A stretch of 64,000 bases of DNA, from assembly GCA_038874135.1 (NCBI GenBank), contig JAVZCZ010000001.1, positions 845,957-909,956 of the forward strand, written 5' to 3'. The DNA comes from Candidatus Woesearchaeota archaeon. Lineage in GTDB: Archaea; Nanobdellota; Nanobdellia; Woesearchaeales; 0-14-0-80-44-23. How positions within the stretch are numbered: the stretch's first letter is position 1; each line of letters opens with the position of its first letter. Positions 1 through 64,000 of this stretch are shown piece after piece. Under the pieces are notes generated by a model. It did not search any database. It saw only the letters and a list, made by a program, of their open reading frames with translations, and was not told the origin of the DNA. A program made the position numbers and the translations under genes.

Positions 1-715
1 CAAATCTCAAAAATCCTTTTCCTTTTGTTGCTTTTACATTATCGCCGTTGTTGTCTAATGGCGCAGGATTTAATGACCAGAACCCTTGTATAATCCCATA
101 ATTCTTTAAATTATCAACTTTAGAATAATAACTTTTCATTACAGGAGTATTACCTAAAACAATTATTGGTATTTTTGCTGATTCCAAAGAGGAAATTCTA
201 ACAGTTATGCTTTTTCCAATTGCTTTTAGCATACTATCTGAACGCAATAATCCCGGATTTCCTTGATGTGTCTTAAAGTCACCTAAACATTTTAATGAAT
301 ATTTGGAATCATTTTTTAGAAGCTCCCAATTCCAAACAATAGACATCTTCACCTCAAAAATAGCTATAATATCTTGTGGTCTCTGAACAACCGAATCTGT
401 TTTGCAAATTGCGACATCAGCAGGAGAACCTTTTGTAAGCTCCAATTCTTCACAAACTACATTCCTAACAGCATATGCATTCAAATCTTTAGCAACATCT
501 TTTAGAAGTTCAACCGACCATTTTTCTGTATATGCTCCAATAAAAGCGTTTCTGCTCTGCAAAGTAGTTTTAGGTCCTTTGTAATTTTTCGGCCAATAGG
601 CATAATATTTCTTGTTTTTTGTAGTGTAAAATAATTGCTCGGGAGAAGCAACTTCTAAAGATTTTGTGAAAAAATCGATTTCTTGTTCTTTTGTCCATAA
701 TTTTTTATCTAGCAT
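1..715 (-). CDS. Putative type II restriction endonuclease, PD-(D/E)XK fold (partial; runs off the window start)
   Basis: Not in the ORF track; manually translated from ATG 715: MLDKKLWTKEQ...LQSRNAFIGAYTEKW...ADVAIC...IFEVKMSIVWNW...GLLRSDSMLKAIGK. D...ExK catalytic pattern, open to position 1, adjacent to an R-M locus. Confidence 0.65.
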   Translation of the reverse strand, partial: MLDKKLWTKEQEIDFFTKSLEVASPEQLFYTTKNKKYYAYWPKNYKGPKTTLQSRNAFIGAYTEKWSVELLKDVAKDLNAYAVRNVVCEELELTKGSPADVAICKTDSVVQRPQDIIAIFEVKMSIVWNWELLKNDSKYSLKCLGDFKTHQGNPGLLRSDSMLKAIGKSITVRISSLESAKIPIIVLGNTPVMKSYYSKVDNLKNYGIIQGFWSLNPAPLDNNGDNVKATKGKGFLRF

Positions 716-863
716 TTTTCTTACCTTCCCTTTTTATCTCCTCGACCATAAAGTTCTCAAATTGCTTTGATACAATCAAACCTTTTTGGTCACAAATATT
801 TTTATAATCCTCATAAGTTTTAGCATCAACGCTTAATGTAATAGTTCTTTTTCCGTTACCCAT
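705..863 (-). CDS. Small ribbon-helix-helix-like regulator (52 aa)
   Basis: Manual translation MGNGKRTITLSVDAKTYEDYKNICDQKGLIVSKQFENFMVEEIKREGKKNAR: alternating beta-strand pattern then two helices. Overlaps the nuclease start; GAGGGG RBS upstream. Confidence 0.6.
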   Translation of the reverse strand: MGNGKRTITLSVDAKTYEDYKNICDQKGLIVSKQFENFMVEEIKREGKKNAR

Positions 864-880
864 ATTAACCCCTCAATAAA

Positions 881-906
881 TAAACATATTTAAACATATT
901 TATAAA
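881..906 (-). promoter_or_regulatory. TATA box plus tandem 10-bp repeat (TAAACATATT x2), candidate operator
   Basis: Perfect direct repeat 881-890/891-900 lying between a TTTATAAA box and the RHH start codon. Confidence 0.5.
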
Positions 907-988
907 CTTTACCTCAAAACTGCGGCAACAACGAATTTTCGCCTTCGGTATCGTTGCACTAAAATTTTGTCTTCCCTTCTGTCAGAGA

Positions 989-1152
989 GCATAACAGCGA
1001 TTTAATAGTTCTCAGGGTCGGCTTCGCCTAAAACGCCAAGCGTTTTCCCCTGCTCTCTCAAATTGAAATTTTGGAGGTCGCTCGGCTGGGTTGCCTGCCT
1101 CGCTCCAACTCTCAAAATTCAACTTCGTTAAATTCCGTAAGTTAAGTGAAAT
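989..1152 (+). repeat. attC-like recombination site (complete-looking copy)
   Basis: GCATAAC (989-995) + ATTTAA ... TTAAAT-N7-GTTAAGT (1141-1147), with an internal imperfect inverted repeat (TTGAAATTTTG/CAAAATTCAA). Matches the R''-L''...L'-R' layout. Confidence 0.55.
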
Positions 1153-1330
1153 AAAAAATGGGTTGCGGGAGTGCCTTCGGCAAAGATTGTCTCGCCTTGC
1201 GCGGATATTATAAAACTGATTTTTTCGTTTCCTAACTTTATAGGACAGGGCGGTATTTAAACGAAAAGATTAGTAAATTGAGGAAAAAACTTATAAATAT
1301 GATGATAGGTATCGAAACACGGATGATAAA

Positions 1331-2854
1331 ATGAAGAACAACGGAGCAAATTTAGGTTTTGAACAAAAACTCTGGCAGGCGGCAGACAAGCTGAGAAGCG
1401 ACATGGATGCTGCAGAATACAAGCACGTTGTTTTGGGATTAATTTTCTTAAAATACATTTCTGACTCATTTAAAGAAGTTTATGACGAATTGAAAAAAGA
1501 TCCAGAAGCTGATCCAGAAGATGTTGATGAATATATTGCAAGAAGAGTTTTCTGGGTTCCAAAAGAAGCGAGATGGGATTATTTGCAAGCCAATGCAAAA
1601 AAACCAGAGATAGGTGAATTAATAGATCATGCAATGGATATTATCGAAAGAGACAATCCATCGTTAAAAGGTGTTCTTCCAAAGATTTATGCACGGCCAG
1701 CACTAAGTAAACAGCGTCTTGGAGAACTCATAGACATAATCGGCACTATTGGTTTAGGTGATAAAGAAAATAAGAGCAAAGATATTCTAGGCAGGGTTTA
1801 CGAATATTTTCTTGGACAATTTGCGGATGCAGAAGGAAAGAAAGGTGGTCAGTTCTACACACCGAAATGTATTGTAAAATTACTTGTTGAAATGCTTGAG
1901 CCATACAATGGCAGGATATTTGATCCTTGTTGCGGCTCAGGAGGAATGTTTGTTCAATCAGAAAAATTTGTTGAAGCTCATGGCGGCAAAATAGGAGATA
2001 TTTCAATTTATGGCCAAGAAAGTAATCAAACAACATGGCGTTTATGCAAAATGAATCTTGCAATAAGAAGAATAGATGCAAACATAAAATGGGGCAATTC
2101 ATTCCATGATGATCAGTTTAAAGATTTAAAAGCTGATTTTATTCTTGCTAATCCTCCTTTTAACGATTCAGACTGGCGCGGCGAGTTGTTGCAGGAAGAT
2201 GTGAGATGGAAATATGGTATTCCTCCAAAAGGAAATGCTAATTTTGCATGGGTTCAGCATTTCATCCATCATTTATCGCCAACAGGGACAGCAGGGTTTG
2301 TTCTTGCTAATGGCTCTTTAAGTTCAATGACCTCTAATGAAGGTGAGATAAGAAAAAATATTGTTAAAGCGGATTTAGTAGATTGCATTGTTGCTCTGCC
2401 ATCTCAACTTTTCTATAACACAATGATTCCTGCTTGTCTATGGTTTGTTTCTCGCGATAAAAAAGACAACAAGTTCAAAGATAGACGAGGAAAGATTCTG
2501 TTTATTGATGCAAGAAAAATGGGTGTAATGATCGATAGAAGACATAGAGAATTAACAGATGAGGAAATAAAGAAAATTGCTGATACTTATCATGCATGGC
2601 GTGGAGAAAATAACCTTGAATATAAGGATATTCCCGGCTTTTGTAAATCTGCCTCATTAGAAGAAGTTGAAAAAAACAATTTTATCTTAACACCAGGCAG
2701 ATATGTCGGCTTTGAAGAGCAAGAAGAGCCGGAAGAAGTTTTTGAAGAAAAAATGAAAAAACTAACAGCAGAGCTAAAACAACAAATGGAAGAAAGCAAA
2801 AAGCTCGACGAAGAAATAAAAAAGAATTTGGAGAGGTTGGGGTGGAGGGTTTAG
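1331..2854 (+). CDS. hsdM: Type I restriction-modification methyltransferase subunit M
   Basis: [10 protein letters not shown]-terminus, [15 protein letters not shown] (motif I) and NPPF (motif IV). Confidence 0.97.
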
Positions 2855-2857
2855 AAG

Positions 2858-3991
2858 ATGATGTATAGAATAAGAAAATATCTAGCTTATAAACAATTCA
2901 TCCCAACAAAAAAAGATTTAGATTGTGAAAAATTAAAGGAGTTGACAAATCAGTTAAAAACAAAAACCTTTGACGAAACTTTAGTTAATATTGCTGAATG
3001 GCAAGACAGAAATATAAAATACTGGGATGAAAGAGGAGGCATAATTAATTATATACTTATCGTTTCTATAACTATTTTGTCAATAATTATAGGCAATATA
3101 AATAATTTTGCTTATTTTTTGTTACTGCTAATACCTTTTTTGATAATTGGAAAAGAAACTTTAAACATAATTTTCAATATAATAATTTTAGGCGTATCTC
3201 TTTTGTTGCCTTTTGTTTTTTTAATTTTAACTATTCCTTCAATAACAATAAGTTCAAATTTTCTAATTTTATTTATTGCATTATCCTTTATTTTGGGTGC
3301 GTTTATATCTTCAATTTTGAGTATCTATTTTAAGTATCGTAATATCAAAAGGTTTATTCCAGATTTTGACATGGGGGATACTTTTAAATTAAGCTTACCT
3401 GTAGAAAAAATATTAAAATATCGACTTTCAATATGTAGAGATTATGCAAAATTAACAGCTGCTCTACTTTTAAGCATTTATCCAAAAAACGAAGTTTATT
3501 TTTTATTAATACCTTCTCATGTTGCGGTTGGTATTAAAAAAGACAATAATATATTTGTTATAGATCAGAAACTACCTATTTTAACATTCAATAGCTGGAA
3601 AGAAAAATGGAAAAAAAGATTTAATAAAAAAAGATTAAATATAGAAATATTTAAGATTTATTTAAAAAATAAAGATATTGAAATTCAACCAATCAAAGAA
3701 AAAAATATTATTGAACAAAAAACTATTTTAGATATTAAAAAATTAAATAAAAATTTATCCAGTCTCTTAAACATAGATGAAGTCAAAGAAAAAAAGAAAC
3801 CGAGTTTAGAAATACCTATTAAAAATATATTACCCCTAATTCAAAATGAAGAATTAATTGAAAAATCTTTATTTGAATTTATAAAAAACAAAATCGAAGA
3901 TGAATTAGTAGGAAATATAAAAAATTTGAAGGGCATTCATTTAGAAAAAAGAAATGATGACTTGATAATAAAATTATGGTTAAAAATATGA
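2858..3991 (+). CDS. Membrane-embedded transglutaminase-like (Cys-His-Asp) protein, DUF553/UPF0252-like
   Basis: About 4 hydrophobic helices, followed by ICRDYAKL, SHVAVG and VIDQK (catalytic-triad pattern). Confidence 0.7.
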   Translation: MMYRIRKYLAYKQFIPTKKDLDCEKLKELTNQLKTKTFDETLVNIAEWQDRNIKYWDERGGIINYILIVSITILSIIIGNINNFAYFLLLLIPFLIIGKETLNIIFNIIILGVSLLLPFVFLILTIPSITISSNFLILFIALSFILGAFISSILSIYFKYRNIKRFIPDFDMGDTFKLSLPVEKILKYRLSICRDYAKLTAALLLSIYPKNEVYFLLIPSHVAVGIKKDNNIFVIDQKLPILTFNSWKEKWKKRFNKKRLNIEIFKIYLKNKDIEIQPIKEKNIIEQKTILDIKKLNKNLSSLLNIDEVKEKKKPSLEIPIKNILPLIQNEELIEKSLFEFIKNKIEDELVGNIKNLKGIHLEKRNDDLIIKLWLKI

Positions 3992-5214
3992 AACCCCAAA
4001 AACCCAAATTCAAACAAACCGAAATCGGAATGATTCCTGAGGATTGGGAAGAAACAACAATTGGGGTTATCTGCAATATTAAAAATGGTAAAACTAACAC
4101 GCAGGATGCTGTAGAGGATGGAGAATACCCTTTATTTGATCGTTCAGCGCAAATTAAACGAAGTAACAAATTTATATTTGATTGTGAAGCAATAATTGTG
4201 CCTGGTGAAGGAAAAGAATTTCTACCACGATATTTTGAAGGGAAATTTGATTTACACCAAAGATCTTATGCTATTTGGAAAAAAGAAAATGTTAATCTAA
4301 AGTTTGTTTATTATTGGATTCTTAAAAATAGAGATTATCTCTCTAGAGTTGCTGTTGGTTCTACTGTTAGATCTCTAAGAATTGGTCATTTACAAAGTTT
4401 TCCATTAGGTTTACCTCCCCTCCCCGAGCAACGAGCAATTGCAAAAATTCTTTCTGACCTTGACTCTAAAATAGAACTATTACAAAAAATGAACAAAACA
4501 CTTGAAACAATCGGCCAGGCAATTTTCAAGCACTGGTTTGTTGATTTTGAGTTTCCAAACGAGGAAGGCAAGCCTTACAAGTCATCAGGTGGCGAGATGG
4601 TTTATAATGAAGAATTAGGCAAAGAAATACCGAAGGGATGGAGGGTTGGAGAATTAGGAAAATTTATAGAGTTTGTAAAAGGAAAAAAACCGAAAGTTGT
4701 TTTTAATACTGATAAAGAAGGATTACCACAAATACTAATAGACGTCCTAGAAGGAGGAAAACCTGCTTTTGTAGATCCAAAAGACATGATTATCTGCAAT
4801 GAAGAAGATATTATTATGGTTATGGATGGGGCAAGCTCTGGAAGAATAGAAAGAGGATTTAGTGGTGTTTTAGGTTCCACTCTTGCAAAAATAAAAATAA
4901 AAGAATTAAATCAAGATTATATTTATTATTTACTGAAGAATAAGGAACAAGAAATTAAAGAAAATACTACTGGGACTTCCATTCCACATGCAGATAAAAA
5001 GAAAATAGAAAAATTTCTTATTGTTATACCGCCAAAAAAAGTTCTGGATATTTTTAAAAATAAAATCCTTTTAAAACAAATCGCATTAAAAAAAGAGATT
5101 AAAACCCTCTCCCAACTCCGCGATTCTCTCCTTCCTAAACTTATATCTGGCAAAATAAGAGTGCCTGCTGAGATGATAAAAGAGATGGAAAAGGAGATTG
5201 AAAAATCTACTTAA
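3976..5214 (+). CDS. hsdS: Type I R-M specificity subunit S (start may be ATG 3988)
   Basis: KQTEIGMIPEDW, PPLPEQRAIAKILSDLDSKI, EIPKGW and LRDSLLPKLISG conserved regions flanking two TRDs. Confidence 0.95.
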   Translation: MVKNMKPQKPKFKQTEIGMIPEDWEETTIGVICNIKNGKTNTQDAVEDGEYPLFDRSAQIKRSNKFIFDCEAIIVPGEGKEFLPRYFEGKFDLHQRSYAIWKKENVNLKFVYYWILKNRDYLSRVAVGSTVRSLRIGHLQSFPLGLPPLPEQRAIAKILSDLDSKIELLQKMNKTLETIGQAIFKHWFVDFEFPNEEGKPYKSSGGEMVYNEELGKEIPKGWRVGELGKFIEFVKGKKPKVVFNTDKEGLPQILIDVLEGGKPAFVDPKDMIICNEEDIIMVMDGASSGRIERGFSGVLGSTLAKIKIKELNQDYIYYLLKNKEQEIKENTTGTSIPHADKKKIEKFLIVIPPKKVLDIFKNKILLKQIALKKEIKTLSQLRDSLLPKLISGKIRVPAEMIKEMEKEIEKST

Positions 5215-5218
5215 AAGG

Positions 5219-5266
5219 AAAGATTTAAATATTAACTAAAGTTAATATATATTAACTATGGTTAAT
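5219..5266 (+). promoter_or_regulatory. TATA box plus two palindromic operators ATTAACT-N2-GTTAAT-like
   Basis: AAAGATTTAAATATTAA promoter, then ATTAACTAAAGTTAAT (5231-5246) and ATTAACTATGGTTAAT (5251-5266, spanning the ATG). Confidence 0.6.
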
Positions 5267-5806
5267 AAATATAAACAAAAGTTAACATTATTACAACAAG
5301 AAATTTTGTCTTTGTTGTTTAGAAAAACAGGATTGTCTTTAAATCAGAGACAAATAGCAAAAAATTTAGGAGTTAGCCAAGCAGGTATAACAAAAGCTAT
5401 TCCATTGTTAGAAAAACTTGATTATGTCAAAATAAAGAAGGATAAGGAAACTGGCAGATGGTCAATAGAAATAAATCAAAGCAACAGAAGAGTTTTGCAG
5501 TTAAAAAGAGTGGAGAACTTAAAAAATATTTACGAAACAGGTTTTTTTGATTTTTTAGAAAAAGAATTTCCTGGAACAACAATAATTTTGTTTGGCAGTT
5601 ATTCACGAGGAGATGACACAATAAATTCAGATGTTGATATTGCTATTATTGGAACAAAGAGAAAAGAAATTGATTTATCAAACTATGAAAAATTGTTTGA
5701 AAGAAAAATAAATCTTAATTTCTACAGCTCTTTTTCAGAAATTCATAAAAATCTAAAGGAAAATCTTGCAAATGGAATACTACTAGCAGGAGGATTTGAA
5801 TTATGA
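5258..5806 (+). CDS. wHTH-fused minimal nucleotidyltransferase (MNT antitoxin)
   Basis: N-terminal HTH (LNQRQIAKNLGVSQAGIT) and the GSX10DXD motif FGSYSRGDDTINSDVD. Confidence 0.85.
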   Translation: MVNKYKQKLTLLQQEILSLLFRKTGLSLNQRQIAKNLGVSQAGITKAIPLLEKLDYVKIKKDKETGRWSIEINQSNRRVLQLKRVENLKNIYETGFFDFLEKEFPGTTIILFGSYSRGDDTINSDVDIAIIGTKRKEIDLSNYEKLFERKINLNFYSSFSEIHKNLKENLANGILLAGGFEL

Positions 5807-6234
5807 GAGACTTTAAAGAATTTGTTAAAGAAGGTGTAGTCAAAAAACAAAAACCTGACAAATCAAGAGCAGAGTATTTAATTAATGAAGCCAATAAATC
5901 TTACAATTTACTTTTAATAAAAATTGAAAAATTAGGTGTTAATAATGAAACTGCAAATGATTTAATTAAAACATGTTATGATATTATAATGGAGCTGATC
6001 AGAGCAAAAATGCTTTTGGAAGGTTATAATGCATCGGGCCATAGTGCGCATGAAGCAGAAGTTTCTTATCTTTCATTGATTAATTTTAATGAAAGAGACA
6101 TACAATTTCTTGATCAATTGAGATATTTCAGAAATGGAATAATTTATTATGGAACTAATTTAAACAAAGATTATGCCGAGAAGGTTATAGATTTCACAAA
6201 AAGGATCTACCAAAAATTGAAGAATCAAAAATAA
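5803..6234 (+). CDS. HEPN-domain protein (partner of MNT)
   Basis: All-helical 143 aa; 4-nt overlap with MNT; LRYFRNGIIYYG motif. Confidence 0.75.
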   Translation: MRDFKEFVKEGVVKKQKPDKSRAEYLINEANKSYNLLLIKIEKLGVNNETANDLIKTCYDIIMELIRAKMLLEGYNASGHSAHEAEVSYLSLINFNERDIQFLDQLRYFRNGIIYYGTNLNKDYAEKVIDFTKRIYQKLKNQK

Positions 6235-6238
6235 AAAT

Positions 6239-6356
6239 ATGTTAATATTTTTTTAACATTTGTTAATTATTTTTAACATATATTTTGTGGTTTATTTTTC
6301 AAAAGATTTAAATATTAATGTTAATTATTTTTAACATATGTTAGAAATATTTAACA
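6239..6356 (+). promoter_or_regulatory. Four TGTTAA-N6/7-TTAACA palindromic operators around a TATA box
   Basis: Copies at ~6240-6258, 6261-6278, 6319-6336 and a degenerate copy at 6339-6356; promoter AAAGATTTAAATATTAA at 6302-6318. Confidence 0.6.
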
Positions 6357-6850
6357 CTTTGAAGCCTTTCTTTGAAGATTGTTATAGACGTATTAATGTT
6401 CGCGAATATGCAAGAATTCAAAAAATAAGCCCGCCAACAGCTTCAAAGATTCTTGAAAAATTGCATAAAGAAGGTTTGCTCAAAAAAGAAGAAGAGAATC
6501 TTTATAATTATTATTTCGCAAATAAAGATTCTGAGTTTTTCATAGAATTATCAAGAATTTATTGGAAAAGAATATTAGAAGATTCAGGATTGTTAGAAGA
6601 ACTAGAAAAAAATCTGCTAAATCCGATAATTTATCTTTTCGGTTCTTTATCAAAAGCAGAAGCGAAAGTTGATTCTGACGTCGATTTAGCAATTTTCACG
6701 CCAGCAAAAAAAGAAATTAATCTTGAAAAATTTGAAAAACTTCTAAAAAGGAAAATACAGATTTTTGTTTTTAAGGATATGAAAGATGTAAAAAACGAAG
6801 AACTGCTTAAAAATATACTAAATGGTTTCAAAATAAAAGGAAGCTGGTAA
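6338..6850 (+). CDS. wHTH-fused minimal nucleotidyltransferase (MNT antitoxin), second copy
   Basis: HTH (VREYARIQKISPPTASKIL) and FGSLSKAEAKVDSDVD. Confidence 0.85.
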   Translation: MLEIFNTLKPFFEDCYRRINVREYARIQKISPPTASKILEKLHKEGLLKKEEENLYNYYFANKDSEFFIELSRIYWKRILEDSGLLEELEKNLLNPIIYLFGSLSKAEAKVDSDVDLAIFTPAKKEINLEKFEKLLKRKIQIFVFKDMKDVKNEELLKNILNGFKIKGSW

Positions 6851-6851
6851 A

Positions 6852-7256
6852 ATGGACTGGAAAGAATGTTTAAAACAAAGAATTGCGAAAGAAACAAAAG
6901 AAGATAAAAATCTAGTAAAATCTTTATTAGAAACAGCAGAAATAAAATTAAAGTCTGCTGATTCTTTGACTGATGAATTTTTTATAAGCAAAATCTCTTT
7001 ATTGTATGATTCTCTAAGAGAAATTCTAGAAGCACTAGCTATTAAAAAAGGGTTTAAGATTTATAACCATGAATGCTACACGGCTTTTCTAAAGGAGATA
7101 ATAGGTTTGTCAAGGGAAGCAGATATTTTTAATGATTTGAGAAAAACTAGAAATGATATAAATTATTATGGAAAAAAACTTGAAAAAGAAGAAGCAAAAG
7201 TAATTATAGAAAAATTAAAAAATTTGATTTCAAAATTTAAAAATATAATAAAATGA
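6852..7256 (+). CDS. HEPN-domain protein, second copy
   Basis: NHECY and [12 protein letters not shown] motifs; directly follows the MNT gene. Confidence 0.75.
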
Positions 7257-10200
7257 AAAAAGCACTCTCTGAATCGGATGTTGAGGAATTTGTCTTATCA
7301 CTTTTGGAAAGCTTGGGCTATGAAATAATAAGAGGTAATAGTGAGGATTACTTACCAAATGGAAGATATGCTCTAAGACAAAGATATGAAGATGTTGTGC
7401 TTGTTAGCAGGCTGCGTGAGGCTTTAAGGAGGATTAATCAACAGGCTTCAGAAGAAGCGAGAGAGCAAGCAATAAAAGAAATTCAAAGGATAGGAAGTCA
7501 AAAACTGATTGTGGACAATGAGACCTTTCATAAGATGCTTACTGATGGTATCAGTGTTCCAATTACAAAAGCTGGTGAAGAAAGGCATGTTTTGATTAAT
7601 TTGTTTGACTTTAAAGATATAAAAAATAACGATTTTCTTGTTGTTAATCAATTTACAGTAATAGAAAACAATGTTGAAAGAAGACCTGATATTGTTTTGT
7701 TTGTTAATGGTTTGCCTTTGGTTGTTATAGAGTTAAAAAATCCTGCTGATGAAAATGCAACAATTTGGACAGCATACAATCAGTTTCAAACATATAAAGA
7801 ACAGATACCATCTTTGTTCAAATATAATGAGATCTTGGTTATTAGTGATGGCATAGATGCAAGAGCAGGCACGATTACTTCTGAACCAGAAAGATTTATG
7901 CAATGGAAGACAATAGACGGAGAAAAACCAAAGCAAGGATTAACAGAAATAGAGATTTTGATTAGAGGAATGCTCGACAAAGAAAGACTTCTAGATATTG
8001 TAAGAAACTTTATTGTTTTTGAAAAAGATAAAGAAACAAAAAAGAAATTGGCAGCGTATCATCAATATTGGGCAGCAAACAAAGCGTTAGAGTCAACAAT
8101 ACAAGCAAGAAAAACAAACAAGAAAGCAGGTATTGTATGGCACACACAAGGTTCTGGGAAGAGCCTAACAATGATATTTTATGCAGGAAAGTTAATTAAA
8201 GAGCTCGATAATCCAACAATAGTTATTCTTACAGATAGAAACGACCTTGACGATCAGTTATTTGGAACATTCGGCAAATGTCAAGATATTTTAAGACAAA
8301 AACCAGTTCAAGCAAACACAAGAAAAGAATTACAAGAATTACTCAAGGTCTCTTCAGGGGGGATAGTTTTTACAACAATACAAAAGTTTTTCCCAGAGGA
8401 AGACAGAGAAAAATATCCTGTGCTTTCCCAAAGAGACAATATTATAGTTATAGCAGACGAAGCTCACAGAAGCCAGTATGGTTTTACAGCAAAAATACTA
8501 AAAAAAGAGGATAGAGCATTAATTACTTACGGTTATGCAAAGTATTTGAGAGACGCTTTGCCTAATGCATCATTTATTGGCTTTACTGGAACCCCTATAG
8601 AAAAAGCAGATAGATCAACTCCTGCAGTTTTTGGAAAATATGTTGATGTTTATGATATAGAACAAGCAGTAAATGATGGTGCAACTGTAAGAATTTTTTA
8701 TGAAAGCAGATTAGCAAAACTGGAGTTAAAACCAGAAGAAAGACCAAAAATAGACCTTGAATTTGAAGAGGTAACAGAAGGAGAAGAGATAGCACATAAA
8801 GAAAGGCTAAAGAGCAAATGGGCAAGATTGGAAAAAATTGCTGGCGCTCCAAAAAGAATAAAAAGAATTGCACAAGATATTGTTAATCATTTTGAACAAA
8901 GGCTTTCTGTTCTTGATGGAAAAGGAATGATTGTTTGTATGTCAAGAAGAATATGCATCGACCTTTATAATGAAATAATAAAATTAAGACCAGCATGGCA
9001 TAATGAAGATGATGACAAAGGGTTTATCAAAGTCGTAATAACAGGCTCTGCTTCGGATTCAAAAGAATGGCAAAAGCATATAAGAAACAAAGTCAGAAGA
9101 AAGAAAATAGGCGATAACTTCAAGGATCCAGAACATGAAATTAAACTGCTTATTGTAAGAGACATGTTCTTAACTGGTTTCGATGCACCGAGTTTGCACA
9201 CAATGTATCTTGACAAACCAATCAAAGGTCATACTTTAATGCAGGCAATAGCAAGAGTTAATAGAGTTTATCCCGGAAAGGAAGGCGGTTTAATTGTTGA
9301 TTATATTGGTATTGGTGCTGAATTGAAAAAAGCCTTGATGGATTATACAGAAAGCGGAGGTAAAGGAAAGCCAATATTAGACCAAGAAGAGGCAGTTAAA
9401 TTAATGCTCGAGAAATATGAAACTGTAAAGGATATGTTTTATGGTTTTAATTATAAGAAATTTTTTGAGCTTCCACCAAAAGAAAAATTGGCTTTCATAC
9501 CAAATGCAATAGAACACTTACTAAAAGAAGCAGGGAAAAAAGAAAGATTTGTAAAAGAAGCCACAGCTCTTATAAAAGCGTTCTCTTTGTCAGTTCCCCA
9601 CGAAAAAGCTATGAAAATTAAGGAAGAAGTTGCTTTTTTCCAAGCAATAAAATCGATAATATCAAAAACAATTGAAACCAAAAAAGATGTAAAAGAAAAA
9701 TATGAAACGGCGATCAAACAGATTATCTCAAAAGCAGTGATCTCTGATAGAATTATAGATATATTTGAGGCTGCCGGAATTCAAAAACCCGAGCTTTCAA
9801 TTTTATCAGATGCTTTTTTAGCAGAAATAAAAGAGATGCCTCAGAAAAACTTGGCGTTTGAAGCTCTAAAAAAATTATTGAACGATGAGATCAAGATAAT
9901 TTCAAAAAGAAATCTTGTTCAAGGCAAATCTTTCATGGAGATGCTAGACACAACAATAAAAAAATATACAAATAGAGCTGTAGAGGCTGCGCAAGTTATA
10001 GAAGAATTAATAGAGTTGGCAAGAAAAGTTAGAGAAGAAAAAAACAGGGGAAAAGAGCTTGGAATGAGTGAAGATGAACTTGCATTTTATGATGCGCTTG
10101 AAGTTAATGATAGCGCAGTTAAAATACTTGGTAATGAAACCTTAAGAAAAATAGCGCTAGAACTAACGCAGATGATAAGAAAAAGTGTTACAATAGACTG

Positions 10201-10351
10201 GACACAGAGAGAAAGTGTTCAAGCAGAGTTGCGTCTTAAAGTAAAGAAAATACTGAGAAAATATGGTTATCCTCCTGACAAAGAGAAAAAGGCAACAGAA
10301 ACCGTCTTAAAACAAGCAGAGTTGGTTGCTGGAAATTTAGTTGCTGTTTAA
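7253..10351 (+). CDS. hsdR: Type I restriction endonuclease subunit R
   Basis: [20 protein letters not shown] nuclease motif, HTQGSGKS Walker [13 protein letters not shown]. Confidence 0.97.
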
Positions 10352-10714
10352 ATACAAAAAATAGATGCTTGGATCAAGTCTGTTGACAGAGGGTTTTATG
10401 ATGTTCCCTATACTTATCGCAAAGGAACACATCAAGTTTGGGTAAAATTTAACCCCGACTTCTTTATCAAGATAGGAAAAGACATTATGGTTGTAGAGAT
10501 AAAATCTGACGAAGCTATCGCCGAAGGAAATAAAGCCAAATTGAAATATGCTAGAATACACTTCGAAGAATTGAATAAAAAGCAGAAGAAACTTAAATAT
10601 TATTCCAAGTTCCTTTCCCCACAAGATTTTCTACAATTTTTTTAAGCCATAAAATCTGGAAATTATGCAGAATATACTAGTAATCTTGAAGCCGAAATTA
10701 AAAGGCTAATTTAA
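10352..10714 (+). pseudogene. C-terminal remnant of a type III restriction (Res) nuclease domain
   Basis: No start codon; reads IQKIDAWIKSVDRGFYDVPY...FNPDFFIK...VVEIKSDE...NKAKLKYA (PD...EIK motif); internal TAA at 10643-10645. Confidence 0.7.
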
Positions 10715-10715
10715 A

Positions 10716-10806
10716 AGAATAGACCTAGAAATTGACGAGCTCGTCTATAAGATTTATGACATAAACTGAAGAGGAGAAGAAAATAATTGAAGAAAGTTTC
10801 AAATAA
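10716..10806 (+). pseudogene. Frameshifted C-terminal tail of a type IIG/Eco57I-like R-M protein
   Basis: RIDLEIDELVYKIYDI / TEEEKKIIEESFK* with a 1-nt frameshift near 10763; resembles the EIDELVYxLYxLTEEExxII terminus of such enzymes. Confidence 0.55.
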
Positions 10807-10935
10807 CGCCGCCCCGTCTTCTAATAAAAAACGAAAAATCTCCTAAAATTTCCGCCACGATCCATTTTTACTCTCCTCACAGCTTCACTGTTCGTCGGCA
10901 CGTTGCACTCGTTCGCCCAAATTTCCCCAACAGGA

Positions 10936-10967
10936 AACTTCGTTAAATCGCATATGTTAGTTGCAAT
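10936..10967 (+). repeat. attC-like right arm (second copy)
   Basis: AACTTCGTTAAAT-N7-GTTAGTT; the first 13 nt are identical to 1121-1133. Confidence 0.5.
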
Positions 10968-11018
10968 TTGCCCCCTCGCTACGAAATGGAAAACGAACGG
11001 AAGCCCAACTGCAAACGC

Positions 11019-11366
11019 CTAATGCAACTTATCAATACGATTTTTTAGCTGATTCTTTAAGAATTTATTTAATGCTTCATCAACAGTTCTTTCTTCGGTT
11101 ACAATTGGTGTGATGTTGCTGTTTACTAAATCTGAATAAATTCTTTGCCCCATTCCATAACTGATCACAATCTCACAATCTTTTACATTCTTAATCATGG
11201 CTGAATGGTCACAACTTCCACACTCGCTAGAGCTTTTACCAATATTTTCCCTATAAGTTCTATTAATCACCTTTCCATTTTGAATATCAAACACTACAAA
11301 ACCCATTGCTCTACCAAAATGGGGAGATATTGTTTTTTTGTCATCACTTGCTATTGCTATCTTCAT
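11019..11366 (-). CDS. NifB/NifX family (dinitrogenase FeMo-cofactor-binding-like) protein
   Basis: MKIAIASDD...ISPHFGRA...GMG pattern. Confidence 0.85.
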   Translation of the reverse strand: MKIAIASDDKKTISPHFGRAMGFVVFDIQNGKVINRTYRENIGKSSSECGSCDHSAMIKNVKDCEIVISYGMGQRIYSDLVNSNITPIVTEERTVDEALNKFLKNQLKNRIDKLH

Positions 11367-11697
11367 CTTGTAACCCCCTCCTCTGACAAAAACCTCTGCC
11401 TTTTCTTATAAATTTAAAATTTCCGCCCTCAATTTTAAGGGCTTTTCCATTTACAATAGAATCAGCAATTTTTTTCCTGGCTGATAAAATTAACCTATGA
11501 AAAGTTGGCTGTGAAATATTCATTTTTTTGGCACATTCTTCTTGTTCCAAGCCTTCTAAATCTTTTAATCTTACAGCTTCAAATTCATCAAGAGTAAGAA
11601 TTGATTCTTCTAAATCTGATACCGGAATTCCTCTCGGCTTAAAATAAGTAACATTTGGTTTTGAAAAGATTCTCCTGCAAAGCCTCGGTCGTGCCAT
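11344..11697 (-). CDS. DUF134 (UPF0251) DNA-binding protein
   Basis: MARPRLCRRI...YFKPRG...DEFEAVRLKDLEGLEQEECAKKMNISQPTFHR. Confidence 0.9.
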   Translation of the reverse strand: MARPRLCRRIFSKPNVTYFKPRGIPVSDLEESILTLDEFEAVRLKDLEGLEQEECAKKMNISQPTFHRLILSARKKIADSIVNGKALKIEGGNFKFIRKGRGFCQRRGLQDEDSNSK

Positions 11698-11736
11698 ATT
11701 ATGAATACTTATTCACATTTCTATTTAAACCTTACG
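11698..11736 (-). promoter_or_regulatory. Imperfect palindromic operator plus TATA box of the DUF134 gene
   Basis: ATTATGAATACTTATTCACATTT followed by CTATTTAAACCTT; paralogous to 12019-12060. Confidence 0.6.
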
Positions 11737-11761
11737 AAAATAAAAAAGCAAAAGAATAAGC

Positions 11762-11998
11762 TTACTCCATTTCTTTCAATTTTTTCTCTATCTCTTGCTT
11801 TTCCAAATCTATTTCTTTGAGCTCTGCTTCGAGGATTTTCTTTTCTTCTTCTTTCGTTAAGGTTACTTGTCTTCTAAATCCAACTCCTCTTCTGTAACCT
11901 CTGCTAAATCCTCTTCGCATTCCATAACTACAAGGTCCAAGTCCTCTTCCTGTTAGAGGTCCTAAACCTAAAGGTCCTGTACCGTCTTGTCCTGGCAT
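11762..11998 (-). CDS. DUF5320 family Gly/Arg-rich small protein
   Basis: MPGQDGTGPLGLGPLTGRGLGPC plus C-terminal coiled coil; GGAGGTGA RBS. Confidence 0.85.
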   Translation of the reverse strand: MPGQDGTGPLGLGPLTGRGLGPCSYGMRRGFSRGYRRGVGFRRQVTLTKEEEKKILEAELKEIDLEKQEIEKKLKEME

Positions 11999-12018
11999 TT
12001 TGTTCACCTCCTTATGTT

Positions 12019-12060
12019 TAATTATGAATATATATTCATAATTACTATTTAAACCTTTCG
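12019..12060 (-). promoter_or_regulatory. 26-bp perfect palindrome operator plus TATA box
   Basis: TAATTATGAATATATATTCATAATTA (12019-12044), then CTATTTAAACCTT. Confidence 0.65.
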
Positions 12061-12076
12061 GTTTTTCGTGGTGGGG

Positions 12077-12106
12077 CTTCTAAAATATGGTCTGTTACGC
12101 AGAAAT
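12077..12106 (+). repeat. Degenerate attC-like right arm at the island boundary
   Basis: CTTCTAAAAT-N7-GTTACGCAGAAAT; same spacing as the copies at 1123 and 10938. Confidence 0.35.
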
Positions 12107-12219
12107 AATAATAAATGTTCGATGGCAAAAATTCAGAGCTGTTGATTCTGCATAAATTTGGTGATAAAAATGAAGATTTTTAATGTTTAAGGCATCAACA
12201 TTAAGTTAACAGAACCAAA

Positions 12220-12879
12220 GTGAAAAAATTTTTAAATAGCTTCAAAATTCTTTATGTTATGTTATTCCTCTCATTTTCTGAACTGATTGACCTGGTTGCG
12301 ATGATAATATTCCTCGGTTTAATATTCTGGGACATATTCAGGATTCCGCACACATCCTATTCAGCATATGAACCACTTGAAGAGGTCTACCTTAAAAAGA
12401 GAAGGAACAATAGAACCTTCTTAGGAATTCCTGCAAGGGACTTTTGGAACTCAGTAATGATAGTTGCCCCGGCAATAGCTCTTCACGAGATGGCGCACAA
12501 ATTTTTAGCAAACTCATTTGGTATTCAAGCAGTTTTTCACGCCAGCTACTTCTGGCTCATATTAGGCTTGATCCTCAAGCTTGTGAGATTTCCATTTCTA
12601 ATATTTGTGCCCGGATATGTAAGCATATACGGCTCTGGGACACCCCTGCAGAATGCAGCTGTCGCGTTTGCGGGGCCAGCAGCCAACCTGCTGCTCTGGC
12701 TTGGCTCCCTGATTTTATTGAAGAGTCGCATTAGGATTTCCTCAGATAAAAGGATGCTTCTGGCTTTAAGCGCCAGGGTGAATATGTTTCTTTTCCTCTT
12801 CAACATGCTACCCATACCGCCCTTTGACGGCTTTTCAGTCTTTTCAAACTTGTTTGTCTTGCTGAAAGCGTTTTTCTAA
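12220..12879 (+). CDS. Site-2 protease (M50 family) intramembrane metalloprotease (start may be ATG 12259)
   Basis: HEMAH, AFAGPAAN and FNMLPIPPFDG motifs. Confidence 0.9.
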   Translation: MKKFLNSFKILYVMLFLSFSELIDLVAMIIFLGLIFWDIFRIPHTSYSAYEPLEEVYLKKRRNNRTFLGIPARDFWNSVMIVAPAIALHEMAHKFLANSFGIQAVFHASYFWLILGLILKLVRFPFLIFVPGYVSIYGSGTPLQNAAVAFAGPAANLLLWLGSLILLKSRIRISSDKRMLLALSARVNMFLFLFNMLPIPPFDGFSVFSNLFVLLKAFF

Positions 12880-12890
12880 ATAAAAGAATA

Positions 12891-15359
12891 TCACTTGAAG
12901 AAGCTGCTCAAATTTCTCTGCTGTTTTTCTCCTTGCGCGCCACCTACAAGCTCTTCTTCTTCATATCCGAGAACTTCAAATATGCGCCCTACTGATGGAA
13001 TTATCTGGTTGCTTATGTAGTATTCAGAATCGTAGCTTCCCTCTTCAGCTTCTTCAGGAAGCTTAGCCCTGTCCCTTATCCTGCCCTTTCCCTCAACTAC
13101 TATGTAGGGTATTATTGTGCCCGGGCCAACAACCTTTCTCAGCTCCTTCATCCTCTGAGCAACAGCCACGTGGGGCCCTACGGAGTTGTATTCGTCTACT
13201 CCCTTCTGAAGCTGAGTATATATTATGAGTTGTTCGTTGGGAATCTTCTTTTCTTTGAGCTTCTCAATTATCTGTCTAACATATTTGAAAGCGGCTTCTC
13301 CTTCTCCTCTTTCAAGTATCATTCTCAGAACCTTGGCTTGAACCTCCTTTCCTATTATTGACCAGTTTCTCCTTACAGTTTCAAAGCCTCTAATCTTTAG
13401 CCTTCCAGAGGCTGAGATTAGGGCGTACTTCTTCTTAGCTCCATAGCTTCCAGCCTTTGCTGAAACAAATATTCCCCTGGGGTAAAAGTCCTCAAGCTCC
13501 ATCTCCATTGTTCCAGGAAGTTCCCTGTTTATCTGGTTTAGGAAGTGTTCAGCATCCTCTCTTCTCTTATCTCCCAGGGTGAAAAATATTGAGTCCGTAT
13601 CAGAATATAGTACCTTAAATCCGTTCTCAGTGGCTTTATCAATAACTTTCTTTATGTAATACCTTCCATAAGCAGTTATGCTCTTTGCACACTCTATGCA
13701 GTACCACCTGGCTGCGAAGAAGCCCATATAGCCATACATTGAATTTGCTATTGTTTTTAGAGCGTTCTGCCTAGCGTTCAGCAGCTTTTTGTCGTGCTCA
13801 TTTGCACCTTTGAGAATCTCTTTTATTCTCATCCTTCTTGTTATGAGCTCGTTTATCACAGTAGATATGAAGCCCCGCTTCTTTTTACAGAACCAGTAGT
13901 CCAGCTCGGGCACATCCTCTTTTGAGCTACGGCAGCATTCACAGTTAAGCGTGTCGGGAGATATGTTATGAGTTGTTATTATGCTTGGGTAGAGGCTTCT
14001 GAAGTCAAAAACAACTATGTTGCTGTAAAGTCCCGGCTGCGGCTCAAAGACAAACGCTCCAGGGTAGGTCTGCGCCTTTCTAATCCTAACTTCCTGATGG
14101 TCTGGCTTGTTTGGGATGAGCTCGTTAAAGTTCTTCGCCTCTTTTATTAGAAACCACTCAACTATCTGGCTCGGTCCCATTCTGGAAACTTCAAATGCGG
14201 GCATTCCGACAATCTTTATCAGCTCCATAAGGTTTTCCAGCGTCTTTTCCAGAAGCTTATATGTCAGGGCAGAGTCTTGAAGGTTGTATCTGCAAAAAGC
14301 CTCCAGCTCTTCAGGATTGTTATCCCAGGCAGATGCCAGCTTTTCAATTTCAACTTCTTCCTTTCTCTCATCCAAAAGCTCGGAAGCTACAGAATTAAGG
14401 TCTAGGTATGTTGTTTCTAGCCCTCTCGCCACAGTATTTCTCACAAACTTAAAGACATCAATGTGAGCTATGCCTACAACTCTGCAAGTGCTAATCTGGC
14501 CGTGCGAAACTGCGATTGTGCTGTAGTCCATCCCTATGTCCAGTTCAACCCTATTCTCTTCTGCCCTCTTTTTAAGGTATGGCAGATCGAAGCCGTCTGA
14601 GAAATAGCCTGTTATTATGTCCGGCTTGTGCTCTATAATTACCTGCTTGAACCTTTCTATGAGCTCCCTTTCATCCTTTACAAATTCTATGTAGTCCTCT
14701 TTAGTTTTAAACCTCTTCCAGGTTATTACTTTCTTAAAGTTGTGCGAGTAGAAAGAGCACATAAGGATTGGATCTTTTTCGGGAATCGCCATCTTGCCCT
14801 GCGGGTTGTATGTTTCTATGTCAAAAGCCAGTACTTTCAGTTTGGGTATTGTCTCTTCTGAGAAACATTTGAGTGCAGATGCTTCAAATACCGGCACTCT
14901 TGACTTTCTGTTGACAAATTCGCCTTCTGCTTCGCACAGACAGCACGGTACTATCTCATTATCTATCAAAAACTTCTTTGAAAACGGGATGTCTTCCTCA
15001 AGCACTGAGAAACCCATCTTTTTGATCTCTTCTGCAAAAGCCTCTGAATCGGAAGGATTCCTGAATTCAACCCTTACCGCTTCAACTTCTCTGCCTACCA
15101 GATTCTTTCTGAAAACTTCAGCTGCACTTATCGTTGCAGTAGTGCCGTTCTTCCTTGTTATTCTCAGTTCTCTTATACTGCTTATTTTATGTCCGCTCAG
15201 TGTCTTTTTATCCTCCGGCACTGCCCAAAAGTAGGGATTAAATTTTGAATACTCCACAGCAATAGGGTCGCCATTCTTATCCCTTCCATACATTATCACA
15301 CTTGCCCCTTCCTCCCTTACTTTGCCAGCTATTTCCAGAGGATAAAACTCAATCTTCAT
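12891..15359 (-). CDS. polB: Family B DNA polymerase
   Basis: Exonuclease FDIET; polymerase DFRSLYPS, KTIANSMYG, YSDTDS, KKKY. Confidence 0.97.
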   Translation of the reverse strand: MKIEFYPLEIAGKVREEGASVIMYGRDKNGDPIAVEYSKFNPYFWAVPEDKKTLSGHKISSIRELRITRKNGTTATISAAEVFRKNLVGREVEAVRVEFRNPSDSEAFAEEIKKMGFSVLEEDIPFSKKFLIDNEIVPCCLCEAEGEFVNRKSRVPVFEASALKCFSEETIPKLKVLAFDIETYNPQGKMAIPEKDPILMCSFYSHNFKKVITWKRFKTKEDYIEFVKDERELIERFKQVIIEHKPDIITGYFSDGFDLPYLKKRAEENRVELDIGMDYSTIAVSHGQISTCRVVGIAHIDVFKFVRNTVARGLETTYLDLNSVASELLDERKEEVEIEKLASAWDNNPEELEAFCRYNLQDSALTYKLLEKTLENLMELIKIVGMPAFEVSRMGPSQIVEWFLIKEAKNFNELIPNKPDHQEVRIRKAQTYPGAFVFEPQPGLYSNIVVFDFRSLYPSIITTHNISPDTLNCECCRSSKEDVPELDYWFCKKKRGFISTVINELITRRMRIKEILKGANEHDKKLLNARQNALKTIANSMYGYMGFFAARWYCIECAKSITAYGRYYIKKVIDKATENGFKVLYSDTDSIFFTLGDKRREDAEHFLNQINRELPGTMEMELEDFYPRGIFVSAKAGSYGAKKKYALISASGRLKIRGFETVRRNWSIIGKEVQAKVLRMILERGEGEAAFKYVRQIIEKLKEKKIPNEQLIIYTQLQKGVDEYNSVGPHVAVAQRMKELRKVVGPGTIIPYIVVEGKGRIRDRAKLPEEAEEGSYDSEYYISNQIIPSVGRIFEVLGYEEEELVGGAQGEKQQRNLSSFFK

Positions 15360-15410
15360 AAATCAAATATTTACTTGTGAATATATAAATTTTCTCAATA
15401 TAAACACGAA

Positions 15411-16220
15411 TTACGGCTTTTGAGCTTCGCTTAGAAATGCGTCTTTAACTCCCTTATAAACATAAGAAGAGGTTGCCTTTTCAGGCTCATTTGAGAGTGC
15501 CTGCTTGTGAGCTTTTTCAGCTGCAAGGTATGCTTCCCTAACTGAGACCATTCCGTCAGAATTCAAGTCAAGTGATTTGTCTTGAAATGCTTCCCAGAAT
15601 GTTTTGGAAAAGGTTTTAGATATCGTCTGGTGCTCCTCATCTACTGAGGAAATTGCAATTGCATCATACGGAAACTCTTTAAATTCCTCGCTAAATCCTC
15701 CGGAGTAACACTGATCTGATACTATGATGGAGAGCCCAGCTCCTATCCTCTCAAGATATTCCCTGAGGCATCTTGAGGAGAGCTCGTATTGTGAGAGTTG
15801 GAAGGTGCTCTCCCCTTCTCTTCTTCCACCGTGCCCGGTAAGATAAACAACAAGTTCGTCATTGTTATCCACAGCATTGTAAAGAGCATTTATCGCGTCT
15901 TCCAGGTTTAAAATGCTTGGCTCTGCACAAAAGCTTCTGCCGCTCGCATCGGGATTTTTGTGAGATATTACTATTATATTTTCGGGTTTAAAACCTTCAT
16001 TTATTAGACATCTATACGCATTTTTTAAATTTGTCAGGTGTCTAGCTTCTTTACTGCCGCTCAACAACAAGGCATAATTCTCCCTCAAAGAATGGTTTAT
16101 CCTGCTCGGATTAAGTGCCTCTTCTAAGCTCATTCCAACAGCTTCTGGCCTTCCAAAGGTGCAGGTAGCACCCACTGCAAAAACAGCTGCAATCTTTAAG
16201 GCTTTCTTCCAGAGGCGCAT
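15411..16220 (-). CDS. Secreted clan CD cysteine peptidase (C13/caspase-like)
   Basis: Signal-like N-terminus; VYLTGHGG and SDQCYSGGF His-Cys dyad. Confidence 0.8.
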   Translation of the reverse strand: MRLWKKALKIAAVFAVGATCTFGRPEAVGMSLEEALNPSRINHSLRENYALLLSGSKEARHLTNLKNAYRCLINEGFKPENIIVISHKNPDASGRSFCAEPSILNLEDAINALYNAVDNNDELVVYLTGHGGRREGESTFQLSQYELSSRCLREYLERIGAGLSIIVSDQCYSGGFSEEFKEFPYDAIAISSVDEEHQTISKTFSKTFWEAFQDKSLDLNSDGMVSVREAYLAAEKAHKQALSNEPEKATSSYVYKGVKDAFLSEAQKP

Positions 16221-16372
16221 ATGCTCATGATAAGCCGTCTTTTTTATAAATGTTTCGTTTTGTTGTCATTATAAAATAGTAAAATGATTTGTTTTTTGGG
16301 TGTGTTTTTTTGTCCAGTATAAATTCACACAAAAATCTTTAAATACATATATCCTATACGATTTTTAGAAAA

Positions 16373-17458
16373 ATGCTAAACATTTTCAACTTGAACAAAC
16401 TAAAATATTCAAACAGAACCTCGGAAAAAACTCAATTAGAGGGAACTGCAGAAAGCTCTCCTGGCGAAACGGAACCAGGAACTAAAAATGCTGAGAATGT
16501 AATTTTGGAGGAATCAAAAATGGAAGAACCAACTGAAAAAAATGATGAATCAAATCAAGTGTATGATTTGATAATAATCGGAGGAGGCCCAGCAGGATAT
16601 TCAGCAGCCATTTATGCGGGAAGGTACAACCTGAAAGCAGTAGTGCTGACCAAAGAATTAGGTGTCATCTCAGAAGCGCCCGAAGTTGAAAACTATCCCG
16701 GAATAGAAAGCATTTCAGGATTTGAGCTTATGCAGAGATTCCAAAAGCACGCTCAAAAGGTCGGAGTAGAAACCAAGTTTGTAGAAGTTGCAGATGTTAG
16801 AAGGGGAATAACACTCTTTTCAGTGACAGATTCCGACGGCAACATCTATAAAGGGCACACAATTCTTATAGCAACAGGAACTGAAAAGAGAAAACTTGAA
16901 GCTGAAAATGCTGAAAAATATGAGGGAAGAGGAATAAGCTACTGTGCAACTTGTGACGCAGCATTCTATAAGGACAAAAGAGTAGCAGTGGTCGGCGGGA
17001 GTGACAGCGCTGCAAAGTATGCACTGCTGCTCGCAAGCTTTGCTTCCAAAGTTTATATAATATACCGTGGAGAGAACTTGCGTGCAGAGCAGATGCTCGT
17101 GGACAAGGTAAAATCCAATCCCAAAATAGAAATATTGACAAAGGAGCTCATCTCAAAAATTGAGGGAGAAAAAAGGGTTGAGCGCATAACACTATCCAGC
17201 GGAAGGCAGATTGAAATTGATGGCATATTTGTTGCAATGGGCGGAATCCCAAGCTCTGCACTGGCAAAAAAACTCGGAGTAGAAGTTGACCCCAGCGGTT
17301 ATATCATAGTTAATAATGAGACCCAAGCAACAAACATTCCTGGAGTTTATGCAGCAGGCGATGTAACTAAGTTCCCACTAAAACAGATAATAACAGCAGC
17401 TGCACAGGGAGCAGTGGCTGCTCATAGCGTAAACGACTTCATAAAGGAGAGAAGATGA
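16373..17458 (+). CDS. trxB: Thioredoxin-disulfide reductase (start may be ATG 16520)
   Basis: GGGPAG, CATCD, GGSDSA and YAAGDVT motifs. Confidence 0.93.
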   Translation: MLNIFNLNKLKYSNRTSEKTQLEGTAESSPGETEPGTKNAENVILEESKMEEPTEKNDESNQVYDLIIIGGGPAGYSAAIYAGRYNLKAVVLTKELGVISEAPEVENYPGIESISGFELMQRFQKHAQKVGVETKFVEVADVRRGITLFSVTDSDGNIYKGHTILIATGTEKRKLEAENAEKYEGRGISYCATCDAAFYKDKRVAVVGGSDSAAKYALLLASFASKVYIIYRGENLRAEQMLVDKVKSNPKIEILTKELISKIEGEKRVERITLSSGRQIEIDGIFVAMGGIPSSALAKKLGVEVDPSGYIIVNNETQATNIPGVYAAGDVTKFPLKQIITAAAQGAVAAHSVNDFIKERR

Positions 17459-17805
17459 GAGCCTGCCCCCTTTGCGGAAGTGAGGTCAGCGGCGACTCAA
17501 AAACAGGATACTACTGCAAGAGGTGTAACCTCATATTTGACGAGAGAGAAACAATTTGTGCTCCCGATTCTAAGGTTGAAGAAGCTGAAACCAAAAATTT
17601 AGATATAAAAAGCGAAGAAGTTAAAGACAATACGCAAGATGTTCAGAAATTCATAACCTCCGCCAAAGCAAAGCGCTACCACTTGCCAAACTGCCCATTT
17701 GCACAGAAAATACGCCCGGAAAAGAGAATATTTTTCAATTCAGCCGAAGAAGCAGAAATGCATGGTTACAAGCCTTGCGAGTGCACTCAGAAAATCTCAC
17801 CTTAA
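17455..17805 (+). CDS. Zn-ribbon plus Ada-like metal-binding domain protein
   Basis: CPLC...CKRC, then YHLPNC...AEMHGYKPCEC. Confidence 0.7.
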   Translation: MRACPLCGSEVSGDSKTGYYCKRCNLIFDERETICAPDSKVEEAETKNLDIKSEEVKDNTQDVQKFITSAKAKRYHLPNCPFAQKIRPEKRIFFNSAEEAEMHGYKPCECTQKISP

Positions 17806-18014
17806 TAATCTTCAAGCCTGTAAAGCACATAAACCGCTCTTGCAATTGCCATAACGCAAAGAAACATCACTACAATGTTCTCTCCCGGAATTCCAAGCCC
17901 GAAGAAGGAGTTCTCGCCACGCATATAGGAGCGAAGGCTGGAGAAAAATATTACCCCAAAAGTGAGTATCAGCACTACAAGCACTTTCACGAATGTCTTT
18001 CTGTAGCTTCTCAT
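17802..18014 (-). CDS. Small membrane protein
   Basis: Two hydrophobic segments; ATGA overlap with the upstream gene. Confidence 0.6.
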   Translation of the reverse strand: MRSYRKTFVKVLVVLILTFGVIFFSSLRSYMRGENSFFGLGIPGENIVVMFLCVMAIARAVYVLYRLEDY

Positions 18015-18406
18015 TTTTTATCATCCAAAACAATAGAGAGCATATTTATGTTGGCAAGAGCATTCAGGTAGGATTTTGCATCCTTCCTGTCCATAGTTTG
18101 AATCATTCTTAAAGCCCGACTTATAAGTTCTCTCATCCCTCTAATAAAATCCTCTCCATTCTCAACAACCACATTTACATTGCCATAAGAATCTGCAGAG
18201 TAGTGCCTCTTAGCAGCAGCCATCCTAAGCATTTCTTCCAGAATGTTATACGCCTCATATTCAACATGCATCCTCTTTGAAATCTCAGAAGTGCCTTTCA
18301 AGTCCTCAAACTCAACAGAGAACCTGGCTGTTTTCTCCGCAGGAAGATAATCTGCAAGAGAAATTCTTAAAACCTTCACAAAAACCAGCTCATCTCTCAT
18401 AACCAT
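18011..18406 (-). CDS. Hypothetical protein
   Basis: 131-aa ORF with a TATA-like box ~25 nt upstream. Confidence 0.65.
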   Translation of the reverse strand: MVMRDELVFVKVLRISLADYLPAEKTARFSVEFEDLKGTSEISKRMHVEYEAYNILEEMLRMAAAKRHYSADSYGNVNVVVENGEDFIRGMRELISRALRMIQTMDRKDAKSYLNALANINMLSIVLDDKK

Positions 18407-18464
18407 AATTAAGTAGAATAATTACTCAAATATTTAAGGTTTTAGAAAAAATTTGAAAAAAGGA

Positions 18465-18665
18465 TTATACTGCGCGTCTGGGAATTCTAGGCGTCCAGTT
18501 GCGCGAAATGTTATTAAACGCTTCTCCAGCCCTCTCAATGTTATTCCCACTTATTATTAGAACAATAGCCAATACCACTATTAACGCTGCTATGGCTATT
18601 ATCCACCACTTCCCACTAAGCTTGCACCTTGGCTTCTTGAACTCTTTTGAATTCTTTTCCTTCAT
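18465..18665 (-). CDS. Small single-pass membrane protein
   Basis: Basic N-terminus plus TM helix; AGGAGG RBS. Confidence 0.6.
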   Translation of the reverse strand: MKEKNSKEFKKPRCKLSGKWWIIAIAALIVVLAIVLIISGNNIERAGEAFNNISRNWTPRIPRRAV

Positions 18666-18725
18666 AAGATTGGCCTCCTTTTAGCTTATAAGCTTAAAAT
18701 TTCAGAATTACTATATAAATTTTTT

Positions 18726-19532
18726 TTAGAACAGAGAGCTTTCAAGATATGCTCCGAGCACTACTAAAATTATTGAAATCCCAATTAGAGTTACACAGTC
18801 GCGCACCCTCGCATAAAAAATCTCAGAAAATCTCTTCTCTGAAACAACCGTCCTGCTTAGTATTATTCCAGCAATAACAGCTAGGAAGTAGCTTCCAGAC
18901 TCAAGAAGGGTGTGGGGGAGCATCTTTAAGAGCGTTAAAAGCATCTGAAAAGTGCTCCCGCTAACTACCGCATCCCTTATAAAAATTCCAAGGACGCTGC
19001 CCCAAACTGAAGCGTTCCAAACCATCATCAACACTCCGCCAACTCCATATATCAAAGATATCACAAAACAGAAGAGCAAAACATAAGAATTGTTTGAAAG
19101 CAGAACTAAAAATGTGGATGGAGAAAAGGCATTTCCGGAACTTCCTAACATCCTCAACTGAGGGCTAAACACTAAAAAGGTGGCTTTAGGAGGCCAGAGT
19201 GCTGAAAACATCAAGAATGCGAACATTATTCCAAAAAACAGGGAGGCATATGTTGTGAGCAGCTTAGAATACGCAGAAAAAACTCCCAACTTTGAATTAC
19301 TTGCTCTGCCGTAAAAATCCTTCTCCCTTGAAAACATTACCTCCAATACGGGAACGCACAATAGGGATGTAAATGCTATTGCGGCAAATCCAGGACTGTT
19401 AGGGAAGAGGAATATTGCAGAGGCGATGCCAGTTATTGCATAGGTTAAGCCCATAAGGAACAGAAAAACCGGCTTTTCCCTTATCAGCTTCAATGAGTAA
19501 ATCTTCTCTAAGATTATTACCACCTGAAACAT
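18726..19532 (-). CDS. SpoIIM/DUF95 family membrane protein
   Basis: Multi-TM; NN...WNASVWG...LPHTLLE motif. Confidence 0.8.
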   Translation of the reverse strand: MFQVVIILEKIYSLKLIREKPVFLFLMGLTYAITGIASAIFLFPNSPGFAAIAFTSLLCVPVLEVMFSREKDFYGRASNSKLGVFSAYSKLLTTYASLFFGIMFAFLMFSALWPPKATFLVFSPQLRMLGSSGNAFSPSTFLVLLSNNSYVLLFCFVISLIYGVGGVLMMVWNASVWGSVLGIFIRDAVVSGSTFQMLLTLLKMLPHTLLESGSYFLAVIAGIILSRTVVSEKRFSEIFYARVRDCVTLIGISIILVVLGAYLESSLF

Positions 19533-19672
19533 AAAAGGTGAGAAGTGGTATATTAATTTTTTTTATAATTTTTCTCCTTAAAAGCGCAACATTTAAATAT
19601 AGATAAATAAAATAAAAGTAGATAAAAATAAAATAAAAAGAGATTTTAAATAAAACAAAAGGAGATTAATAG

Positions 19673-28807: not shown

Positions 28808-28902
28808 AACAATTACAGATAGTTATTTCAAATTTTGAAACAAACCTTTATAAGGCATTTCAAACATCTTTCCTAATTAAACAAATTAAATTTGGTGATT
28901 TC

Positions 28903-30573
28903 ATGGAAAGAAAAGCGCGAATTTTAATGCTAGCACTTACACTAATGCTCCTTACAACCATAGGAGCATTTCCTACAAGGGCTCAGAATCTCTCCAACCA
29001 GGAAGGCAAAATCGTGCTATACCTATTCTGGGGAGATGGATGTCCACACTGTGCAGAAGAAAAGCCATTCCTAATGCAGCTTCAACAAAAGTACCCTCAG
29101 CTTGAAATAAGAATGTTTGAAGTATGGCACAACGAGTCAAACAGAGAACTCTTCTATGAGATGGCATCCCAGCACGGCATAAGGGCTGAAGGTGTTCCAA
29201 CAACATTCTTAGGAAACAAGTCCTGGGTTGGATACTCTCAGCAGATAGGCAGCGAGATAGAGCGTCAGCTTCAGCTAATGATTTACCAGCAGGCTCCAAG
29301 GCAGCTCTGCATACACCTCTTCATAAACAATGACTGCAGTCAGTGTTCAAGCGTACTTCCCTTCTTAGAATCTGTCAGAAAGAAATATGGAATAGACCTT
29401 AAGATTCATGATGTCTCAAACTCTTCAGAAGCGCAACTCTACGAGCAGCTCAAAGATATGTACTCCCTTCCAGAAGCAGGCTTCCCAATAGTATTTATGG
29501 GAAACTCATACTATGTGGGCACGAACTCAATAACAAAGAACCTGGAAGGAGCAGTTCAATACTGCTTGAGCCACGAGTGTACCTGCCCAATAGATAAGAT
29601 TTCCGGAATAACACCATACCTTCCAAGGCCTGGAGAGATGAGCCCTGAAACTAAGACGCTGATAAGCCTTCCGGGAATAGGAGAACTTGACGCGTCTAAG
29701 ATGTCCCTGCCGTTCTTCACAATAATAATAGCCGGCTTAGACAGCTTTAACCCATGCGCATTCTTCGTACTTTTCTTCCTTCTCAGCATGCTAATCTATG
29801 CAAAGAATAGGAAGAGAATGCTGCTGATAGGGCTTACCTTCGTGTTCTTCTCAGGCTTGATCTACTTCCTCTTCATGGCTGCCTGGCTTAACATCTTCCT
29901 GCTGATAGGAAACCTTAATTTAATAACAACAACCGCAGGTATAATTGCAGTGATAGTTGCATTAATCAACATCAAGGATTTCTTCCTCTTCAAAAAGGGA
30001 ATTTCTCTATCAATTCCAGAGAAGGCGAAGCCGAAGCTATTTGAAAGGATGAGGTCTCTCCTTAAAGCGTCTTCCCTGAGTTCAATGTTGATAAGCACGA
30101 TAGTTCTCGCATTGGCGGCGAATAGTTATGAGCTTCTCTGCACAGCTGGATTTCCGATGGTCTTTACAAGAATACTCACCCTGCACAACATTTCACGAAG
30201 CGGGTATTACGCATATCTGCTCCTCTACAATCTCATCTATGTGCTTCCACTCTTAGTGATAGTGTTATTCTTCACACTAACCTTAGGAGCAAGAAAGCTT
30301 ACTGAGTGGGAGGGGAGAGTGCTGAAGCTAACCTCAGGACTTATGATGCTGCTGCTAGGCATAGTGCTGCTTGTAAAGCCAGCCCTGCTTAACAATGCAC
30401 TAGTGGCATTTTTACTCCTGGGCGTAGCACTCTTAATTGACCTGATAATAATTCTAGCAACAAAGCTGCTTGATAGGAAGGAAGTTGAGATGGAATCTAA
30501 AATAGAAGAGCACGAAGAGATCCCAGCTGAAAACAAGGAGAATAAGATTACATCAGAGAAGAGAAAGAGGTGA
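28903..30573 (+). CDS. Thioredoxin/glutaredoxin-fold membrane protein with CcdA/DsbD-like TM domain
   Basis: Signal peptide; CPHC and CSQC Trx domains; DSFNPCAF and ELLCTAGFP TM cysteines. The ORF track starts at 28804; the RBS favours 28903. Confidence 0.8.
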   Translation: MERKARILMLALTLMLLTTIGAFPTRAQNLSNQEGKIVLYLFWGDGCPHCAEEKPFLMQLQQKYPQLEIRMFEVWHNESNRELFYEMASQHGIRAEGVPTTFLGNKSWVGYSQQIGSEIERQLQLMIYQQAPRQLCIHLFINNDCSQCSSVLPFLESVRKKYGIDLKIHDVSNSSEAQLYEQLKDMYSLPEAGFPIVFMGNSYYVGTNSITKNLEGAVQYCLSHECTCPIDKISGITPYLPRPGEMSPETKTLISLPGIGELDASKMSLPFFTIIIAGLDSFNPCAFFVLFFLLSMLIYAKNRKRMLLIGLTFVFFSGLIYFLFMAAWLNIFLLIGNLNLITTTAGIIAVIVALINIKDFFLFKKGISLSIPEKAKPKLFERMRSLLKASSLSSMLISTIVLALAANSYELLCTAGFPMVFTRILTLHNISRSGYYAYLLLYNLIYVLPLLVIVLFFTLTLGARKLTEWEGRVLKLTSGLMMLLLGIVLLVKPALLNNALVAFLLLGVALLIDLIIILATKLLDRKEVEMESKIEEHEEIPAENKENKITSEKRKR

Positions 30574-30577
30574 TCTG

Positions 30578-30973
30578 ATGCTTCCAAAGAATCTCAAATA
30601 TGACAAGAACTATTCCTGGATTAAAGTTGATGGCGACATTGCAGAAGTAGGCATAATAGAGCCGGCAGCTAAAAAGGTTAAAGAGTTCGTGTTCATCGCA
30701 CTTCCGGATAAGGGCTCAATGATAAAAAGGGGGGAAACATATGCTTCATTAGAAGCAGTGAAGTGGTCGGGGCACCTGCCAAGTCCAGTCTCTGGAAAGA
30801 TAATTGAAGTAAATGAGCAGCTTTTTGACACTCCCTCTAACATAAACTCTTCTCCCTATTCCAGCTGGATTATGAGAGTGAAACTTTCCAACCGCAAGGA
30901 GTTGGAAGAGCTTATGAGCTCTGAAGAAGCGGAAAAATTTTATGAAATAAAAAATGAAAAGGTGAGAGCATGA
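30578..30973 (+). CDS. gcvH: Glycine cleavage H-like lipoyl carrier protein
   Basis: LKYDKNYSWIK...EAVK (lipoyl Lys)...SPVSGKIIEVN...INSSPY..WI. Confidence 0.9.
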   Translation: MLPKNLKYDKNYSWIKVDGDIAEVGIIEPAAKKVKEFVFIALPDKGSMIKRGETYASLEAVKWSGHLPSPVSGKIIEVNEQLFDTPSNINSSPYSSWIMRVKLSNRKELEELMSSEEAEKFYEIKNEKVRA

Positions 30974-31734
30974 ACTATAAACAGCTCAGCGAAAAATTTA
31001 CCACAACAATAAAGGGCAAGGCATCCCCAATAGGAATAAAGCTTTTCACTTCAAGAAAAGATGCAGAAAAGCTAAAGATAGTCCCTTTGGAAGAGCAACT
31101 AGCCCTATGCCAGGCAATGAAGCTGGCTGCAGTTTATGAAAAGAGCAGACTCGTCTTTTTTGAAAATGTAGATGCCTGCGTTGTTGGCTCATACATTTTA
31201 GGCTTCGGCCTCCCCCCTGAAGACATAAAGGATAGATGGGTAGCTGGCTTCAACTACAAGCCCGAGATATTTGAAAAGCTCACATCAGCAATAGAAGCCA
31301 TACCGCAGAAGAAATACGAAGCTGCAATCATAGCTCCCCTGTACGAATTTGAAAGAATAAAACAGAAGCCTGAGGCAGTAGTCATATTCATAAACTCTGC
31401 ACAGGCATACCTGCTGTTGGTGGGCTACTTTGACGCAATTGGAAAGAAACCCTACTCAACATTCAACGGGCACGCAGCCTGCGAGGTCATAGCTGCAGTT
31501 GCAAATGGAAAGTCACCCTGGCTTACCATACCCTGCGGAGGCGCTAGAAGCATAGCTGACGCACAGGATGACGAGCTCTGGCTGGGCATGAAGCCGGAGG
31601 AGCTGGAAGCTGCAATCAAGCGCCTGGAGAGCGTGGGCTCAAAGTATCCCGCACCACTAAACCAAATGTTAATAACTCCTATGAATCCGAAGCACCCTCT
31701 AACATCTCTTATAAGCAGGAAGCTGCAGCAATAG
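30970..31734 (+). CDS. DUF169 family protein
   Basis: SPIGIKL...LCQA...ACVVG...HAAC...PCGGAR pattern. Confidence 0.8.
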   Translation: MNYKQLSEKFTTTIKGKASPIGIKLFTSRKDAEKLKIVPLEEQLALCQAMKLAAVYEKSRLVFFENVDACVVGSYILGFGLPPEDIKDRWVAGFNYKPEIFEKLTSAIEAIPQKKYEAAIIAPLYEFERIKQKPEAVVIFINSAQAYLLLVGYFDAIGKKPYSTFNGHAACEVIAAVANGKSPWLTIPCGGARSIADAQDDELWLGMKPEELEAAIKRLESVGSKYPAPLNQMLITPMNPKHPLTSLISRKLQQ

Positions 31735-31748
31735 TCATTTTTCACCTC

Positions 31749-32621
31749 ATGAACAGGCAGCTACCATACTGGATAGGCGTAGGCGCTTATGATAGGCAAG
31801 AGTATGTTAAAATATTGAATCTGATAAGAGAGCATCAGCTCAACACAATCTGCCTTGAAGCCAACTGCCCCAACAGGTACAGATGCTTTTCATCCGGGAC
31901 AGCTACCTTTCTGATACTTGGAAAGGTTTGCACGAGAAATTGTGCATACTGCAATGTAAGCCATGGAACTCCGAAGGGAGTTGACCGCTCAGAACCAGAA
32001 AGAATAGCACAGGCAGTTAAAAAGCTTGGATTAAGACACGCAGTAATAACCTCAGTAAGCCGGGACGACTTGAAAGACGGGGGCGCTTCCCAATTTTTTG
32101 AAACAGCAAGCGCTATAAGAAAAAAGAGCCCCAAATGCAGGATTGAACTGCTAATTCCAGACTTCCAAGGAAGCACTTCAGCTCTGAAGAGGGTGCTGAG
32201 CTCCAACCCTGAAGTGCTCAACCACAACATTGAAGCAGTAAAAGAGCTGTTCCCAAAACTCAGGCCGCAGGGCAGCTACAACAGGTCCATAAAGCTCCTA
32301 AAGAAAGCTAAAACGCTAAACTCTAAGCTCATAACAAAGTCCGGACTGATGCTGGGCTTTGGCGAGAGCCTCCCTCAAGTTTTTGAAACGCTTCACGACT
32401 TAAAAGACGCAGGCTGCGACATCCTCACAATTGGCCAGTATCTCCAGCCATCTCCTAATAAAATTCCAGTTCAGAAGTTTTACAAGCCGAGCGAATTTGA
32501 ACTTATAAAGCGAGAAGCTCTTAAGCTTGGCTTTAAGTCGGTTGTGTCAGGCCCGCTGGTAAGGAGTTCTTACCTTGCAGAGCAATCATTCTTAGAAGTT
32601 GCAAGTGGGAGTGCAGAATGA
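31749..32621 (+). CDS. lipA: Lipoyl synthase
   Basis: CX4CX5C (CLEANCPNRYRC), radical SAM CTRNCAYC, and RSSY. Confidence 0.95.
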   Translation: MNRQLPYWIGVGAYDRQEYVKILNLIREHQLNTICLEANCPNRYRCFSSGTATFLILGKVCTRNCAYCNVSHGTPKGVDRSEPERIAQAVKKLGLRHAVITSVSRDDLKDGGASQFFETASAIRKKSPKCRIELLIPDFQGSTSALKRVLSSNPEVLNHNIEAVKELFPKLRPQGSYNRSIKLLKKAKTLNSKLITKSGLMLGFGESLPQVFETLHDLKDAGCDILTIGQYLQPSPNKIPVQKFYKPSEFELIKREALKLGFKSVVSGPLVRSSYLAEQSFLEVASGSAE

Positions 32622-33373
32622 GAGAGGTGCGACTTGTAACAACTTACAAGAGAAGTGCGTTCTATAATATGGCGCTGGATGAGGCAGTGCTTTCAGAATG
32701 CTATTCAGGGCGTTCTCCACCGACATTGAGGTTTTACACTTGGAAGCCGGCAGCAGTTTCAATAGGATTCTTCCAATCTATCAGGGAAGAAATAGATTTA
32801 AAGAGGGCTGAAGAGTTTGGTGTACATGTTGTGAGAAGATTAACTGGGGGAGGTGCAGTTTTTCACGACAGGGAAATAACATACTCAATAGTAATTCCCG
32901 AAAGGTGGGCTCCTGGCACTATTATTGAATCTTATGAGAAAATATGCAGGGCGCTGGTGCTCGGATTAAAATTTTTAGGAGTAAATGCGCAATTTTCACC
33001 AATAAATGACATAGTTGTAAGTGGAAGAAAGATTTCCGGAAACGCTCAGACCAGAAGGGGGAGATTCATACTACAGCATGGAACTCTGCTTTTAGATTTA
33101 GATGCTGAAAGAATGTTTTCACTACTCAAAGTGCCTTCTGAAAAAATAAGAGAGAAGATGATAAGAAGTGCAAACCAGCGAGTAACCTGCCTCAGAAGGG
33201 AAGCAAATAAAAATTTCACAATAAGCCAGGTTCAAAATGCGCTTGAAAGGGGATTTGCACAGGCTCTCAACATTAAACTGAATCCGGGCAAAATTACAAT
33301 GAGAGAACTCAAACTTAAACGCGCACTTGAGCTAAAAAAATACAGAACGCACGCCTGGAACTTCCTAAGGTGA
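32618..33373 (+). CDS. lplA: Lipoate/octanoate-protein ligase catalytic subunit (LplA/LipM family)
   Basis: NMALDEA, RRLTGGGAVFHD, KISGNAQ and QHGTLL motifs. Confidence 0.9.
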   Translation: MREVRLVTTYKRSAFYNMALDEAVLSECYSGRSPPTLRFYTWKPAAVSIGFFQSIREEIDLKRAEEFGVHVVRRLTGGGAVFHDREITYSIVIPERWAPGTIIESYEKICRALVLGLKFLGVNAQFSPINDIVVSGRKISGNAQTRRGRFILQHGTLLLDLDAERMFSLLKVPSEKIREKMIRSANQRVTCLRREANKNFTISQVQNALERGFAQALNIKLNPGKITMRELKLKRALELKKYRTHAWNFLR

Positions 33374-33376
33374 AAA

Positions 33377-33667
33377 ATGAAAATCCGAACTAGAAGGATA
33401 AGATTTGATTTTAAGGAGCGCGGCGGTAAGCTGCTCAGAGCCTCAGCACTAATCCTGAAAGAAAAAATCATAAGCATAAGACTCAGCGGGGACTTCTTTA
33501 TATATCCCGAAGAAGCAATCTTCAGAATAGAGCAGGCACTTCAAGGTTCCAGTATTAAAGATGTTTCAAAAATTCTAACAAGACATTTGAAAAGAAACAG
33601 GATAAAGATAATTGGATTCACTCCCGAAGGGCTTCAAACGGCTCTGGAAAGCGCTGTCCGCAAATAG
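33377..33667 (+). CDS. Lipoate-protein ligase accessory subunit (LplB-like)
   Basis: GGKLLR...SGDFFIYPEEAI..IE..L.G motif. Confidence 0.8.
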   Translation: MKIRTRRIRFDFKERGGKLLRASALILKEKIISIRLSGDFFIYPEEAIFRIEQALQGSSIKDVSKILTRHLKRNRIKIIGFTPEGLQTALESAVRK

Positions 33668-33752
33668 CATAACTTTATATAGTGCGCTTCAGCCCCCCAT
33701 TCGTTTCTTCAGGAATTTCTTGGAGAATATAAAATCGGAAAGGTGAAAACAA

Positions 33753-33899
33753 ATGGGATATGGAAATGGCTTCGGCCAAAGGACAATGTATAAGGCAGTT
33801 TGCGCTGACTGCGGCAAGGAGTGCGAGGTTCCCTTCAAGCCAACAGAAGGCAGGCCTGTGTATTGTAGGGACTGCTACCAGAAGCATAAGAAATTTTAA
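33753..33899 (+). CDS. CxxC-x17-CxxC zinc-finger small protein (48 aa)
   Basis: Not in the ORF track; MGYGNGFGQRTMYKAVCADCGKECEVPFKPTEGRPVYCRDCYQKHKKF; AGGTGA RBS. Confidence 0.85.
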   Translation: MGYGNGFGQRTMYKAVCADCGKECEVPFKPTEGRPVYCRDCYQKHKKF

Positions 33900-33963
33900 A
33901 AAATATTCCTAATAAGACACGATTTATTGGAGACTTCACTTTTTTATTTTCTTTCTTATAATT

Positions 33964-35376
33964 TTATAATTTCTTTCTTATCATGTATATAATCAGTAGC
34001 ACTAAGAGCACTATTGAAAGTGAGAGCACTGCAGTTACTAGCAGGTCTGAAATCTCACTCTTGGATAGGGAAGTGCTAGAAGCATATGCCCTGTCAGCGC
34101 GCACCTCCTGATTGATAAATGAACTCTTTTCAGAAGATTCCTGATTATTTTGCAATTCCATCTGAGTTGTTATGTTTGTGAAATTCCCGTTACAATCTTT
34201 AACTCTTATCTGAGTGAGCTGCGTCTCCTGCATTCCGGAGTAGTTTAGGATTAGGCTGATGCTGTGAATTCCAGGCTCTGCACCTTTCAGCAGTATTGGA
34301 ATGCTGGCTGAATACACTGAACCTGAGCCGGAGTTAGCGGGAATTCTCACCTTTGAAGAATCAAGAGGCCCAAGCTGGCTGTCCAAAATAGTTAGTTCAG
34401 CATTCTCATCATTGGAGCCCACATTCACAACTTTTAAATTGAGCACAAGCTCCTCGTCAGGGCAGGATTCATTCCTCTCAGCCTGAAACAGGCTTACGCT
34501 CAGCTTGTGAGAGCTCTTCTTAACTTTCAGTAAGAACTGCTTTTCATCCTTATAATCAAAACCATTGCTTCCCTCCCCTTCTATATAAACTTTCAAATTG
34601 TAAGTGTCTTCTAAAGCAGTTAGCGGAAGGGAAAAGTTAATCCTTGCGGAAGATTCAGAAGATGGCTTTATAGAGAACTCTTCTGATTCAAACTCAAGAT
34701 CGCTGCCGTCGTCTATTCCTTCTAAAAAGACATATGCTCTGGCATTTCTTATAGTGATCTTATCCTCAGTGGCGAACTGGTTTCTTGCCTTTACTATAAT
34801 CTGCATGTAACTTCCAGGATATGCGCTTATTCTTGAACCCTCTTCAATATTACTTATCTTGCTCCCATCTACTACAAAGTCAGTTTTGCTGATGGAGAGC
34901 CCGCATACGCTTGAAAAATCTGCTTCTGCAGGATACTCTAAAGGAGTCCAAGTATTAGGATCCCAACCAGTTCTAACCCAGGCGATCATGTCGCCATTCC
35001 TCGCGCAGTAGTGTCCAGAGTAGCTGTTAAAATCGCCATTCCAGCACGATCCCCCGTCAGAGCCGACTGGAGAAACCTTCCAAGCTCCTGAACTTTTGTC
35101 ATATATAAAGAATGTCCAATAGCCATCGGCATCGCTTCCCTTATACTGCTCCACTTCTGAAAGGAAGTGGCCAAGCCCAACGGTGTATGTCCACTTGCTT
35201 CTTATACCTGACTTTTGAAATATTGAATAGCCGCTTGTCCCCTCTTCAATATTCACGCACCTCTCTAAGGTTGTGCCGTTTGGAAGCTGAACTATAAGTG
35301 CAACATTTGAAGCAGACGCGAATGCAGCTAAGAATAGTGCCATTATTAGAACAATTGACCAACTCCTGCCATACAT
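33964..35376 (-). CDS. Cell-surface protein: DUF4430-like N-domain, Ig/CARDB-like domains, C-terminal TM anchor
   Basis: Signal peptide; G.F...YW.F....W..SPVG pattern; terminal TM helix plus basic tail. Confidence 0.7.
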   Translation of the reverse strand: MYGRSWSIVLIMALFLAAFASASNVALIVQLPNGTTLERCVNIEEGTSGYSIFQKSGIRSKWTYTVGLGHFLSEVEQYKGSDADGYWTFFIYDKSSGAWKVSPVGSDGGSCWNGDFNSYSGHYCARNGDMIAWVRTGWDPNTWTPLEYPAEADFSSVCGLSISKTDFVVDGSKISNIEEGSRISAYPGSYMQIIVKARNQFATEDKITIRNARAYVFLEGIDDGSDLEFESEEFSIKPSSESSARINFSLPLTALEDTYNLKVYIEGEGSNGFDYKDEKQFLLKVKKSSHKLSVSLFQAERNESCPDEELVLNLKVVNVGSNDENAELTILDSQLGPLDSSKVRIPANSGSGSVYSASIPILLKGAEPGIHSISLILNYSGMQETQLTQIRVKDCNGNFTNITTQMELQNNQESSEKSSFINQEVRADRAYASSTSLSKSEISDLLVTAVLSLSIVLLVLLIIYMIRKKL

Positions 35377-35388
35377 TTACAAACACCT

Positions 35389-35411
35389 CTGTTGGATATT
35401 ACATCCAACAG
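35389..35411. promoter_or_regulatory. 9-bp inverted repeat CTGTTGGAT-N5-ATCCAACAG
   Basis: Perfect arms, located between divergent genes. Confidence 0.5.
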
Positions 35412-35437
35412 TAAATTATTAATACTATTTATACCTT

Positions 35438-36034
35438 TTGTTTTTTGTGGTAGGAAACACAACTAACTACACTGAAGAGGACATCCTAAGATGCTTTTTT
35501 GTGCTTCCCAAAAACCAAGCAAGGCAAAAGATTGCAAAGATGCTCGGCCTTGGTGAAGGAAGTGTTAAGGCAATTCTTGAAATACTGAAAGATAAAAACA
35601 TTATTAGTTCTACGAGAAAAGGGCACTTCCTGACATCTGAAGGATTAAAAATTTTGGATAGAGCTCTTTCAATTGTGAGCTTACCAGTGCGTCTTAAGCT
35701 TGGGAAAAAACTTCCAGGAGAGGTTCAGGTTGCCTCAGTTCTTAAGAGGCCAGCTGGAAAACTTAATGTTCTCCTTCTCAGAGATGAAGCAGTTAGGAGA
35801 GGTGCAGAAGGAGCGATCATCCTCACTTTCAGGAAGGGCTCTTTAGAATTGGGCTTCAAAGCTAAGCAGCAATTCAACTTTTTAATACCTTATTTTGAAT
35901 TGGAAGATGGAAATTTGCTTTTATTATCTTTCGGGAGAAGTTATGCTGAATGTGAAAGAGCCCTAATCTCAATGCTTATAATGGCATCTCCAACTTTTAG
36001 AAGGATCGCTTCAGAGATAGTATCAAAGGAATAA
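35438..36034 (+). CDS. wHTH protein with DUF4443-like C-domain
   Basis: RQKIAKMLGLGEGSVKAIL...GHFLT; RDEAVRRGAEGA. Confidence 0.75.
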   Translation: MFFVVGNTTNYTEEDILRCFFVLPKNQARQKIAKMLGLGEGSVKAILEILKDKNIISSTRKGHFLTSEGLKILDRALSIVSLPVRLKLGKKLPGEVQVASVLKRPAGKLNVLLLRDEAVRRGAEGAIILTFRKGSLELGFKAKQQFNFLIPYFELEDGNLLLLSFGRSYAECERALISMLIMASPTFRRIASEIVSKE

Positions 36035-36097
36035 ATTACGGGTTTTTCCGAAAAGTTTTTAATGATAAACCACTTTTAAGTAATAAGGGGTGGTTCT

Positions 36098-37111
36098 ATG
36101 AAGGAGAGCAGCTATCTGGAAGAGTTATGCAAGCAGGAATTCTCAGGAGCGCTTGCGAACAGAATGTACGAAGCGTTAAGCCATCTGGTTCCGGCAAATA
36201 TACCTCATAGTAAGAAGAACATTGACGAGATTGCCAACTACGATGAGATACTTGAGGCATATCCTAACCAACCAGGTGCTTATCAGCTTGCTGGAATGAT
36301 TGCATTATTGAAGGGCGAATATGAGCTCGCTTCAGCCCATCTTGAAACTGCTGCAAAGATGTCTCCAAACATGAAGCCGTATTATGAGCTTGTGCTTCAA
36401 AACACAGAAAGGGTCAGCAGAATTATGAAGCAGTATTACGAAGGAAGAGCATCCTATGAGAGAACATATGCTAAGATTGATGAACCCTCTGAAGAAATCT
36501 TGAAGGAAAAGGATAATGAAACAAATAAGAGCGGAATTTCAAAAAGGATTAAGGGCGTGATAGGAGTGCTAACTGCCCTGGCAATTCTGGGCGGTGGAGC
36601 CACTCTCTACTATTCTGGAGAAGCATCCATTGCAAAAAGGCAGGCGGCATCCCTGCAGGAGCAGGTTTCATCCTACCAGGTTGAGATTGACAATTATAAG
36701 CAGACAATCTCAGAGCTTGAGAGCAGACTTTCAGAATTGCAGCAGGAAGAAAGAGTGAATGAAATAATATTATACGTGCAAGCGGAACTGGAAAGGGGAG
36801 AAACAATCACTCATGAAGTAGCGGCATATCTGAGAAACCTCTTAGGCAACGAATATCTGAGCTTGTCCTCTCCAGCCAGGATAAGCTTGATAGCGGATTA
36901 TTGCAAGCTAGTATACCAGGCAAACGGGATTCCCCTGCAGAAGGCACCTCAGATAGCCAGAAATCTTCAGATTGGCTACACATTCTATATACCTTCTGCA
37001 CAACTAGAAAAATCCAATGGCGGCTGGGTGCTTAAAGGCAAGTTCTTTGACGCTAGCGGCAAACTTGTTCCATTTGAGATTAATGGAATGAAATACATCC
37101 TTGACCCATAA
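36098..37111 (+). CDS. TPR-TM-coiled-coil protein with possible LysM-like C-domain
   Basis: TPR-like helices, TM around aa 153-171, heptads, then ERGETI...NGI...NLQIGYTFYIP. Confidence 0.6.
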   Translation: MKESSYLEELCKQEFSGALANRMYEALSHLVPANIPHSKKNIDEIANYDEILEAYPNQPGAYQLAGMIALLKGEYELASAHLETAAKMSPNMKPYYELVLQNTERVSRIMKQYYEGRASYERTYAKIDEPSEEILKEKDNETNKSGISKRIKGVIGVLTALAILGGGATLYYSGEASIAKRQAASLQEQVSSYQVEIDNYKQTISELESRLSELQQEERVNEIILYVQAELERGETITHEVAAYLRNLLGNEYLSLSSPARISLIADYCKLVYQANGIPLQKAPQIARNLQIGYTFYIPSAQLEKSNGGWVLKGKFFDASGKLVPFEINGMKYILDP

Positions 37112-37130
37112 ACCTTTTCTCTTTAATTTC

Positions 37131-38306
37131 TTATTTTTCCATTCTTTCCCTGCGGTACTCTTCAATTATCCTCTCAAAAATCTTGTCCGACTCTAAAACC
37201 TTTTTCAGCTGATCTTTGTCACAGGTCAAAAAGCGTCCTATATCTTTAAGCTCAAGTTTTGAAGCGTCAATAACTGTGAATTGGGAAGAGATGCATTTGG
37301 GAAACTTTTTATTACTTATTAAAACTTTTTCAGCTCCCAGCTCTCTCAAGGTATGCTCGCTAAACTTTTCAGGATTTTCAACATATACAAAACTAGCATG
37401 TATTAATATTTTCAACTGATCATGGCTCAAGCTGAGTGACTCAACCTTGGGAATTATTTCAAAGCGCGTTGTTGAGAGGGCAGCTTCTACAATCCTCTCA
37501 ATCTCGCCTCTTAGCAGATTTACCTCTTCTTCTAGCTGAGAAACCCTCTTAGCTAACACTTTTATTCTATCCTCTTTAAAGACAAGCCTCTCTTCAATCT
37601 TCTTCTGAAAATCTGATTCGCTTTTTAAACGCGCCTTTTTAATTTTGCCAATTTTCCTCTTCAGCTTTGAAATATAAAGGCGCAGCCGAATGTTCTGATT
37701 ACGAAGGAGCTCGCTTTCTTTTAATACACTTTCATAGCTTCTAAGCTTAAACTCGCTGGTTTGCCCTGAACCCTCTGAAGTGACTCTACCGGTTTTGAAA
37801 TCCTCTGTTGCTCCTTTAGGCGTTTTCTCGTTTTTGGAATTGCTTATGGCTGAAGAGATGTTCTCTCCAAATAGGATAATTCTCCTTTCAGCCATTTCTC
37901 TTTCCAGCTCATCCAGCTCTGCCTTCGCGCCAGCCCTCTCAAATCTTGAGAGCAGCCCACCCATTGATTTAAGAGCCCAGAGTGCTGCTGCAGCAGCATC
38001 CCTCTCATGCGCATTCTTAAGAGCTTGCAATTCTCCCCTTTTAAGAAGTTCCTTCTTATCTTCTAAGCTGAGGTCCTGCGGAGGAGCAAATATGCGCGCT
38101 CCCCTAGCAGCAGCGAACTTTCTAACCAGCTCAGGCACTTCCCTCCTGTCAGTGGCAACTCCTACTATTCTCAGCCCTATAGTTTTATTTAGAATCTCTG
38201 AAAGAGAAAGCCCTCTTCCCGAATTTGCCGCTATGAATCTTCCAGAAAGTTCAAAAGCAGCGTACGCAGTAGTAGTCCCCGGGTCTATTCCTATTACCAC
38301 ATTCAT
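37131..38306 (-). CDS. DUF460 family (RNase H-fold plus coiled coil) protein
   Basis: VIGIDPGTTTA and NAHERDAAAAA motifs. Confidence 0.85.
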   Translation of the reverse strand: MNVVIGIDPGTTTAYAAFELSGRFIAANSGRGLSLSEILNKTIGLRIVGVATDRREVPELVRKFAAARGARIFAPPQDLSLEDKKELLKRGELQALKNAHERDAAAAALWALKSMGGLLSRFERAGAKAELDELEREMAERRIILFGENISSAISNSKNEKTPKGATEDFKTGRVTSEGSGQTSEFKLRSYESVLKESELLRNQNIRLRLYISKLKRKIGKIKKARLKSESDFQKKIEERLVFKEDRIKVLAKRVSQLEEEVNLLRGEIERIVEAALSTTRFEIIPKVESLSLSHDQLKILIHASFVYVENPEKFSEHTLRELGAEKVLISNKKFPKCISSQFTVIDASKLELKDIGRFLTCDKDQLKKVLESDKIFERIIEEYRRERMEK

Positions 38307-38340
38307 ACTCTTGTTAGGATAGCATTTCTGTTAAATATTT

Positions 38341-39021
38341 TTACCTCTTGGACCAGAGGTAAAACCCCGTGCCTTCAGGTATTATTATTACTTGCTGGCT
38401 GGGCGGATGCTGTACGCTTCCATCCCTTGAGTCATACCAGCCCCAGATTTCATAACCATCCGCCTGGCCTATCATTGCAATTGAGTTTTTCTCATAGTCC
38501 GATATTTCAGGAAACTTGATATAGACCACAGGATAGTATCTTGTGCCATTCCAGAGTATGTCCCTTTCAGGAGTTGAAGGATCAAAGTCGTGGTTTGGCT
38601 CAAGGTGTGCTCCCGTTATGTAGTTCCAGTCATATTCTGGAGCAAGTTCCTTTCCGTCTTTGCTCTTAATCCAGGAGTGAGAATCTCGTGCGTATACAAC
38701 CTTGTAAGGAGAGCCGTCAGTGGGCTTTTCGTCAATTATCATTTCAAGATTGTGCAACTCTCTCGCTTCTCCAGCTCGCTTTTCAGAAGAATTTAGTGGA
38801 TGTCCAGCAGCGTCTGTTTCAAACTGGGCGTACACCTTTACATAGTCTCTGCTCAGGTTTTTGACCTCGTTTATTTTTAGGGAATAATATTTTTCTGATA
38901 CATCTGTGCTTTTTAGAAACTCTCTAACTTTGTAGTCAATCGAGCCCTGTTTTGCACACCCAGCTGACAATATTGAAATTGCAGTTAATATTCCAAGAAT
39001 AGCTTTTTTTGCAGGTTTCAT
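38341..39021 (-). CDS. Putative lipoprotein
   Basis: Signal peptide with SAGC lipobox. Confidence 0.65.
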   Translation of the reverse strand: MKPAKKAILGILTAISILSAGCAKQGSIDYKVREFLKSTDVSEKYYSLKINEVKNLSRDYVKVYAQFETDAAGHPLNSSEKRAGEARELHNLEMIIDEKPTDGSPYKVVYARDSHSWIKSKDGKELAPEYDWNYITGAHLEPNHDFDPSTPERDILWNGTRYYPVVYIKFPEISDYEKNSIAMIGQADGYEIWGWYDSRDGSVQHPPSQQVIIIPEGTGFYLWSKR

Positions 39022-39282
39022 ACTCTTTCCACCCCGATTATTATAAAATGGATAAAATGGGGTTTGATATATAAAACCTTCCTCTAGCGGAGAAGGCGTG
39101 GTAGAATAAAAAGTAAAATTAAAATTATAAAAAAATAAAACTCCCTTTTGAATTCTAACTAATTACGATAGCCCAATATACTATAAGGGGTACTATAATA
39201 TATTATTTTTCTCAAATTCAATAGTTCAGAAATTAAAAATAACTAATTATAAACCTTTTAATAGTTCAATAAAGTTCAAAAT

Positions 39283-40194
39283 TTATTTTCTAAGCGAAAT
39301 AATGTTTTTTTTGCCTTTTTTTTGTTTTATAACAATTTTTCTTTCTTCTAATTCCGAAATAAGCGTGCTAAGGGTAGATTTGGGAATGTTCATTATGACT
39401 CTGAGAGTACCCTGCTCGCAGCTTCCACCCCTCTGTTTAAGTATGTTTATTATCTGGGCTTCTTCCTCTTTCAGATGCTCTTCTATGTTCTCAACCTTCT
39501 CCACAACCACCTTAGGCCGTTTCTGCCTCTCCCTAAGATAAACCACAATTGAAAATGCTACAAGCACAATAAAACCTGCTGAGAGTGCAATTATCCAAGG
39601 GAACTTTTTCTTTAACAGAATTAGTATTGAAAAGGTGTCATTTGCTTCCATATTCTTCAGATGCCAAATGAAAACCAGGGACTGGCCGTCGCTCTTAACC
39701 TCGGATGGCACAGGATATACTGAACCCGTTTCAAAGGTTTCTCCGCGTACCGGGCTTTGAATGGTATACCCTTCCGGAAGGGAAACTCTAACATCCATGG
39801 CGTCAGTGCTGTAAATTGTCTTGATAGTTACGAAGAATGCCGAGCTCTTTAAAAGCTCTCTGGTAGAATATTTTAGAAGGATTTCCTGTCCAATATTTCT
39901 TATTCTGAGCTTCTTCTCTTTCTCATCAGAGTATATCGGCGTCCTCTGTACGCCGTCAATGCTTACATAAACATCAAAGGCGTCATTAGGAAGGTCTACA
40001 ATTGTATCTAACATTGTACTTTCTGAAAGGTAAAGCTCTGAACTGACAAGCACCTTTCCCTTTTCTATCGTGAAGGAATAATTGGCTGTGGAAACCTCTT
40101 GGGCATGCGCATCTGAAGGAAAAGTAAGAAGTATTAAAACAAGTGCTAAGGGTAGCCATTCAAAAATCATTCGTCTTTTCATTCTCCACCCCAA
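39283..40194 (-). CDS. Membrane-anchored regulator (extracellular beta domain, TM, C-terminal wHTH)
   Basis: Signal peptide, TM helix, then QGTLRVIMNIPKSTLSTLISELEERK. Confidence 0.75.
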   Translation of the reverse strand: MGWRMKRRMIFEWLPLALVLILLTFPSDAHAQEVSTANYSFTIEKGKVLVSSELYLSESTMLDTIVDLPNDAFDVYVSIDGVQRTPIYSDEKEKKLRIRNIGQEILLKYSTRELLKSSAFFVTIKTIYSTDAMDVRVSLPEGYTIQSPVRGETFETGSVYPVPSEVKSDGQSLVFIWHLKNMEANDTFSILILLKKKFPWIIALSAGFIVLVAFSIVVYLRERQKRPKVVVEKVENIEEHLKEEEAQIINILKQRGGSCEQGTLRVIMNIPKSTLSTLISELEERKIVIKQKKGKKNIISLRK

Positions 40195-40241
40195 CCTTCT
40201 GAAAAATGCGGGATGGATTAATAAACTTTTCCGAAAAATCC

Positions 40242-42062
40242 TTACTTTCCGCTTACTGAAGCCAGCCTTATGTCCGTTTTGAGTTCCATAATCCTGTAGA
40301 GGCGCTTCTTCCTTTCAGTGTCTGAGAGTGGCAGGCTCTGGGTTTCCATTTCCAGTCGTTCAGCTATGAAGTTTGCTTCCTGTATGCTTCCAGACCTTGC
40401 CAGGGTGAGTGCTTGGGCAACTGCTGCTTCAAAATCCTCGTTCCGCTGTACTGCCAAAGATGTTTTCCTCTCTGCAAAGCTTATGGGCTGGCCTTCTAGG
40501 GAGATGTCTTCACTGCCAGCTCCCTTTACCAGCTCCTGCTTTACATAGAGCTGGAACCTTTCCTCTTCCAGGCGGTTTTTCTCTTCAACTAGGCGGTATT
40601 GTATGTCCATGAGCTGTGCCTTTTTCTGCTCCAGCTCTGCCTCCTTTGCAGCAAGATTGGCTTCCCTCTCCCTAATCTCGCGCTTCTGCTCTTCCAGGCT
40701 TGGAGCTATTTTTCTGTAACGCTCTTCAGCCCGTCTCAGTTTTTCGTCACTTTCCTTTAATTTTTTTATTAGAAAAGCATATTCCCTTCTTACTGTTGGA
40801 AGCTCTTTTTGTAGTACTTTCAGCTCTTTAGAGTCAAGTTTGAACCTTTCGTAGTCTTTCTTCTTCTTTTCCAGAAGGGCGTCCTGCTCTTTAAGGATTT
40901 CCTCTCTCTTTTTTATGCTTTTTTCCTTCTCGTTCAGCTCAGCTGCCTTTTGTTCCAGCTGTTTCATCTTCTTTTCCAGCATTTCTCGGCTTTTATCTAT
41001 CCTCTTCTGAGCAGATGCCAGCTCCTTAAGCTTTTCTGAAAGCTCCCTACTTTTTGCCCTTACATACTCCTTGTTCTTTAAGAGCTCCTGCACGCTCTCT
41101 CTTATCTCTTCATTCTTGTTGTCTAGCTCTGCACTTAGCCTTTCAATTTCTTCCTTTTCCTTGGCAAATTCTGAGCTCTGAGCAGATGCGCTCATCTGAG
41201 TTGAACTCTGCACGTCAGCTCCCGCTTTTTCTGTTTCAATCTCTTTATTAAATTCTAAAACGGTTGGCTCCTCTTCAGGCGGCGTCTCCTCCAACTTCAG
41301 TTTCTTTTCTTCTTCACTGCTCTTCTTCTTTCTAAAAAGAAATCCTAACCAGCCATCTCCTTCTCGCTTAACTTCCTTCTTAAGCTCAGTAGACGGACTG
41401 ATTTGGTCAGGAGCTTTAATCTCGCTCAAGTTAGTTTCTGTAGAAGAAGATTTAATATCCTCATTTTTGTTCTCCCATTCAGAGTTTTTCCCGGCGGCAG
41501 AGGCAACCTGAGCACTTTTATTCTCCTCTTCGCTCCTTATGTTCTTCCCATAGAGCACTCTTATTGCATCAATCCTGTTCTGAGCCCTTCTGAGCTTTTC
41601 AGCTAGCTCCTTCTTTCCTAAGGCTTGTTCTACCCAGTCCGCAAATTGGTGCCTCTCTGCTATGTGCCTAGCATACATCTCATCGCTCATATACTTTATC
41701 GCATTTATGAGCTCGTCAAGATCAGTAATCCTGTCCCCTGTTTCTATTACCAGAACATATTTTATGCCGTTGGGATGTTCTTTTTTCATATGCCTTTTCA
41801 GTTCAATCTGTTTGTCAAATGATGCATCGCAAAGCTTACACTTAAACTTCTTCTCATCAGACTTCGTATTTGGAGCAGGTTCTGGAGGCGGGGCAAAGAT
41901 GCTCTCATCTTCTTCTGGCTTGGGCGGCTCCTGCTTAGGCTTCTCTTCTTCCTTCTTTCGTATCAGGAAATTAAAGAATAAGCCGTGCTTCTTTGGCTCT
42001 TCCACCTTCTCTTCAGGCAGGGGAGGCAGTTCCAAGTTAGAATCATCCGTGCTATCTGCCAC
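40242..42062 (-). CDS. C2H2 zinc-finger/long coiled-coil protein
   Basis: CKLCDASFDKQIELKRHMKKEH; ~200-aa heptad region; GAGGTGA RBS. Confidence 0.75.
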   Translation of the reverse strand: MADSTDDSNLELPPLPEEKVEEPKKHGLFFNFLIRKKEEEKPKQEPPKPEEDESIFAPPPEPAPNTKSDEKKFKCKLCDASFDKQIELKRHMKKEHPNGIKYVLVIETGDRITDLDELINAIKYMSDEMYARHIAERHQFADWVEQALGKKELAEKLRRAQNRIDAIRVLYGKNIRSEEENKSAQVASAAGKNSEWENKNEDIKSSSTETNLSEIKAPDQISPSTELKKEVKREGDGWLGFLFRKKKSSEEEKKLKLEETPPEEEPTVLEFNKEIETEKAGADVQSSTQMSASAQSSEFAKEKEEIERLSAELDNKNEEIRESVQELLKNKEYVRAKSRELSEKLKELASAQKRIDKSREMLEKKMKQLEQKAAELNEKEKSIKKREEILKEQDALLEKKKKDYERFKLDSKELKVLQKELPTVRREYAFLIKKLKESDEKLRRAEERYRKIAPSLEEQKREIREREANLAAKEAELEQKKAQLMDIQYRLVEEKNRLEEERFQLYVKQELVKGAGSEDISLEGQPISFAERKTSLAVQRNEDFEAAVAQALTLARSGSIQEANFIAERLEMETQSLPLSDTERKKRLYRIMELKTDIRLASVSGK

Positions 42063-42235
42063 AATTTCACCTCTTTTAAACTCTTTTGGCAGAGTTCCCC
42101 TCTTTTTATATAATTTTGTTATTATTTAAAAATGAATACATAACATCTGATGGTGCGAGTGTTTCATCCCTACAAAACCAAAACCTTTTTTAATAGCAGG
42201 TCAAATCCCAATGCCAAAATACAAGGAGGAGTAAA

Positions 42236-42409
42236 ATGGCTGAACAACTCGTTTGCATATCCTGTAAGAAGAGGATAACCAACAAAGCAGGATCTACAAG
42301 GTTCAAATGCCCATCCTGCGGAAAGTACGAAATAATAAGATGTCCAGAGTGTAGAGAGCGCGGCATAAAATACACCTGCCCGGAGTGCGGATTCACAGGT
42401 CCAAACTGA
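42236..42409 (+). CDS. Zn-ribbon RNA-binding protein (DUF1610/HVO_2753-like, 57 aa)
   Basis: Not in the ORF track; MAEQLVCISCKKRI...FKCPSCGK...RCPECR...YTCPECGFTGPN; typical position upstream of EF-1beta. Confidence 0.88.
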   Translation: MAEQLVCISCKKRITNKAGSTRFKCPSCGKYEIIRCPECRERGIKYTCPECGFTGPN

Positions 42410-42419
42410 GTGAGGCAAG

Positions 42420-42695
42420 ATGGCAGTAGTATATGTTACAATAAAGATAATGCCGAACTCTCCCGAAGCAGATCTCTCACTAATAGAAAAGGAGTGCCGT
42501 GACAAGATAGAAAAATATGGAGCGAAAGTGCATTCCATCAACAAGGTGCCCATAGCATTTGGATTAGTTTCTTTAGAGATTGTTCTAATGGTTGATGAAA
42601 AAAGAGGAAGCACTGAAGAGTTGGAAGCAGAACTTTCAAGGATTTCAGGAGTAGAGTCAGTGCAAGTAGTAGATGTTAGACGCGGCATAGGCTAA
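42420..42695 (+). CDS. ef1b: Translation elongation factor 1-beta
   Basis: KIMPNSPEADL...PIAFGL...GVESVQVVDVRR. Confidence 0.93.
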   Translation: MAVVYVTIKIMPNSPEADLSLIEKECRDKIEKYGAKVHSINKVPIAFGLVSLEIVLMVDEKRGSTEELEAELSRISGVESVQVVDVRRGIG

Positions 42696-42719
42696 TTTTA
42701 ACCTATTCCCAATTTTTAA

Positions 42720-42980
42720 CTTCTTATAGATGGATTTTATCGATGGATTTATGAAGTAGGATGCTACCTTAGCAACAACTGAAAGTGTATCCGCTCTGCA
42801 GAAGCACAACTCTCATGTGTTCCTGACTGCAGATGCTCTTTAAAAACTTGCGTTGGAACGACTTGCAGTGACGGGTGCTGGGGTAAATGCCAGGGCACTA
42901 AGTCCTGCACAGAACAACCTTACTGCAAGTATGTGCCTCCAGGATGTGAGTGCGTGGGTGACAATCTGGTTGCCTGCTGA
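42720..42980 (+). pseudogene. Cys-rich surface-protein fragment without start codon
   Basis: Frame reads ...GCYLSNN*KCIRS...CVPDCRCSLKTCVGTTCSDGCWGKCQGTKSC...CECVGDNLVAC*; in-frame TGA at 42780. Confidence 0.5.
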
Positions 42981-43000
42981 GAAGATCTTTTTGTCCTTCT

Positions 43001-44146
43001 TTATTTTTCCAAATTCTTTATTGCTTCTTTAATCATTTCTGGAGAGGCGTCAGTTCTCATGCCTTCGGGGTCAAAGTGCGTTTCCGATGCCTTAAAGCCA
43101 ATCCTTCTAAGTTCTTCTATAATGGCAGATTTCTTAGGCGCTGCTGTCTTAAGCCTGCTGCACAGCTCGGGAATGCTGTAAAAGAATGGAACATTTATCT
43201 CAGCTTCCTTCTTAATTGTTTCAACAATTTCTAAACTCTTCAAATTTTTCAACAATTCCCCATCCCAGATGGCTCCAACATAGAGGGGTCCTATAATTTT
43301 TAGTTCTGAGCCGCACTCGCACCTTTCCTTTGCAGAGTGCTGTTCTGAAACTTCTGTCTTTAAGCATTTTGGGCAGTGGAGCAGTATCTTATGCTCTCTT
43401 ATGATGCTGTCCGCCTTCTTCTTTCCCTTCTCGCATCTTAGGAATGCTCTGAAGTAGTGCAGGTTGTAGTATGAGAATATTGGAACCAGCGCCCTTCCAT
43501 ACTGGGCTGCTACTAGCTGCGCCTTTCTTATTAGGATTCTGAGCCCTGTCTCGTGCATGAATGCATTTCTCAGCGGAGTCGCCCAGTACTTTCTAAGGCA
43601 AGTCTTCTCGTATGTTCCAGAGAGGGGTGCTGTGTCTGTGGCAGTTATTGCAAGGATTCCCCCTCTTGAGATTCTCCTGACTGCAGAGTCTAAGAATGGG
43701 TTTGGGCTTCCAAATGGGTCTATGTCTATGTAGTCAAAGCCTGAGCTCTGGTTGAGCAGCATGTTCGCTTCAGAGTTTATAACAGCTACGCTTCCTTTCA
43801 CCTCTTCGCTCCTCTTCCACTCTTTTAACTCATCATATTGTATGAGGTTGAGTTGCAGGTTCCTCTTTATGAGTTCAAAGGCATCTTCATCAGCATCGTT
43901 AGCATAGATTATCTTAAAAGTTTCAGCTGGAAGCTCCTTCACCATTCTGATAGTTCTCACGCCAGAGGCTGCGAGCAGGTCGCAGGCAGTTATACTTCTA
44001 AGCTTTAGAGCTTTAAGAACTTCTATTGTGACATCCCGGTTAAGCTTCATCGCAGGGTTATAAAACACGCCCATCTGCTTTGAAACTATTTCTGCTCTGG
44101 GCGCATAGAATCTTGCGAGTCCCTCTTCTAAGAGCAATTGGTTCAT
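43001..44146 (-). CDS. trm1: tRNA (guanine-26 N2,N2)-dimethyltransferase
   Basis: VFYNPAMKLNRD, AASGVR, DIDPFGSP and TATD motifs. Confidence 0.95.
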   Translation of the reverse strand: MNQLLLEEGLARFYAPRAEIVSKQMGVFYNPAMKLNRDVTIEVLKALKLRSITACDLLAASGVRTIRMVKELPAETFKIIYANDADEDAFELIKRNLQLNLIQYDELKEWKRSEEVKGSVAVINSEANMLLNQSSGFDYIDIDPFGSPNPFLDSAVRRISRGGILAITATDTAPLSGTYEKTCLRKYWATPLRNAFMHETGLRILIRKAQLVAAQYGRALVPIFSYYNLHYFRAFLRCEKGKKKADSIIREHKILLHCPKCLKTEVSEQHSAKERCECGSELKIIGPLYVGAIWDGELLKNLKSLEIVETIKKEAEINVPFFYSIPELCSRLKTAAPKKSAIIEELRRIGFKASETHFDPEGMRTDASPEMIKEAIKNLEK

Positions 44147-44189
44147 ATAGCGTTATATGCCCCGCCATTTAATAAAGGTTTGCAAGCAA

Positions 44190-45296
44190 TTATGGAAGCC
44201 AGCTCTTCTGGTTGGAGAGCTTCTCAGGAAGGTAGTCCGTAATTACAAAGTTCAGACCGTGCTGTGCCAAGGCCTGCTGCTCTGCCCTCTTTTTCATATC
44301 TACCAGCTGTTTTAATGCCTTCTGCCACTCGGGATACGCCTTTACAAATGGGTCGTTCTTGAATCCGTCTTTAACCCTTTTTATGTCTACTTCTTTCAAC
44401 GGGTGTGTGGGCAGCTTGTATGTTATTATGTCCTGCGGGGTTATTCCCCAAAACTTTGCCTGCGGAACGCAGAAGAACTTGTTTATGTGCGCAGCGTTTC
44501 CACTCCCAACCTTCAGGGTTCTGTATATGTTGAGGTATCCGTACGGATCTCCATCAGTAAATACATAAACTGGGAGCTTCATCTCGTCTGAGAGCCTTCT
44601 TATGAACCTCCTGCACGCCCTAGTTGGCACTCCGCCCATTGAGATCAGTATTGAGTTGGACTTTTTCCAGTAAGCGTGCTTTACAAGTCTCTGGTACATT
44701 CCAGCTGTTTCAATTGCAAGTATGAAGTCCGCCTTAGTTTCAAATTTTAAATGTTCAACGCTGCTCGGTATTGAATACGCTCCTGTTCCCATCTTAGTGC
44801 AGTCAATCTTTATCTCCTTTCCAGTTTCTGGATCCACATCTATGACTGTAAGCTTTCCGGCAACATCTCCTCCTTTCTCCTCCGGAATAAAGCCAAGCTG
44901 CTCCCTGTTAACCATAAACATTGCTTCAATGTCATCCATTATCATGTCTGATTCCGGCTGCTCTGTAAATCTGGCTTCTCCCCAGTTCTTTGAAACATAG
45001 TACGCTTCCCTCTTAGTTGCTATGTCGTCCGTCTCAACAAGGTTTTTGGACAGGGCCAGCATTCTTAATGTTTGAGCAAATGTTTTTGAAGTGTTCACAG
45101 TAAGTGTTCTGGTCTTCTTCTGCTCTCCAATCTCGAAGTAACCATCCTTAGGATTATAAGTTACATTTGAAAGTGCCCTCACAGGCATTGAAAGCTGGGG
45201 CTTATCCCTGCTTATTATCTTCCTATAAAGCTCTTCTGAAAGTGACTTAATGCGTCTGAGCATCTCCTCATTCTTCATCGCTCTCACCCTCTTCAC
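44190..45296 (-). CDS. top6A: DNA topoisomerase VI subunit A (start may be ATG 45278)
   Basis: TKREAYY, TOPRIM AIET...DGDPYG, and KRAEQQAL. Confidence 0.96.
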   Translation of the reverse strand: MKRVRAMKNEEMLRRIKSLSEELYRKIISRDKPQLSMPVRALSNVTYNPKDGYFEIGEQKKTRTLTVNTSKTFAQTLRMLALSKNLVETDDIATKREAYYVSKNWGEARFTEQPESDMIMDDIEAMFMVNREQLGFIPEEKGGDVAGKLTVIDVDPETGKEIKIDCTKMGTGAYSIPSSVEHLKFETKADFILAIETAGMYQRLVKHAYWKKSNSILISMGGVPTRACRRFIRRLSDEMKLPVYVFTDGDPYGYLNIYRTLKVGSGNAAHINKFFCVPQAKFWGITPQDIITYKLPTHPLKEVDIKRVKDGFKNDPFVKAYPEWQKALKQLVDMKKRAEQQALAQHGLNFVITDYLPEKLSNQKSWLP

Positions 45297-47043
45297 GATC
45301 TTGAGATTCTTCTTCTACTCTGCTCTTCCTCTTACGGCTGGAAGGCATCTCCTCCTCATAATCCTCTGTTTCAAGTTCCTCCTCAACATTTCCAGCAATG
45401 CCGAGGCGTTCGCCTTCAATCTCCTCTTCTGATTCCTCATTTAAAGATTCTATGTGCCTGCTCTTTTCAAGTATCTCCTTAATTGCTTCCTCAAGTTCTT
45501 TTTCCTGCTGCTCTGTGAGTTCCAGTATCTCTTTTAGAGCAACTGCTATGTGCGGAAGATACTTCTCTATGTAGGATTTCTTTTTTAGCTCATCATGCAC
45601 TCTATGCTTCTTTCCGATATACCTTGCTAGTTCCCTCCCGCACTCTTGAAGCGCAAGCTTCATCTCCCTTATGATTTCAGGATAGTGGGCTATTGCTTCT
45701 TTTGCTTCACTCGTGAAGGGAGCCCACACTGAAGCCAGGTGTATTGCAATGACTAGCGGACCTATCGGCATAGCCCCCTGACTCTGGGAGAGGCCGTAAG
45801 AACGCCAGTTTGTACTAATAACAGCCTTTGTGGTTGCGCAGGCACCCTGCTGGTACAGAAGTGGAACCCTGTTAGCAAACCTCAAAAGTGTAACTGGCTT
45901 TTCAGCTGGGAGCTGGCCTCCATAGGCGAAGGCGCATTCTATGATGAAGGGGTTTCCCCTGTAAACTGAGGGCGGCCTAGCTGTTGAGGTGTAAAACTCT
46001 GCATTTATCTCCTTTCTGAGGCCATTTTCAAGGTTCTTTGCTCCTATTGGTGAGAGGCAGTCAGTTGGCGGGCTCATTATCTTAGTGTTTCTTATTGCAT
46101 TGAGCAGCTTTTCTGCAGCATTTCTGTCAAGAGAGGATGGCTTCATGCTCGGAAGCAGTGCCGCCCTTTCGCATATCTCTTTTGCAGTGGACGCTCCAAC
46201 CCTGGAAAATTCGTTTGTTAAGAAGCTCTGAAGGGTTCTCTCTTCAGCATTTTTGAGCATCTTCATAAGGTAGCCGAGCTCAACTCCATATGGGTGAGGC
46301 TTTATCTCCTTAGCCGGTGTTGGAAGCTCGTTTACCACGCGTGCGAAAACAAACTGTTCTGCCTTGGGATTTGTATATATTATCGTGGCGTGAGGGTTTA
46401 TTATTGCCGTCTGTTTCAGGTATTCATCCACGGACTGGTCTCCCTTTTGGTAGGATGCCTCAAGGTCAATCTCAACCCTGGTGCCGTGTTCAAACTCGCA
46501 ATCTTCACGCTCTTCCTCTTTTAAAATTTCAGGCGAGTTAGTGCTGGTGTTTATGTGCAGTTCGTAATAATATGCTGGCTTTGAAGCTGATATTCTTGAA
46601 AGTATCCTGGCAGGCTTTCCAGTTGTGAGTTGACCGTAAAGCACCGCTGCTGATATTCCTATTCCCTGCTGGCCCCTTGCTTGTTTTAGAGTGTGAAACT
46701 TGCTTCCGTAGAGCAGTTTAGCGAATATGTTTGGAATCTGTTGCTTTACTATGCCGGGACCATTGTCAGTTACGCTGATTCTAAAGCGCTCTTCTCCCAT
46801 CTCTATTACTTCAACTTTCACTTCAGGTAGTATTCCTGCTTCCTCGCACGCATCCAGGGAGTTATCTACAGCCTCTTTTATGGCTGTAAGGAGTGCCTTC
46901 TTCTTGTTATCAAACCCGAGAAGGTGCCTGTTCTTTTCAAAGAATTCCGCTATTGAGATTTCACGCTGCTTCTTAGCAAGCTCGTATGCAATAATGTCCT
47001 CTTCAGCGTTTTCGCTCGCATTTTTTAATTCCTGTTTTGGCAT
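45268..47043 (-). CDS. top6B: DNA topoisomerase VI subunit B
   Basis: EAVDNSLDA, DNGPGI, RGQQGIG and RFANRVPLLY motifs. Confidence 0.96.
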   Translation of the reverse strand: MPKQELKNASENAEEDIIAYELAKKQREISIAEFFEKNRHLLGFDNKKKALLTAIKEAVDNSLDACEEAGILPEVKVEVIEMGEERFRISVTDNGPGIVKQQIPNIFAKLLYGSKFHTLKQARGQQGIGISAAVLYGQLTTGKPARILSRISASKPAYYYELHINTSTNSPEILKEEEREDCEFEHGTRVEIDLEASYQKGDQSVDEYLKQTAIINPHATIIYTNPKAEQFVFARVVNELPTPAKEIKPHPYGVELGYLMKMLKNAEERTLQSFLTNEFSRVGASTAKEICERAALLPSMKPSSLDRNAAEKLLNAIRNTKIMSPPTDCLSPIGAKNLENGLRKEINAEFYTSTARPPSVYRGNPFIIECAFAYGGQLPAEKPVTLLRFANRVPLLYQQGACATTKAVISTNWRSYGLSQSQGAMPIGPLVIAIHLASVWAPFTSEAKEAIAHYPEIIREMKLALQECGRELARYIGKKHRVHDELKKKSYIEKYLPHIAVALKEILELTEQQEKELEEAIKEILEKSRHIESLNEESEEEIEGERLGIAGNVEEELETEDYEEEMPSSRKRKSRVEEESQDREEGESDEE

Positions 47044-47070
47044 ATTTATCACCAAGATTATGAACTGGTT

Positions 47071-47730
47071 CTAAAAGTCATCACTCAAATCTTCCTGAAA
47101 ATCGTTTTCTCCCACGCCGAACTGCTTTCTTATCTCCTCAGCACGGGAGATCTTCCTCTGTTTTTCCAGCCAACTGTAAACCGTGCTGTGGTTGCTTCCC
47201 AGCAGCAGGGATTCTATGGCTCTCTTAGCCGTTGCTACATCGGATGATTCTCCTATTATTGATATGGTCTTTCCATAAACGCTTATTGAAGTGTCTGTGA
47301 GCTGCTCAATGGTCTTTCGCGCCTTTCCTCCCGCTCCGATGACACGCCCCTTCATCCTGTTTATCTGGCTGGCTGAGGAAGCTGCTCTTCTCAACTCAAT
47401 CACTTCCAGCACATAATCTGGCTTCAGAAGTTCTAAGGCTATTTTTGGATTGAATCCCCTGCCCACTGCCTTTACAATCTCTTTTGCAGTGTAGAGCTTA
47501 ACTGAGTCCTCACTTGAAATTTCAACCTCGCCGTCCCTTGAGTTTATGTTAAAGGAGCAGCCCGTCTCTTCTTCCAGCTGCTTCTTGGTAGAGCCTTCTT
47601 TTCCTATCAAAATTGGAATCCTCTCTAAAGGTATCTTCATTGAGTAGAAGAATTTCTCTTCATCTCGCTCCTTCTCTTTCTCAGTTCCGGCTTCTTCTGT
47701 ATGGCTCATAACACTTGTTCGGATTTGCAA
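47071..47730 (-). CDS. KH-domain rRNA processing protein (Dim2/Pno1)
   Basis: LIGKEG, VGRGF and KGRVIGAGGKAR motifs. Confidence 0.9.
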   Translation of the reverse strand: MQIRTSVMSHTEEAGTEKEKERDEEKFFYSMKIPLERIPILIGKEGSTKKQLEEETGCSFNINSRDGEVEISSEDSVKLYTAKEIVKAVGRGFNPKIALELLKPDYVLEVIELRRAASSASQINRMKGRVIGAGGKARKTIEQLTDTSISVYGKTISIIGESSDVATAKRAIESLLLGSNHSTVYSWLEKQRKISRAEEIRKQFGVGENDFQEDLSDDF

Positions 47731-47759
47731 CTTGCTTTTAAAGTTTCCTATTTGATTTT

Positions 47760-48113
47760 TTATTCAGATCCTCTTTTAGGCGTGCCCTGCTGAAATGCTT
47801 GAACTTTTTTTATTCTTTCCTTCTCAGCCTGTTTTAGATTCTGCACGAAGTACTCTAAACAGTCAATACCGCAGAAGTGCGCTCTCTTTTTAAGATCGGG
47901 CGGCCCGAATATCAGGGTGTAGCTTCTGGAAGTGAGCAGGTTTATCGCATTCCCGCAGGTTGCGCACACTTTTATGTTTTCGCTTTCAATATCTTTTATC
48001 TTTTTCTCCACAAGCTTTTTTAAGTGTATTCCTCCCTGCTCTAAATCTGCCTTCATCTTGTACAGGTCTTCATAATTTACTTCTTCTATGAGCTCTCTTA
48101 GTTTCTTCTGCAT
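47760..48113 (-). CDS. Hypothetical Zn-binding (TRASH-like) protein
   Basis: CATC...FCGIDC. Confidence 0.7.
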   Translation of the reverse strand: MQKKLRELIEEVNYEDLYKMKADLEQGGIHLKKLVEKKIKDIESENIKVCATCGNAINLLTSRSYTLIFGPPDLKKRAHFCGIDCLEYFVQNLKQAEKERIKKVQAFQQGTPKRGSE

Positions 48114-48333
48114 TTTTGTTCAGCTCCCCATCTGCCTCTTTTTTTATAGAAGCCCTTGCAGCTTCTTTTCTCTCTTCAAAGCGTATGAACCACCTGCCGC
48201 TCTCCTTCTCCATCTCAAAAACTACATTGTACTTCTTATCGGGATCAAGTCCGAAGAGGAGTGGCATCGGTATTGTCGTTTCAAAACTGCTTCCCCTCCT
48301 GTAAAGTTTGCGTTTCAGCGGCAGCATATCCAT
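48070..48333 (-). CDS. AbrB/MazE-like small DNA-binding protein
   Basis: RKLYRRGSSFETTIP swapped-hairpin-like N-terminus. Confidence 0.55.
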   Translation of the reverse strand: MDMLPLKRKLYRRGSSFETTIPMPLLFGLDPDKKYNVVFEMEKESGRWFIRFEERKEAARASIKKEADGELNKNAEETKRAHRRSKL

Positions 48334-48458
48334 CCCGAAAAATAAAAATACTTATTTTTTTATTATTTTTTTTATTATAATAAAAATTATTTTTATTACT
48401 TAAAAATATACTTATATAAAAATTTTGTGGTGTTTCAGCTTTTCTTGCCAATTCTCAT

Positions 48459-49283
48459 TTAGAAATTAGATGTTCTCAGAAGTTTTAGTCCGTGCTTGTA
48501 ACAGAAATCTTCAGCCAACCTTGAAACTCTTTCCTTCTCGCTTCCCAAGCCCTTCCAGTCCAATATTATTGCTTCCGGCTTGGGAACTGATTTCTTAAAA
48601 GCCTCTTCTAACATCTCATAGTCTAAATGATTTAGCATATACTTTGGGCAGGCGTGAGATATGCCGTAGTCTGAGTTAAGAATTATCTTCTTAAAATTGG
48701 TGAGCGTGTGCAGTCCACCTATTCCTATGGCTGCTCTGCAGCTCGGAACATTCTCCCTTATTATGTGAGAGACTGTTTTAGCAATCACGCCGCCAGCTTC
48801 TTCATCCTGCCACCTTTTTTCATCAGAGCCGATTTCAATAAAGAAGTGCGGCTTTTCAACAAGTGGTCCATGGTGAGTACACTCCTGAACTATGTCATAT
48901 TCGGGATTTTGGTTTAAGCTGTTTATCAATTGCAGGGCTCTTTTTAGGTAGGCAGCATTTGCTACTGACAACCTTCTGGAAGCGCCTCCAAGCTCGGCAA
49001 CTCCCCAGTTTCCTGTTGCATGCACGCTCAGGCTTGGAATTCCTGAGCTACTCTTATGTTTGCTCATAAATATGAAGAAATCAGCTTTGATTTCCTCGCA
49101 GATTTGCTCCCTTCTCACCATCTCTGAGTTTAGAGTGTATACCTCAGCTTCTGCTCCTTTAAGCTTAAAATATGGGTTTCCATCAAAAGTGCCGCGCTCC
49201 TCAAATTTTTCTAACTCCAGAAGCCTGTTTCTTATGTTAATTCCGGCAGCATCCAATTCTGAGCAAACCAGTGCAAAGCGCAT
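48459..49283 (-). CDS. dtdA: D-aminoacyl-tRNA deacylase (archaeal DTD2 type)
   Basis: SKHKS, SVHATGN, ECTHHGP and FIEIGS motifs. Confidence 0.92.
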   Translation of the reverse strand: MRFALVCSELDAAGINIRNRLLELEKFEERGTFDGNPYFKLKGAEAEVYTLNSEMVRREQICEEIKADFFIFMSKHKSSSGIPSLSVHATGNWGVAELGGASRRLSVANAAYLKRALQLINSLNQNPEYDIVQECTHHGPLVEKPHFFIEIGSDEKRWQDEEAGGVIAKTVSHIIRENVPSCRAAIGIGGLHTLTNFKKIILNSDYGISHACPKYMLNHLDYEMLEEAFKKSVPKPEAIILDWKGLGSEKERVSRLAEDFCYKHGLKLLRTSNF

Positions 49284-49345
49284 TATCAGAGAAGTTAAAT
49301 AAGTGTAGTTAAAAACTTTTTCTAACTATTAGAAAACTATGTGAA

Positions 49346-49477
49346 TTATTCTATAACAGCCCCGCACTTCTTACAGTATATCTCCTTATCTTTTCTTACC
49401 AGCTCAGTACTTCCACATTCCGGACACTTCAAAACAGCTTCTCCGCTTACCCTCTGAAAAGACTGCTCATTAGACAT
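49346..49477 (-). CDS. TFIIB-type zinc-ribbon microprotein (43 aa)
   Basis: Not in the ORF track; MSNEQSFQRVSGEAVLKCPECGSTELVRKDKEIYCKKCGAVIE; TATA box ~25 nt upstream. Confidence 0.7.
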   Translation of the reverse strand: MSNEQSFQRVSGEAVLKCPECGSTELVRKDKEIYCKKCGAVIE

Positions 49478-49524
49478 GCTAACTTCAAAAACAAAGGGAT
49501 TTATAAAACTTTGGAAAATCCTAA

Positions 49525-49884
49525 TTAGAGAGGTCTGCCATTTCTGAGCTGATTCTCTTCTTTCTCAATAATACTCATATTTGCTTCAGCCAGCTGAATG
49601 AGATTTTGATAGACAAATGGAACTGGCCAGTATGCGGCATAGAGCACTGCTTTTGTTCCTAGAAGAAGTGCTCCCCATCCAGTTGCGCTTGCCAAATGGC
49701 TGAATCCCTTTACAAATGAGCTCTGATTAAGGTCGGGGTTTTGGTAGTAGGCGCTTATCTCATTCATAGCAGCTTCCAGGTTACTCTTAAAGTTTTTATC
49801 TATTCTCAGAATTCCAAGTGTCAAAATCTCAGCAGTTTCCATTACCGAATGTTCTAAATCCTTATGCTCGTTTCCCCACTTCAT
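49525..49884 (-). CDS. Hypothetical protein
   Basis: 119-aa ORF, GGTGAGG RBS, one hydrophobic segment. Confidence 0.6.
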   Translation of the reverse strand: MKWGNEHKDLEHSVMETAEILTLGILRIDKNFKSNLEAAMNEISAYYQNPDLNQSSFVKGFSHLASATGWGALLLGTKAVLYAAYWPVPFVYQNLIQLAEANMSIIEKEENQLRNGRPL

Positions 49885-50009
49885 AAAACCTCACCAGATA
49901 TAATTACTTAAAAGTAATAACTACTATTTAAATGTTTGCTATCTATCAAAAATAATGTTTAAATATAACCGTTTAAGCACATTTAAGCGAATAGAAGGTA
50001 GATCGCAAA

Positions 50010-51212
50010 GTGCAGCAGGAACAAGAAGACAAAAACTTGTCTGAAAAAAAAGTTAAACGAGACTTGGCAATCTTTTCACTATCTTCCTTTCTTAACGATT
50101 TAGGAGCGGAAATGATCTATCCCATCTGGCCTTTATTTCTCACTGCAGTTTTAGGAGCAAATATGACCATTCTTGGACTTATTGACGGAATTAGCAACTC
50201 AATAGTTTCAATATCTCAAGCAGCTTCTGGATACCTCTCTGACAGGATAAAAAAGAGAAAAATCTTCATCTGGACAGGTTACCTGTGCGGTTTCATATCG
50301 CGTGTTGGCTACGCATTTGCTAAATCCTGGCAGGTGATAATCCCTTTGAGGATCCTGGACAGGGCTGGCAAGATAAGGGATGCTCCGAGAGATGCAATAA
50401 TTGCAGATGAGGCAAAAAAGCATGAAAGGGGAGGGCACTTCGGCATTCTGAAGATGATGGACGCTCTGGGCGGAGTGTTCGGAATAATTGCCTGTATCAT
50501 TCTCTTTAAGTATCTCGGATATAAGAATCTCTTCCTACTTGCAGCAGTTCCATCCCTAATCTCAGTGCTTCTCGTGCTCTTATTCATTAAAGAAGGAGAG
50601 CACTCTAAGAATGGTAAAAAGTCCGAATGGCTCTCTTTCAGAGAGATGAGCCGCGACTTGAAGATGTTTCTGGGAATATCAGCACTATTTGCACTCGCTT
50701 CATTTAGCTACTCATTCCTGTTAGTGTATGCTCAAAGGTTCGGATTTAGCCAAGCCCAGATTCCAGTTCTTTACCTAATCTTTGTGCTCGTGGCTTCAAT
50801 CTTCTCAATACCATTTGGAAGACTGGCTGATAGGATTGGAAGAAAGCCCGTGCTAATGATTTCATTCCTGCTTTGGGGCATAGTGTGCTGGATATTCTTA
50901 GTGTTAAAAAATTATCCTTCAGCAATAATCCTAAGCTTCATAATTTACGGAATGCATAGGGGTGCCATAGAGCCAGTGCAACGCACCTTCATCTCAGAAC
51001 TCTCACCAGCTGAAAAAAGAGCTAGCAGCCTGGGACTTTTACAGCTAACAGTTGGAATGTGCGCCCTTCCCTCTTCACTCCTGACAGGCCTGCTTTGGGA
51101 CAGGGTTGGAATGTTCTTTCCCCTGACAATATCTCTGGGCATTACAATAGGAGCAATCCTGCTTTTGACATATGTTAAAGAAACAGAATCACAGCTTCCT
51201 GTAAAAGCTTAG
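50010..51212 (+). CDS. MFS transporter
   Basis: ~12 TM; GYLSDRIKKRK and GRLADRIGRK motif A. Confidence 0.93.
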   Translation: MQQEQEDKNLSEKKVKRDLAIFSLSSFLNDLGAEMIYPIWPLFLTAVLGANMTILGLIDGISNSIVSISQAASGYLSDRIKKRKIFIWTGYLCGFISRVGYAFAKSWQVIIPLRILDRAGKIRDAPRDAIIADEAKKHERGGHFGILKMMDALGGVFGIIACIILFKYLGYKNLFLLAAVPSLISVLLVLLFIKEGEHSKNGKKSEWLSFREMSRDLKMFLGISALFALASFSYSFLLVYAQRFGFSQAQIPVLYLIFVLVASIFSIPFGRLADRIGRKPVLMISFLLWGIVCWIFLVLKNYPSAIILSFIIYGMHRGAIEPVQRTFISELSPAEKRASSLGLLQLTVGMCALPSSLLTGLLWDRVGMFFPLTISLGITIGAILLLTYVKETESQLPVKA

Positions 51213-51926
51213 AAATCCGGAGTGCCCAATCTGCTGGCTTTTAGGCCTCACCTTTCTACCATCCAATTCCCACTCTCTCTCAATAATCTCAATAGTTTTT
51301 AGGTGTATGAATGAGTTACTCTTTTTAACCGCTTCTTCCATATCAATTATCTGAGGAATTGTAGGGCTATATGAGACCAGGATGCCGCCGTGTTTTAAGG
51401 CTTTTTCAGCAGCTTTTATCGCGAGCCACGGTTCGGGCAGGTCTAATGTTATCAAGTCCACATCCTTCTCGTCAATCCCTTCATAGATGTTTTTCTGTTT
51501 TATTTCAAGGTTATCTAAGCCTAACGCTTTTGCATTTTCAGAAGCTATTTTGAAGAAGTCCTCTCTCAATTCGTAACTTACAACTTTTCCAGCATGCCTT
51601 GCCAAAAAGCAGGCGAGCATTCCAGAGCCAGCTCCAGCATCTACTACCAGGGACTCCCTACCTATGCCTGTCTCAGCAATTATGGCAGCCATGTCTTTCA
51701 GCGGAATTGCTTGCGGGCCTCGCCGTATCTTTGCCAGCTGTTCTGTGAATGTGGGGCTGACTACTACCATCTTTACTCCTGTGTTTGTTTTTATTTCTGA
51801 GCCATCTGGAAGCGCCAGCATTTCCTTCTTCACTACGCCGTACTGGCAGTGATAATCCTGATCAACATTCCTCAAATAGAACATCTTTCCGCTTTCAGAA
51901 ATGAGCACCTTAACTATTTTATTCAT
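51189..51926 (-). CDS. trmI: tRNA (adenine-57/58 N1)-methyltransferase
   Basis: RGPQ, DAGAGSG, LDLPEPW and IGHSGF motifs. Confidence 0.93.
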   Translation of the reverse strand: MNKIVKVLISESGKMFYLRNVDQDYHCQYGVVKKEMLALPDGSEIKTNTGVKMVVVSPTFTEQLAKIRRGPQAIPLKDMAAIIAETGIGRESLVVDAGAGSGMLACFLARHAGKVVSYELREDFFKIASENAKALGLDNLEIKQKNIYEGIDEKDVDLITLDLPEPWLAIKAAEKALKHGGILVSYSPTIPQIIDMEEAVKKSNSFIHLKTIEIIEREWELDGRKVRPKSQQIGHSGFLSFYRKL

Positions 51927-52038
51927 GCCGACAGATATTTCTGTGCAGTATAAAAAACTTTTTCAAAAATAATTAGTTACTTTATAGTGGTTAAAAATGA
52001 AAAGGTTTATATATTGATCCTTCCATCACGCTAGCACC

Positions 52039-52884
52039 ATGGATAATTATCTGCTGTCCAACTCACAAATTAGAAATTTTATGGAAAGAATGGAGAATAT
52101 TAACTTAATTGAAGAGGCTCTGGCAGAACTATACACTGAATACATCCCATTGAAAGAGGATTTTGAAAAAAAACGAATAAGACATTCTCCCATTAGACAT
52201 AAGTCCCTTGAAGACCTCATAAGCATAACGCACACAGCAATAGAGGAAACCTCTAACTTTTTAGATGTGCACCCATACGAGAAGCCGAACATAAAAATTG
52301 TTAATAAGAATCCAATTCTAAGACTGATAAGTCACATTTCAACTTACCAAACCTTAGGTCAATATGATGAAATTAGTAAAACTATAGATTTAGTGGTTTT
52401 GGATTCAATTGAGTCTTTCTTCTTAGTGGCTTGTCACGAATATACGCACTTCCTCCAGCACATCACCTTAAAAACAAACTTTGAGAGTGAGAACAGTGAC
52501 AAATTCTTATATCTGCTAGAAGGCCATGCTGTTGGAGTTGAAAACTCTGTAGGAAAACAATTCTCTGAAAAAACAAACAATCCAGCATTAAGGTATTTCT
52601 CCTTAGATAATGAAATAACATCTCTGAAAAAAGTATATCTCTACTACTCAATCATCTTAGATTTTCCGGTTAAGGATTCACTTCTAATGGACCCTTCAGG
52701 TAATTTCAGAAGAAGGTTCTATGATGACTTAAATGAGGGCGAGCCTATGGATGAATACACTCTGGGAAGCGTATACTTCAAAATACTAGAAAAAAAAGAA
52801 GGTCCAGCAGTGTATAAAAAGATATTACAGACATTTATGAAAGTTAACTCTGAAATTTATGAGAATGAACTAAGTAAAATATAA
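52039..52884 (+). CDS. Zincin-like metallopeptidase-domain protein
   Basis: HEYTH with downstream LLEGHA. Confidence 0.65.
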   Translation: MDNYLLSNSQIRNFMERMENINLIEEALAELYTEYIPLKEDFEKKRIRHSPIRHKSLEDLISITHTAIEETSNFLDVHPYEKPNIKIVNKNPILRLISHISTYQTLGQYDEISKTIDLVVLDSIESFFLVACHEYTHFLQHITLKTNFESENSDKFLYLLEGHAVGVENSVGKQFSEKTNNPALRYFSLDNEITSLKKVYLYYSIILDFPVKDSLLMDPSGNFRRRFYDDLNEGEPMDEYTLGSVYFKILEKKEGPAVYKKILQTFMKVNSEIYENELSKI

Positions 52885-52910
52885 AAATTCAATTTGCCTT
52901 ACCAGCTTTT

Positions 52911-53279
52911 ATGCCGCTGCGATTTGTAGTTCAGGAGCACCACGCTTCGCACCTTCACTGGGATTTTCGCCTTGAACTTGACGGCGTGCTTAAAAGCTGG
53001 GCAGTTCCAAAAGAGCCGCCCACCAAACCTGGAATAAAAAGACTCGCAGTTGAAGTTGAGGACCACGACATTTCCTATATAGACTTTGAAGGCACAATTC
53101 CTGAAGGAAGCTACGGAGCAGGCACAGTCAAAATATGGGACAGCGGCACCTTTAAACTTGAAAGCAGAAGACCTGAAAAGATAGTTTTCAAACTAGATGG
53201 AAAAAAGATGAAGGGTGAATATGTTCTGTTAAAATTTTCCAAAGCAGGAGAAAAAAACTGGCTGCTATTCAAAAAATAG
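52911..53279 (+). CDS. Stand-alone LigD-type 3'-phosphoesterase (PE) domain
   Basis: FVVQEHHASHLHWDFRLE, SWAVPK, RLAVEVEDH and YGAGTVKIWD motifs. Confidence 0.92.
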   Translation: MPLRFVVQEHHASHLHWDFRLELDGVLKSWAVPKEPPTKPGIKRLAVEVEDHDISYIDFEGTIPEGSYGAGTVKIWDSGTFKLESRRPEKIVFKLDGKKMKGEYVLLKFSKAGEKNWLLFKK

Positions 53280-53366
53280 TCATTTGAAAGTTACTAATTT
53301 ATGAGAAGTGCCCAAGTTAAGCACAACTTTTTTTATACTTTACATTCTTTAGTATCCTAAGGGGGG

Positions 53367-56300
53367 GTGCTCTCAATGAAACCGAGACATTTTCTGTACA
53401 TCTTATTAGCTATTTTCCTATTCTTAGGATTTAAAACTGCAAGTGCAGCATCTTGTGCTATGATGGGACAATATAAGCTATGCACTGAGAAGTATGATTA
53501 CAGCCCTACTCAGACAGTTCAGATAAACGGATCAGGATTTACTCCGGCAGAAACATACCTGGTAAAGGTAACTAGGCCTGATTCAAGCGTAGTTACTGGA
53601 GACGGAAGCATGCAACCCTGGCCAACCAGCTATGACTATGTGACAGCAAATTCTGAAGGAAAGTTCCAGTTCCAGTACATCTTAAGCGGGAGGATAGGTG
53701 AGTACTTAATTCAAGTTCTCAACTCAGAAGGAATAGTTGTAGTAATTCACTCGTTCGTCACCAACCCGCCTTTACAATGCCCAACCAGAGTGTTTCCAAC
53801 TCAGTCAGTGCAGTGCGTGGCTAACTATATTGGAGAAAATGATAGGCCCGCGCACATAATCTGGTATGACAGGAACAATGTTCAGAAGTTTTCAGGCCCT
53901 TGTAATTCGGAATACTGCAGTGCTTATCATTCTCAGCTTACAACTCTCGGATTATGGACTGTTCAACTTGTAAGAGACTCAGACAATCTCGTATTGGCGA
54001 ATACTACAATCTTAGTAGTGCCCTATCAAAACTATGTTTACCTGTACTCAGACCCTCAGAGGACAGTTGATGCATACACATTCAATCCTGGCGCAACAGT
54101 TTATGCCAAAGTGTCCTCATCCTCAGCTGAGCCTACACTATACCCTACAAGAATAGTGTGGCTCAATTCTCAGGGAGCAGTTGTTAAAACTTCAAAGTAC
54201 TGCACTTATAGCAGCGGACAATTTTTGGACAGCTATACTCTCACAGGAGCAACTCCGGGAACTTGGAAGGTATTGAGAAAGAGATATTATGACTGTGATT
54301 ACTGCGGTATTGGCATGTGTTTCCACTACAGCGCCACAGCAAATTGTGATTTAGATACGAACTGTTACTATGGCTATTATACTGATTTCACAGTTAAAAA
54401 TCCTCAAGTTTGCGGCAATGGCATAGTTGAGGGCTCAGAACAGTGCGATGGTGGAATCTGCTGTAACAACGATTGCACTTTCAAATCTTCTAACACCATG
54501 TGCAGACCCTCTGCTGGAATCTGCGATGTTGCAGAGTACTGCACTGGAAGCAGCGCCTCATGCCCTGCTGATATAAAATCTACTGGAGCTTGCAGGCAAG
54601 CAGTTAATGATTGTGACATTGAAGAATACTGCGATGGGGTGAGCGATGCGTGCCCAGCAGATTCATTCCAGCCTGCTGGAACACCCTGTGAGGATGGGCT
54701 GTACTGCACAGTTGAGGATGTTTGCGACGGCTCAGGAACCTGCTCTGCAGGGGCTCCTCGGGACTGCTCAGCAAATGACATTTCAGAGATTGCCTCATGC
54801 ACCAACGAACCAGATGGAAAACCATTCACTTGGGATTATAGGGCTTCATTTACAAGTGTTTGCGATGAAGCTATGGACGAATGCACTTCTAGCAATCCTG
54901 CAATGAGTCACACCTGTAACAAGGTGGAGTGCAATGCCGAGTGCGAGCAGGACAGCGACTGTAACAATGTGCATATGAGCGGGGACTACTGCAACTATGC
55001 TGGACGCTGTGATACTGAAAATTCCTGCGCATGCGCATACACTGAAGAGTACTGCCCGGAACCTGGAACTATAAGCTCTGGAACATGCTACTACGGAATT
55101 AGGTCTTGCACTGAAAACGGTTGCACTCTATTGAAAAAGGAGATGGGCTCCTATAAGGTTTGTGATAAGAACTTAGGACCAATGGATACGACCCCACCGA
55201 TAATTACAAGGTTAATAAGAGGAACTCTGGGCAGTAACGGCTGGTATGTCTCAGATGTCAAGGTTGAATGGACCGTTACAGATGAGGAATCTCCAGTAGT
55301 AATAGATTATGGATGCCGCGTTCAGCTCTTCAATCTGGAAACAGCTGGAACCACTTCACTTTGTATTGCTCACAGCGAAGGTGGCGTTTCAAGCGATTCA
55401 TTAGGTTTAAAGATTGATAAAACAGGTCCATCAGCACTGCTCTCAGTAACTTCCGGAAACCTCGGTTCTAACGGCTGGTATGTTAGCGATGTTACAATCT
55501 CAACATCTGGTGAGGATGATGTTAGCAGTCCTGTAATCTGCACTCCAGAGCAGCATCTCAGCACGGATAGCGCGGGCACTACCTTCCACGGCAAGTGTGT
55601 AAATGATGCAGGACTTGAGACAGAAGCGGAGCCGTTAACAATAAAGCTGGACAAGACAAATCCTGAAACAACTCTTACAATAGGAGAACCAAAACTGACA
55701 ATAAGTCCAGTTTATGTATCTGCATCCACAGAGTTTTCACTCTCAGCATCTGACGCCACGTCAGGAGTTTATAAAACATATTACTGGTGGGATAACAATG
55801 CAGAGACAGAATATACAGGTAAAATAACCGCTCCAGGCTTGGGAGAACACACACTGCACTACTACTCAGTTGACTATGCTGGAAACATTGAACCAGCCAA
55901 AGCTGAAGATGTGATTGTTGGAGCAACTCGCCTAGTGCTTTTTGCACAGCCCGAAGTTCACTACTCTGACATGTTAGAAATCTCAGCTGAGTTAATTGAG
56001 AAAGCATCTAGTAATCCAATACCGGGAATGAGAGTAAGGTTCATTGTTGGAAATAATTCATATGAGGGGACAACTGACGAGCACGGAATTGCACATGCTT
56101 CAATAAAGATTGAACAGCCAGCTGGGGAATACACCATTGAAGCATACTTTGATGGGGAAGAGGAAAAATACCTTCAGAGTTACAGCTCTCTCAACTTTAG
56201 AGTAATACGGGAAAATACAGCTATAGAATATACTGGCATGACTTTCACTTCAACAGCAGGCCCAACAATAACCAAAGCTCCAGTACTCCTTTCAGCGCAT

Positions 56301-57008
56301 CTAATTCAAGAGAATGATGGCTTCCCCGGCGAGCTGCACCTAGCACAGGTAAACTTCGTGCTTGAACCAATAAGCGGCGGACCAACTATAACAGTACCGA
56401 ATGTTCAGGTCAGCCCTTCAGGAGATGCATACGCAGTTGAAAATATTCCTTACGGAAACTATAAGATAAGTGTTGAGATAACACCTGGAAACACCTACTG
56501 GGATGAAAACCCTGCTGCACTCAGCTCCTTGACAGTTGACCTGGGAAGTAATGAGCAGAGAGTCACAGGAGGCGGCTGGCTTCCTGACAGTGCTAGCTCA
56601 AATGGAAAGGATAACTTTGGCTTCACAGTTTACTACAATAAAAGAGGAGCTCCCAAGGGTAACCTTCTCTTTGTTTTCAGAGGAAGCGACGGCTATAATT
56701 ATGTTCTGAAGAGCAACAGCTGGGCTAAGGGAGGGCTTTCATTCACATCTGAGAACTCTGCAATGTTTACTGCAAAGGCCACACTGAGTAAGATTAATCC
56801 TGAAACTGGAGAAGTGCTCTGGTCTGACGGAAGCTACTCCTTTGTTGTGAATGTGCAGGACATGGACTATGCAGCGAGCAGCTCAAAAAATCGCGACACC
56901 CTTGCAATAACAATATTTGATTCTAACGGAGCAGTTTGGAAGCAGCTGGGCACACCGAGCAGTCAGATAGCAATTGGGGGAGGAAACATAGCAGTGCATA
57001 GCAAGTAA
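53367..57008 (+). CDS. Large secreted Cys-rich surface protein with disintegrin-like and Ig-like repeats (start likely ATG 53376)
   Basis: Signal peptide; CGNGIVEGSEQCD...CRPSAGICDVAEYCTGSSASCP repeats; two GSNGWYVSDV repeats; C-terminal TGGGW domain. Confidence 0.8.
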   Translation: MLSMKPRHFLYILLAIFLFLGFKTASAASCAMMGQYKLCTEKYDYSPTQTVQINGSGFTPAETYLVKVTRPDSSVVTGDGSMQPWPTSYDYVTANSEGKFQFQYILSGRIGEYLIQVLNSEGIVVVIHSFVTNPPLQCPTRVFPTQSVQCVANYIGENDRPAHIIWYDRNNVQKFSGPCNSEYCSAYHSQLTTLGLWTVQLVRDSDNLVLANTTILVVPYQNYVYLYSDPQRTVDAYTFNPGATVYAKVSSSSAEPTLYPTRIVWLNSQGAVVKTSKYCTYSSGQFLDSYTLTGATPGTWKVLRKRYYDCDYCGIGMCFHYSATANCDLDTNCYYGYYTDFTVKNPQVCGNGIVEGSEQCDGGICCNNDCTFKSSNTMCRPSAGICDVAEYCTGSSASCPADIKSTGACRQAVNDCDIEEYCDGVSDACPADSFQPAGTPCEDGLYCTVEDVCDGSGTCSAGAPRDCSANDISEIASCTNEPDGKPFTWDYRASFTSVCDEAMDECTSSNPAMSHTCNKVECNAECEQDSDCNNVHMSGDYCNYAGRCDTENSCACAYTEEYCPEPGTISSGTCYYGIRSCTENGCTLLKKEMGSYKVCDKNLGPMDTTPPIITRLIRGTLGSNGWYVSDVKVEWTVTDEESPVVIDYGCRVQLFNLETAGTTSLCIAHSEGGVSSDSLGLKIDKTGPSALLSVTSGNLGSNGWYVSDVTISTSGEDDVSSPVICTPEQHLSTDSAGTTFHGKCVNDAGLETEAEPLTIKLDKTNPETTLTIGEPKLTISPVYVSASTEFSLSASDATSGVYKTYYWWDNNAETEYTGKITAPGLGEHTLHYYSVDYAGNIEPAKAEDVIVGATRLVLFAQPEVHYSDMLEISAELIEKASSNPIPGMRVRFIVGNNSYEGTTDEHGIAHASIKIEQPAGEYTIEAYFDGEEEKYLQSYSSLNFRVIRENTAIEYTGMTFTSTAGPTITKAPVLLSAHLIQENDGFPGELHLAQVNFVLEPISGGPTITVPNVQVSPSGDAYAVENIPYGNYKISVEITPGNTYWDENPAALSSLTVDLGSNEQRVTGGGWLPDSASSNGKDNFGFTVYYNKRGAPKGNLLFVFRGSDGYNYVLKSNSWAKGGLSFTSENSAMFTAKATLSKINPETGEVLWSDGSYSFVVNVQDMDYAASSSKNRDTLAITIFDSNGAVWKQLGTPSSQIAIGGGNIAVHSK

Positions 57009-57067
57009 TCTTTTTTATTCTTTCAAACTTTTTCTTTAATTTTTGGAGAATTATGAAAATTGAAAAA

Positions 57068-57140
57068 AGCGAGGGGAGGGACTTGAACCCCCGAATAACC
57101 GCTCTGCAGGCGGTCGCCTTAGCCGCTTGGCTACCCCCGC
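57068..57140 (-). tRNA. tRNA-Cys(GCA)
   Basis: GCGGGGG acceptor, ACCGC-CTGCAGA-GCGGT anticodon arm, GGTTCAAGTCC T-arm, U discriminator. Confidence 0.93.
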
Positions 57141-57205
57141 GCACATCTTAAAAAATCAGCATTTGTTTATAAAATTTTTCTTATAGCCCTTTTTCTTATA
57201 ATTAA

Positions 57206-57280
57206 TGAGCCCAGGGGGATTTGAACCCCCGATCTACAGCTTAGAAGGCTGTCGCCTTATCCAGACTAGGCAATGGGCCC
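57206..57280 (-). tRNA. tRNA-Arg(TCT)
   Basis: GGGCCCA/TGGGCTC acceptor, ACAGC-CTTCTAA-GCTGT anticodon arm, GGTTCAAATCC T-arm. Confidence 0.93.
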
Positions 57281-57381
57281 ATGTTTTCTAAGTTGCCCAT
57301 TATGATTTTAAAAGCTTTTCTCTGAATTCCTGTTTGAATCGCTTACAAAACTTTTTATAATACCCTTTATTTAATAAAATT

Positions 57382-58305
57382 TTGATGCTAATAGTTTCAA
57401 AGCATAAGAACAGAATTTTTTCACTTCCCGCATCTGAGCTCAGCCCTGCTGAGGCAAAACACATCTCCTCTCAGCTCGCTCTGAAGATTATCAAACTTAT
57501 TTCTGAAAAGCCGTCCTACCCGCTGGAAATTGCACGCGCATTGAGAGTTAATGAGCAGAAGGTTTATTACCACATAAGAAATCTGGAGAGGGCTGGAATA
57601 ATCTCCGTTCATTCAAGTGAAGTGTTTAAGGGAGCGATGGCTAAGTATTACTCACTCAGCAAGCCAGCTTTCGTGCTGAGGTTTTCAGAGATGAGGGAAA
57701 CCAGCAAGCTTTTCCACCTTGAAGGTGAGAGCAGCTTTCTGGCTCCTTTCATAAAGGACGGACAGCTGGACGCCAACTTCATACTCGGAAGCCCAGACCC
57801 GCACGGCCCCGAGGGAGCCCGCTCAAGAGACGATTACTACGCTGTGGATTTCGCACTATTCCTGGGAACATTTCTCAACTATGTCCCTTCGCTAACAGTA
57901 AAGCTGGATACTGAGGTCAGGCGTGAAGACCTGAACTCAAACCTAATTCTTATAGGCGGGCCTGTAACCAATAAGATTGTGGAAAAGATAAATCCGAAGC
58001 TGCCTGTGCGCTTTGAAAAGGCGGATGCTTGGCACATATATTCCTCACTCTCAAACAAGCGATATTTTAGTGATGAGGCGGGCTTGATAGTTAAGGCGTC
58101 AAACCCTTTCAGCCAGGGTAAGAGCATCCTGCTCCTGGCAGGCAGGAGGTATCCCGGCACTAGGGCTTCTGTGATTGCATTTCTTAAGAAGTTTTCTGAG
58201 GTTCAGAAGGGAAATTCTAAGAATTGCAGGATTCAGGCGAGGATTGTTCAGGGCATAGACAGGAATTCTGACGGGATAGTGGATGATGTTGAGTTTTTAG
58301 AATAA
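57382..58305 (+). CDS. ArsR-type HTH regulator with alpha/beta C-terminal domain
   Basis: SYPLEIARALRVNEQKVYYHIRNLERAG; NLILIGGPVTN. Confidence 0.8.
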   Translation: MMLIVSKHKNRIFSLPASELSPAEAKHISSQLALKIIKLISEKPSYPLEIARALRVNEQKVYYHIRNLERAGIISVHSSEVFKGAMAKYYSLSKPAFVLRFSEMRETSKLFHLEGESSFLAPFIKDGQLDANFILGSPDPHGPEGARSRDDYYAVDFALFLGTFLNYVPSLTVKLDTEVRREDLNSNLILIGGPVTNKIVEKINPKLPVRFEKADAWHIYSSLSNKRYFSDEAGLIVKASNPFSQGKSILLLAGRRYPGTRASVIAFLKKFSEVQKGNSKNCRIQARIVQGIDRNSDGIVDDVEFLE

Positions 58306-58307
58306 GG

Positions 58308-60068
58308 CTACATGCTTTCCAAAACTTCTACTCCGCACAGGTTCAATCCTTCTCTTATTACTTTCCTCACGCTCTCAAGGATTAGCAGCCTTGCACGCCT
58401 TACATCTGATTCTGCTTTTATTATCGGGCACTGGTTGTAGAAGGTGTTGAAGGACTTGGCAAGTTCTAAGAGGTATTTGGGGATTAGGAAGGGCTTATAC
58501 TCTGAAGCTGCTTTCTCTTTGACAGATTCAAATTCTAACAGCTTCTTACACAGGCTCTTCTCAGATTCATCCCGCATCTCTGAAAATTTGATCTTTCTTA
58601 TATCTTTAAACTTTACCTTTTCATTATTTTCTTCTTCGTTCTTTCGTATTATTGAAGAGGCTCTCGTGTAGGCATACTGCACATATGCACAGGTGTCTCC
58701 TTCAAAATCAATTGACCTTTCAATGTTAAATATTATCGGCTTGTTGTTATCCTGGTTGAGCATCCCAAACTTCATGGCACCTATAGCGATCCTTCTAGCA
58801 GTTTCTTCTTTCTGCTGTGCACTCCACTCCGGATGCCTCTTTTCAACTTCCTGAAGGGCTCGCTGCATAACTCTTTCTGCGAAGCTCCTGTAGCTCACAA
58901 CATTCCCTGCACGCGAAGACATCTTTCCCTCTTCAAGCATCACCAGCCCGTAAGCCAGGTGGTAACAATTTCTTGCCTGCTTGAAGCCCATAAGCTCCAG
59001 CGTTTTAAAGAGCTGCTCAAAATACATCTTCTGCTCTGCGCCCACTACATAGATGCTTCTTTCTATCTTGAACTTTTCAAACTTTTCAACAGCCAGTGCT
59101 ATGTCCTTTGTAGAATAAAGCGCAGTTCCATCCCTTCTGAGAAGTAGGAAGACATCTAAGCCATAACTTTTTAGGTCCATTATTATCGCTCCTTCGCTCA
59201 TCTTCGCTATTCCCCTCTGCAGCAGCTCCTTTACTATCTGCTTTCCCCTCTCCTCAACCTCGCTTTCAAAGAAGTAAACATCAAACTTAACATCCAGCTC
59301 TTTATATATCCGCTTAAACTCTGCCAGGCTCCACTCTCTTGTAACCTGCCAAAGTTTTGTAAGTTCAGGATCCCTTGCTTCCAGGCGTCTTCCTATTTCA
59401 GCAATTTCCTCCTTAACTGAAGTGTCTCCATTTTTTTCAGCTTCTTCACTCTTCTGTGTTGCCTCAACATAGACCCTGCTGAGGAATTCACTGCGCTTAT
59501 CTTCAGGAACTCTCTCTAATTCTTGCTTATGAAATTTGAGTATGCACCATAAAGATTTTGCCACATGAGCCCCGACATCTCCAATGTAATTTGCAGCTAT
59601 TACTTCAAATCCCCTCTCTCTAAGCAGGCGCACCATTGCGTCTCCCAATGCGACATTTCTCAGATGTCCTATATGAAATTCCTTGTGAGTGTTGGGCTGC
59701 GAGAATTCCACCATAACTCTCTTATTAACTGAGCTGGCGCGCCTTTTTTCACTCAGGATTTGCTTTACAGTTCTCTCTGCTACGAATCCTGCTCTGAGAA
59801 ATATGTTTAGGTAAGGACCTTTTGCAACTGCTTCTTCTATAATACCTTTTAGATTTTCTTCAGATTTTATCTTCTCTGCAAGCTCGCTGGCAATTTCATT
59901 CGGGCTTCTTTTGAGCTGTTTGGAGAGTGTGAAGCAGGGTAGGGCTATGTCTCCCATGCTTTCTTCCTTTGGGGCTTCTAAAAGTTTAATTATATTCCTG
60001 CTTTGAATTCCCGAATGCTTCCGGATTGCTTCTGCTATTAACCTGAGCTTCAAGGTTTTTTCTTTCAT
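58308..60068 (-). CDS. argS: Arginine--tRNA ligase (ORF track extends to 60128)
   Basis: VEFSQPNTHKEFHIGHLRN, KMSSRAG and YVQYAYTR motifs. Confidence 0.96.
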   Translation of the reverse strand: MKEKTLKLRLIAEAIRKHSGIQSRNIIKLLEAPKEESMGDIALPCFTLSKQLKRSPNEIASELAEKIKSEENLKGIIEEAVAKGPYLNIFLRAGFVAERTVKQILSEKRRASSVNKRVMVEFSQPNTHKEFHIGHLRNVALGDAMVRLLRERGFEVIAANYIGDVGAHVAKSLWCILKFHKQELERVPEDKRSEFLSRVYVEATQKSEEAEKNGDTSVKEEIAEIGRRLEARDPELTKLWQVTREWSLAEFKRIYKELDVKFDVYFFESEVEERGKQIVKELLQRGIAKMSEGAIIMDLKSYGLDVFLLLRRDGTALYSTKDIALAVEKFEKFKIERSIYVVGAEQKMYFEQLFKTLELMGFKQARNCYHLAYGLVMLEEGKMSSRAGNVVSYRSFAERVMQRALQEVEKRHPEWSAQQKEETARRIAIGAMKFGMLNQDNNKPIIFNIERSIDFEGDTCAYVQYAYTRASSIIRKNEEENNEKVKFKDIRKIKFSEMRDESEKSLCKKLLEFESVKEKAASEYKPFLIPKYLLELAKSFNTFYNQCPIIKAESDVRRARLLILESVRKVIREGLNLCGVEVLESM

Positions 60069-60108
60069 GTTATCCTCTTCTCTTTGTCTTCTTTTCTGAT
60101 TCTTATTT

Positions 60109-60354
60109 TTATTTTTTTTGTTCTTCAATTCTCTTCTTTAATCTTTCCAGTATTGCGCCCGCTTGTCTCTGCTTTTCAGCTTCCTTCAATGCAGCACTTC
60201 TGAAGAGGTCTCTCTCCCTTTCCAGCTCTTCAATTCTTTTTTCCTTTCTTTTTATCTCGGCTGAGTACCATTCTTCAAGCTTTCTGATTCTTTCTTCCAA
60301 CTCTTTTATCCTCTCTTCTGAAGCACTTTTTATTTTTCCCATCTTCTCAGGCAT
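60109..60354 (-). CDS. Small coiled-coil protein
   Basis: Charged heptad ORF between dph5 and argS. Confidence 0.6.
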   Translation of the reverse strand: MPEKMGKIKSASEERIKELEERIRKLEEWYSAEIKRKEKRIEELERERDLFRSAALKEAEKQRQAGAILERLKKRIEEQKK

Positions 60355-61091
60355 TCCTCCTCAACAAAGTGCAGCTCAGCTGGAACTATGATGCAGTGCG
60401 GCGGGTTTCCAAATTCCTCTTTCATCAGCCTTCCAGCTTCCCCGCTCCGTATTAGGAAGTTTGGTGATCCTAAGCGGGCGCACACTAAAATTTTTGTTTT
60501 TTCAGTGAATATTCCCTCTCTTCGCTTGTTCTCAATTTTTAGCATTTCCATTATTGCCTCGTTCGCTGTGAGAAACCTATTCTCCTTCGGATTTAAGTCT
60601 AAGAGCATTAGCGTGTGAGCTTTTATGGAAAGGTTTTCTCTTAATACTTCATAAGGAGTTTCTATTGTGTACCTATCGTCGGGAAAAGGGATGCTAGCGG
60701 TTTTTCCAAACTTGTAGAGCTGAAGCCCGGTAATTCCTACTGCTGTGAGCACTGAGGCGTTTCCAATGACCTCTGTTTTAACTCCTAGCGCCTCTGCCTC
60801 TTTAAGAAGTTCAATGTGAGTTGTGGCGGATAGCGGGTCTCCTATTACGAGAATGCTTATATTCTGTTTCTTTGCAAGTTCAATTATCATTTTAGAGTCT
60901 TGTTCTAGAAGTTCCCTCTCAGCAATCCTGATTCTTCTTCCGCAGGCAACTTCAAGATTTTTCAGATTTATTGAGGAGAGGGAAGTGTATCCTTCTAAGA
61001 ATATCTCGTGAGAATTTTTTAGAAGTTCCATTCCCCTAATTGTTATGTCTTTCTCGTCGTGAAGTCCTGCTCCTATGAGGTAGAGTGCCAT
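60330..61091 (-). CDS. dph5: Diphthine synthase
   Basis: LYLIGAGL, GDPLSATTH, GLQLYKFGKT and HTLMLLD motifs. Confidence 0.95.
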   Translation of the reverse strand: MALYLIGAGLHDEKDITIRGMELLKNSHEIFLEGYTSLSSINLKNLEVACGRRIRIAERELLEQDSKMIIELAKKQNISILVIGDPLSATTHIELLKEAEALGVKTEVIGNASVLTAVGITGLQLYKFGKTASIPFPDDRYTIETPYEVLRENLSIKAHTLMLLDLNPKENRFLTANEAIMEMLKIENKRREGIFTEKTKILVCARLGSPNFLIRSGEAGRLMKEEFGNPPHCIIVPAELHFVEEECLRRWEK

Positions 61092-61316
61092 TTTCTCTAA
61101 ATGTTTCTCAGTTTTATTTAAATTATTTTACCTAATCTCAAATGTGAAAATTTGTTCGTGAGGTAAAAATGTATACTGATTTCTTCTTTGCGTCATTAGG
61201 GAAACAATATAACTTTATACTATAAAAATATAGATTTTTAAAAATATATTTTAAACTTTAAAAATGTTTAAATACTTATTAATTCTGATAGAAGCTTGAA
61301 AAATTTTTTAAAAAAA

Positions 61317-61427
61317 GGGGTTCAAACAAAGGTTTTTGGCGAAACCTTGTTTGAAGCAACTTTCTCGGAATTTGGCGTCGGGGCAGATGAACCCCTGCAA
61401 GATGGACCTGTTGGCGCAGGCATCTTG
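61317..61427 (+). ncRNA. Putative structured ftsZ leader / ncRNA with repeated UUGGCG loops
   Basis: GC-rich patch in an AT-rich intergenic region; hairpins at 61321-61355 and 61398-61427 both loop TTGGCG; a third TTGGCG at 61372. Confidence 0.45.
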
Positions 61428-61546
61428 ATTGAAGAGTAAAAAACCATACTAGAATATAAATATTATGGTTTTGCATTATATTTTTTCCAGAATATGAAGG
61501 TGGGGATTTTTTTTAAAAAAACCATAAAAAAAGGGGGCAAAAAAAG

Positions 61547-62626
61547 ATGGACTATATAATACAAAACGCATTGGAAACCAGCAGCAAACAGGACAGGCGA
61601 GTTCCTGGACTTGAAGGGCAGGCCAACATCAAGGTGATAGGCGTTGGAGGAGCCGGCAACAACATGGTCTCTTGGCTCTACCAGAAGGGCATCAGGGGAG
61701 CAGAGATCCTAGCGTGCAACACCGACGTGCAGCACCTGAACATTACAGAAGCGGACAAGAAGTTCATCATAGGAAAGGATGTCACAAGAGGACTCGGCTG
61801 CGGCGGCTATCCTGAAAAGGGAGCAGAAGCAGCAAAGGAGAGCCTTCAGGAGATAAAAGAGGCGCTCAAGGATGCAGACATGGTATTCGTGTGTGCTGGA
61901 ATGGGAGGAGGTACAGGAACAGGTGCAGCTCCAGTCATCGCAAAGGTTGCCAAGGACAACAACGCAATAGTCATAGGCACAGTCACAATGCCGTTCAAGA
62001 TTGAAAGGGTCAGAGTTGATAAGGCAGAATTCGGACTTCAGCAGCTCAGATCAGTTGCGGACACAGTTGTTGTAATAGACAACAACAGACTCGTCCAGAT
62101 TGCAGGCGGACTTCCAATACAGCAGGCATTCGCAGTTGCAAACGAGCTAATAGCAACCATGATAAAGGGCATAGTAGAGACAATAGCAGTTCCAAGCCTG
62201 GTAAACCTGGACTACGCAGATGTAAAGGCAATAATGTCCAACGGAGGCGTAGCAGCCATAGGCGTGGGCTCCTCAGACACAAACAACAGGGTGGAAGAGG
62301 CAGTAAACGGAGCGCTCTCAAACCCGCTGCTTGACATAAACTACAAGGGAGCAACAGGAGCTCTAATCCATGTTACAGGCGGTCCGGACATGACTCTGGA
62401 AGAGGTCAGCAGGGTCGGCGAACTTGTCACACAATCCATGGATCCAGACGCAAATGTAATCTGGGGAGCAAGGATACAGGAAGACATGAAGAACAAGATA
62501 ACCGTGATGACAATAATCACAGGAGTAAAATCGCCGTGGATTCTCGGAAAGCACGAGCCAAAGACAGCCTCGTCCACCAAGACATCACATGTCAGCGACG
62601 AGCTCGGAATTGAGATAATCCAGTAA
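61547..62626 (+). CDS. ftsZ: Cell division protein FtsZ
   Basis: GVGGAGNN, GMGGGTGTG and NLDYADV motifs. Confidence 0.97.
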   Translation: MDYIIQNALETSSKQDRRVPGLEGQANIKVIGVGGAGNNMVSWLYQKGIRGAEILACNTDVQHLNITEADKKFIIGKDVTRGLGCGGYPEKGAEAAKESLQEIKEALKDADMVFVCAGMGGGTGTGAAPVIAKVAKDNNAIVIGTVTMPFKIERVRVDKAEFGLQQLRSVADTVVVIDNNRLVQIAGGLPIQQAFAVANELIATMIKGIVETIAVPSLVNLDYADVKAIMSNGGVAAIGVGSSDTNNRVEEAVNGALSNPLLDINYKGATGALIHVTGGPDMTLEEVSRVGELVTQSMDPDANVIWGARIQEDMKNKITVMTIITGVKSPWILGKHEPKTASSTKTSHVSDELGIEIIQ

Positions 62627-62654
62627 AAGGCCTGGGAAAAGAGGAGAAATTTTC

Positions 62655-62681
62655 GCCCCTCTCAGAGGGGCTTTTTATTTT
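62655..62681 (+). terminator. Hairpin plus T-tract terminator after ftsZ
   Basis: GCCCCTC-TCA-GAGGGGC followed by TTTTTATTTT. Confidence 0.6.
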
Positions 62682-62871
62682 CACGCTCACCTTTCGGTGT
62701 GTGCCTTCACCCAGCTTCTTCTTCCACCCCCCACGAAAGAAGGGCTGAAGGCAGCTGGTCTCCCCTCCCGGAAAGGGCGAGGAGACTTTTTTCTTTTTTT
62801 AATTTCGCAATTGCTTCAACGCAAGGCAAGAATAGGCATGATTATAATGGCAAGCTAATAAGTAATCTAAT

Positions 62872-64000
62872 TTATATTCTCTCCTCTATCGCCATCTCAT
62901 TAAGAATTGAAACTGCTGAGCTTATGAATTCTTCCTCCTTCTCTGTCGGAATTACTGCTCCTGCAGCGTTTCTGTGGCCTCCTGTTTCGCCTTCGCATTT
63001 TCCAACAATTCTTTTTAAGAGTTCCCTTATGTCAATATTTGGAGCGTGCCCGTTTCCGGCAATTCTCATAGATACCTTCGTGGTGCCGTCATAGTTTTGC
63101 GCCATTCCTATAACTATTGTTCCAGCTTTTACCTCTCCCGATTTTGAGATTATTGAAGAGAGAGTTCCAATTATTGTTGGAGAGACATTTCCGCCTGCAT
63201 TTATTATCAGAAAGTTCTCCCCGCTTATTGCTGAGCTCTTGTTATCCTCATACCAATTTAGAGCCCTGGTTATCTCCTTCTTATATTCTGAGAGCGTATC
63301 TAATGCCTGCTGCTTAGCCCTTATGTCTCCAAGGCAGGCGCCAATCCCGAATGAAGCCCTCCCCATCCTGCCGCACGCGTTCAGCAGTGTTGAAAACTCC
63401 TTAGCATCTCTGAAAACAGAGCCCTCCTTCTCTTCGGGAAGTATGTAATTGTCACCTATTATGGATTCAGGATTCTGCTCATCTCCCCTGGCTATTATCA
63501 CTGCAGTTATTAAGCGTTGCATCTCTTCCTCAGTTAGCGAGGATAGCTTCCTCCAATTTCCCTTGCTGTCAGTTGGCTTTATTCCTATGTTTTGAAGGAA
63601 TTGGATAGCTCCGCTCTCAGAGCCAGTAACCCCCTTTATAACAAAGTCTGAGCTGTGTTCCAGAAGCTTGTGCAATGGTTTGCTCTGCACTCCAAAGATT
63701 CTAAGCCCCTTCTTCCTCATGAGCTTCCCCTTCCTTTCAGCTATGCCGAGTATGAAGGAATTTATCTCTGAGAATCCGTTATCTTCCTGAACATCCCCTA
63801 TTGCGCCTATCACTGCTATGTGTGCCAGGTCCTCGTTCTTTATGTCAAGAGCCCTTGCAAATAGAAAGGTAACTCCCGCTCCTGAGATGTTGTTAGAGCC
63901 GTCAATGTTGAACATGTGCGGGTTTATGTGATGTACCCCTTCACTCTTGAAATGTTCCACCTCGTGATGGTCCAGTATGAAAACCCTTCTACCCTTAAAC
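62872..64000 (-). CDS. RecJ-like DHH/DHHA1 phosphoesterase (5' end beyond the window)
   Basis: ILDHHE near 63960-63980, LNACGR and GGHRNAAG motifs. Confidence 0.9.
   Translation of the reverse strand, partial: FKGRRVFILDHHEVEHFKSEGVHHINPHMFNIDGSNNISGAGVTFLFARALDIKNEDLAHIAVIGAIGDVQEDNGFSEINSFILGIAERKGKLMRKKGLRIFGVQSKPLHKLLEHSSDFVIKGVTGSESGAIQFLQNIGIKPTDSKGNWRKLSSLTEEEMQRLITAVIIARGDEQNPESIIGDNYILPEEKEGSVFRDAKEFSTLLNACGRMGRASFGIGACLGDIRAKQQALDTLSEYKKEITRALNWYEDNKSSAISGENFLIINAGGNVSPTIIGTLSSIISKSGEVKAGTIVIGMAQNYDGTTKVSMRIAGNGHAPNIDIRELLKRIVGKCEGETGGHRNAAGAVIPTEKEEEFISSAVSILNEMAIEERI

What the first reader, a model, noticed from the sequence alone, without database searches (positions are those of the whole stretch)
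61267..61546. Putative ftsZ leader RNA displaying the same UUGGCG loop on multiple hairpins, with an alternative pairing
Seen: downstream of a TTTAAATA box (~61267) lie hairpin 1 (TTCAAACAAAGGTTT-TTGGCG-AAACCTTGTTTGAA), a weak middle hairpin containing TTGGCG (61372) and hairpin 3 (CAAGATG-GA-CCTG-TTGGCG-CAGG-CATCTTG). The stems differ in sequence while the loops are identical. GGGGTTCA (61317) can alternatively pair with TGAACCCC (61388), competing with hairpin 1. Inference: selection on structure plus loop, i.e. a multivalent protein-binding RNA or switch controlling cell division. I recognise no matching family.
Basis: partly seen in the sequence, partly recalled or inferred. Interest (0 to 1): 0.7.

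Follow-up and report, generated by a model that had tools for sequence, protein, structure and literature searches.

The report
Antisense small RNA at archaeal ftsZ2
The repeated hairpins in front of the cell-division gene ftsZ2 are real and widespread in tiny DPANN archaea, but they most likely belong to a small RNA made from the opposite strand, whose loops carry the same six letters that plasmids use for antisense "kissing" control, suggesting an undescribed RNA brake on cell division.

Summary
The hairpins are real. In 101 Woesearchaeales ftsZ2 upstream regions picked by protein alone, TTGGCG occurs 177 times (4.5 expected); 59 carry 2-6 copies; stems covary at 8/8 pairs. But the structure is selected on the MINUS strand: G-U wobbles 29 vs 4, folding z -3.0 vs -1.5. 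That strand has its own BRE-TATA (61453-61467), a sharp initiator (54/63) and a U-rich end: a ~110-120 nt non-coding RNA showing CGCCAA loops. A plus-strand promoter (61267) faces it and would transcribe the complement as the ftsZ2 leader; both promoters share a palindromic operator. CGCCAA (antisense) and UUGGCG (leader) are the loop words, in the same polarity, of CopA/CopT and Inc/repZ plasmid control. 54 of 55 structured arrays picked by motif alone sit directly before ftsZ2. Best reading (0.55): a multi-loop cis-antisense RNA that restrains ftsZ2 by loop-loop kissing. Main rival (0.25): a CsrB-like protein sponge, favoured by all loops switching together in several lineages. The proposed GGGGTTCA switch is not conserved. 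No Rfam match or paper found. Transcription could not be tested. A second conserved element, a C-rich anti-SD loop, lies in the ftsZ2 3' UTR.

The parts
61238..61255 (+). Palindromic operator-like box (TNNAANATATATNTTNNA) directly upstream of the plus-strand BRE
   Evidence: 12/12 match here; mean 9.3/12 in 73 relatives vs 4.2 at 719 other promoters of this genome; consensus was derived from these promoters
61260..61274 (+). BRE + TATA of the putative ftsZ2 promoter (predicted start about 61290-61298)
   Evidence: Score >=11.5 upstream of the array in 74/78 loci vs 12/78 downstream; initiator position diffuse; not shown experimentally
61310..61430 (-). Predicted ~120-nt antisense small RNA with three CGCCAA motifs (two in hexaloops, one in a linker)
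   Evidence: MFE -37.6, z -3.76, 0/200 shuffles; 63 relatives: median 108 nt, z -3.03 vs -1.46 on plus; no conserved ORF
61310..61316 (-). U7 tract after the terminal hairpin, predicted terminator of the small RNA
   Evidence: U4 within 16 nt of the terminal stem in 34/63 relatives vs 25% background
61321..61355 (-).
   Evidence: 8/8 pairs with two-sided changes, 86.8% paired vs 52.3% shuffled, 0/500
61372..61377 (-). Middle CGCCAA copy, weakly or not hairpinned in this genome
61398..61427 (-).
   Evidence: 8/8 pairs with two-sided changes, 78.4% paired vs 47.7%, 0/500; many G-U pairs on the minus strand
61453..61467 (-). TATA + BRE of the antisense promoter; predicted start 61429-61430
   Evidence: Score >=11.5 in 68/78 loci vs 24/78 control; YRGAA initiator at +31..33 in 54/63
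61472..61489 (-). Second copy of the palindromic operator, upstream of the antisense promoter
   Evidence: 10/12 here; mean 8.7/12 in 63 relatives
61533..61537 (+). G5 Shine-Dalgarno of ftsZ2, about 120 nt downstream of the array
   Evidence: G-run SD in 119/147 loci; 16S tail is the ordinary CACCUCC
61547..62626 (+). ftsZ, 359 aa; the FtsZ2-like paralogue (assignment from N-terminal resemblance, own knowledge; second paralogue at G000 14212-15210)
   Evidence: TIGR00065 E 2.5e-120; two paralogues per genome
62703..62752 (+). Associated element: 3' UTR hairpin with a C-rich loop (62724-62734) complementary to the ftsZ2 SD, followed by a terminator hairpin and U tract (62756-62801)
   Evidence: 81/115 Woesearchaeales loci, no own promoter found; loop changes with the SD in some clades; link to the array not shown

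Best explanation
A multi-loop cis-antisense RNA that restrains ftsZ2. The minus-strand promoter makes a ~110-120 nt RNA with 2-6 exposed CGCCAA loops that ends at a hairpin plus U tract (predicted from sequence). The facing plus-strand promoter makes the ftsZ2 mRNA, whose first ~130 nt are the exact complement and show UUGGCG U-turn loops (predicted). The two meet by loop-loop kissing, as CopA/CopT do; identical loops let any loop seed the contact; pairing then extends through the wobble-weakened stems (inferred by analogy). The bound leader lowers FtsZ2 output, most plausibly through premature termination or decay of the nascent mRNA, helped by interference between promoters only ~180 nt apart, because the SD is ~120 nt away and no leader peptide or pseudoknot exists (inferred; the weakest step). 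A shared operator would let one transcription factor set the ratio of the two RNAs. It sits where other archaea keep cdrS.
For: Shown: motif enrichment and strand asymmetry; covariation; minus-strand structural selection (lower z in 57/63, loop accessibility 0.93 vs 0.75, unique embedded wobbles 29 vs 4); convergent promoter signatures, initiator, U tract; shared palindrome; strict cis linkage, 54/55 arrays, the exception cut by a contig end; one copy per genome here; no motif excess at other gene starts or in 45 ftsZ1 upstream regions. Loop words and polarity equal CopA (antisense, CGCCAA) and repZ leader (UUGGCG); ColE1 RNA I also repeats one loop word, UUGGUAG, which occurs as a variant here in L029. 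CopT's YUNR U-turn promotes first contact (PMC10798244); rUUGGCG motif paper cited in PMC10724649. cdrS-ftsZ2 linkage found in all archaeal clades except DPANN (PMC7439475).
Against: All copies switch word together in several lineages (TGGACA, TTGGCT, TTGGTA, TTGGTY, TTGGGC), which pure cis pairing does not require. Some variants are not YUNR (TACGGCT, ATCGGCT). The plus strand shows little structural selection of its own (only 13 G-T at the two loop-closing pairs of the first hairpin) and its initiator is diffuse. No leader peptide, no CGCC pseudoknot partner, no RNase III or ProQ/FinO gene: none of the plasmid output mechanisms is available. A six-letter match to plasmid loops could be coincidence.
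Confidence: 0.55

Rival explanations
1. CsrB-like sponge or scaffold: the minus-strand RNA presents many CGCCAA sites to an unknown RNA-binding protein linked to division; overlap with the ftsZ2 leader reflects shared promoter control, not pairing.
For: Variable copy number (2-6), copies in loops and in single-stranded linkers, concerted word changes in several independent lineages, structural selection only on this strand.
Against: No target sites: CGCCAA is nearly absent from ftsZ2 leaders (1 in 101) and 3' regions (1 in 149) and not enriched at gene starts. Never found away from ftsZ2. No CsrA; only one Lsm gene.
Confidence: 0.25
2. One reading: the plus-strand ftsZ2 leader itself is the multivalent protein-binding RNA or switch.
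For: Plus promoter conserved; UUGGCG hairpins can fold on plus; raw MFE is lower on plus (-26.0 vs -23.8, a G-content effect).
Against: A-C mismatches on plus that are G-U on minus (46 vs 10; 29 vs 4); array ends are set by the minus promoter; alternative pairing not conserved.
Confidence: 0.08
3. Cuckoo-like trans-acting small RNA whose loops pair with other mRNAs or with the ftsZ2 start region.
For: Same architecture as cuckoo RNAs (PMC4615179). In two clades the SD region contains the variant core (UGGA 3/3, UGGU 7/11).
Against: Only 4/87 UGGC-type loci have UGGC at the SD; ftsZ1 start does not covary; no enrichment at gene starts.
Confidence: 0.07
4. DNA-level element: repeated operator boxes or cruciforms, or promoter collision alone with the RNA a by-product.
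For: Facing promoters persist in some loci without an array (L007, L021, L087, L088).
Against: Stem sequence is free but paired, G-U bias is one-stranded, spacing varies.
Confidence: 0.05

Closest known systems
CopA/CopT of IncFII plasmids (Rfam RF00042) and Inc/repZ of ColIb-P9 (RF01087)
   Same: Short antisense RNA from a facing promoter over an mRNA leader; CGCCAA loop on the antisense RNA, UUGGCG loop on the leader; terminal hairpin plus U tract.
   Different: Chromosomal, archaeal, essential division gene; 2-6 loops instead of one; no CM match; no leader peptide, no pseudoknot, no RNase III.
RNA I/RNA II of ColE1 (RF00106)
   Same: Antisense RNA with several loops that repeat one word (UUGGUAG), a word also seen here as a lineage variant.
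   Different: Targets a replication primer; YUGG is on the antisense RNA there, on the leader here; Rop-assisted.
CsrB/CsrC, RsmX/Y/Z
   Same: Stand-alone small RNA with repeated identical motifs in loops and linkers, variable number.
   Different: Motif is not GGA; no CsrA gene; fixed antisense overlap with one gene.
Cuckoo/CcsR RNAs (PMC4615179)
   Same: 2-4 hairpins, identical loop, variable stems.
   Different: Loop is not anti-SD; single copy; archaeal; antisense to a leader.
StfZ of E. coli (PMC9628754)
   Same: Cis-antisense RNA to ftsZ mRNA that lowers FtsZ and blocks division when overproduced.
   Different: 366-552 nt, no repeated-loop architecture reported, unrelated sequence.
CdrS-ftsZ2 locus (PMC7439475, PMC8406309)
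   Same: Dedicated regulator directly upstream of ftsZ2.
   Different: Protein transcription factor; linkage reported absent in DPANN, where this RNA unit sits instead.

Membership tests
CopA-like antisense RNAs (RF00042) | Covariance-model match above gathering score | tested here: not met
CopA-like antisense RNAs (RF00042) | CGCCAA loop on antisense RNA, UUGGCG (YUNR) loop on target leader | tested here: met
CopA-like antisense RNAs (RF00042) | Both strands transcribed from facing promoters | tested here: inconclusive
   Promoter signatures conserved; no RNA data
CopA-like antisense RNAs (RF00042) | Output through a translationally coupled leader peptide | tested here: not met
   SD-led uORF in 3/63 loci, unrelated
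CopA-like antisense RNAs (RF00042) | Plasmid replicon, rep gene target | tested here: not met
   Chromosomal, upstream of ftsZ2
CopA-like antisense RNAs (RF00042) | Fast kissing-initiated binding in vitro | not testable with these tools
   needs binding kinetics
Inc/repZ pseudoknot (RF01087) | CGCC near the ribosome site that pairs with the leader loop | tested here: not met
   0/63 between array and start
CsrB/RsmZ sponges | Repeated identical motifs in loops and linkers | tested here: met
CsrB/RsmZ sponges | GGA motif and a CsrA/RsmA partner | tested here: not met
   motif CGCCAA; no PF02599 in a 99% complete genome
CsrB/RsmZ sponges | Same motif at target mRNA starts | tested here: not met
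   (own-genome gene starts were called crudely)
Cuckoo/CcsR | 2-4 hairpins with identical loops and variable stems | tested here: met
Cuckoo/CcsR | CCUCCUCCC anti-SD loop | tested here: not met
   loop is CGCCAA

The most novel reading that the evidence does not exclude
DPANN archaea control division with a three-part RNA circuit on one mRNA: a plasmid-style, multivalent kissing antisense RNA at the 5' end, a 3' UTR loop that folds back on the gene's own SD, and one operator that drives both facing promoters (and part of the orc1/cdc6 promoters), so that an unstable antisense RNA measures chromosome dosage the way CopA measures plasmid dosage.
Probability: 0.25. Interest if true: 0.92.

Novelty: new variant of a known kind. 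Interest (0 to 1): 0.78.

Why it matters
Almost nothing is known about how DPANN symbionts time division, and they lack the cdrS-ftsZ2 linkage that other archaea use. A class-wide small RNA fixed to ftsZ2 gives a concrete, testable regulator. If it works by kissing, it is a chromosomal, archaeal and multi-loop version of plasmid copy-number control, with independent arrival at the same loop words. If it is a sponge, it points to an unknown division-linked RNA-binding protein that can be fished with a 120-nt bait. Both RNAs are short and can be tested in vitro without culturing the organism.

Tried and rejected
Rfam, whole window and local E-value scans: nothing credible. Literature searches for a Woesearchaeota/DPANN/Nanoarchaeota ftsZ RNA motif or antisense RNA found none; subscription journals are not covered. 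EMBO J 1998 paper not held. GGGGTTCA switch: not conserved. Leader peptide, coding small RNA, repZ-type pseudoknot: rejected. Trans targets at gene starts: no excess. Loops pairing with the ftsZ1 start codon: suggested by this genome, not borne out in 45 loci. Loops pairing with ftsZ2 SD: two clades only, inconclusive. tRNA-Ala(GGC) anticodon-loop mimicry: loop is UUGGCGU here but UUGGCUA in genomes with TGGACA and TTGGCT arrays; only three genomes read, no consistent link (pattern searches were uninformative). Leader loops pairing with the 3' C-rich loop: no covariation seen by eye. Whole-set duplex energy SD vs own 3' region was barely better than vs foreign ones (80/147), because most share the same C5 loop. 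Viral hits to the triple motif: tandem repeats or coding, none with ftsZ or hairpin arrays. Phylum-level pattern search added no new lineage. An early impression that the first hairpin favours the plus strand did not hold when only unique embedded mismatches were counted.

Full report
Observation. The gene downstream is ftsZ, one of two paralogues; I call it FtsZ2 from its N-terminus (own knowledge). Relatives with named records are mostly Woesearchaeota. TTGGCG is at chance level in the window (20 vs 18.3), yet this is the only same-strand cluster within 100 nt in the whole 910-kb genome. Rfam has no match.

Conservation. In 101 non-redundant upstream regions chosen by FtsZ similarity alone, TTGGCG occurs 177 times against 4.5 expected, its complement once; 59 regions hold 2-6 copies, 100-275 nt before the start. 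Across 240 copies the first four stem positions are Watson-Crick in 180-185, against 70-115 when flanks are mixed. For the first and the last copy, taken without regard to pairing, all 8 pairs show two-sided changes and no shuffle of 500 reaches the covariation score (0.80 and 0.77); slid controls give 0.27 or less. Relatedness inflates such counts, but the loci span dozens of families with unrelated stems. Other orders of the class carry the same unit. Of 70 genome-wide triple matches picked by motif alone, 55 are structured arrays, and 54 of them lie directly before ftsZ2 in this orientation; the last is cut by a contig end. Forty-five ftsZ1 upstream regions have none.

Strand. Mismatches embedded in stems are A-C on the plus strand, hence G-U on the minus strand: 46 vs 10 overall, 29 vs 4 counting unique contexts (four more G-T sit at the loop-closing pair). 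Against shuffles, the minus strand folds better in 57 of 63 loci (mean z -3.03 vs -1.46) and leaves the loops more open (0.93 vs 0.75). Here: z -3.76 on minus, -2.37 on plus. Raw energy favours plus only because it is G-rich.

A small RNA gene between facing promoters. With a hand-made general BRE-TATA score, a plus promoter lies upstream of the array in 74/78 loci and a minus promoter downstream in 68/78; the swapped controls give 12/78 and 24/78. The minus promoter has a pyrimidine-rich run and a YRGAA initiator at +31 to +33 in 54/63; a U4 tract follows the terminal stem in 34/63 against 25% background; the unit is a median 108 nt and has no conserved reading frame. Both promoters carry the same 18-bp palindrome next to the BRE (9.3 and 8.7 of 12, background 4.2). 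The consensus came from these promoters, so the contrast is partly circular, but its symmetry and its presence in both independent sets are not. No better plus promoter lies between the array and the start, so the array's complement is probably the ftsZ2 leader.

Mechanism. The loop words are those of plasmid antisense control, read here from the records: CopA has CGCCAA, the ColIb-P9 repZ leader UUGGCG, and ColE1 RNA I repeats UUGGUAG in two loops. The polarity matches CopA/CopT: U-turn word on the mRNA leader, complement on the antisense RNA (YUNR role: PMC10798244; GCC as first contact: PMC10724649). One lineage here uses the ColE1 word (L029). With strict cis linkage and no trans targets, the simplest partner of the small RNA is the leader it overlaps. 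I put kissing-initiated cis-antisense repression at 0.55. The output step is inferred and weak: the SD is ~120 nt away, there is no leader peptide or pseudoknot partner, and no RNase III or ProQ, so attenuation, decay and promoter interference are the candidates. The best rival (0.25) is a protein sponge: on the FtsZ2 tree (FastTree) all copies switch word together in several nested lineages, which points to a sequence-specific partner; a few variants are not YUNR. Against it, no target sites and no CsrA. The two models can both hold if a chaperone reads the loops.

A second element. In 81/115 loci the stop is followed by a plus-strand hairpin with a C-rich loop and then a terminator, without a promoter of its own. 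The loop complements the G-run SD of ftsZ2, and in clades whose SD reads GAGGTGGTGTA or GGAGG the 3' word changes to match, while the 16S tail here is ordinary. It co-occurs with the array in 80 of 145 loci, both are missing in 25 (not corrected for kinship). It suggests fold-back control of translation; a link to the array is not shown.

Comparison and novelty. It works like CopA/CopT on current evidence but is not a member: no model match, no plasmid, no leader peptide, several loops. In shape it resembles cuckoo RNAs (PMC4615179) and CsrB; in target, StfZ (PMC9628754). cdrS-ftsZ2 linkage was found in all archaeal clades except DPANN (PMC7439475); this unit holds that position. Five searches found no paper on it. 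Other notes of this scan saw the same array in other genomes; they are not independent proof and did not name the plasmid loop match. Verdict: real, conserved across a class, undescribed as far as I could search; new variant of a known kind; interest 0.78.

Noticed in passing
window 62703-62801 (+): Conserved 3' UTR hairpin with C-rich loop complementary to the ftsZ2 SD, then terminator; 81/115 loci; loop word changes with the SD in some clades. Deserves its own study.
   Followed up: partly
L116, L119, L121, L138, about 60-130 nt upstream of ftsZ: One clade lacks the TTGGCG array, the minus promoter and the 3' element, and instead has a C-rich-loop hairpin in the 5' leader with a GGAGG SD: apparent relocation of the 3' element.
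   Followed up: partly
G000 587670-587688 (L277), L318-L340: The palindrome shared by the two facing promoters also precedes the orc1/cdc6 promoter here (10/12) and scores 8 or more in 9/22 relatives; ftsZ1 promoters are at background. Possible cell-cycle regulon.
   Followed up: partly
L226 1468-1846 (G000 about 750547-750925): Tandem pair of small ribbon-helix-helix genes, unlinked to ftsZ2, weakly similar to CdrS (E 1e-3 to 1e-4, far below cut-off); candidate operator-binding factor.
   Followed up: partly
L064/L065/L067; L108/L125/L126/L134/L136/L139/L101: Clades whose loop word changed (TGGACA; TTGGTY) also carry UGGA or UGGU in the ftsZ2 SD region; only two clades, not general.
   Followed up: partly
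L212 194-268 (-): tRNA-Ala(GGC) anticodon loop in this genome reads UUGGCGU, the same word as the leader loops; not the case in two relatives.
   Followed up: partly
L007, L021, L087, L088: Facing promoters persist 50-125 nt apart with no array between them.
   Followed up: no
window 62683-62702: Small conserved bulged helix (UCACC...GGUG) often precedes the 3' C-rich hairpin; possible processing site.
   Followed up: no
L181 212-267, L207: Two related viral contigs have three direct TTGGCG repeats at 22-28 nt spacing in an AT-rich intergenic region, without hairpins; probably DNA operator repeats.
   Followed up: partly
window 53367-57008 (+): 1213-aa secreted protein with a disintegrin-like cysteine-rich stretch and Ig-like repeats.
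   Followed up: no
L061, L062, L069 and others: Many records titled 'uncultured Methanosarcinales archaeon' (and one 'Alphaproteobacteria') hold Woesearchaeales-type ftsZ2 loci; titles look mislabelled.
   Followed up: no
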